DNA from: Eledone cirrhosa
Lineage: Eukaryota
DNA: 64,000 nucleotides
NCBI GenBank assembly: GCA_964016885.1
Contig: OZ024745.1
Coordinates: forward strand, 55,676,001 to 55,740,000
Direction of reading: 5' to 3'
Of this stretch, positions 1 through 64,000 are shown in pieces. The notes beneath the pieces are model-generated. The model was not told the DNA's origin. It did no database searches and saw only the letters and a program-made list of their open reading frames with translations. The number at the start of each line of letters is the position of its first letter. Positions within the stretch are counted from its first letter, which is position 1. The position numbers and the translations under genes were made by a program.

Positions 1-1924
1 GAATCATAAACGTGTTGTAGATCACTCCCATAAGTTGCTTGTTATTCCCGTTGTTTTGAAACATAATACATCGGATAATTGTTATTATTTAATTATAAAT
101 TTCACCAGTATTTTAATAAACTGGTTTGATTTTCTATAGTATACTTGCATCCCTTAAGGTGTAATTCTGTTTGTTCTCTAATCACACCCCCTCAGCTTGT
201 TTGAAACTTTGGAGGTGATCAGCGATATTTCTTCTGCAAGAGAACATTCTGCTCTCCAGAGGAATATATAAAATGTAGTATATGAAAACTGTAATATATA
301 AATGCATGTCTTGATCAGACATGGCCTGCGGTGTGATAGGAGCGAGATAACAAATGGGGTGATCAATCTTAGTCAGAAATGGTCTGGTTTGAAGCTATTC
401 CTGAAAGTGCGAGCGGAGGAAATGTTCTTCATCGGTTGCCACCACAATGCGTTACAGCAGCCCGCAGATTTCCAAATCGGAAAGCCTTAACGCTCACATC
501 ATATGGAAAGGACAGGTTCTAGTTGTCAGGCGCTCTATCTGCTGCTGACATCCTTTTCCAAGGAGGGCCTGGCTATCCATTTTCCCTTGCCAAAGAATTG
601 TTGGCATTTTACCTGAATCAGAAACCATTATCGTTGCAGTAGAATGAATAGTTAGAAGATGAGAAAATGCTAGGTTCATTTGTTCAAGCTCTCTCTTTAC
701 TTTCTGAGTTGATATCTCGTAGATGTTAAGTTTTTAATTCCATCTTTTTATATTTTATTAAATAAAGTAAGAGTCAAGTACTGATGTGAAATAATACATC
801 TACTGTTTTGTTCATCCCAATTTGTGGCCTTCCTGGTCATTATATCTATTATTGATTCCTCTCTACATATTTCATTCATATGCTAATTCAAATAGATCAT
901 TGTTTATGTATTGCATATACTACATAAATAAAAATATTGTTATATTCACTTTCCATTCAGAGGTCAAAAACAAGTCTAATCATTATCATAAATATATGTT
1001 CTTTTCATATTCATATTATGTTTTCAAAGTACCACAAAATATTAATATCTACCTAGCACTATTTCAGCGATGAAAATATAGAAATACGAACGACGAATAA
1101 ACTGCTAAAAGATTGATATATTATTTATTACAAAATAACATGTACGATTCAAAATAAAACATATGATTAGTGTATATTAAATATACTCTAAGGGTCATAT
1201 CTTCAACAGCATATTACCTTTGAAAACAAAATGCAATTAATTTAGATAAAAGAAACGAAATCATACATATGCTTAGATATATCTTTGATGTAATCTTATA
1301 TAAAATATTGCATGAGGTTAGAGTTAAACTGTATTGCTTTGTAGAAGTTTAGTACTCATAGTCTAATAATTGTGGGTGTAATATCAATCATGTCTAGCAT
1401 ACGAAAATTTCAATATATTAATCTCTCCCGCTGCTATTTCTTTTTCACTTAATATGAATTTATAGAGAAAAAGAAGGATGGAGAGAACGAGTTCGACATA
1501 TGTGTTTATATTTATAGCTCAATGTAAGCATTACAAAGTATATTCGATATATCATAAACAATAAGTGAATAGCATTGCACATAATAATTGCTGCTATCAT
1601 GAATAATGTTACATATGCTATTCGAATGAATTGGAAAATACAATGATACATGTAAGAGAGTTAGATCACATGAATATATGATCGTTGCACCTAAGCATAT
1701 ATTGGACAATGTAACATCGAATATTGAAACTGGAATTGGAATATAATAATTCCTTGCACTTTACAAAGTATTTCCAATATTACATACTATATGATCCTAT
1801 GAGACATGTTACAATGACTTGCGCAAATAATACTGATTATATATATGCATGTATGTTTTTTCCATACAAAAAAACTCTTCTAGCCCTGTAGAAGACATTT
1901 CTGTATATTTAAATAAATAAATAA

Positions 1925-1927
<3 letters not shown>

Positions 1928-1998
<71 letters not shown>
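1928..1998. repeat. (TA)n microsatellite
   Basis: Pure TA dinucleotide run. Confidence 0.95.
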
Positions 1999-2001
<3 letters not shown>

Positions 2002-5000
2002 CACGCTTTTTCTGTCGTTAACATCGTCTGTTCGTTATCGTATTCAGTAAACGATCCGTGTAAACTTACATGGCATTTCTATTTTGTAATTATTTCTAGA
2101 ACCTAAGCACGAAATTGAGCTTTATTCCGGATCATATGATGATACTTAATATATACCGAAAAACGAGTTTACAATTATAATGAAGTGACATAAGAACATT
2201 AATGTCAATGACAAATTAACTCCCCTTTAAAGCTTTATATATGTCACTCTATTTCTAAATATCATAAGCCTATCTACACAAGTACAGTCACACAGACACA
2301 CACTTATACTTATACATACATACACACACATATACACACATGCATATATACATACATCATACTCTCGACGCGAGCAGTCAAACATATTCCGTGCGAGAAT
2401 ATTCCTTAAGATGAATATTATCTTCAAACGTAATACCACAGCTACCACCCTATTGAACAACTAAATATTCTTCAGCTATTATTCTTTGAAAATACTATTA
2501 TTCGAAATAAGAGAGATATCCATCTGGATAATGGATTCACTTTTAAAAAATTTGCGACAAACAGCATGGCAACATCGAAATCATTGAAACGTAGAGAAAA
2601 AAGGAGAACTGTAAAAAGTATATGTTTAGTTGTTGGTACAAAAGTAAGCGCATTTTACCCTGAGCTGACTGATATGGAAATGATTTACATATGCTACAAC
2701 AATGATTTAGACACTTAAATTTATTTACACTCTGTACACTTCAGCCGTAACACTGGATTACAACCCAAACGTAACAGACCTCGTAATAACATCGCACCGC
2801 CTGTAGCTTTTGTTACACACTTAACACACCTATATATGTGTATGTGCGTTTGTGTGTTTATAAAATGATTTGTATTATGCGCTGTTATATATGATATTAA
2901 TTATCTACTGCATTCTAACAAGGTTATATTAATTAAAATGTTTCTTCATGGCGTGACAAATTTGAATCCTGAGCATTATATTAATTATACCATAAACTAA
3001 ATGCTATTAATAATTGAACATCATACAAATGAAAGAACTTCTATTTACATGTTTATTACATCAGAACAACTGTTGCATTTGAATGATGTTATTGTGAGCA
3101 CCGTTTGTGACTATCGGGAATTACGTCACTTGGTTTGTCTATAAAATAAGTATTTCTGGATTCAATTTACCATATGACTTGTCTTAACAAAAGCTCAGGT
3201 TTCGTGGATAAATGAAATCAATATTTTAATTATTAGAATTGCATCACTAGAAGCAAAACCGCCATTTTGCATCTAAGTGGAAATTACATTGAATCATGAA
3301 TACAATAAGACATTATAATATTCAGATTGTGTAGAATTAATTTTATTAATGATTCATGAATAAATTATTAATGGCGATATTATCCTGGGGTAGTTAGTTG
3401 TTAGAATTTACAGTGTACTTCCTTAATTAATATACAGTATTCGATTTCTCACCTGTGCATTTTCATTTCAAATAATTCTTCTTCAAAGATTAATTTACAT
3501 TACTAAGCTGCCAATTATACAATCATGCAGCAGTTGTTTAAAACATCTATACCACTCTCCTAAATAGTTTGTATTAATTCCGTTGCATACATATTATGGT
3601 TTGGGTCTTGCCATTCGTTTGGACGTCAACGGCCTAGCTAACTTCATGGAAATCTAATATCCTGCCACTCACAGAACATGTGTTCAAAATGAGGGGCCGC
3701 ATCTTGTATGGATGTGTGGTTATTGATATTGTCCCAAGTGGTTACAGTAGGCCAAAGTACCTTTCAAGAAGGACTCTCTTTCCATCCCCACCCTGAACAT
3801 TTGAAAAAACAACTCCATACCATCGTTTTATACATCATTCGGTTATTGGACAATTTCCCTTAAGATTTTCAAGTATTTATAATTAAATGTTAGTTGAATA
3901 CACACAAGTCACCGATAAGTGATTGGACGCGTCAGCATAAGAGCAAGCCCATCCTTCTCATAGTGTAATCAATTAAGCGTCTAAACATGACCTAACGTCC
4001 AACTCTCCATAACATTTCTTAATACTGTAAGATGGCTGGGTCATACACCTCTATGAGTAGTTGAAAACGACTGAATGACACTGGGAAATACGAGATCAAC
4101 AAGCTCTATGCGTTGGCTACCCACCCTGCTGTGACGATCTGATTTCAATAAACAGGAGGGAAATTACCACCTCAGCCAAATGGAATATTTTAAGTGCAGC
4201 AGGAAGTATTTCCCAATATACTTGAATGGTTCCCCCATAGTTAAGGAAAATTGAAGGAAAGATAGTAGCAAAACTAGAGACGTTAAACATTTCACCCAAT
4301 ATCACTGCACAAAATAAAATGAAAACATCTGTTATGCCAGCAAGTCTGACTTAAACCCACATAGAAAATATATAGCTGTATATGTCAGTCTACATGTTCG
4401 GCCCATTGGAATGCCTAGCATAGTAGTGAAATATCAGGTGGTAGTGAAAGATAAAAGGGGAATAGGTAGAGGTGAAATATGAAGATGTTCCATAAATCAC
4501 GAAGGCAGTTCAGCAAAGAAAACGCGTCAATGTTCGACCTGAAAATATTCAATCCATGGGAGTCAGCGCTGGAATAATTTGCGGCGTATTGTCCTATCTT
4601 AGGATCAACATCATCCGTATATACCTACTGTATTCTACCCTCGAATACGAACGTATTGAAGTGGAAGAGATCAGATTACACCGATAGACATACATGTACA
4701 ACGGTGCTTATGTATATTGCAAATGTAATAAATGCCGCGAAAGATAAGTATGTATCACGAGAAAGTTCAACATTACCATAAGCAGCAGGATACAGCAAAC
4801 TGAAGAGCCATGCCATCCGCGGCACAGGGGTGAGATACTGCGTGGAGCGAATGTCTATGAGTGAACAGCACATCTTCCACTGTAGAGAAACCGCCATAAA
4901 TCATCAGGGAATGTGGATGTATGTCAAACGTAGTGGTTCAATCTAGCAAATAAATAAGATTAAAAAAAGCTGATAAAAACAACTGTGCTATTTTAAAGTA

Positions 5001-6899
5001 TAACAGCAGATATTTCCTACAGTAATTTGGAATACGCCTGTTTAGACAACGGAATAAAGAAACCGCTTACTGGAGCCATTTTGGCTAGAAACTTTCAATT
5101 TCTGAGTATAAGAGTGCTTCTCCTATTGCCTTACACGCAATAGGAGAAGCACATTTCATACAACCTACCAGTCTTGCACACAATAAAGTGTGCAACAGAA
5201 GGGCAACCCGGAATTATCACCTGGATGCTAATCAAGCCTTTTAAACTGTATGTTGTTAAGCGTCAGTTTGACAATTATTTCCATGCTTAGAAATCAGGAG
5301 ATCGATATTGCAAAAGATTAAATAGGATTATACATAGATCTGTATTCAACTGACCGAATGATAAATAATCGATTTTATTCTGTAATGTTTATTTAGTTCT
5401 TATTTATTTTATTTTAGTTATCATGTTGATGAGGTTTTGTTTGCTAATGCTCAGTTCATATATACGTTGCATATGAGCTAACTAAAAAAAAGATTATATG
5501 AAAGATTTTCTGCTTTGAAATTAAGTATTTTGTTATGTTATCTTGTGGAGTAGAGTGGTTTAAATTAGTCGTACGCATTTTGTTATGTCAGTGAAGCAGT
5601 TACTGATTAATGAACGGTATAATGCGAAAGCCGGACAAATAATTAAATAATCACTGCATGTAGTGCGCTGATGAGTGAAGTTTTCTTAATGAATTGCATA
5701 GTTAGATTTGGTGGGTACAATCAAAATGTGTGTTTATCTTGTATATACCAGTCGTTATATGTATTCCTGTGTGTTTTTGCGTGTATGCATATCTGTGGGA
5801 GAGTGTGTGATTGTGTGCCTGCTCTAGATATTCTAATGCCGATCCAAAGTACAATATACCAGGAGCCTCTGTGGTGTTAGAGAATATATGAAGCAGAAGA
5901 GGTGGTCTAGCAATATTAATGAGGTTTATGGCCATGTTGCTCGTGTATAATTCACAAACAAATCAATCGGAATGTGTAAAACCTAGAACGTGTAAAGGTT
6001 GTAGATAGATGTGTTTGAAAAAATAAAGAGTATTAATATATACGTGGTTTATATACTAAAAATGCGGAGGTTACATAAAAATGTATGCCCTCTCATTCAA
6101 CTCTCTTCTTTACTACCATGAAGGCTAATAATAAGTACATTAATTTAACGTCTATTTCAAGAGGTACTCTAAGTGATATGCTATATGATTTCTATGGCTA
6201 CATATACACTTGTCTCTGAATGTATGGTATACACAATTCAAATGAAGGACCAAACAAGATCCAAAATTTATGTTTACAATTTCCGCAGTTTATTGTATCT
6301 ATTAAAGTCAAGAGCCACAATACTCACTTCTTTACATGTTAAAGACATATTCTGAAAGCTTTGATTTATGCATTTTATTTTAACATTTAATACGCTGTTT
6401 CTTGTTTTCAGGTAGTTGATATATGGGCTATTTTGTATTCCTGACTTTGAATAAAAATGGCAACATCACAACAGACAACGCAGTGTGTCTCTGTCTCTTT
6501 AGAGACCAAATCCATTAGGTCCATGGGAATTACCGCATTAAGAACAATTAATTAAAAACAACTAACTAGTGTTAGCATGTATCAGGCATATAATTTTTAT
6601 GGATACAAAATCGTTTACACAACCATATGGCTGCTTGACCACGAACGTCTTTTGAACACGTCGAGCGAACGTGTGCTGCATTTCCTCGTTGTCCTGTTAA
6701 GTCTATTCTTACTCGTACTTCAAGTAGACAGTTAAGTTTGCCACAGTCAACACTACGCAAAGTTGGGCAGACGCACTTGAATCTTTATGCATATAAAGTG
6801 CACATTTTGCAGACAAACACGGCCAGATGTCAAAGCCTGAAGGAATCAATTTCTAGTGGACAGGTTAGCTCGATTACATGAAGATGAATGCGTACCTTG

Positions 6900-7800
6900 A
6901 AAGATTTAATTTAGTAATGACGTAATGTTTCATGCATCAGGAATGATAAAGAGTATGGTGTACTGCAGACACAACACCTGTAATTTACAGTCATTCCCTA
7001 ATAAGATGATGCGCCAGAATATTTGGTGTTTATTGCTCGTTACTGTCTTAATTAAAGGTCTCCCAACCAGTGGATTGGAAGAGGCATTCCAGTGATGTTG
7101 GTCACCTAGCGTGTCAAATGTAACCCCTCTAGACTTCAATATATAATTCTACGTTAAGGATAGAGTCAATCGTACACGATTTCAAGACCTCAATGATATC
7201 AAAGAATGAAACCGTCCAGCGATATCCAGCATTGATGAGGGTATGCTTAAAAAGGAATGTTCAAATATTGAGCATCGTCTAGATATGTTAGGTACAACCA
7301 ATGGAGTCCACATTGACGTGTTCTGGTGTTTTTAATAAAATATAATGTTTTATTTATCTCTTTCAATACTCTTTAAAGAGTTATCATAATTTATCATTAT
7401 CGTTTAACTATTCTCCAGATTAATGACAAACGTTGCACCCCTGTCAGAAGATTATGTATTTATTGAAACGGACAAGACTGAATTGCTATTGTAGGAAGAA
7501 CTATCTAACCTAATGTTTAGCAATTTATCAATTCCAGAGGATTTCCATTTGTCGTATTTCTGTAATACCAACTCTAGTTCTTCCATAGTTATGTCTTGCC
7601 AAGTCTGCCTTTCTAAATTATTATTTGTCTTCCATGTTCTTTATCCATTTTGCATTCGCATGATGAAATTTTTCGGTACCACATAATGGTTTCCAGAATT
7701 CTTCAATTGAATGCACTTACTTTTCTGCAATTATCTGTGTACCAATTTCCCTATACAACCTTTATGCATTCGACCAGAAGGAGACGGCAATCTGTTTAAG
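6900..7800 (-). pseudogene. Highly degraded Dong/R4-like (REL-type) non-LTR retrotransposon RT-region remnant
   Basis: Minus-strand translation fragments EFWKPL..., NAKWIKNME, QDITMEELELVLQKYDKWKSSGIDKL (cf. WKSPGID) and an SIPH remnant of KAFDSIPH; many stops and frameshifts. Confidence 0.55.
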
Positions 7801-8009
7801 AGACGGAATAATTCAATGCCATCATTGCAGGTTGATGGGGAAAATAAATAAATTGAAATAGAACCAAATTGAATATAGATTTTAATTACATTTTGCAGTT
7901 TAAAAATTAGGAGGTTGAAAAAGCCATATGACTATACTCTAGCCCTTGGTCAAGGTAGATGTTGATTAAGGACGTGTTGTAAATTAAAGTACAATCAACA
8001 ATAAAGACA

Positions 8010-8190
8010 CTGTATCGGTAGAAGGTCGGACGCCATTCTTTTCAACATAGAGTCACTGCCCTTTACGGCCTGAGTTTAAATCACGCCCAGGTTAACTTTG
8101 CTTTCATCCTTACGGGGTCGATAAAATAAATCACCAGTAATGCCTTGGGATAATTGGTGGCCTTTTGTCAAAAGTAGAAACAATTATTAT
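8010..8190 (+). mobile_element. tRNA-derived SINE (octopus type)
   Basis: Degenerate B-box GAGTTTAAATC followed by body GGTTAACTTTGCTTTCATCCTTACGGGGTCGATAAAATAA and a short ATT tail. Confidence 0.7.
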
Positions 8191-8193
8191 TCT

Positions 8194-8355
8194 TTCCACC
8201 TCATGCGATATGGCATGGACAGGGCGGCTAAGGAATCTGGAACGGGTGGAGCCCTAATCAATATAGATAAATCAAAGGTTTTCGATAGAATCGACCACCA
8301 CTAACTTGCGGACGACCTCAAAGAATCAGGCCTTGAACACGTTTTCGGAAGCTGA
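8194..8355 (+). pseudogene. L1/Tx1-like RT fragment
   Basis: Translates HLMRYGMDRAAKESGTGGALINIDKSKVFDRIDHH*L, matching the LDQxKAFDRVDH RT motif. Confidence 0.7.
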
Positions 8356-8613
8356 AATTTTCGTTAGAATTAAAACATCTACAAACTTATTTCTAACATC
8401 TTAATTTTTTTTTACATGCTATGTGTAAATGATTATAACCTTTCCTCTAAGCTTTAAACGTCAACTCACTATATCTCTGTATGTATATGTTCATTGAACG
8501 TATAGCTTCTCAATCGCAATTTCTCTTCAAGTAACTAGACACTCTTTCGTAGAGTATTATTTTAAAGAATATATAAGGGAGAATATACACACATATATAT
8601 ACATACACACATA

Positions 8614-8686
<73 letters not shown>

Positions 8687-8691
8687 CATTA

Positions 8692-8997
8692 TCTATAAAA
8701 GGCAGGTCTGTATGTATGTTTCAATTTTATACATTTGCACAATTTCAAACCGATTCAACTCAAAGTCTGTAAGAATGTTGTATTTATTTCAAACTCACCC
8801 ACAATGACGGAAATAATCGATAAAACTAAATACATGACGCTTTACCCCTCTAATACAATCTGATAAACTCTCTCTACTCCCCTTAAAATTCGATAAAACT
8901 ACATACATGCTGCAACTCTCTTATATACGCTTAAACTTACAAACTTCCTTTAGGAACGCCGAAGAAAAAAGAGAGAAAGAAATGAAGGAGAGAGAGA

Positions 8998-9058
<61 letters not shown>

Positions 9059-9807
9059 TTTGTTTTTGAGTGTGGAATGGTCAAACATTTATTTACTTCA
9101 ATGACAACAATTATTCAAAAGCAACAGATAAATTTATTCAACAACAACAAAAAATAGCGGTAAATCTGTTTTAAAACATCTCTCAACGAACGTGGAAGAA
9201 AGAAGTATCAGTTTATTTACTATACACAATAATATCCTCTATGAGGTCACTAAACCTGTTAGAAATAACAGCTAACTCTCCCCCATATCACACCCCTCCC
9301 TATTGTCTTAAATTTAGAAAACACATATCCTCTGTGAGGTCACTAAACCTGCTAGAAACAGCAGCTAACTCTCCCCCATATCACACCCCTCCCTACTGTC
9401 TTAAATTTAGAAAACACATATCCTCTATGAGGTCACTAAACCTGCTAGAAACAGCAGCTAACTCTCCCCCATATCACACCCCTCCCTACTGCCTTAAATT
9501 TAGAAAACACACATTAGACAACCATGCAGAACAACTCCATCGCAGCTCTGTTATTCGGCTGGCATCGTCTACGCGCGTGTTGCGCAAGTACTGTGAAACA
9601 ATAAATTTTAACACTTCTTTGCACAGAGATAATATCCAGTGGCGAAACTACAATTGTCACTGATGGTGCAGCTCCTGCTTCGGCAGTCCAGGTCTGCAAT
9701 TCATTCACCCAGTGCCTGGCAGACAAAAAATTGCTGCCATAAAATGGGTGGTGCAACCTAACTTTGGTAACTTACTGACCACGAGCAACGCCGGGCTTTA
9801 ATGCTAG
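8692..9807 (+). mobile_element. Non-autonomous Helitron-like element
   Basis: Starts A|TC next to (TA)n; ends with imperfect GC hairpin (CGAGCAACGCCGGG) followed by CTAG|T; internal (GA)n and a nested tandem repeat. Confidence 0.6.
9232..9512 (+). repeat. 93-bp tandem repeat, 3 copies
   Basis: Units start at 9232, 9325 and 9418; they account for the 31-aa repeat in ORF 9241-9663. Confidence 0.9.
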
Positions 9808-9987
9808 TATATATATAAATATATATATATTTATTAAAATAACAGATTAAAGTTTAAGCAAATAATCGCTGCTTTCACCCTTAACGGGCTTTTCTAATAC
9901 TAACAAAGTCAATCTGTAAACGCAGAACTGGATATTTCAAAAAACGTTGCAACCGGAGGAAGACAGGAAGACGATACTTTGGTTCGT

Positions 9988-10256
9988 GGAAGCGTTCGCT
10001 GGCTAAGAACGGGAAAAATCGAATATAATACGTCATTAATAGGAGCGGTGAAAAACAATTACGCGCAAAGACAGAACCACGTTTATGGTATAAAAGAGGT
10101 CGTAGACAAATGTTCTCTTAGGTGGTGCATAGAGACGTTCTCTGGCAATGAACGAAAAAAAACGAAGATAATACGTCATATGTGGAGCATGGAGAACAAT
10201 AGAACGCAAAGACAAAACCACGTAAATGGTATAGCCGAAGTCGTAGACTAAATTCT
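9988..10256. repeat. Two diverged ~143-bp direct repeats
   Basis: CGTTC.CTGGC...ATAATACGTCAT...CGCAAAGACA.AACCACGT...GTCGTAGAC occurs twice. Confidence 0.7.
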
Positions 10257-10399
10257 AAACAGGAGACCGAATGAACTCCGCTACAGAGGTAAGAACAAAG
10301 TAAATAAATACAATACAGAAGTAATAGAAATAAATAAATACATACACGCAAACAAATACGTACATACACAAGCATTTTAGTCTTCAAATTTATTATTAT

Positions 10400-10464
<65 letters not shown>

Positions 10465-10543
10465 TATAAATGTATATGTGCATAAATTTACGATTACCTG
10501 TAAATATACGGATACCTGCGTGTGTGTGCGCAAAGTTACGACG

Positions 10544-10580
<37 letters not shown>

Positions 10581-10733
10581 TAAGATGTATGGTAGGTCGT
10601 ATGTGAATCGCGATGATCACGTCTGACTTACCAAATATGTGATGGTAGCTAGTTAAGCTCTATGCGTATACGCAGAGCAGAAATATTAGTGAAAAAGAAC
10701 AAAGGAACTATTATGACATTATAACAAGTTTAT

Positions 10734-10780
10734 TGCCGACAGCCGTTTCGTCCGACCCCATGGTGGGACTTATCAAGGCA
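10734..10780 (-). ncRNA. Minimal type I hammerhead ribozyme motif (U3-A8 variant) in a PLE-like 3' end
   Basis: Minus strand: tgcc-TTGATAA-gtcc(12 nt loop)ggac-GAAAC-ggct-GTC-ggca, overlapping AATAAA. Confidence 0.75.
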
Positions 10781-11699
10781 TATAACATGTGATTGCAAGA
10801 TCATTGTTTACATCAACGTATCACTCAAGGCTAGCAGTTTGAAATTGTTGTATACATCAGCAACTCCGCTTTAAGGGGGGGCTCTTTTATATTAGTTGTC
10901 GGGGTTAGGGATTGAAGTTTAAAAATTAGACAAAAATATATAATTTACGCATCAACATTAAACCAAAAGACTTGGGGTCCCGTAGAAGCACCTTAGAAAA
11001 TCCCTCAATGAGTTCATAAAGCTTACAGGCTCCAATAAACCTATTAGTCTAGAAGAAAATTAAGAGGCTAATAAAATAATAAAATAAAAATATAAAGTTT
11101 CCCTAAAAAATATATAAAGTTCCTATGAAATTTCTTCTAGAGAAAAAAAAATTTTTCCGAAAGAAAAAAAACCTTCTTCCCCCGAGATCACGTTTACAAA
11201 ATTCAGAAAACTGAATTGAAAACTAGGTTGAAAGAAACTAATCAATTAGAGGTTAATTCAGAGAGCCTTCCATAAATCTCTCAGAAAAGGCCCCTTTAAT
11301 ATTTCCAATAGGAACGTCTTCCGAGAGACCCTTCGAAGAATTAAAATTTTAGAGAGCCTTTAAGGATAAATATAAAAACGAATTGAGGAAAATTATACAT
11401 TAAAAGTTAAAAATTAAAAATTACGGTATTTGGGATATCCGAGGAATTTTCAAAGGGCTGCTTCAACAGATACAACTTAGGCATAATAGATACAATAATC
11501 TAAGCAACTTAAGTAATTTAATTAGGGAGCAATTCAAGGAGTTTATCAAGTTGGGCAAGATTAAAGAAAGTGGCAACTAAGAAAATACATAAGCAAAAAG
11601 ACAATAATCATAAAATGTATCTTTAAGAAGGTACAAGGTAGCTTCAGTGATCTAACCCTGTATTATCACAAAAAAAACATTCTAAAATTATTGATACAG

Positions 11700-11857
11700 G
11701 ATTAAAAATGATTACAAAATTATTACAAAATTACCACAAAATCATTACAAAATTATCAAATCATCACAAAATTACCACAAAATCATTACAAAATTATCAA
11801 ATTATCATAAAATTATCGCAAAATTATTACAAAATTATCATACAATTATTACAAAAA
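11700..11857. repeat. ~11-bp minisatellite (AAAATTATCAC-like)
   Basis: Recurring aaaattattac / aaaattaccac / aaaatcattac units. Confidence 0.85.
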
Positions 11858-11890
11858 TATAACAGGATGAACAGTACTGGTGACCGTGCG

Positions 11891-11978
11891 GGCGCGATAT
11901 CCATTCTGCCTATGCAGTCCCCTGCATAGCTCCAGGCACGATATCCACTAGGCGTAAGCAGTCATCTGCATAGCTCCA
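11891..11978. repeat. 44-bp direct repeat, 2 copies
   Basis: GGC.CGATATCCA...GCAGTC..CTGCATAGCTCCA twice in tandem. Confidence 0.8.
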
Positions 11979-13009
11979 GGCGCAGCTGGTCTTGTTTAAA
12001 CGTTCATAGATCACCTGGGGTTCACTATTATCTGCGTGGACTCTGTGGGAGATGTACCTGTGGATCCAATAGCCAGTGGTTGCCGGATGTGGTCCGTTCG
12101 ATCCTTTAGTTTCAGGGGTTGAACGCTTTCGCGATAGACGAGCCTGCCGGTTCTAAGTCCAAGGTTTCGCCACGCATGATGTATTGGTCTACATGCTATA
12201 TTGTTAAAAAACCAGTGTGTATTTGACTGGGGTGGTATATTATGAACTCCAAGTCCACACGCGACTGGTCAAAAGCGAAGGGCTGTCCTCTCTTTGTTTG
12301 CTGTATGGGTCGGTCTCAGCTTAGATGGTGGTCGTGTTATCCATATTCCGTCAGCCCTGTATATTCAAGACAGATCAGGGTATGTATTTGCGGGTATGGT
12401 CCTGCGTCTACGTTATCCAGAGGGTCTCGCTTGTGGTATTTTCAAGTTCGCATGTCATCTCCCGGTTAAGACTGTGCATGCTTCGGTGAATCTCAAGCAT
12501 GGAATCTTAGGGTATCATATTACACAGGGTGACCAGCAGAAAATATACATTCTATGCTATCGCGCACGCGCTGGCCTGTGGCTACGACCGTGTCCAGTCT
12601 CGGGTAGTAGCAGACAGCAGGTAGACCAGCTATACACACCCCTGCTGAAGGGGCACAACCCTAACTTATCGAGTGATCAGACTTCAAGGGAGTCAACTCG
12701 CCAAGCCCATTATGTCGACCGTGGTGAAATACAAAAAAAATTCCTATTAGTAAAGAACTAATCACTGATAATAAAGAACCAGCTCAGAAGAATGGGGGGG
12801 GGGGCATCTATTTGGGCGGGGGTTTACTAAGGGAGGGGTGGGGTGAGTGGCTATAGGCAGGGAGCGGCCGCCATATTGGGTGTTTTGTTACTGTTTCCCT
12901 AGGCAGTTCTCGAGTTTGTTGACATACATCTCCGACGGCACCCTCTCAGATTAGTCAACGTGGTTCCAGGCCCTCACGATGTCCTGCATCGCAGGCATCA
13001 GCTGCCCCC

Positions 13010-14577
13010 AGGGTGCCCAGCAACAGTCAGGAACTAGAGAAAAACACAATGGAAAGCATCCAGCAAATAGCAAACTCCATCCACCAGAGCATTAGAGTTA
13101 CTATAGACTACCCAAGTAGACATCCCAACCTTCGATTACCTGTACTAGACACAGAGCTCTGGTTAGATACCATTAACAACCAAAAACAAATCCTCCATTC
13201 CCATTATGCCAAACCCATGACTTCCAAACATCTGATCCACCGAAACTCGGCCATTTTGGACCATACCAAAATCAACATACTGATTGCGGATTTGGTACGG
13301 GTGATGAGAAATGTGTCCCGCATGTGCAACCCCGAAGAACTAGCGAGACACATACAACACTTCATCCACCGTATGCAGTTCTCTGGCTACAATCAGAGAG
13401 ATAGAATCAGAGTGTATAGAGGAGCCAGAACCAAATGGGAAAAAAATGGTAAATAATGACATAAATGGGACCTGCCCCTTGTATAGGAGCAAATTTTGGA
13501 ATAGAATAGAAAGAACTAGGAACAAGGCCAATAGAATAAACTCATGGTATGATAGCAATAAATACCAGAGTGTAATGTTCATCAATACAACCCCTAGAGG
13601 CGAACTAGCCTACAAATTTAGAAGGGTCCTAAATAAACATAAACTCAATATTAAGATAGTAGAAAGACCAGGTACCTCCATAAAAACACTTATTAGCAAG
13701 ACATACCCGTTCCAAAGACCCTCATGTATAGATAAGAAATGTATAACCTGTAAAATAAGCCCCCATATTAACTGTAAAACTAGAAATGTAGTGTATAGCA
13801 TAAGATGTACTGAAGGACAATGCTGAAACAAAAATATAGCGTACATAGGTGAGACAGCTCGTAGTATAGGGGAACGGATAAATGAACACTGGCGAGACCT
13901 TCAAGATAATAAAGAATCATCTGTACTCTACCAACATGCTAAGATAGAACACAAGTGTAAATTAGAGAACATAGAAATAAAAATAGAATCCACACACAGA
14001 AAAGATGCAATGTTTAGGCAAATTACAGAGGCAGTAAGCATAAAAGAATTACAACCAAAATTAAATAGAAAATATGAGTGGAACAGCAACATCACAACTT
14101 ACAATTAAGGACAAAATGAAAACACACACACACACATAGAACAAACAACCAACCAACAACATGTAAATAAATAAACAAATAAATAAATGAACACAAACAC
14201 ACACATACACCCGGATGTGGCGCATGCGCAAACTGAGCACACAACACACACACAGAAACAAAATGGCGTAGGACAGAAGAAAGGAAAGGTACAGAAACAA
14301 AGATAGGAATCCCCAGTCACTGAAGAGGTCACAGAGTGTGTGACGAAAGGACTATGACTATATATAAACAACTATCTGGTTGTGGAACCAACCAACCAAC
14401 CAGAAATTTATAAGTTTGTAGATTTGTAAATTTATAAATTTATAAATATATAATAAATTGAAGTGAAAGCAACTGGTGCGTGTGTTTCTTATTGGCAACA
14501 TGACCCTCCCAAAGTATAACAAAATCGGTTTCAACACACGATTTCAGATAAAGAATCTTGCTAAACAAATTCAGAAA

Positions 14578-14580
<3 letters not shown>
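13010..14580 (+). mobile_element. 5'-truncated Penelope-like element (family A, probably Naiad-like): RT thumb, GIY-YIG endonuclease and 3' UTR
   Basis: TIDYPSRH..LPVLDTELW..HYAKPM thumb; CxxxxCxxC linker; NVVYSIRC..YIGETARS..R..EH..RQITEA..LNRKYEW; frameshift in A-run at ~13440, in-frame TGA at 13824, stop at 14108; ends in (TA)n. Confidence 0.9.
14315..14359 (+). ncRNA. Hammerhead ribozyme motif, PLE family A 3' UTR
   Basis: agtca-CTGAAGA-g-gtcaca(loop)tgtgac-GAAA-ggac-TA-tgact. Confidence 0.7.
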
Positions 14581-14627
<47 letters not shown>

Positions 14628-14836
14628 GGTTGTAACTTTATATATATATGAAAACAGGAAGAAAGAGACGATTATTAGGAAGAAAAATATGTTGTTTTCC
14701 TTTTTAGTTTCTCTCTCTCACTTTGCTGTGTTAGAAAATTATTAAAACGAAATGTTTTACTTTGTGTCAAGTGTTAAGGTATTAGTTTATTTATTTATTT
14801 TTAACAATGACATTTATTTATATATTTAATTATTGT

Positions 14837-14874
14837 ATATTACCGGTTTCAGCATTTTTATGCATTATCAAATG
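14837..14874 (-). ncRNA. Degenerate hammerhead-like motif (U3-A8 type)
   Basis: Minus strand: cat-TTGATAA-tgcat(aaaa)atgct-GAAAC-cg-GTA-atat; stem I is weak. Confidence 0.45.
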
Positions 14875-14952
14875 ATAGTGAAATGTATTAGTGTGGTGTC
14901 GCACATGTTAAACAGGAGGTGCAGAAAGAATATTGTTATTTACAAACATGTT

Positions 14953-15427
<475 letters not shown>

Positions 15428-16610
15428 TGAAAGACGTAAAATAAGAACATTTTAAAAATTAAAAATTAACTTACTTACTAAAATTTTCCCTCCAGCTAAT
15501 TAGTTTCTGTAATGGGATAAAGATAGTTACGTAATGTAACTGTCGAGAATTCATTACGTCATCAGGGAGTCTATTCTCAGCTAAGTCTCCAGGCAATGCG
15601 CGGACACTAGGGACTCATATAAAAATAATAATAATTCGGTGGATGGAACAGCTAGCGGGGACTAAATTCCAAAGCACTGAAAAAGTTCACTGTCTCTGGT
15701 CAAATGGCAGATTCTAAAGAATCAATCACGTGACACTGAGGCTAATCGGAAGGAGTGGGGTGGTAAAATGATAAAAGCCTACTACCACTACAATAAGTTA
15801 GCAGTGGATTTGGCAGGTTTGCTCAACAAATAAATAATTTGGAGATAAATATAGAGAAATAGTATATTTACCGACATATGCGTACAGATGTACACTAATG
15901 CTAGCAAATACATAAGTTATGTCATAGTACCTAGGTGGTTCAATGCAGGAGGATGCAGAACAATTATATGAAAGACGTAAAATAAGAAAATTTTAAAAAT
16001 TAAAAATTAACTTACTTACTAAAATTTTCACTCCAACTAATTAGTTTCTGTAATGGGATAAAGATAGTAACGCAATGTAACTGTCGAGAATTCATTACGT
16101 CACCAGGGAGTCTATTCTCAGCTAAGTCTCCAGGCAATGCGCGGACACTAGGGACTCATATAAAAATAATAATAATTCGGTGGATGGAACAGCTAGCGGG
16201 GACTGATTTCCAAAGCACTGAAAAAGTTCACTGTCTCTGGTCAAATGGCAGATTCTAAAGAATCAATCACGTGACACTGAGGCTAGTCGGAAGGAGTGGG
16301 GTGGTAAAATGACAAAAGCCTACTACCACTACAATAAGTTAGTAGTGGATTTGGCAGGTTGGCTCAAAAATAAATAATTTGGAGATAAATATAGAGAATT
16401 AGTATATTTACCGACATATGCGTACAGATTTACACTAATGCTAGCAAATACATAAGTTATGCCATAGTACCTAGGTGGTTCAATGCAGGAGGATGCAGAA
16501 CAATTATATGAAAGACGTAAAATAAGAAAATTTAAAAAATTAAAAATTAACTTACTAAAATGTTCACTCCAACTAATTAGTTTCTGTAATGGGATAAAGA
16601 TAGTTACGCA

Positions 16611-16612
<2 letters not shown>
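15428..16612 (-). mobile_element. ~540-bp tandem repeat (2.2 units) carrying HHR motifs; retrozyme-like or PLE pLTR-like
   Basis: Units start at 15428, 15969 and 16509; minus-strand HHR motifs at 15490-15569 and 16031-16110; bounded by (TA)n; no credible coding region. Confidence 0.75.
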
Positions 16613-16662
<50 letters not shown>

Positions 16663-16665
<3 letters not shown>

Positions 16666-16868
16666 AAATGTGATGATCCCGACGGCAGAGCTCAAACCGT
16701 TTCGATTCGACGGCTATATCTGGACTCAAATAGTCTAGAAATAGCCGTCGAAACGGCTTGAGCTCTGCCGTCGGGGTCATATTTATTCCTATTTCACACT
16801 CTACTGCCCTAAGTATTCAGTACCCTTGTGCGTTATGGCCCATCTGGTTCCTTACCACAATTCCTTTG

Positions 16869-16870
<2 letters not shown>
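16663..16870. repeat. Short fold-back insertion (~50-bp arms plus ~80-nt extension) in (TA)n
   Basis: GATCCCGACGGCAGAGCTCAAACCGTTTCGA pairs with TCGAAACGGCTTGAGCTCTGCCGTCGGGGTC. Confidence 0.85.
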
Positions 16871-16906
<36 letters not shown>

Positions 16907-16912
<6 letters not shown>

Positions 16913-19900
16913 AAGTTAAAGTTAAATAAAAAGTTAAATGTTTAAAATTTAGCTTCATTTATTACTGCTATATATATTTAAGTGACAGCCATCTTTGGCT
17001 GTGACCTCTTCAGGCAGTTTGACTTAGTATGGTATAGACAAGTACATATGTTGTTGAGGTGTATACTATTGTCAATACTCTGATATGCCCAGTTCCTGGT
17101 TGGGTTGTTATTTCACTGAGGAACTGGAATCATATGAATTCAAACAAACGAATTTCAGTGTCAAAGGGCCTCTTCTCCTCTCATTGGTCAGTTATTAGAA
17201 CATTCCTCATTCTAAGTGTTGTTATTGTTGGAGTTAGCTTAAAAAATTGATAAAATGGTAGAAGGGACAAGATGTTAAAGGAACAAAATAACAAAAAAGG
17301 TGTCAAACTTCCCATTGGTCAGTTCTGAGAGCATTCCTCAGTCAGAAGTCTATAGAATTCTTTCTGGGGTGAGGCTCCCTGTAGTCTTTGTGTTTGCTAT
17401 TGTTAAGTACATTTGACCTCTATCATTATTTTGGTAGTGTTGTTGGTGTTGTGGTCAGCTTATGTCTTGTTGCTGCTGACAATTTAGAAGTATCCAGTGT
17501 GTGTTTTTTCTTCATCCCTCCTACCACCATCTCTCATAGTGGTGGTGGTGGTGGGGGGGATTATTCCATGTATATGAAGAAATATAAGGCAATAAATGAA
17601 GAAAACAGAAAATAAATATTATAATAAAATAATTAATATAATTTGTATAATTTGAAAATAAATAAATAGAGAGTAAAGAATAAAGAATAAATGAAAAATT
17701 GATGAAAAAGTAATGAAAATGAATATGGAGAAGTGAAAAATAATGTAGGATAAAGTGTGTGTGTGCTATAACCAATCTCAAAGTCAGAAATATGTTGGAT
17801 AGATGAGGACAAGATGTTAAAATAAGATATTCAAACTAAATGTGTTTATGTTATAATCAATCTCAACTTAAAAATAAATATAAGGTGATACAGTGAAGAG
17901 GGCAGAAAACAAATAACAAATAATAAATTAATAAAGAGAAATCAAGATTTAAAATTGGAACTTGAAAATCAGAAATCTAGTAAATTAAAAAGTGTTTGTG
18001 TTATATAGATGTTGGCAAAATTATAATGGCTGTGTCCGATTCAATCTCTAGGCTATCATGGTGTCTGCTCAGCCTGGGTTGTTCCCTATGGGTTGAGGGG
18101 AGTTCACAACCTAGGGTGTTGTTACTGCCCATATAGCTTGAGGGAGGTCTGGCCGAGAAGTGTTTCCATGTTAGGTAGAAGTCCCTATAGCTTGAGGGGA
18201 GTTCACATCTTCTTGTGTTGCTACTGTCCATATATCTTGAGAAAGGTCCCGGCTCTAAGATGTCTGGATGTCCCGAAGAAGTCGGTTCTGAGGTTTATCA
18301 GGCCGCTTCCACCTCTTAGTATCTCGAGGGTCTCGTTCAGGCATAGTTTGCATATGCAAGAGCCCCCTTTATCGAGTAGTACTTTCCTGATTATGTACCA
18401 GGCCAGAGAGTATGGGGTCCTGTCCAGCTTAAGCTTCCAGATCAGGTCGGAGAGAGCCGTGCTTTTCATTTTGGCCTCCTCATTGAATGAATGACGATGG
18501 TTGTTCCAGCGGTCTTTAAAGCTCGTTGATGTGGCTCCTATGTAGAGGTGTTCGGAGTTGGGGGTTTTAACCTTACAACCGTATACTAGGTTCTTCTTGA
18601 GGCATTCATTACCAAGGGGGCATGATTCTGGGTTTCTGCAGTTTCTGAGGGTGGTCGGCCTCTGCGTGCCTAGATTAGGGTTCCCGTTATGTGTTACATG
18701 TTGGTCTTCCCCCAGGCTCGGTGGGGGGTCCCCGGGTCTGTTTGGGTTTCTTGGGTGGGCTCTGGGTTCTGCTGAGTGTTTGTATTGCCATCTTCTGGTT
18801 GTGTGTGGTTTTTAAGCCTACTTCTGTTGATGCTAGCTATGTGTTGGGCCAGATTTCTCGTGGTGGAATACGAGAGCTTCACAGTGTGTCTGTTGAAGAT
18901 CCTGTGGTATCTGTGGTCCCTCGGGAAGCATTTGTCAAGTGCTCCAAAGAATGATCGGGCCAAGCTTTTCTTTAGGGCCGCTGAGTAGGGTGGGTTGTAC
19001 CACGTTAATTTTCGGTGTCTCCTCCTATATGTGTGGGTCGGGGGCGTCGTGATTTGTTGGAGATTTGTTGGGTTGCTGGTGGTTTCCGCACTGTTGCTTC
19101 CCCTTTGGGCTCTAAGCTTTTTGTTATCTTCGCGGCCCGAATCTGTGGGGTGGTCGTTGCCCGCCCTGGGAGATCCATCGTGGGGTGGTCGCCCGTTCCC
19201 CCCCCCCTACGTGTCCTGCGGTTGGAGTCGTCTGTTCTGGGGTGGTTAGCGTCACGCCTGAGACTGCTACTCATATTGTGCTTCATCTGGTGGTCAAGCG
19301 CACTAGTCACCACCGCCTGAGTGGTTTGTGTCGGGCACATGGTGCCTATTTGATTCTGCTCTGCCTGTATTGTTAGGATCCACCCCCCTCGGGCAACGCG
19401 GGTGTGGGTGTCTGTTGGGCTATCCCCATCCCGGTGTTTCGGACTATATGTTATATTTTGGCCATGTGCCGCCTTCTTTAGAGCTGCGTTGTAATATTCC
19501 GCGTGGTTATTGAATATTTCCTTACTTGCGGACAGGCTGGAGATCCTGTCCGAGACACTCTTCACCCCTGCCTTGGTTATGGATCTAGGGTGGTTTCATT
19601 TGGCGTTAAAATATACGAGTTTCTCGTTGTGCTTGTGGTAGGGGTAGTAAGCTGGACAGGACCCCATACTCTCTGGCCTGGTACATAATCAGGAAAGTAC
19701 TACTCGATAAAGGGGGCTCTTGCATATGCAAACTATGCCTGAACGAGACCCTCGAGATACTAAGAGGTGGAAGCGGCCTGATAAACCTCAGAACCGACTT
19801 CTTCGGAACATGCATACACCTTAGAGCCGGGACCTTTCTCAAGATATATGGACAGTAGCAACACAGGAAGATGTGAACTCCTCTCAAGCTATAGGGACTT

Positions 19901-21185
19901 CTACAGAACATGGAAACACCTCTCGGCCAGACCTCCCACAAGCTATATGGGCAGTAACAACACCCTAGGTTGTGAACTCCCCTCAAGCCATAGGGGAAAC
20001 CCAGGCTGAGCAGACACCATGATAGCCTAGAAATTGAATGGGACACAGCCATTATAATTTTGCCAAGATCTATATAACACAAACACTTTTTAATTTACTA
20101 GATTTCTGATTTTCAAGTTTCAATTTTAAATCTTGATTTCTCTTTATTAATTTGTTATTTGTTATTTGTTTTCTGCCCTCTTCACTGTATCACCTTATAT
20201 TTAATTTTAATTTGAGATTGATTATAACATAAACACATTTAGTTTGATTATCTTATTTTAACATCTTGTCCTCATACCAATCTATCCAACATATTTCTTA
20301 CCTTGACATTTGTTATAGCACACACACACTTTTTTATTTTTCACTTTTCCATATTCATTTTCATTACTTTTTCACCAATTTTTCATTTATTCTCTATTCT
20401 TTATTCTTTATTCTTTATTCTCTATTTATTTATTTTCAAATTATACAAATTATATTAATTATTTTATTATATTATTTATTTTCTGTTTTCTTCATTTATT
20501 GCCTTATATTTCTTCATATACATGGAAGATGGTGGCAGGAGGGATGAAGAAAAAACACACACTGGATACTTCTAAATTGTTAGCAGCAGCAAGATATAAG
20601 CTGACCACAACACCAACAACATTACCAAAATAATGGTAGAGGTCAAATGTACTTAAGAATAGCAAACACAAAGACTACAGCGAGCCTCACCCCAAAAGAA
20701 TTCTATAGTCTTCTGACTGAGGAATGCTCTCAGAACTGACCAATGGGAAGTTTGACACCTTTTTTGTTATTTTGTTCCTTTAACACCTTGTCCCTTCTAC
20801 CATTTTATACATTTTTTAAGCTAACTCCAACAATAACAACACTTAGAATGAGGAATGTTCTAATAACTGACCAATGAGAGGAGAAGAGGCCCTTTGACAC
20901 ATAAATTCGTTTGTTTGAACTCATATGATTCCAGTTCCTCAGTGAAATAACAACCCAACCAGGAACTGGGCATATCAGAGTATTGACAATATTATACACC
21001 TCAACAACATATCTACTTGTCTATACCATACTAATTCAAACTGCCTGAAGAGGTCACAGCCAAACATGGCTGTCACTGAAAAATATATATAGCAGTAATA
21101 AACGAAGCTAAATTTTAAACATTTAACTTTTTATTGAACTTTAACTTTATTTTACATTACTCCGGAGTAACGAAACCAACCAACC
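16907..21185 (-). mobile_element. 5'-truncated PLE (family C) with an inverted copy of its own 3' ~1.5 kb
   Basis: Minus-strand broken ORF 19647-18221 (YHK..NHP..VSDRISSLS..YYNAAL, WYNPPYS, NLVYGC..YIGAT, CKLC); arms 16907-18431 and 19648-21154 are reverse complements. Confidence 0.9.
21040..21096 (+). ncRNA. Hammerhead ribozyme motif, PLE family C 3' end (mirror copy 16964-17018, minus strand)
   Basis: actgc-CTGAAGA-ggtcacagcca(aaca)tggctgtcact-GAAA-aatatata-TA-gcagt then AATAAA; mirror copy has GAAA changed to TAAA. Confidence 0.75.
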
Positions 21186-21259
21186 AAACAGATTTTGAGT
21201 ATATGTTGGTTGCATACTGAGGTGTTGGTATGCAACCAACATATACTCAAAATCTGTTT
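21186..21259. repeat. Perfect hairpin, 32-bp arms, 10-nt loop
   Basis: AAACAGATTTTGAGTATATGTTGGTTGCATAC / GTATGCAACCAACATATACTCAAAATCTGTTT. Confidence 0.9.
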
Positions 21260-21267
21260 CTCTCTGT

Positions 21268-21399
<132 letters not shown>

Positions 21400-21826
21400 G
21401 AGTTAAACAAGATTCAATGAGTATATCAAAGAATGAGTTTTACAGTAGATTGAAAGCACTCTACGAAAAATAATTTTCCAGAGTTATTAAAATACAATAT
21501 TAATTATTTCTAAATGTGAATCTTTCATGCGTTTACATTTTTTATCTCTTATTTGTAATATGTATGTAATTATATTTTGTAAGTTTTTAAATATACCTAC
21601 CGCATTTTTATATCCATGATTCAAATATAGAGCAAATATCCAAACTATAAATTATTATAGACCTTATTTTGAACTCTGAATTATCCATGCATTTATTATT
21701 GTTTTTCTTATATATATGTATGTATTTAACTGTAACATGTCGAATTTTACTATATAAAATTATAACCGTTATCATTTACCTAAAGTATACTGTATCACTC
21801 ATACCTAATATATATCCATATATACT

Positions 21827-22167
21827 GGAGGCACATATATATCCATATATAATGGATGCCATTGGCCTTGCAATCGAAAGGTTGTGAGTTCAATTCACAG
21901 ACCGGGTGATGTGTTGTTTCCTTGAGCAAGGCACTTTATTTCACATTGCTCCAGTTTACTCAGCTGTAGAAATGAGATTATATGGACTGGAGTCCCTATC
22001 ATTCCACTGCATAGTGGTCGTGGAGGTGCCACGCAAAAAAGCACCCAGCACACACTGTAAATGAGGTTGGTGTTAGGAAGTGCATCCAGCTGTAGAATCA
22101 AGCCAGAATCAATTCCCGTTCCACCCTTGCAAGCAGGGAAAAGTGGACGTAAAATGAAATGATGATA
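21827..22167 (+). mobile_element. tRNA-derived SINE with RTE-related tail
   Basis: B-box GTTCAATTC, core TCCTTGAGCAAGGCACTT, tail GTTAGGAAG.GCATCCAGC...GGACGTAAAATGA..TGATGAT. Confidence 0.75.
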
Positions 22168-23076
22168 TACCTCCCTGTATCTTTCTATACATAATTTTTA
22201 GTTAACTTCTAAAGTTCTTGATTATTATTTATTTTGAACTATGAATAATTAATGCATTTACATATAAAGGTATATATTTAACTTTAGCATGCCTCAATCT
22301 ATTATTTTATTTTTATTTTCGTTATCATTTGCCTAAAATATACTGGCTCATTAATATATATCTATATACATAATCGTTATTTAAATATTTCTAACAATAA
22401 GTACTTCATAAGCTTTACATACCGAATATGTTGACATTGATTATCTTCGTTAAAGTTTACATTTAGGAAAATATTCAACAGTGTAAACTTTCCTTTTCGC
22501 TGGCCAGCTAAATCCTTTAAATGTTATCCTCATAACATTCAGAAGTTTAGAAATGTGAACACACTTATAGAATTTACAAAACTACTGAATATAAATAACC
22601 AGCAATTTAAAAAAAAAAACTCAAATCTTGATTCTTCACCCTAAAATAGCATAAATTAAATATTTTCAAACTTAACCGTTTAACTTTCGGAAAATCTCAT
22701 TATGCATATATTAACCCCCTTATTTTTCCCTTTCTATAAATCATATTTCAGTGGCTCTCATTGACTGTTATAATTCATGGGATGTTTGACTAGATAAACA
22801 TAACTTATAGTATACATACATTTTAAAATCTCTATAGCTGTCACATTAACCAACTGACACATTGTCTATTGAATTTATTACGTTTTCGCATTTTCTGATT
22901 ATTAGGGAATAAATGTTAAATTTTCTCTTAGGTTAATCAATGCCTTGATTAAATCTGAACCATTTAACATATCAGGGTATGTCATATATCATTATATTTT
23001 GTCTGATGATGACGTACTGTTGTACATCCGAAATATGTATAATAAAATGTAATTGACCAAAAGAACATCTATTTTA

Positions 23077-23661
<585 letters not shown>

Positions 23662-24447
23662 TATATATATATATATATATATATAATATGCATATATATA
23701 TATATATATATGTGATTGTGTGTGTATGTGTGTGTGTGTGATAGAAATAGGATAAATTGAAACGGATATAAGACAAAAGAGTAGTCGACAGTTAGGGTGA
23801 GAAAAAAAATGAATAGGAATAGGCGAATGATCACAAGAGATATACCCATCTATTCCAAACAAATATAACAATAAACCAATCACAAATTCAAAAAGGAATG
23901 GAAAACAGGATAAAAGCATATAAAATCGTGATGTTACTGCCCCTATATCACGATACTATAACTAATCAATTTTGTCTCAAATAGCTTAAACCTATCTTTA
24001 AGAGAAAGAAGAAATTAACATGACCCAATGCCTGTATCTGAATACTGATAACCGATAAACAAAATGCATGAAACGCAATAGGCTATCATATTAGATATCC
24101 CATTATGACAACATGTTGTTGCTTACTCTTGGGAAGCTAGTATTGGATTGAATTTAGCACTGCTGAATATGTTCTGCATTAGTTTCAAATCAGGCGTCAT
24201 TGGATCTATAGCAAATGCCTACTTGTAACCGCAGCAACAAAAATCCATAACATACATTGGTTTTCTCTGTTAGGCTTGTACTTCGGTTCGTCTGTCTATA
24301 AGTGTATATATCAGTCAATTTCTCTGTTATCGTGTCTATGTGAACGTATTTATTTGTTTGAAGAATGTCATTTACTGCAGTGATTATCCTAATTAAAATT
24401 GCATTTTAGTAAAGAATTATGACGCAAGTCAATATCATACATCACGC

Positions 24448-24485
<38 letters not shown>

Positions 24486-24518
24486 TTCATATAATATGAT
24501 GTGTGTGTCTACTCGAAC

Positions 24519-24552
<34 letters not shown>

Positions 24553-24566
24553 ATGTTTCGACTCGA

Positions 24567-24627
<61 letters not shown>

Positions 24628-24979
24628 CATGTGTATATCTATATGTATGTAAGCATATATATATATATGTATTAATTTCTTTAATATTTATTGCTGGTTA
24701 TTTTCTTATCGATATCATTACAAGGCAATTTGCAGGAGAAATGTTTGCATTATTGATTTTATTTGTATTACATTCCCAGCGTTGTATATTATGCCAATTG
24801 GAGAAATTGGAATTTGTATATATAAATATAAATATATATATATCAAGCATTTATTGGAATACACTTGTAACGCATTAACCTACTTTTCAATGATTTACAT
24901 CAATTACTTGTTTTATGTGTTCCTTCAATATATTTTACCACTAAACACAGTGTATATATATATATTTATACATCTGCAG

Positions 24980-26536
<1,557 letters not shown>

Positions 26537-27309
26537 GTGTGTGTGTGTGTATGCATACCAAGCAATATATTTTTCAATATAGGTATGAATATGTATATTC
26601 TTCACAATATGTTTTTTGTGTAATGATTTGATGCGCATATAAGCGTACATATGTATTTAAATATGGGTGTATAAAGATATGTTTATTGTATGTGTGTTCA
26701 TAGATAACTCTTGTACGAATAATTTTGCACACACAAGCATAGCCTTACAGCTACATACGAATATATAAGCAAATGTGTAGACATGCAATTTTTCAATATT
26801 AAAATCGGATATTGTAGAGTGTTGCCGACTTTCTTCCTCCTGATCTTATTGATTTCATTTTGCTTTTATTTCTTTAGAGCAAATAATTTTAAAATCGAAA
26901 TATATCAATATATTGAGGAGCAAAATTAATAAACTACGTAAGGTCTTTTTTGCATTTATGAAAGAAAAAAAACACGGAAAAATAATTTTATTATATTTGT
27001 TCATATCAATTGAAATAGTGTTTATTTTGCTTGGAATCTTGGATATATTGCTTTCACTTTCACAAGAAATGAAAATCCTTATTAATTGGTTTTATGAGAT
27101 ATATGGAAGCACAACACTAATAAACATGGATTTAATTTCAGACTCTGTTCATCGAAGCCATAATCAACTTTTAATCAAGTTTCAAATGAAAAATGCGGAA
27201 ACTGTTATATTTTCGCACGAGATTTATTCACATTCCTACTATATAATTAATTTTGCAGAACCATTTATGTTACCACGATATATCTTAATCAAAGTAGAAA
27301 CATACATGC

Positions 27310-27414
<105 letters not shown>

Positions 27415-29164
27415 GGGAATTGTGGGTGTGTGTGTGTGCATGAATGCACGTGTGTATATATCGGTATATCTGTGTTTGTGGGTATTTGTTAGTGTAAATA
27501 ACATAATTTTACCTAATATATATGTTGTTTCCTTACAAAAACCGTCCTACCAATTAAACACAACGTACTCAAATAAACAAACAAAAAACAGCACACAAAA
27601 TTCAAACATTTACTTAAATTAGATTGAAATTAAAGCGGTAATTAGAGGACGATCAGCATCGCGTCAAATTTACCCTCTGTATATTGTTTCAGAAGCGAAC
27701 GTCTCTGCTTCATTCGGATTGTGACCGCAGCAGAGATCATGTATATTATACAAAAATATTGTTAGGCCTCCTGTCAGTTGATTTTTTCCCTTAAAATCTG
27801 TCCAGCGATTCTTTCCTGAGACATTCCCGTAATATTGGTTTTGTGATATCTTAATTTGAAGAAGTAGCGTCTCTAGCAAGAGCGGCTCTCCGAAGAACAT
27901 TACAGGAAAGACCTGTCAGACGACCCCCCATTTCGGCTGCTTTCATGCGCAGTCGCATTGTTTCAGTCTTTACTCAAGATTCCATGAGTATAGGTAAAAT
28001 ACATATTGTGAGAACAATGTGTTCTTGAAATTCGAGTTGAGGCGTGAGTGTGTTAGAATTTATATAATAATGCGAAACACAACTCAAGAATAGCTGCCAA
28101 AACTGAAACTGTTTTGGCAGCTATCTTTGCGTTGATCTTCTCATTACATTTACTGACTAATGTCTTTTTTTTTACAATTTGATCAAGAACATCAATTGTT
28201 TGTTGCCATATGACTCGATTCTATGTACTTTGATTTCATACTACCGTTATATATCATTGCCTTTGAACGAGCATATGTAATATCCATCTTGAGAAATTCC
28301 TTTCTATATGTATTTAGATTGTCTTAAAACTTAAATTTCTTGTCTGGTTTATTATATATACTCACATAAAGATTTCAGGTACTTACTGCATGACTTTTTC
28401 TTTTTTTAGGTTATTCTCACAGGAGCTTGTTAAACTAGGTATATGTACTTAGTGAATGTCACATTTAGCACGATTTGAACCAGTGACCAATTGCCAATTT
28501 ATTGATCTCTGAACGATTCTCATGGTTCAGAGATCAATAAATGTTAAGTTTACATTTTAAAAATGCAAACGAGGGGACATCAATGGGAGAAAAACATCAT
28601 TCTATTTATCTATTAATTTTTATAATCAGCTTTAATATATTGAACAATGTTACAGATATGAAAAAGATATAGAGATTTACTAACAGCGGATTGTCGTTTC
28701 AATTACCATTAGAGATGTAGAATGTGTTTAAGATATATATCAATCACAGTTAATTAAAACTTAGAAAACTTGCAAGTGTACATTTATCTAAATTGAAAAT
28801 TGATTCCTGTTATATCCATTAAAACTCTTTAGAGAGTTTGTTTATATATCTTTATTCATCAAGTCTACTATTAATTTATTCCTATAATTATCGAGAAATA
28901 ACAGTGTTTGATGTTAAAGGTTCGACCATGGAACTTCAACTAATTACAATTAGTTGACTGCATTATAAACATTCATTGATATTGTCATCATACGTGTCTG
29001 TATGCCATCAAAATTGATGATTTTTGTTAAAGAACCTCTCACGTACGTTATAGCAAGATATGACCTCACAAATCATAAGTGGAATTTTCAATATTATTAC
29101 AAATACTTGAAATCCTTCTAGCTTACTGTTTACACACACACACACACACATACACCCAATGGAT

Positions 29165-29199
<35 letters not shown>

Positions 29200-30721
29200 T
29201 ATATGTTTGTGTGTGTGTGTGTGTGTGTGCGTATATATATATATATATCTTTTTTTTTTTTTTTTTTTAATTCATTTACACTACCATATATAAGACTCCC
29301 TGTGTGTGCTGGTGGGTCTAAATTTAGGAAGGTGAATCGATATTGAAATATAACCGCGTGACAACTAGATTAAAATGAAATGAAACATTCGTAAAATATT
29401 CAACAGAGGAATAAAGATATATTTTGAATTATATAGTTCAGTTTATTATGTCAGCGGTTGATGTTTATATTAAAACATATTACAGTATTAATTGAAGAAT
29501 CCTTTTTTCTTTAGTTCAAGAATTATAGATACTCAGTAATATTGACAAGGTTATTTAGATAATCATTTATTGCTAATGATTCAATGCCGTTTGTCTTCAT
29601 TATATCATGATTGATGATCTAGATATTGTGAATCTATCCAAAAGGACACGAATACCGATAATTAATGTAGTGATTAAAATACAGTAATCGATGTCTTCTC
29701 AGACAAAATATATTAAACAGAGTTTAATTAATCAATATAAATTGTTGAGATCATTGGAGTAATTCTCGACATATATACATGATTTAAGAATGATATTTAG
29801 TATTAATACATCTACTAAAATTTCAATGAATACATAGGAAGATAGATGAATAGATAGATAGATAGATTCATGCATACAGTGCTACCTATAGTTACGTACG
29901 CACATATATACGGATCGCTCTATACGTATGTGTGTGCACAATTGTGAGAAAAATAATATTAGATTTCATAAGCAGATATTCGAGATTCGAACCATTTACA
30001 TCATGCTAATCCTCAAACAATAAAACCGGCAACAATTGAACGCACGTGTGATTTCTTGTTAAACAAATCATTCTATTTACTACGTTGCGACTTACTTTCC
30101 TGTTATTCGTAGTCTGTATTCACAAGAAATGCTTTTCGATGCTTCGGCAATATTATGTCAAAGCTGAATGCTAACACAAATAAAAAAAAATAAGAATCAG
30201 AATAATCATTTTAAGCAAGATAACATTTTCACGTAAGTTACATTTATATTGTCTGTATAAATGTCTGTATTAATGTGTGTGTATGCACTGCTGAGAATGA
30301 AGTGTGTTACATACCAGTGTTAAATATCATGAATCCAAATTAACCAGGACATAGTATGTCAGTAGTATCGCAGATGGAGTACATGCTACACTAATGATGA
30401 AATCGTGGTGTACGAATAATTACTATAGACTCATATCGATAAATATTTAGTGTATCTGCGATATGTTTCGGCCTACAATGATCTATCTCTATATGCGCGT
30501 GTATGTGTGAATGTTTAACAGTATACAATAGTAATAGTAGCATTCCCCTTACGCGGTATGCTATGTTACATGACAAAGCTATCTTTGAATTAAATTATAA
30601 TCAAATGCATAAGAAATACTTTCTAATTAAAATGATAAAACGCTATATGAAACCGTAACATAAGAAGAAAAAATAGTAAAAGATATACTAATAAGAACTC
30701 AACAATGTGTCTTAAGCTATA

Positions 30722-30781
30722 TAAATGAGGACTGGTGAATTAAATGAGGACTGGTGAATTAAATGAGGACTGGTGAATTAA
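30722..30781. repeat. 19-bp tandem repeat, 3 copies
   Basis: TAAATGAGGACTGGTGAAT x3. Confidence 0.9.
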
Positions 30782-30939
30782 AGTATGGGAATACAATTTT
30801 AATTGAGTCAAAGGGAAATCGTTCCTTTGTGTTCTAAGTGAAAGTTTGTGATGTGTCGTTCGCTTAAATTTACCTCTTATACTCAATCCAGGCCAATGAC
30901 ATGTTTGTGTGATATTGCTTACAATGCCGCAAATATGTT

Positions 30940-32260
30940 TTATCAGTAACCAGGTGATCCCTGCTATCCTCTACCTTTTCCTATATCGTTTTTTCCCCCA
31001 TTGGTTGTATTCCCTCCGTTGACATAAAAGCATATGTTTTTTCTCCCGCAAATAACCCAGTCAGAACCTTCCATATTAATGTTTAGGTATGCTATAAGGT
31101 TGTATATTCCCATTGCTTTACCCTTTCTTCTCTTTTTCATCACAAGCTCCCTATAATTAATCTGGAGAGGACTGCATCCCCCTGGACATATTCATTCAAT
31201 TGTGTTTCAAGTATTTCATGTATTGCATTGCATCTCCTTAACCAAAATAACGTGGATACCGTCTTGTCAGTGGGCATTCCAGTTTGGTATCTTGGCTACC
31301 AGATCCTTCACATCGACGTGCCTATGGTAATGCCTCTGTATACTTTCTCCTTGCAAATCTGTCTTGATGGTGTATAACCACTTAGCATCCTATTTATGCC
31401 CCCTACTGCTTCCCAATATCCCATTGCAGAACTCATTGTATTTATGAGAATTAGGAATAGCATCCTTCCCTTTCCCATTGTATCCTTCCAAGGTGCGGGA
31501 GGATAGTTTTGCATTATTTTGGAACAATCCATTCTTCTCGAACCGGATATTTCTATCTATCTTCAGGCCTTTCGAGAAAATTCTCTATTTTAGCTGTTCC
31601 ATCATGGTATGGAATCCGCTCTAACATATTGAATATGTCTTGTCTTGTGCGTTTTTGCTATTTTTCCACTTTCTTCGAAACTGTATTATGACATTTTCAA
31701 TGTGTCTTTTCCCCCTGGTTCTTTTGCTTTGCTCTGGATAGTGCTCCTCTGTAGCATGTTCACCTCTACAACCAGTGCAACAGCTCGCATAATGATTCTA
31801 GTTTGCGTTATATCTTCTGTATGAGAGCATCTATCTTTTTTTAATTATCATACTCCTATCTAGACTTCTCATATTCTTTGGAATATTTCTTCTTGGGCAT
31901 TCATCAAATCTATAAGACGTCTGCGCAACTCATCATCCAAGTTACACCCCCATCTTGTGTCACCATTCTCATCTCCAGTCATACCAGGGTTTAATGAACA
32001 ACATTTATCTTCAGCAGCCCTACCATTGCCAGCAAAATCTCCCTGCTACTGCTGTCCATTTTCTTTTCTGCTTTCAACCATAAAGACGGCTTCAACTTCT
32101 ATTCTAACCACCATTTGATTTTTATCTGCAGGTTCTTTTAAGCGTTCACTAATCCGATATATTTGAACCTCAGTTAACCAGCCTTTCCTCCTAGTTCCCT
32201 TGACTTTATTCATGAATTTACATTCAGAAATCTCAAACATGCTATATTACATCCAAACGA
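30940..32260 (-). pseudogene. Degraded Dong/R4-like retrotransposon, N-terminal to early RT region
   Basis: Minus-strand fragments MFEISE..RRKGWLTEV, EDITQTRIIMRAVALVV, KIPNWNAH*QDGIH (cf. NWKAPGPDG). Confidence 0.6.
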
Positions 32261-32710
32261 CAACAGTGTGTAATCCTATTGCACGACATATATTTGTGCT
32301 GTTTAATGACATTCAATCTGTTTAGCTTACTCTTTCTTCATCTATTTGTGTCTAACTTCGCACAATTCTTTGTCATCTGTTGCCTGGTAATGACTGTCTA
32401 GAGCCAGGTCACTTCCCCTGTTGCTGGGATTTCTAAACATGCAGGGTGAGGGACGTTCACGCCGTTAAATATTTAATTTTATTTTGTGTATCATGATTCC
32501 TACAAACTGGTGTTTCTATTGAGACACCGTTTCTATATACACTGCATCACCAAACTAAAGCGTGTCTTCTTCATTATCATTATCTTTATCAAAGCCATCG
32601 CCACCACCACCACTATCATCGCTATAATTATTATCAGTAATACCTTTATTATCATTATCACCATCATTATTGCTTTTATTATTCATATGATTATTATTAT
32701 AATTATTGTT

Positions 32711-33056
32711 CTTTGAGTCTCAGTCATTGATGTTAGTTAACTGGAAAGTTTGTTGAAATGAATATCAAGCCACTACCTGCAGCCTCAGATATTCAGGATG
32801 TATCGGAGGGTTCTTGCTGTTCCCAGCAAGCATGCCTTTTGAAGCGTTCCAAAAAGCGTGGCGGGGCCAATTTTCTTTAACCATCCCTGGAAACTTTTTG
32901 AGATAGTACCTAGTGCGCCTATGACAATCGGGACCACTTTGACTTCATGGCAGTTCCAAATCCTTTTTACCTCCCACTTTAAGTCCTGGTATCGGTCAAT
33001 TTTCTCCCTCTCCTTCTCTTGCACTCTCGTGTCGAATGGGCAGGCCACATCCACAA
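32711..33056 (-). mobile_element. 5'-truncated Dong/R4-like LINE 3' end (REL endonuclease C-terminus), copy 2
   Basis: VDVACPFD..KE.EKIDRYQDL..VPIVIGALG..LQKACLLGT; embedded in (TAA)n. Confidence 0.9.
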
Positions 33057-33092
33057 TAATAATAATAATAATAATTATTATTATTGTTGTTA

Positions 33093-33585
33093 TTCCTTGA
33101 ATCTCAGTCATTGATGTTGGTTAACTGGAAAGTCCGTTGGATTGAATATCAAGCCACTACCTGCAGCCTCATATATTCAGGACGTATCGGAGGGTTCTTG
33201 CTGTTCCAAGCAAGCATGCCTTTTGAAGCGTTCCAAAAAGCGTGAAGGGGCCGATTTTCTTTAACCATCCCTGGAAACTTTTGGAGATAGTCCCCAGTGC
33301 GCCTATGACAATCGGGATCACTTTGACTTCATGGCAGTTCCAAATCCTTTTCACCTCCCACTTTAGGTCCTGGTATCGGTTAATTTTCTCCCTCTCCTTC
33401 TCTTGCACTCTCGTGTCGAACGGGCAGGCCACATCCACAATCAGACACGATCTTTTTTCTTTGTCCACAACCACCAGGTCAGGTCTATTGTGTTCCAGTT
33501 TTTTGTCCGTCTGTATCCTAAAATCCCACAGCACCTTCACCTGATTGTTCTCCATCACCGCCTCTGGCCTATGCTCATACCATTT

Positions 33586-33588
<3 letters not shown>
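33093..33588 (-). mobile_element. 5'-truncated Dong/R4-like LINE 3' end (REL endonuclease), copy 1
   Basis: LWDFRIQTD..HNRPDLVVVDK..IVDVACPFD..K..KINRYQDL (PD-D/ExK type); flanked by (TAA)n. Confidence 0.92.
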
Positions 33589-33639
<51 letters not shown>

Positions 33640-34259
33640 GTTGTTGTTGTTGTTGTATCATTATTATTATTATTATCGTCATTATTATTATAGGTGGTGT
33701 TTCTGTTGCGTTGGCTGATCTCGTTTTTGTAATTTTTGCCTTTGTTTCAGATGCTATTGCAGCTAATATTAATATTAGAAAGAATAATAACCTTTCTTCG
33801 GGAATTATTAGATCCAGAAAGCCATGTTTATTAAATATGGTATTGAAATTATCTATGCACAACGCCATTAACTGATACACAGAGGATTCTACACAAAGGC
33901 CGCCGATAGACTTAACAATATTATAATACAATATAAAGTTTTACGGTTGCGGTGCATAAACAAGATAAAATACCCAAATCAATATCGGTTATTGCATGCG
34001 CTATCATACAAACAAAAGTGATTACACTTAGAAAGTGGATGCAAGTTAATATTCGAAAATTATTTAGTAAACTGAATACTGCAATACTTAATCTGTTTTG
34101 CTGTATGCTCTACAGATAAGGCATGTAAATAAATGAATAGATAACGAACGGAGGATATATGCAACAACTATGATTGAACAATATTTGCATTAAATTAATA
34201 TGTCCAAGTATGTACATAATGCAAGAAGACTCTTCGCTATATTAGAATATTTCTCCTTC

Positions 34260-34353
<94 letters not shown>

Positions 34354-34354
<1 letters not shown>

Positions 34355-34400
34355 TAGTGAGCGCATGACACAAACAAGTGGTGCGTCATGACTAAATGTA
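34354..34400 (-). mobile_element. Possible Helitron-like 3' terminus
   Basis: CATGAC...GTCATG hairpin followed by CTAG|T into (TA)n on the minus strand; other end not found. Confidence 0.3.
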
Positions 34401-35194
34401 TATCACAAACTTCGTTTGAATAAGAGGTCAAATGGGATGTATTCTGCAGCTTTGTTCCAGCATCAATCTTTTGAGACCCGATTAGTTACTATACATTTTT
34501 ACATCGACGCATTTACGCTTAATCTATGAGGTTGGCGTCTGTGATATCAACAATACATAAGAGAATAACAGAAGAATTTATTTCTCTGATTCAAAATGCA
34601 GAAGTCTGTGTGTATTGGTTTCATTCACCAGTCAAGCTGGAGCAAATACCTGTTGACGTTACAACTGATGATATATGTTTAATATGCGAAATACTTGTTC
34701 CTTTTTCCACATAATGTAAGTTTAAATGACAGTATGCTTGTAGAACTAACTTATACATATTGTATTGCAGTGTGAGATAAAAGGATTATACATCTTAGAA
34801 AATCTCGACCGAAGGGAATACCTGTAAGCACAACAAATTGATATGCCTCTTAAATTAAAGTTAAGTGCTGTTTCGCATTGCTCATAACAACAATTGCCCT
34901 CTAAACAGAACCTGAATAAATTTAACGGCATTTGTAAATACTGTTTGGAACATCGTGTATGTTGGTGGAAATTGTAGAAATTCAGGATCGCTGAAAATAA
35001 CAATTCCTATGGTATATTTATAGTGGCCAACTGAATATTTGTATAGGAACCTTGTATATTAGGAGTGCTTGCATTTATATCATTCTGTATTAGAGCACCT
35101 TATTTACTGTGGTGACCCACCGATTGAACCCGGGATACACACATACACACATACGTATATATATATATATAAAGGCAAATATATATACTATTGA

Positions 35195-35345
35195 TTTTAT
35201 TTCACATTGCTTTACTTTACTCAGCTGTCGATATGAGTTGCGAGGTCTATGCTGTGCAATGTTGTGCCGACATTTACCTTTCCCTTGGGCAATATCGGTG
35301 GCGTAGAGAGGTAGAGGTGTATGCATGGACCACTGCTGAACACCC
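35195..35345 (+). mobile_element. SINE body fragment
   Basis: TTTATTTCACATTGCT..TTTACTCAGCTGT..ATGAG core shared with the 21860 and 23338 SINEs. Confidence 0.6.
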
Positions 35346-35434
35346 ACAAACCACCTTGCCCCAGACATTTTTGCCTCGGAGCAGAAATTTCAATGTGCCA
35401 ATTCCATGTTTATTTGTGGCTCAATGAGTCTGTA

Positions 35435-35510
<76 letters not shown>

Positions 35511-35534
35511 GTATATATATATATATTATATATT

Positions 35535-36063
35535 ATATCCACTCCGAGAAAAGATGTTATGCTTAGAGAAATCATAGAGGTGACATATATAAACGAACTC
35601 CAACCAAAATTAAACAGAAAACATGAGTGGAATCGCAACATCACAACTAGTATTTAACGACAAAATGAAGACATACGGACACACACAAGAACCAAGGTAA
35701 CAAAACGAATCAGACACAACAGATATAACAAACGACTAACTTGTTACAAGTAAGTAAATACATAAATAAATAAATAAAAAACATACACATGCGCAAAGTA
35801 AGCCCATTACACAACATACAAAAACATGATGGTTTAGGACAGAACAAAGGAGGGACACAAAATAAAAACCGAGTCACTGAGGAGGTCACATAATGTGTGA
35901 CAAAAGAGCGTTGACAATATATAAAGAACCTTTCGGTTATCGAACCAACCAACCGGAAATGTATAATACATTGAAGTGAAAAGCAACAGGTGCGAGTGTT
36001 TTTATTAGTAGCATGACACTCCCAAAGTATAACAATATACTTTGGGAGGGTCATGCTACTAAT
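35535..36063 (+). mobile_element. Diverged 3' fragment of PLE family A with decayed HHR and terminal hairpin
   Basis: STPRKDVMLREIIEV..INELQPKLNRKHEW matches the family A C-terminus; CTGAGGA..gtcaca/tgtgac at ~35872-35915; inverted tip 36002-36063. Confidence 0.85.
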
Positions 36064-37128
36064 AATATATATATTAATAATAATATATGCATATACATAC
36101 AAACACATTCATGCTTACATATACATGCATGTTTAAGTCCATATATGTATCATGAGCTTTCAATTAATTGAAGATAGATACATCAACGACTATATTCAGG
36201 TGTATGACTTTGAAAAGAAATAGGCTTGATATATTATCCTATAATGTACGTGCTTTGATTATTACTTTGTTTTTAGACAATAACTATTCTTAGGGTACTG
36301 CTTGCATCCTCTAGTTCCGTCCCCGTCACAAATATAATAATGCTGTGATTGGACTAATTAAAAACGAATATTTTGTATATGTTTACATTAAATTTCTTTT
36401 AAACCTTCTCATATATTCGATCAACAGTATCAAGATGTAATCATTCAACTCATCTATCGTCAAGCGAATTTTGATCATGCAATTAAAGCAGAGCAATCGA
36501 ATGAAATTTTACAGACTGATTAACACATATAGCTATGATATAAATACAAGACGCTACACAGAATCAGGGATGTTACTGCTCTTTCTGTTGAGGAGCTGAT
36601 AATATCTAAAATCGAAAATAAAACATTTCATGTTTTTCTCTTAATTAATTACCAACACGAGGACTATTTATAAGCACATTAATACGTCAATTTCAGAATT
36701 ATATTTTTCTGGCATGTCTACATATTAGATATGTGTGTATATTTATACGAGTTTGCGCAGTCTCGATTACATATTCTGCATCTATTCAGATATAAGTTTA
36801 TCATACCCTTCGGCTGCAAGCGCACATTATATTATATACCTTAATTATATGCAAATTAGTACGTCAAGTTCAGAATAATACTATGGGCGAATGGTTATAC
36901 CCATCAAAGGCATGTACTCTTGTGGATGATTGGATGAAATATACATCTTCTGACTAGGATCCAATTAGATCCGAAAATGAATTAAATATGTTTATCCTAT
37001 TTTTCTATTTACATAGAAATCCCTATTTTCTAGCATGACATTAATTGCCTAGATATTAGATATGTGTATATATTTATACAGTTTCGAGAAAACTCGGTTA
37101 CATACTGTATATATATACATATACATAT

Positions 37129-37757
37129 AAAATTAGAACTGGTGCTCTGAAATAGCGATGTATATATGAATGTATATATAGTATATTTGGCAATACACTG
37201 TATGCTTAATTAAAAGCATTTTGAAAACCATACGCTATTGTTTTAAAGTAGTGACTATGTCACTTACTTCTTTTTTCAACAAACAAAGGGAGCTAAGCTG
37301 ACAGATCTCTGTTTCACACTGTTGGTATTCATCAGAGCTTAGTACTCGCCTTTGTCTGTTGAAAATTATAAATGTTGGATGCTTATAGAATTCCAGTAAT
37401 AATCAGGAACTGATTATACAGAGCGGTTGCCGGTCCAGCAAAAACTGAAATTTAGGATTGGTGCTCTGAAATAGCGATGTATATATGAATGTCACTACTT
37501 TAAAACAATAGCGTATGGTCTTCAAGATGCTTTTAATTAAGCATACAGTGTATTGCCAAATATACTATATATACATTCATATATACATCGCTATTTCAGA
37601 GCACCAATTCTAATTTTCACTTTTTGGTGGACCGGCAACCGGTCTGTATGATCAGTTCCTGATTATTACTGGAATTCTATAAGAATCCAACATTTATAAT
37701 TTTCAAAATGCTTTTAATTAAGCAAACAGTGTATTGCCAAATATACTATATATACAC
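37129..37757 (-). mobile_element. ~320-bp unit element (1.1 tandem units plus an inverted copy) with a canonical HHR; retrozyme-like
   Basis: GTGCTCTGAAATAGCGATGTATATATGAAT at 37142 and 37462 (period 320); 37491-37757 is reverse complement of the unit; short TA-rich flanks. Confidence 0.75.
37294..37341 (-). ncRNA. Canonical type I hammerhead ribozyme
   Basis: Minus strand: taagct-CTGATGA-atac(caaca)gtgt-GAAA-caga(ga)tct-GTC-agctta; all core nucleotides and three stems present. Confidence 0.88.
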
Positions 37758-39544
37758 ATATATATATATATATATATATATATCGCTTCCTCTTTCTCTG
37801 TATCTTTACCCTCTCTAGCAGTCATTCTCTCTGTTACCCTCTTCCTCACCCTTCACTCACTCATTCTATGTTACTACCTCTCCTCCTCCTCCTCCTCCTC
37901 CTTCTTCCTGTTTGACCTGTGCGTAATTCTTTTCTTTCGCACTCTTGGTCTAGCAGGTCGTTCTTTTTCTCTCTCTCGTCTACGATTTCACAGAACTCAC
38001 GTTCACCGAAATCACAGACTAGATCCCTTCTTCCTCCCGTTAGACCTGTACGGAATTCCTTCCTTGCTTACATTCCAACCAGGTTTGATGGTCTTTTTTC
38101 TCTCTCGTTCACGATTTCACCGAACTTAAATTCATAGAAATTTGGGACTTGACTTCTTCTTCCTCACTTTTCGTTGCTCACCATTTTTGTTGTTTACACT
38201 CTTGTCCCCTTTATTTACGTGTCCCAACGACTTTTTTTAGCCGTTGCTCGCACCAACCGGAGGTATATGGTCTTTAAAGCGATGAAATACCAATGATGGT
38301 TGGAAGATCACTGATGAAGGACTAACTTTATTCATATGTAACCCAATAACAACGCCGCAGCACGTTTATTTTCATATATACATACATATATATTGTTGTT
38401 TCAACTGTTTTTCATATTACCAAACACTTACAATAACATTTTATCTAATTTCTTGTTTACCATCAAGTCGTGATTATTTTTACAATTTCACATTCCGGGG
38501 TAAATTAAGTTTCAACATATTAGTGGAGTTGAATAAAAACATAGTACCTAAACAATTACTCATTTTCATCATATCTCTATTAATAAACAATATATCATTT
38601 ATTAATGGTTAATTTAAATATTGAGTTTATCAGAATATTGATAGCAATATTATTCTATTTGTTATTATCAAAATATTTTTTAATAATAACATGGCTAATA
38701 GGAAATCAGTTCAGCCTTTAACATTTCATAACATCTAGAAAGAAGCAAGAAACCAATTTATTAATAAATTTTACTCGTTTTTGTCATTAAAAAAATCGTT
38801 TAAATGGAATATGAATGGATATTTGCAATATTTCTCTCTTTCCTCTCTTTGCTGTTATTGCAATTTCCAATTAAAATATTTAATAGAAATTAATGCACTG
38901 CAATAAAAGAGATTTATATAAAAATCACATGTGTTAATTTATGAATTCCTGTATTTTGAAATGTAATCAATGTAAAATTATGGACTCTTTTACTATTTTA
39001 CTTAAGGATAATTTATATTAAATTTCTAATTTAAATATTATCTTTTTTCTGTCTAAAAAAGCTATGCAGAAGGTAATATAAATTTAATTATAAAATATAG
39101 CATCCATATGAAAAACTATTTTAAATTGTTTATAATTTCATCAGTTATAAATAAAGCTTTTATCCACTGATACAACGTCACTGTATATATTCCAAAAATG
39201 CATTACAGGGAAATATATAAAATATCCATACCCTTAAATGGGATATCAATGGTACATGTGTATGAACTTTCATATACAAATAGATTTATATACATACACT
39301 CACAGATATATATATATTGAATTAGAAGCTTGAGCACACACAATATGGACAGAAAATGAAACGAATATGGACACGTTTCTTCCACATCATTCTGCTTGAG
39401 ATCACAACCATATCAGTACATTAAGACATGTTGATGAACCATTGTATGAACAGTTGATTTGGCTAACAGTGTAACATATCTGTTAAAGCAAATAAATTCA
39501 GCTACAGATAGATTTAACTCAGAAGCAAGTTCACACCCCAAATA

Positions 39545-39847
39545 TATCTTGGAAACGTGGCCTGTTCAGTGTAGTTGTGACTTCCGTAGCAAGACCACGA
39601 TGCTGGTGACCTCCCCCGTTCAAGGACTTTAACATTACTGATAAAGTCTCTCTGAGTCATATAAGATGGTGGTAAGGACTATGACTCAGTACACTCTGAT
39701 CTTGGTACACTTCTGAACGTGGTTATTGTTCCAAACGCGTTTGTACAGTCAGCCAAATGCACGCTCACCCTTGCCAGTCTGTTGCTGATTTACTTGTCGA
39801 TCTTTGCATCTGGTGTAATAGTGCACCCTAGATAGGTGAACTGACGT
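39545..39847 (-). pseudogene. RTE-clade (BovB-like) LINE RT C-terminal fragment
   Basis: Translates QFTYLGCTITPDAKIDK*ISNRLAR..AFG*LYKRVWNN..TKIRVY*VIVLTTILYDSE..QLH*TGHVSK. Confidence 0.8.
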
Positions 39848-39850
39848 AAT

Positions 39851-39928
<78 letters not shown>

Positions 39929-40355
39929 TGTGAGCGTGTGTGTATGTGTTTATATGCTATATAGAGTATATGCTATATTACTTGCTTAATCTACAAAGAA
40001 ATTTAAAGTTTTTACAATAATATCGTTCCTAATTAAATAGTTATTTATGCTATATACTTTATGCGTACTTAGGTGGACAGCAACTCAAATGTCGATAATA
40101 CATTATTTTGTGCAAATGTTCTTGTTAACTGCACTAAAATCAACTAATACCTGCACTATTTCTTATCATAATATCAAATATCCTGTTCATTACATTATAT
40201 GAACCATTCTGTTTTATTATAATATATTTATCATTTTCCCATTAAGATATATTTCCTACCTTCACAATAAGTTTTAGTTTTTGGTTCCTTCATGAAACCA
40301 TTATATTCACGTTTAAAGCATTGACTGATATCCTCCGTAGACATATATATATATT

Positions 40356-40393
<38 letters not shown>

Positions 40394-40423
40394 ATGATAT
40401 TGGTGTTGTATTATTAATAGTAT

Positions 40424-40482
<59 letters not shown>

Positions 40483-40488
<6 letters not shown>

Positions 40489-40853
40489 AAAAAGGGATGA
40501 AATCGAAAATGCAACTGAAGTCTTATTTTTTTAAAAATATATATATTTATTTGATTCCTTTACCGGTTTCGCAGTTCTTCTGCTTTTCAAAAGGTGAGTT
40601 GAGATGGAGGGTCTGTGGTTTTTCTCACATCTGTGATTTTTCTCACAGATGTGAGAAAAACCACAGACCCTCCATCTCAACTCACCTTTTGAAAAGCAGA
40701 AGAACTGCGAAACCGGTAAAGGAATCAAATAAATATATATATTTTTAAAAAAATAAGACTTCAGTTGCATTTTCGATTTCATCCCTTTTTCTTTATACTT
40801 CCACTCGTGTAGGACACCTCGGTTATTTTTCATTTTGTAAAAAAAACCTCACT

Positions 40854-40857
<4 letters not shown>
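40483..40857. mobile_element. Fold-back copy of the 3' tip of PLE family X (~150-bp arms plus 60-nt extension)
   Basis: Near-perfect palindrome centred at ~40639; 40647-40857 is the reverse complement of 53147-53358. Confidence 0.9.
40685..40722 (+). ncRNA. Minimal hammerhead motif, U3-A8 variant (mirror 40557-40594 and copy 53283-53320, both minus strand)
   Basis: cctt-TTGAAAA-gcag(aagaa)ctgc-GAAAC-cg-GTA-aagg; palindromic stem III ACCGGT. Confidence 0.75.
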
Positions 40858-40925
<68 letters not shown>

Positions 40926-40928
40926 ATA

Positions 40929-41018
<90 letters not shown>

Positions 41019-41019
41019 T

Positions 41020-41428
41020 AATATATAAGATCAAAAGATGGTTAAAGGAGTTCCATGTATTTTATTATGCGCATTTCAAAAACAAACATCATCATGCAAT
41101 AATATTTGTGTTTTCATCAGATAAAACAGGAGAACATGATATGAAGGCTAAAAAACACTTGTGGATATTGCAGTTTTAAATCAACATGCACTATCCACAA
41201 GTGTTTTTTAGCCTTCATATCATGTTCTCCTGTTTTATCTGATGAAAACACAAATATTATTGCATGATGATGTTTGTTTTTGAAATGCGCATAATAAAAT
41301 ACATGGAACTCCTTTAACCATCTTTTGATCTTATATATTATGTATACTCCAGTCCTACACCTGTAGAGTGCTTCTTATCCGATATCTGCATTGCGTTATT
41401 GTACTACAATAAAACTCACCTCCTACAT
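41020..41428. mobile_element. Fold-back insertion family Y (~155-bp arms plus ~90-nt extension) with HHR-like motif
   Basis: Palindrome centred at ~41180; ttat-CTGATGA-aaac...gtttt-t-GAAA-tgcgc-ataa at 41235-41294, lacking U16.1. Confidence 0.8.
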
Positions 41429-41433
41429 ATACA

Positions 41434-41547
<114 letters not shown>

Positions 41548-42373
41548 TGTGAGTGTGTTCCTCTGCGTGAGTATGTCTAGCTGTGTGAGTATATGTTTAT
41601 ATGTGTGCGCCCGTTCTATATAAACATATACCCGTTAAACAGAAACATGTATATATGAACGTCGTTACCTAATAGATTCTATGCATTGTTAAATGTTATT
41701 TTAAACCTATTATAATATGGTGGTAACTACGCTGATATCAATTTAAAAATGTTAGCTAACAAAACGTTATTACTATTTTTTATTTTATCTTTTCTCCCGA
41801 AGTTCTAATTTAAAATATAACGAAAAATAAATGCAATAATGAGCTACATTTACGAATTTGTTCTCTTAATTCTATTGCTTTTCCGTTTCCTTATCTTTAT
41901 TTCTAAGCTTGCATATTTTTTTACTTTTACAATCTTCCTGTTTATGCATACATTACTAACAGAGTTTGTTACATGAAACACATATATTTTACATTATAAA
42001 TGAAACCAATCAGACGTTGTTTTGTTGAAGCTGATATTATTGCCGTTATTGTAGTTGTATAATCCCAAGAGAACTCTGAATGATTAAATTTATATTTAAC
42101 AATAAGGAATAAACCGACAATACCGTGGTTGAATGTCTGAATTCTGAATTAAATTGTCTATTTTTTCCGTTTGCTAATTATGATAAATTGTGTGAGCCTC
42201 TTTTCGGACAAAAACAATTTCTTTGACTCATGTAACATGCTGAAGGAATATGCTAGATCCTGTATCTGCGGGTCAAAAATAAAAACACATTTTTTTTCTT
42301 TATTCTGTTTTCATTAATGCATCTTGGAATGTGTTCACTATCATTATGTTGGTATATAACTAGTATGCAATTT

Positions 42374-42431
42374 ACACCTGAAGATGTCACCGGATTCTTA
42401 GGCAACTTGGCCACTGAAAAATGTATAGTGT
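42374..42431 (+). ncRNA. Decayed hammerhead-like motif
   Basis: acac-CTGAAGA-...ggccact-GAAA-aatgta-TA-gtgt then AATAAA; resembles the family C HHR; stem II eroded. Confidence 0.5.
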
Positions 42432-42694
42432 TTACAGAAATAAATAATTAAGGAAGCTCAACCTGCCCGGCCTCCTGTCATTTTAATTTATAATATATTT
42501 AACTCCGTTCCCGCACCACCAGTATGATTCAACATCAATTATGGATGAGTTGTATAACGTCGAGACCTTTTTCCCATATTACGTCATGATTACCATTGCT
42601 GAATATATATATGTAGTCGATCGACTTTCATTAAATCGGACCGAGGAAACAATGTTTCCATTGGTCTTTCCAAAATTGCTAATACTCTTTATCG

Positions 42695-42832
42695 GTCGCA
42701 ACTCCAGGTATAAGGGGCAACACAAAATAAAGTGTCTTGCTCAAGGACATATCGCATCGCCCGGTACAGGATTCGAACTGACAACCTCACGATTGCGAAT
42801 CCAGTTATCTAACCATTCAGCCACACGCTTTC
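42695..42832 (-). mobile_element. tRNA-derived SINE in left arm (mirror copy 49442-49580, plus strand)
   Basis: A-box TGGCTGAATGG, B-box GTTCGAATCC, core TCCTTGAGCAAGACACTT. Confidence 0.8.
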
Positions 42833-42900
42833 ATATATATATATTTAAATATATATATATATATATATACACACACATATATATATACACACACATATAT

Positions 42901-42931
<31 letters not shown>

Positions 42932-42953
42932 CATACATATACATACACACATA

Positions 42954-42991
<38 letters not shown>

Positions 42992-42998
42992 CATATAT

Positions 42999-43055
<57 letters not shown>

Positions 43056-43072
43056 CATATATATACATACAT

Positions 43073-43143
<71 letters not shown>

Positions 43144-43144
43144 T

Positions 43145-43191
<47 letters not shown>

Positions 43192-43192
43192 T

Positions 43193-43240
<48 letters not shown>

Positions 43241-43349
43241 TTTTATATATATATATATATATATACATATTTTTATAAATATATATATATATATATGTAA
43301 GTATGTATGTATACGTACATACATATATGTATACAGACGTACAGTAGCA

Positions 43350-43431
<82 letters not shown>

Positions 43432-44505
43432 TACATACAGGTACACATACATATATGTACGCATCAGTTTTGCGGACGCTTATTATAGCGCCCGCTTTGT
43501 TCGTTTGTAAACAAACTGAACAGCCTGAATTTATGCCGCACGGTGTTAAGGCAACCACGTCACCTTTTTGTGTACATAAACTGAAGTATTACAAAAATAT
43601 ATAATAAAAATATATGATAATAATTACTAAGGATGTATATAACATTAAGAACCATATTACAAATATAGTCCAAAGCAAAAACTAGAGCTAAACAAAGGTG
43701 GTTATATAGAGCAGGAATTTTATATAATACAATATAACATACAATAATATACCTTTACCAACATTAAAATCAAAAATTACAATAAAAATCAAAAGATACA
43801 ATATGTATATATGTGCGCACACGTACACACACATACACATACAACAATACGCACATCCATCTTCCCCTGCACAAATTAAACCTTATTAAGAATTTGAATA
43901 TAAAAATAAGCATGGTAGGAATTAAAATAATAATAATAATACTAATACATCTACCCAATATACATGAGGTAATAATATGATATAATTATAAGTAACACAT
44001 ATAATAATAAATAATACAATTATATACTATATAATACAATATAATAGAATAGATAATCTCCGGTTAATTTACACAAACAATATAGATGTCACAATAATAA
44101 TATAATAATAATAACATTTACAACATACAATATACTAACATTTATCAATGTACTCAAGTTAACAAATCGATTCATATTGGGTTACAGAGTAGGTGAGGAA
44201 AAATAAATTGTACAATACCTCAAAAAACTTACAGAAGTAGAAACATCTTACATGATATATAAAGTTTAACATATCATAATGTTACATATAATTAACGGTA
44301 AGTAATAAGGATCAATATTACAATAACAAATACAATATAATATAATATATTATATAAAATAAATTAATACAATATAATATATAATTACTTATAATTACAA
44401 GGTTGGTAGACAGACATGTATATGGATGAGTGAGTGAGTGCCAGACAGTGAAAATAATGCACAGTAGTATTACAATATAGAATAAAATAAATAAATAGAT
44501 AGAAT

Positions 44506-47135
44506 ACTTACGAAAAACTATTGATAGCTGGTGTTAACTCCTTTGTAAAAAGGATTAGATGGCGTGCTTTCCACTATGATAATAATAAGGATAGCAAGGA
44601 CCCCAGGAATAGAACTATTTTTAATAACTATGGCTTCAAAACTTATAAGAGCCCACCACACAATATTCTGTTAGATAGTTTTGAAAGTGACTTACTCTCT
44701 CTTGTCAAAAATATTAGGTATAGGCCAAATAATAGACATAGAAATTATAATAATTTTGATAAGTTCCAGTCTAGACTTAAAAATATTGTTAAGGGTTTCG
44801 GTGAGAATAAGTCCATTCTTGTCCCGGCGGATAAGACTAAAAATCTATACTCCATGGATTATAGTGCTTACCGCGACTTTATTTATAAGGAGCTGCATAG
44901 AAACTATAAAAAAAACTACACTTGAGAATTTGAACCACATCAATAGTGATGGCCTTAGAATTGTCTCTGACCTCGGCCTCGATAAGTATACCCAGCCATA
45001 TTACCCTCGAGAACCGAGATTCACTCTTAAGGATCACAAGGTTGATTTTATTAGTAACCCTTCAGTTAGACTCATCTGTCCTTCTAAGTCTGATATAGCC
45101 ATTATCAGTAAAAAAAATCCTTGACCTTATTATACCAGATGTTAGGGATAAGATTAATTTTAACCTATGGGGGAACACTAAGGAAGTTATAGATTGGTTC
45201 TCCGGGATTAATAGACTTGAATCTAATAAGTTTATCCAATTCGATATTGATGCCTACTACATATCAATTTCACCGGTCCTGCTCAATAAAGCTTTAATGT
45301 TGGCCATGAGAGTGTCCAGCCTTACACGATCACAGGTAGATATTATACTAGCAGCCCGTAAAACTATTATTAAATTTGAGGACACATTTTGGACCCGTAA
45401 AAACACGCCCAACAATTTCGACGTTACAATGGGTTCGAGTGATTCGGCCCAGGTTACTGATCTTGTTGGGTTGTTCCTCCTTAATGAACTATATGCTACC
45501 TTCCCGCACCTTATAGGCGGACTATATCGTGATAATGCATTGTTTGTAATTAACTCTAGCACCAACAATGTAGAACATAATAAGAAGAAGCTTTATAAGT
45601 TTTTTAAAAGCTATAACCTTTCGATCACGATAGATAGAAATGATAGAGCGGTTAACTTTTTAGATGTGACTTTGGACTTGGACACTAATAGTTTTAAACC
45701 CTTCCATAAGCCTAATGAAATACTTTCTTATGTTAGTCCCAATTCTAACCACCCCAAGTCTATGATAAGCTCTATAATTAAGGGTGTATCTAATAGGATT
45801 TCTACACTCTCTAAGGACATAGGAACATTTAATGAACATGCGGAGTACTATAATAATGCCCTAGCAAATTCAGGTTACTCTAGTAAAATACATTATAATA
45901 ATAGTAACCTTAGAAAGTCTCCGTCTACCTTTAATAATAATAGTATAATATCACATAACATGGCCATGAATGTGAGTAGCAAACATAGTAACCGTAGAAA
46001 TTATATAGGTGTTTCTGAACCCACCCATAAGTTAACCCACCGAACCCGTAATAGCGAATATAATACATCTAGGAAACATGTTGAACCCCCTGAGCGCTCA
46101 CACATTGGTGATAATTTAGCTGGATCTTATTCTGATAATGTTGCTCCTACTGATCCTATCATTGGCCCTGATCCTTATGATGGGATTCCGGACAGCAGCA
46201 GATGTACTGGAGGTAGAAACTGTAATAGACTTAATGAAATTTTGGCTGATTCTATGAATGCGGCTTTAACTAATCCTTGTAGTAACCCTAGTCTCGATGG
46301 TGGGATACTCGATAATGGTAGAGTCGGTAAGAATAAAAATAGAAGGCGATTAAACACTTATTTTAACCCGCCATATAATCAGGAAGTATCAACTAATATC
46401 CCTAGGTCTTTCTTCTCTATCTTAGAGAACAATTTCCCCCCTTCTCATAAATACCATAGTATTTTTAATAAAAATGTTATTAAACTTTCATTCTCTACCA
46501 CCCCTAATATTAGTTCTCATTTAGCTAGCACTAACAATAGGAAAATTAGGGATGGATTCTCCTCTCTACATACTACTAGTCTGAACAGATCTGGCAATGC
46601 ATTACCACCAGAACAGTCCTTATCTAATAGCAATCTTATGTGTAATGCATCACCACTTGAGTCAACCAATAACACCCGGAAGTGCAATTGTAGACTGAGT
46701 GCTAATTGCCCTTTAAACGGTAACTACCTTTCTAAGAACATTGTCTATGCTTGTGAAGTTATAACTAATTCCTCTAATAGAACTTATATAGGCTCTACAT
46801 CTAACACTTTTAAGACTAGGTTTAACTCTCATATCTCTAATTTCAAGCATGTTAAGTTTAAGAATTCTACTTCTTTAGCACATTATGTCTGGGATCTTAA
46901 GATAGCTAATATACCATATAGCCTTAACTGGCGTTTAGTAGCACGCTCTAACCACCTTTCTACACATACTAAGTTTTGTAATCTCTGTATCCTCGAGACA
47001 CACTCTATAATCTTCTCTAGCGCATCTTTACTTAATAGAAAGTCTGAGATATTCTCTTCTTGCCCCCATGCTATTTCTAATGCATACTTTTATTATAAAC
47101 CTAAACGTTCTAGTAGTACAAATTGTACCCATTAG
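44506..47135 (+). pseudogene. Penelope-like RT plus GIY-YIG ORF (family B, CxCx5C-linker type, possibly Hydra clade), 5'-truncated and frameshifted
   Basis: RIRWRA, VPADKTKNLY, TLKDHK..F..NPSVRLICP, FDIDAYY, FDVTMGS, GLYRDN, NFLDVTLDL, CNCRLSANCPL, NIVY..YIGST, CNLC; frameshifts at A-runs ~44910 and ~45112. Confidence 0.92.
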
Positions 47136-48945
47136 GTGATATATTCCATTCCTTTTGTTTGCCAGCATTATTATTATCATCATTGTTATAATTGGTTTTT
47201 TATGACTCTTCATTTTAGATCTCATAATCTTTTGGCTACTGTACCACTTCTATCTTCTTACGCATTAAATGTTCACTGTTACACCTTATGAATGTATATA
47301 AGATTATATATTTTACGCTATTTATTTTATTTTACTCTTATTCTTATTCTTATTTTTATTTTTATCTTTATTCGGATTCTTCTCTGGACCCCCCCCCCCC
47401 ATGCGCACATAAACTTATTGTCAACCCCTCCAAATTGACTATGATTATATTATATTTACCCCCCCCCCTCTTTTACACTCCTTTCTATTATGTAATATAG
47501 TATATCGACTATATTTTATGGCCCTTTGCATCCTCCATACATTTCTTCTTTTCTGTCCCTATTAGCCTACCTTAATTCTGCTTAAGTCAGTTCTTTGGAT
47601 ATCGTTATGTATATGATAATAAAAAATTTTCATTCCTTTTTGTAAACATTTGGAACGAAATATTAATGTTTATAAACTTTAATGACTTAAACTATAGCCA
47701 ATATTATACTGCCTTATTAGATAGTTTAAATATTTTTAATATTAATTTATCAAATAGGGTTTTCGAGTCATTTACAGGGGTTGTTTCCTTAGCTTTTACT
47801 TAACTACTTAACTGCATGGGAGACCTAAATGTATACGTTTGTTTTTGTTTTTTAATTTCCGGTTGATTCTATCTATTTATTTATTTTATTCTATATTGTA
47901 ATACTACTGTGCATTATTTTCACTGTCTGGCACTCACTCACTCATCCATATACATGTCTGTCTACCAACCTTGTAATTATAAGTAATTATATATTATATT
48001 GTATTAATTTATTTTATATAATATATTATATTATATTGTATTTTTTATTGTAATATTGATCCTTATTACTTACCGTTAATTATATGTAACATTATGATAT
48101 GTTAAACTTTATATATCATGTAAGATGTTTCTACTTCTGTAAGTTTTTTGAGGTATTGTACAATTTATTTTTCCTCACCTACTCTGTAACCCAATATGAA
48201 TCGATTTGTTAACTTGAGTACATTGATAAATGTTAGTATATTGTATATTCTAAATGTTATTATTATTATATTATTATTGTGACATCTATATTGTTTGTGT
48301 AAATTAACCGGAGATTATCTATTCTATTATATTGTATTATATAGTATATAATTGTATTATTTATTATTATATGTGTTACTTATAATTATATCATATTATT
48401 ACCTCATGTATATTGGGTAGATGTATTAGTATTATTATTATTATTTTCATTCCTACCATGCTTATTTTTATATTCAAATTCTTAATAAGGTTTAATTTGT
48501 GCAGTGGAAGATGGATGTGCGTATTGTTGTATGTGTATGTGTGTGTACGTGTGCGCACATATATACATATGCATATTGTATCTTTTGATTTTTATTGTAA
48601 TTTTTGATTTTAATGTTGGTAAAGGTATATTATTGTATGTTATATTGTATTATATAAAATTCCTGCTCTATATAACCACCTTTGTTTAGCTCTAGTTTTT
48701 GCTTTGGACTATATTTGTAATATGGTTCTTAATATTATATACATCCTTAGTAATTATTATTATATATTTTTATTATATATTTTTGTAATACTTCAGTTTA
48801 TGTACACAAAAAGGTGACGTGGTTGCCTTAACACCGTGCGGCATAAATTCAGGCTGTTCAGTTTGTTTACAAACGAACAAAGCGGGCGCTATAATAAGCG
48901 TCCGCAAAACTGATGCGTACATATATGTATGTGTACCTGTATGTA

Positions 48946-49029
<84 letters not shown>

Positions 49030-49107
49030 TGCTACTGTACGTCTGTATACATATATGTATGTACGTATACATACATACTTACATATATATATATATATAA
49101 AAATATG

Positions 49108-49138
<31 letters not shown>

Positions 49139-49139
49139 A

Positions 49140-49337
<198 letters not shown>

Positions 49338-49340
49338 ATG

Positions 49341-49423
<83 letters not shown>

Positions 49424-49687
49424 TTAAATATATATATATATGAAAACGTGTGGCTGAATGGTTAGATAACTGGATTCGCAATCGTGAAGTTGTCAGTTCG
49501 AATCCTGTACCGGGCGATGCGATATGTCCTTGAGCAAGACACTTTATTTTGTGTTGCCCCTTATACCTGGAGTTGCGACCGATAAAGAGTATTAGAAATT
49601 TTGGAAAGACCAATGGAAACATTGTTTCCTCGGTCCGATTTAATGAAAGTCGATCGACTACATATATATATTCAGCAATGGTAATCA

Positions 49688-51136
<1,449 letters not shown>

Positions 51137-51137
<1 letters not shown>

Positions 51138-51570
51138 TTAATAAAAGGAATTCCAACTTTGTCTGATTTACTCGTTTTATTTACAATCCTTTAACATTTA
51201 TAATGGTATTAGAATGAAATAGTATGGTAGAATATTAAATGTTAAGTGTTAATTGAACAAGTACTTTCATGCTTTCGCAACCTTCAGGTTCATAATGTGT
51301 GGTGACAGTTAAGTTTGCAATTCTCAACTGTTGAAAATTGCAAATGTTGACTGTCACCACACATTATGAACCTGAAGATTGCGCAAACATGAAAGTACTT
51401 GTTCAATTAAGACTTAATATTTAATATTCAACCATACTATTTCATTCTAATACCATACATTTTAAAGGATTGTAAATAAAACGAGTAAATCTGACAAAGT
51501 TGGAATCCTTTTGTTAATATAATCTTCTATACACAATCATACACACCTGTGTATATTTATCCATCTATAT
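51137..51570. mobile_element. Older fold-back insertion (~190-bp diverged arms plus ~50-nt extension) with HHR-like motif
   Basis: Palindrome centred at ~51329; tgaac-CTGAAGA-ttgcgcaaacat-GAAA-gtac-TT-gttca at 51367-51405, mirror 51254-51292. Confidence 0.8.
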
Positions 51571-51579
51571 ATATACATA

Positions 51580-52360
51580 TATATAGTAGAATAATCGAGT
51601 ATCGAAAAATCGGCGCACGAGTTCACGATAAACAAAATTCGAGATGAGCGGCAGAGGGCTCTATAATTCAAATAAATTAGAGCTATAACTATCGTTAAAT
51701 ACCGTCACACGTAGAATATGTCTACAATCAACCAAATAACCGATAAGTTCGATATGGAAGATTCGGGACACTCAGATAAATTATCAATAAATCAATAAAT
51801 GAAATGAATGTAAAATGCATACCCGGACCCACTAGAGAGATGGAATATCTAGCTTCTTGGGTTTCTGTAAATCCTTAAACCGTCATCTATCAGCTCATAT
51901 GAAAATATAAGGCTTACAGATGGCGGGGGACTGGAGTTACTTCATCAACGAGCTTCGTCCGAATGGATGGAAAGACAAGACCCAGGCTAAAAATACGCAC
52001 ATGTATTTCAGCAAGGGAGATAACCTTTATATCCGCAAAAATATTCGGAAAAGTGTGGCAAAAACACATATCGAATAAGAGTGCTCAATAGACATGTTAA
52101 AATAAACAGGGGCTATTCCTCATTTAATAGAATCGACAAAAAATGAACAATAAAATTAACTGGTCAATAGCTAAGTCTAGAGCTAAATATAGTAGAATAA
52201 TCGAGTATCGAAAAATCGGCGCACGAGTTCACGATAAACAAAATTCGAGATGAGCGGCAGAGGGCTCTATAATTCAAATAAATTAGAGCTATAACTATCG
52301 TTAAATACCGTCACACGTAGAATATGTCTACAATCAACCAAATAACCGATAAGTTCGATA
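51580..52360. mobile_element. Non-coding ~607-bp unit with ~173-bp terminal direct repeat (1.3 tandem units)
   Basis: 51580-51753 appears identical to 52187-52360; TA-rich flanks; diverged inverted homolog at 57300-57865. Confidence 0.75.
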
Positions 52361-52450
52361 TACATATATATATATAAATATATATATATAAATATATATA
52401 TATATAAATATATATATAAATATATATATATAAATATATATATGTATATA

Positions 52451-52588
<138 letters not shown>

Positions 52589-52590
52589 GA

Positions 52591-53020
52591 TATGTAGGAG
52601 GTGAGTTTTATTGTAGTACAATAAAGCAATGCAGATATCGGATAAGAAGCACTCTACAGTTTGTAGGACTGGAGTATACATAATATAAGATCAAAAGATG
52701 GTTAAAGGAGTTCCATGTATTTTATTATGCGCATTTTAAAAACAAACATCATCATGCAATAATATTTGTGTTTTCATCAGATAAAACAGGAGAACATGAT
52801 ATGAAGGCTAAAAAGCACTTGTGGATAGTGCAGTTTTAAATCAACATATATATGTTGATTTAAAACTGCACTATCCACAAGTGTTTTTTAGCCTTCATAT
52901 CATATTCTCCTGCTTTATCTGATGAAAACACAAATATTATTGCATGATGATGTTTGTTTTTGAAATGCGCATAATAAAATACATGGAACTCCTTTAACCA
53001 TCTTTTGATCTTATATTATA
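52591..53020. mobile_element. Second copy of fold-back family Y, inverted relative to 41020-41428
   Basis: Palindrome centred at ~52850 with intact apex CAACATATATATGTTG; extension on the left. Confidence 0.85.
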
Positions 53021-53047
53021 GATATGTATATATATATATATATATAC

Positions 53048-53078
<31 letters not shown>

Positions 53079-53081
53079 GAC

Positions 53082-53146
<65 letters not shown>

Positions 53147-53151
<5 letters not shown>

Positions 53152-53827
53152 GTGAGGTTTTTTTTACAAAATGAAAAATAACCGAGGTGTCCTACACGAG
53201 TGGAAGTATAAAGAAAAAGGGATGAAATCGAAAATGCAACTGAAGTCTTATTTTTTTTTTAAATATATATATTTATTTGGTTCCTTTACCGGTTTCGCAG
53301 TTCTTCTGCTTTTCAAAAGGTGAGTTGAGATGGAGGGTCTGTGGTTTTTCTCACATCTGGTTGGTCTCTAAATGTTACTTGTTTTATATGGAAAAAGTGG
53401 CTCGAAAACCAGGTTTTTCGAGAAGTAATTTGATTGGTTTGTCAATAATTATAATAAATTTCGCGCCAGTTCGCGTTACAATAGTTCTTCAAATAAGAGA
53501 GGGGGGGGGTTGTCACAGGTTGTTTTTTCATATATGAGTGTTTGAATTTCTTTTTACTTGAAAAAATGAGGCTCACGAAGGCTTTTTTTTGGTTGGTTAT
53601 AAATGAAATTTGGCTGTCACGTTTTCATTACATTTTTGCGCCCTTATTTGGAAAACTATTCTGTAGTCTTTATAGTGAATGTTATGACAATGGAGAGAGT
53701 GGTCAAGGGAAAAGGGATTGGGAGAAATGTTCTGGTTCAGTGAATATGGCCAGCTGTCAGAGTTCAGGTGTCAGAGTTCAGATTTTCTATTGAGACTGAA
53801 GATATGTGTTTATTTGTGTGCTTGTGT

Positions 53828-53858
<31 letters not shown>

Positions 53859-56599
53859 ATGTGTGTATTGGAAGATGATTCTATTAGTAGAGATGGGGGA
53901 GGGAGTTGTGTGTTATGTGTGTGTGTGCGAGTATGTTAGATAGAGAGAATATATATTTTGTGTGTGTGTATATATATATGTGTGTAGGAAAGTGGTTCTA
54001 TTAGTAGAAATGGGGAGGGTGTTGTAGGTGTGGGGGTTGTTATGTGTGTGTATGGGTGTTATGTGTGTGGGAGTATGGTTAGCATGTTAAGATGAAGAGA
54101 ATATATATATATATATATATATTGTGTGTGTGTGTATGTGTGTGTGTAGGAAAATGATTCCTTTAGTAGGAATATTTTTGAATGAACATATTTTCCTGAC
54201 TTTTTCGTGTTTGCTATTGTATTGCCAGTGCAAACGTATGTTTAAGGTTTATTTAGTTCGGGTTTTTATTTTCTAAAGTAGAAGGTGTTATGTGTGTGTG
54301 TGTATGTCATATTGTGGTGTTGACATAATGTATATTAAACCTTATTTAATGTTGGTCTATATTTTTGAATAAACATATTTTCCTTATTTATTCGCATTTG
54401 TTCTGTTGTATTGTTAGCGCAAAGGTAAAATGGGAAGACTTGGAATTTGGGTGTCTTATTACTTGCGCAAATGTCTAGATATGCACTTAGTGGTATCTGT
54501 CTCGTGGTTGGATCTCGTAATTGTTGGCGATGAACTGTCATTCTGTTTCTGAGTGTGAGTTTAGTTTGTCCTATATAATCTTCATTGCATCCTTTACATT
54601 TAATGGCATAAATTAGATTTTTTGATGAGCAAGTGAAGTGATTTTTTACAGTAAAATTTTGTCCTGATTTAAATGTATACGTGTTGCCTTCAATGAGGTG
54701 AGTGCAGGTTCCACAATTAGAGCGACCACATTTTTTGATACTTGGTTGTGGGTTTGTGGTAGGTAATTTGGCATTGGTGAGTAATGTTTTCAGTGATTTT
54801 GGTTGTCTTTTGCTTTTGATTATTTTGTGTGTTTCAAGGGCTTTTTTCATTCTTGGGTTTTGTTTTAGTAGTGGGATGTTATTGTGAATAGTGTTGTAAG
54901 CTTCCGCATTTCTTGGGTTGTGTGTTGAGATATATGATAGAATATTGGACGTACCTTAAATTTGTTTCTGTTTCCGTAATTCATCAATGCCTATTGCTTT
55001 AGCCCTTTCTATTCCATTATTTATTAGTAATAGTGGGTACTCTCTCTCAAGTAGAATTTCCTTTAATTCTTGAAGTCTTTTATTTCGCGTTTCATAATTG
55101 GAGACAATTGTGCAAATTCTTCTTGCTAGGTTAAAAGGAATGTTCGTCTTCGTGTGCTTTGGATGGTTGGAGGTGAATAGCAGATATTGTTTGGAATCTG
55201 TTGGTTTGTAGTGTATGTCAGTTTCGATATTTGTGTCTTTTTTTGTGATTAAGATGTCCAGAAATGGGAGTTGATCTTGGCTGTATTCCATTGTGAATTG
55301 GATGTGGTTATTGATGCCGTTTATTAAGTTTTTGAAATCCTTCAGTTGGTCGAGTGTGTGGGACCAAAGAATGAGGCAATCATCCAAGTAGCGTTTCCAA
55401 TTCTCTGATAAATATTTGTGGAAGTTCAATCCGTATTTTGATTTGGACTGTTCATATATCTGGACTTCTAAGTATGCCATGACTAAGTTGGCATAAGTTG
55501 GAGCGGCTTTTGTGCCCATCGCAGTCCCCGATATTTGCTTGTAAGTATTGCCATCGAAATCAAAAAAGTTGTTCTGTAGGATGAATTTTAATCCCTCGGT
55601 GATGAAGCTTTTTTCTATTCTGTCAGGTATCTCATTGGGATATTTCTCTAGCCAGAATCCTATTGCTTCTAGTCCGTATTGGTGTGGGATCGTTGTGTAG
55701 AGATTCACTACATCGAAAGACACAATAATAGTGTCGTTGTTGACATGTTTGGGGAGGTGGTTTAAGAGGTCCAGATCGTCTCTTACAAGGCTTGGTATGT
55801 GTTTCAGTATTGGTTTCAGTAGTATGTCTATAAAGTTGCTAAATCTGTGTGTTTCACATTGTGGGCCCGCTACAATTGGTCTTAATTTAAGGTCTGTGGG
55901 GTATTGTGTGTTCACGCAGGCTGAGGTGGATTGTTTACAGGCATCGTTGATTATTTTACATTTGTGGATCTTCGGAAGTCCGTAAAGGTTGCTGGTTTTG
56001 TATTCAAAATTTGTTAAATAATCGCGTTCCTTTTTAGTTAGGTCTTCCTGGTATCGATAAATCAGTGTGTTTAATTTGGTCATTATTTTTGATTGCTGGT
56101 AGTTTTTTACTCTTTCATAGTAATTAGCATTTTGTAAGAGAGAGAACATAGAATTTTTATATTTTTCAGCCTCCATAATGACAACAGTACTTCCCTTGTC
56201 CGCTTCCTTAATTACAATGTCCGGATTGTTTTTTAGTTCATGGATAATCTCCCATTCCCTTCGACTTGTGTTGGGTTTGGGTTTAGGTTGCGGTAGTTCA
56301 TGGTATGGGAAGGTAGCTATGTGGTCACAAAATTTGTCCAGAACTCTGTTTCTACCTTTTGTTGGGTTGTAGCTGCTTTTATTCCGTACAATTGATTCGT
56401 CGTTATTCTCCTTGTCAAAAAATTCCTCTGTGAGACGTAATTTTCTACAGAAGTGTGAGATATCGTCATTTATCTCGTTGGGGTTAGGATATTGTGGTGT
56501 TGGTGTGAATTTCAGACCTTTGGAGAGAATTTTTACTTGTTGGGCTGAGAGGTTTGTATTTGAAATGTTTATTATTTTCGGTTTTTCAAAATCGGTTTT
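53147..56599 (-). mobile_element. Penelope-like element family X (Neptune-like), near-complete ORF plus ~1.2-kb 3' UTR with HHR
   Basis: ORF below; 3' UTR with (CA)n subrepeats and HHR at 53283-53320; both ends in (TA)n. Confidence 0.92.
54335..56599 (-). pseudogene. PLE reverse transcriptase plus GIY-YIG endonuclease, single in-frame stop
   Basis: [68 protein letters not shown] linker, NLIY..CKGC..YIGQT; TAA at 54956-54958 is in frame with the downstream ORF. Confidence 0.93.
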
Positions 56600-59478
<2,879 letters not shown>

Positions 59479-61826
59479 TCCACATTCCACCGTCCAATAT
59501 ACAAACCCAATGTCATCTCTCCTGTCCATCCGTTTGACGCTATGGATTTCCACAATGCAAACTGGGAAGCGATCAGTCATGATCTTGCACATGTCGACTG
59601 GTCCTTCACGCACACTCTTACACCCACTAACATCAAAAAGTCCTGGCAGACATTTGTGGACACTGTTACAAACATATGTGCTAAACACATCCCATTAAGA
59701 ACTGTAAACAAATCTAAGAGCAGAATCCCTAGAAATAGAAAAACGCTCATCAGAAAAATTAAGAGAACGAACAAAAATATCAACAAGCTGAAATACTGTC
59801 AGCAGCAACACATCAACTTGTCTGCCATTTCATCACTAGAGATTAAAAAACATAACCTCCAAAACAACATAATGTCCCTCATCAACAATCAGAGAAGAGC
59901 TGAAGAGGCCTGGGCCATTGAGAAGATCAAACTCAATCCCAAAGTGTTATTTTCATTTGCAAAAAAACACAAAATCACTGGCTCTACTGTTGGCCCTCTA
60001 ATTGATGAAAATGGCACTCTTCAAGACAATGCTAAAACCATGGGTGAGATACTGCAGAAACAATACTGCTCTGTTTTCAGCAATCCTGATATGGCCGATC
60101 TGGGCTGTATCGGCGATGTTACTCCCCATTACACCTTATCGGACATAACGTTTGGCGCCCTGATGTCTTGGCGGCAATAAAGGAAATCAAGCATAATTCA
60201 GCAGTAGGTCCCGATAGGTTCCCTGCTTGTGTCTTGAAGGTGTGTCAACACCAACTTGCATCTCCTCTTGCCAATCTGTGGCGGAACTCACTGGATGCTG
60301 GATATGTGCCAGAAAACCTTCTATCCCAGTCTGTTGTCCCAGTTTTCAAAAAGGGAAACAAATCCCTTGCCGTGAATTACCGTCCAATCTCACTCACCTC
60401 TCATATCATTAAGGTATTTGAGAGAGTGGTGAGATCGCGAATGACCCACTTCCTTGAGAGTAACAATATGCTGAACTCCAACCAGCATGGATTCCGTAAT
60501 GGAAGGGATTGCCTGACGCAGCTACTGCATCACTTTGATGACATTTTGAGAGCCTTGGGAGAGGGTTCCAACACTGATGTTATCTACCTTGATTTCAGCA
60601 AGGCCTTTGACAGGGTTGATCATAACATTCTACTGAGAAAGCTGTCCAATATTGGTGTCACTGGAAAGCTGCTGCAGTGGATCAAGAGCTTCCTGTCAAA
60701 CAGAACCCAACATGTTGTAGTTGAGGGAGTCAAATCCATCCCAGCCAAAGTCAGTAGTGGGGTCCCACAGGGCACTGTGTTGGGCCCACTTCTCTTCATC
60801 ATCTATATTAATGACATCACTGACATCATCAAACACAGCAACATTAAAATTTTCGCTGATGATTCCAAGCTCCAAAAGGTCATCAATGGCGTGGATGACC
60901 GGATAAGCCTTCAGTCAGACCTACTGGCTGTTACCCAATGGGCGGAAAAGAACAACATGTTACTGAACGAAGACAAATTCGAACTGATCCACTTTGGAAA
61001 AGAGGATGCTCTGAAACTCCCGTACTCCCTTCCCTCCGGGGAAACTCTCGTGGCATCTAACAACATCAGAGACTTGGGAGTAACCGTGGACAGCAACATA
61101 AGCCGGACCACGCATATAAGCAGCAAAGTTGACATGGCCTGCAGAATGTGTTCCTGGATCCTCAGAACCTTCCAGTCGAGAGATTCCCGCACCATTATCC
61201 TTCTCTTCTCTACTTTTGCCCGACCACACCTCGAATACTGTTGTCCACTGTGGTCTCCCCACACGAAACAAAGTATCATGAAACTTGAAGCTCCTCAAAG
61301 GGCAATCACGAAAAAGATAGATGGCATGTCAGACCTTGACTACTGGGGTCGATTAGAAAACCTGAAACTTTACTCACTCCAACGTCGCCGTGAGCGTTAT
61401 ATTATCTGCATGATGTGGAAAATGTTCCATCATCACTGCCCAAATGATGTTGGCATCGCCTTCAAGATACACCCAAGGCTTGGGCCCCGTGCTATCCGTC
61501 CCATTCAAAAATCTAAATCGCAACTCATAACAACAATACGGCACAATTATTTCACCTCAATCGGCCCTGCTCTCTTCAACATCACACCAGGACACGTCAA
61601 AACAGAAACTGACCACACAAAATTCAAGAAGTCTTTGGACAAATTCTCCAAGTAATCCCGGACAAACCACCCACACCCGGATATGTCTCCGCAAACAGTA
61701 ATTCTCTTCTCGAATGGGCCATGGTGCCCAAATCCTGAATTGAAAGACTTCGCCAGGTGGTGCTATTAAGTTAGACATGGCCTGGGCCAATACTGGCCAA
61801 AACATTTCAAAGTTATTCAAAGTTAT
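59479..61826 (+). mobile_element. 5'-truncated CR1/L2-group LINE, ORF2 RT, inserted in (TA)n
   Basis: SAVGPD, NYRPISLTS, QHGFR, YLDFSKAFDRVDH, SGVPQGTVLGP, FADD, RDLGV, RPHLEY, SLQRRRERY; frameshifts at ~60165 and ~61645; tail (TTCAAAGTTA)x2. Confidence 0.92.
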
Positions 61827-61852
61827 ATTTATATATATATATATATGATTGG

Positions 61853-62035
<183 letters not shown>

Positions 62036-62116
62036 ACCAATCACCCACACACTTTCATTTATATATATATATACATATATATATATATGAAAGTGTGTGG
62101 GTGATTGGTTATATAT

Positions 62117-62260
<144 letters not shown>

Positions 62261-62277
62261 ACCAATCACCCACACAC

Positions 62278-62319
<42 letters not shown>

Positions 62320-62325
<6 letters not shown>

Positions 62326-63568
62326 ATACTTTGGGAGGGTCATGTTGCCAATAAGAAACGTACACGCACCAGTTGCTTTCACTTCAATTTATTATATATT
62401 TATAAATTTATAAATTTATAAATTTATGGTTGGTTGGTTGATTCCACAACCAGATAGTTGTTTATATATAGTCATAGTTCTTTCGTCACACACTCTGTGC
62501 CCTCTTCAGTGACTGGGGATTCCTTTCTTTGTTTCTGTGCCTCTCCTTTGTTCTGTCCAACGCCATTTTGTTTCTGTGTGTATGTTGTGTGCTCAGTCTG
62601 CGCATGCGCCACATCCGCGTGTCTGTGTGTGTTTATGTTCATTTATTTATTTGTTTATTTACATGTTACTGGTTGGTTGTTTGTTCTATGTGTGTGTGTG
62701 TTTTCATTTTGTCCTTAATTGTAAGTTCTGATGTTGCTGTTCCACTCATATTTTCTATTTAATTTTGGTTGTAATTCTTTTATGTTTATTGCCTCTGTAA
62801 TTTGTCTAAACATTGCGTCTTTTCTGTGTGTAGATTCTATTTTTATTTATATGTTTTCTAATTTACCCTTGTGTTCTATTTTAGCATGTTGGTAGAGTAC
62901 AGATGATTCTTTATTATCTTGAAGGTCTCATCTGTACTCTACCAACATGCTAAAATAGAACACAAGGGTAAATTAGAGAACATAGAAATAAAAATAGAAT
63001 CTACACACAGAAAAGACGCAATGTTTAGACAAATTACAGAGGCAATAAACATAAAAGAATTACAACCAAAATTAAATAGAAAATATGACTGGAACAGCAA
63101 CATCACAACTTACAATTAAGGACAAAATGAAAACACACACACACATAGAACAAACAACCAACCAGTAACATGTAAATAAACAAATAAATAAATGAACATA
63201 AACACACGCAGGCACCCGGATGTGGCGCATGCGCAGACTGAGCACACAACACACACACAGAAACAAAATGGCGTAGGACAGAACAAAGGAGAGGCACAGA
63301 AACAAAGAAAGGAATCCCCAGTCACTGAAGAGGTCACATAGTGTGTGACGAAAGAACTATGACTATATATAAACAACTATCTGGTTGTGGAACCAACCAA
63401 CCAACCAGAAATTTATAAATTTATGAATTTATAAATATATAATAAATTGAAGTGAAAGCAACTGGTGCGTGTGTTTCTTATTTGCAACATGACCCTCCCA
63501 AAGTATAACAATATCGGTTTCAACACACGATTTCAGATAAAGAATCTTGCTAAACAAATTTAGAAACG

Positions 63569-63570
<2 letters not shown>
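62320..63570. mobile_element. Fold-back insertion of PLE family A 3' end (~590-bp arms)
   Basis: 62320-62908 is the reverse complement of 62929-63512; encodes the GIY-YIG C-terminus; HHRs at 62470-62514 (minus) and 63320-63364 (plus). Confidence 0.92.
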
Positions 63571-63654
<84 letters not shown>

Positions 63655-63655
<1 letters not shown>

Positions 63656-64000
63656 AGAGACGTAAAATAAGAAAATTATAAAATTAACTTACTTACTAAA
63701 AAATCACTTCCAACTAATTAGTTTCTGGAATGGAGTAAATATATTTTCCGAAGAAACATATGGAAAATCATTCCGTCATCAGGAAAGTCTTTTTCCGTAT
63801 AGGTCTCCAGGCATAGCGAGGACACTGGAAACTTATTAAAAAAATAATTCAGTGGAATGGAAATAGCGATGCGTGGACTGGATTCCAAGCCATTGAGAAA
63901 ATCACTGCCTCTACGTCTGTGGCAAATTCAAAACTAGATATAAATTCCTTATAATTATCTCCAATTCATTTGTCGAGCAATATTTGGCCATGACTGCTAC
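63655..64000 (-). mobile_element. Diverged relative of the 540-bp HHR repeat
   Basis: AGACGTAAAATAAGAAAA..ACTTACTTACTAAAA..CCAACTAATTAGTTTCTG shared with 15428; minus-strand HHR motif at 63707-63787. Confidence 0.8.

Follow-up and report, generated by a model that had tools for sequence, protein, structure and literature searches.

A 541-bp tandem repeat of Eledone cirrhosa with a type I hammerhead variant and a predicted leader/loop II pseudoknot

The window analyzed here, a 64,000-nt stretch of Eledone cirrhosa DNA (GCA_964016885.1, contig OZ024745.1, positions 55,676,001 to 55,740,000), is AT-rich and crowded with (TA)n tracts and retroelement fragments. A short head-to-tail array lies on its minus strand (Table 1). 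The first-pass annotation had described a 540-bp tandem repeat at this place, and this was confirmed: comparison of 15431-16072 with 15972-16608 gave 96.4% identity over 642 columns (18 substitutions and 6 gap columns), and the spacing of the hammerhead cores at 15565 and 16106 set the period at 541 bp. The array turned out not to be large, as had been stated, as only 2.2 units are present. The GC content of the unit is 36%. Inspection of the ORFs in 15428-16612 revealed no meaningful ORF, no RT/GIY-YIG ORF and no coding remnant, and at the protein level the array matched none of the other elements of the window (best non-self tblastx E 0.05). An ORF starting in stem II, comparable to that of the anole element, was considered but not accepted, since despite a shared ATG the frames part ways and run into stops within 30 codons. 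In the circular fold of the monomer the opposite strand gave a z of -3.7, and 2 of the 30 control stretches were equally low, with one further at -4.15, so that the fold gives modest support for a self-paired monomer. Just past the (TA)n tract at the 5' truncation there is an imperfect, GC-rich 108-bp palindrome (16673-16780, 80%), in which no hammerhead core was seen and of which the window contains no second copy.

Table 1. Coordinates of the array, its relative and their parts (numbered from the first letter of the window; -, minus strand)
Feature	Position	Strand	Description
(TA)n tract, 3' end of element, presumed target	14955..15428	.	
Whole insertion	15428..16612	-	about 2.2 units of 541 bp, head-to-tail; no ORF; 5' truncation within stem II of the first copy
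Hammerhead copy 1	15489..15578	-	CUGAUGA and GAAA intact, U16.1C, stem I down to 4 bp; cut site after 15494
Predicted 541-nt monomer between two cut sites	15494..16034	-	circular fold z -4.3 (40 shuffles), 59% paired
Branched stem II, copy 1 (predicted)	15509..15557	-	6 bp, 7x7 internal loop, distal hairpin
Predicted pseudoknot, loop II strand	15545..15550 (copy 1); 16086-16091 (copy 2)	-	
Predicted pseudoknot, 5' leader strand	15573..15578 (copy 1); 16114-16119 (copy 2)	-	
Hammerhead copy 2	16030..16119	-	A6G; GUU intact, stem I 5 bp; cut site after 16035
Stem III palindrome, 10 nt	16036..16045	-	copy 1 equivalent 15495-15504, last base changed
Third hammerhead, 3' half only	16566..16612	-	stem II 3' strand, GAAA, palindrome, GUU
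(TA)n tract at 5' truncation	16611..16662	.	
Related family member	63654..63933	-	75% identical; same 3' end, at (CA)n(TA)n; reaches or passes the window edge
Intact hammerhead of the relative	63706..63796	-	core 63776-63782; cut site after 63712
Predicted pseudoknot strands of the relative	63791-63796 and 63762-63767	-	

A minus-strand hammerhead motif had been reported for each full unit, and both were found, with the cores CUGAUGA at 15565-15559 and CUGGUGA at 16106-16100. The changes read earlier in these units were also there, U16.1 to C in copy 1, which gives GCU at the cut site, and A6 to G in copy 2, where the GUU triplet is intact as described. The elements CUGANGA, GAAA and NUH, in type I order, are intact in the related sequence at 63654-63933 (the relative), and each full array copy has one lesion. 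Stems I, II and III comprise 5-6, 6 and 3 bp (4 bp for stem I of copy 1), with 64 of 66 cells paired over 22 counted pairs, a count that leaves out the outer pairs of stem I, for which the relative shows an additional pair and a shifted register, and that takes in just 4 pairs from the distal hairpin. Two consecutive units with complete cores, by which Li et al. recognize 'active' retrozymes, do not occur in the array because of A6G and U16.1C; judged by its sequence, the locus is probably a decaying and inactive copy. Since the two lesions are located in different halves of the motif, one lesion-free site could be assembled between copies, by combining the core of copy 15565 with the cut strand of an upstream copy.

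The C and A noted earlier at the base of stem II, before GAAA, are unpaired in all three full motifs, including that of the relative, with a G-C pair one step outward. A U-U mismatch at this position has been described for active natural hammerheads, and therefore the unpaired C and A do not exclude function. The C following A9 corresponds to an extra nucleotide that Penelope hammerheads typically have there, likewise followed by a G-C pair (PMC4209133). The unusual part is the A preceding GAAA, present in all copies. At 16-25 nt beyond the cut sites (after 15494, 16035 and 63712) there are two overlapping consensus splice-donor hexamers, conserved between array and relative; Penelope elements have been described to retain an intron near the pLTR hammerhead.

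CUGAUGA and GAAA are separated by 50-51 nt, which are predicted to fold on themselves into a 6-bp stem, an internal loop and a distal hairpin. Pair probabilities in the 6-bp stem were 0.98-1.0 for copy 15565, 0.96-0.99 for the relative and 0.66-0.67 for copy 16106, and the z values of the stem II fold against 500 shuffles were -4.45, -3.09 and -1.66 in the same order. In the relative the branched topology, with a UUCG loop, is the second-best fold (-9.8 vs -10.2 kcal/mol). The earlier description of a loop II of about 40 nt thus holds for the length of the insert (36-37 nt) but not for a plain unstructured loop, the insert being predicted to be folded. Stem III as a 3-bp hairpin has an energy of +1.5 kcal/mol, as compared to -9.0 kcal/mol for the palindromic duplex between copies and -8.4 kcal/mol for the duplex of the two natural stem III copies, which agrees with the previous suggestion that the palindrome favours dimers. 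Dimeric cleavage based on a palindrome is established for newt and Penelope hammerheads, and by the same model the ribozyme of the array and the relative would probably cleave as a dimer. Against this, only 1 of 9 predicted Xenopus retrozyme dimers was reported to cleave in vitro.

The relative (63672-63933) is 75.3% identical to the array over 271 columns. A compensatory T-A to G-C change had been proposed for its stem II and was verified as U-A to G-C, and the same 10 nt of the stem III palindrome are kept, as annotated. Conservation between array and relative peaks at the core and stems; the odds of keeping the core and all stems under neutral drift would be about 3e-4 at 19.5%, the measured background divergence, and 2e-3 at 15%. 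A strict descriptor found one match in the window, namely the relative, and one in 150 Markov-resampled 64-kb windows, corresponding to a null rate of 0.007 per 64 kb. Rfam searches gave no hammerhead in 15430-16620 at E up to 10 (two matches, both to an unrelated family and below threshold), and none among the matches listed for the whole window (150 of 318). On this comparison of sequences the type I hammerhead variant is real and structurally selected, and the retention of core and stems supports the first-pass proposal of such a variant within a repeat of the retrozyme or pLTR kind. The similarity ceases about 150 nt upstream of the core, and RNAalifold applied to the 150 nt upstream found 1 double-sided change in 34 pairs and no clear second conserved module.

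A covariance model built from the three motifs revealed no third family in the window, as E values below 0.2 were obtained only for the three training sequences and the partial copy (13 matches); the 64 kb contain two loci, of two subfamilies. Motif scans elsewhere gave no match in viral contigs and, with two patterns, none in metagenome contigs. The array and the relative are each placed tail-to-tail, across (TA)n, with a member of one other pLTR-like family (13894-14574 and 62329-63563, 93% alike). A joint segmental duplication is unlikely, given that the neighboring elements are 93% alike and array and relative 75%. The shared neighbor may be explained by chance, by clustering at shared targets, or may be a hint of a partner element, with ORF fragments at 12246-13826.

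Six bases of the 5' leader, 2 nt upstream of stem I, can pair with bases 2-7 of loop II, as GAGAAU/AUUCUC in the array and GGAAAA/UUUUCC in the relative, all six pairs being Watson-Crick in both. In each family no other 6-bp Watson-Crick helix joins loop II to the 30 nt that lie upstream of stem I, and the register is the same. When the relative was shuffled with the array helix given, a helix in the same register appeared in 6 of 20,000 cases. A 6-bp helix anywhere was found in 16-17% of the shuffles of a single family, and the evidence therefore rests on the register common to both. In an unguided MAFFT alignment, double-sided changes were present in three of the six pseudoknot pairs and in 5 of the same restricted set of 22 pairs overall (3 in the pseudoknot, 1 in stem II, 1 in the distal hairpin), compared to 0-1 with the partners slid. 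The probability under neutral drift of keeping all six pairs intact with at least three double changes is 2e-5 to 4e-4, a figure that applies to a comparison of three rows, effectively two families, with the structure read from the same sequences and the pseudoknot noticed post hoc. Two concerted one-base slips could yield the identical pattern of pair changes. A similar test on five other hammerhead-like motifs of the window gave helices of just 2-4 bp.

An extended stem I was considered as an alternative partner of the leader strand and rejected, the extension being weaker (-3.1 and -2.3 kcal/mol) than the pseudoknot duplex (-7.2 and -6.1 kcal/mol). The pseudoknots known from other hammerheads join loop I to bases directly after stem II and were reported for about 40% of the surveyed hammerheads, in all three types; shortening such a pseudoknot lowered activity 20- to over 100-fold (PMC3088659). 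By analogy, the geometry of the leader/loop II helix matches these known contacts. It is a predicted loop I-II pseudoknot, and the evidence for it is stronger than the stem II covariation taken by itself. Neither this helix nor the fixed 3' end at a microsatellite had been noted in the first-pass annotation.

The 3' end is the same in both families: the array stops 66 nt and the relative 58 nt beyond the cut site, where (TA)n or (CA)n(TA)n follows immediately. The distance from the core to the downstream microsatellite is 137 nt (array) and 128 nt (relative). Among ten other hammerhead-like cores tested, seven also have a microsatellite 78-261 nt downstream, six of these being (TA)n. As the end of the element does not coincide with the cut site, the template was uncut there, that is, a multimer or a circle. 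No target-site duplication could be read inside (TA)n. The Penelope protein of the anole nicks AT-rich DNA and starts reverse transcription inside uncut RNA, a mode that fits, by analogy, the end geometry of array and relative (PMC11167929). A point against a role of the ribozyme in mobility is that insertion by this element in vitro did not require cleavage (PMC11167929). Nearly all insertions of Hydra elements are into (TA)n, and the linker of Neptune is tied to microsatellite targeting (PMC8557442).

Among 12 ORFs searched with Pfam, GIY-YIG was identified at 54338-54955, and RT was matched strongly at 60090-61652 and weakly at 54959-56401. Motifs like those of Neptune/Nematis (DKG, GxKF, Cx4CxxC) occur at 54338-56401, and Hydra-like motifs (RWR, DKT, CxCx5C) at 44503-47132, in the ORF fragment 44503-47135 (+). 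Both this fragment and a second Hydra-like Penelope fragment, 18221-19595 (-), went undetected by Pfam, and both have long inverted flanks (43438-44505/47866-48939 and 16916-18431/19648-21144). An autonomous partner of the array was not found in the 64-kb window.

What was observed directly is the repeat itself, its core and stems, pairing that is possible in each of the two families, a constant 3' end next to a microsatellite, and truncation at the 5' side. To account for them we incline to a model in which the non-coding 541-bp repeat with its type I hammerhead is a likely non-autonomous passenger of Penelope elements, of the non-LTR retrozyme type, with a predicted 6-bp pseudoknot clamp and probable dimer cleavage. 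In a read-through transcript of at least two units, the stem III palindromes would pair, and the 5' leader would pair with the start of loop II, clamping stems I and II and substituting for the canonical loop contact. Cleavage after GUU would free 541-nt monomers, which may circularize. A Penelope RT/GIY-YIG protein acting in trans would nick (TA)n; reverse transcription, starting on an uncut multimer or circle at roughly 60 nt beyond the cut site, would pass more than two units and halt inside the stem II hairpin. The inserted copy would afterwards decay neutrally.

Alternatively, the unit could be the 3' pseudo-LTR of an autonomous Penelope-like element, and the locus a 5'-truncated partial tandem or a DNA-level duplication with no independent retrozyme cycle. 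This is the less likely explanation, although it has several points in its favor. In other elements of the window, too, a hammerhead lies about as far from a 3' end bounded by (TA)n. With its similarity to the array ending about 150 nt upstream of the core and its sequence cut by the window edge, the relative could have a coding body farther on. Moreover, retrozymes and pLTRs are described as sister sequences in Xenopus, and the two classes as grading into each other (bioRxiv 10.64898/2026.07.22.740005). Against this explanation, the array has two perfect head-to-tail junctions and lacks a coding remnant, and its three overlapping copies differ by 3, 5 and 6 substitutions over about 105 nt, a near-equal divergence that is compatible with a single insertion followed by decay.

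The leader/loop II helix may serve as a tertiary clamp, as part of an off-state hairpin, or as both in turn. In the second case the covarying helix would belong to a hairpin that forms first in transcription and masks the core until a second copy or the element protein refolds the RNA. As a point against our model, nested folds that break the hammerhead reached -20.1, -23.9 and -23.2 kcal/mol for copy 15565, copy 16106 and the relative. The bare hammerhead, predicted with neither pseudoknot nor dimer, had -12.7, -11.4 and -11.9 kcal/mol, a difference of 7-12 kcal/mol; the omitted pseudoknot corresponds to about -4 kcal/mol as an isolated duplex. The lowest fold of the relative is a long hairpin that incorporates and extends the covarying helix and leaves stems I and II open, and the hammerhead of the anole Penelope cleaves only with its protein (PMC11167929), both in line with an off state. 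In the array copies, however, the nested hairpin with the covarying helix is not the lowest fold (-16.6 vs -20.1 and -10.8 vs -23.9 kcal/mol). The extension of the hairpin beyond this helix also differs in register between array and relative, and only the 6-bp core helix, with its spacing to stems I and II preserved, is common to both families. An off-state role of the helix is considered rather improbable. The two private changes of copy 2 (16103 and 16069) both seem to lengthen one alternative 17-bp hairpin, which accounts for -23.9 as compared to -20.1 kcal/mol, and appear to resemble the outcome of a quasi-palindrome correction event.

It is still more doubtful that the fold was retained for binding of the reverse transcriptase or another non-catalytic role, with negligible self-cleavage. 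The mismatch or extra A before GAAA in all copies, the uncut template implied by insertions ending about 60 nt past the cut site, and the poor cleavage in vitro reported for Penelope hammerheads (PMC4209133) could be understood in this way, but none of the 13 catalytic positions is lost from the relative, and each is also kept by at least one array copy, at about 20-25% divergence; pseudoknots of this kind are described for fast hammerheads. That the motif arose by chance in a common AT-rich satellite, as the lack of an Rfam hammerhead might suggest, can practically be dismissed in view of the null rate, the five double-sided changes and the conservation peaking on core and stems.

Apart from these two families, the window contains no fewer than eight with hammerhead-like motifs, several as inverted pairs, and is a dense sample of Penelope-type ribozyme diversity. 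Motifs with a U3-A8 core covariation (UUGANAA) and full stems were seen at 40590 (-), 40689 (+), 53316 (-) and 10776 (-), that at 53316 being situated in the 3' end of the RT/GIY-YIG element 54338-56401; a UUGANAA core variant has been described for Cercyon elements of Schistosoma. A second family with a long insert (36 nt in stem II) is represented at 41120 (-), 41239 (+), 52780 (-) and 52919 (+), where stem I measures 8 bp and the palindromic stem III 8 nt in foldback pairs between (TA)n tracts; no pseudoknot was seen in these four motifs. Minimal or canonical type I-like motifs are found at 14320 (+), 35877 (+), 62509 (-), 63325 (+), 17013 (-), 21045 (+), 23003 (+), 37335 (-) and 51372 (+), mostly at the ends of elements or within inverted repeats, and the one at 37335 is a clean GUC motif with a z of -4.9. 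Dispersed short repeats (21860-21976, 23336-23476, 42714-42821 and 49453-49560), which overlap a tRNA match at 23336-23408, are probably a tRNA-derived SINE.

By its sequence, the array has the anatomical features of the non-LTR retrozyme or detached pLTR class. Animal non-LTR retrozymes (PMC7229834; bioRxiv 10.64898/2026.07.22.740005), as far as described there, are likewise low-GC (under 45-50%) non-coding tandem units with one type I hammerhead each and co-occurrence with Penelope-like elements; they also have a self-paired monomer, for which the array gives modest support. The array unit of 541 nt falls within the 51-972 bp given for retrozyme units in animals (bioRxiv 10.64898/2026.07.22.740005), and differs from the circles of about 170-400 nt of invertebrate retrozymes (PMC7229834). 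It further differs from non-LTR retrozymes by its branched stem II, which sets the core halves 50-51 nt apart, by a predicted Watson-Crick pseudoknot in place of the canonical loop contact and, relative to the 'active' retrozymes of Li et al., by having no pair of copies with two intact cores. With the hammerheads of Penelope pLTRs (PMC4209133, PMC6155905, PMC6765202) the array shares type I order, a stem I of 5-6 bp, a longer stem II, the extra nucleotide after A9 followed by G-C, and a palindromic stem III implying dimers, and with the elements themselves a hammerhead near a fixed 3' end, the partial tandem, 5' truncation and a microsatellite target. In contrast to them, it has a stem III of 3 bp within a 10-nt palindrome, the extra A before GAAA, a covarying tertiary helix (predicted) and no attached ORF.

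The 5-6 bp helix between distal stem I and the bases that directly follow the first strand of stem II, present in the type II consensus and in the intronic ribozyme of human C10orf118 (PMC3088659), resembles the one predicted here. The pseudoknotted hammerheads of that study are microbial or single-copy and conserved, whereas the array is a mobile animal tandem repeat; the passages of PMC3088659 covered contain no pseudoknotted hammerhead in a repeat of this kind, the repetitive type I set of the study lying outside them. The type III hammerheads of toad and termite HDV-like RNAs and of dipteran genomes (PMC7936874) also have a 5-bp stem I, a 6-bp stem II and an internal loop that is capped by a hairpin and whose 5' side forms a pseudoknot, comparable to the one predicted here. 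There the internal loop and extra hairpin belong to helix I, in the array to helix II of a type I motif, and on sequence grounds this mirror-image type III motif seems to be the nearest architecture encountered. In the full-text literature covered, no type I hammerhead with a pseudoknot and a branched stem II was found in an animal tandem repeat, although one may exist outside this scope, in Lunse et al. 2017, in the Perreault dataset, in the supplements of the bioRxiv study or in repeat libraries. The supplement on Naiad elements (PMC8557442) gave no text match to two motifs of the unit, in a format where line breaks can hide matches. A link to the 3' end of Naiad ('HHR_half_core') found no support in Naiad_Ovul (1 of 8 cases, by eye), where GAAA precedes CUGAUGA, unlike in the array.

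The class of element is already known and the array copy is probably inactive; what is chiefly new is the predicted pseudoknot. With 50 nt between the core halves the motif was missed by Rfam and lies outside the spacer of 7-17 nt of a published core descriptor, and surveys therefore probably undercount such ribozymes. A more speculative, and rather unlikely, extension of our model is a Penelope-dependent family of retrozymes whose ribozyme has two locks: a type I hammerhead, fast and clamped by the pseudoknot, and a stem III that would work only between adjacent copies, so that multimers would be cut efficiently while monomer circles would stay closed. As motifs with a long branched stem II escape Rfam and short-spacer descriptors, a hidden class of them would then perhaps be common in invertebrate repeats scored as hammerhead-less. 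Lesions in different halves of the motif make the array a natural dimer test. Penelope hammerheads have been held to be minimal, free of tertiary contacts (PMC6155905) and slow, and may or may not cut during transposition; a covarying pseudoknot in one family leads to the prediction that fast cleavage is under selection.
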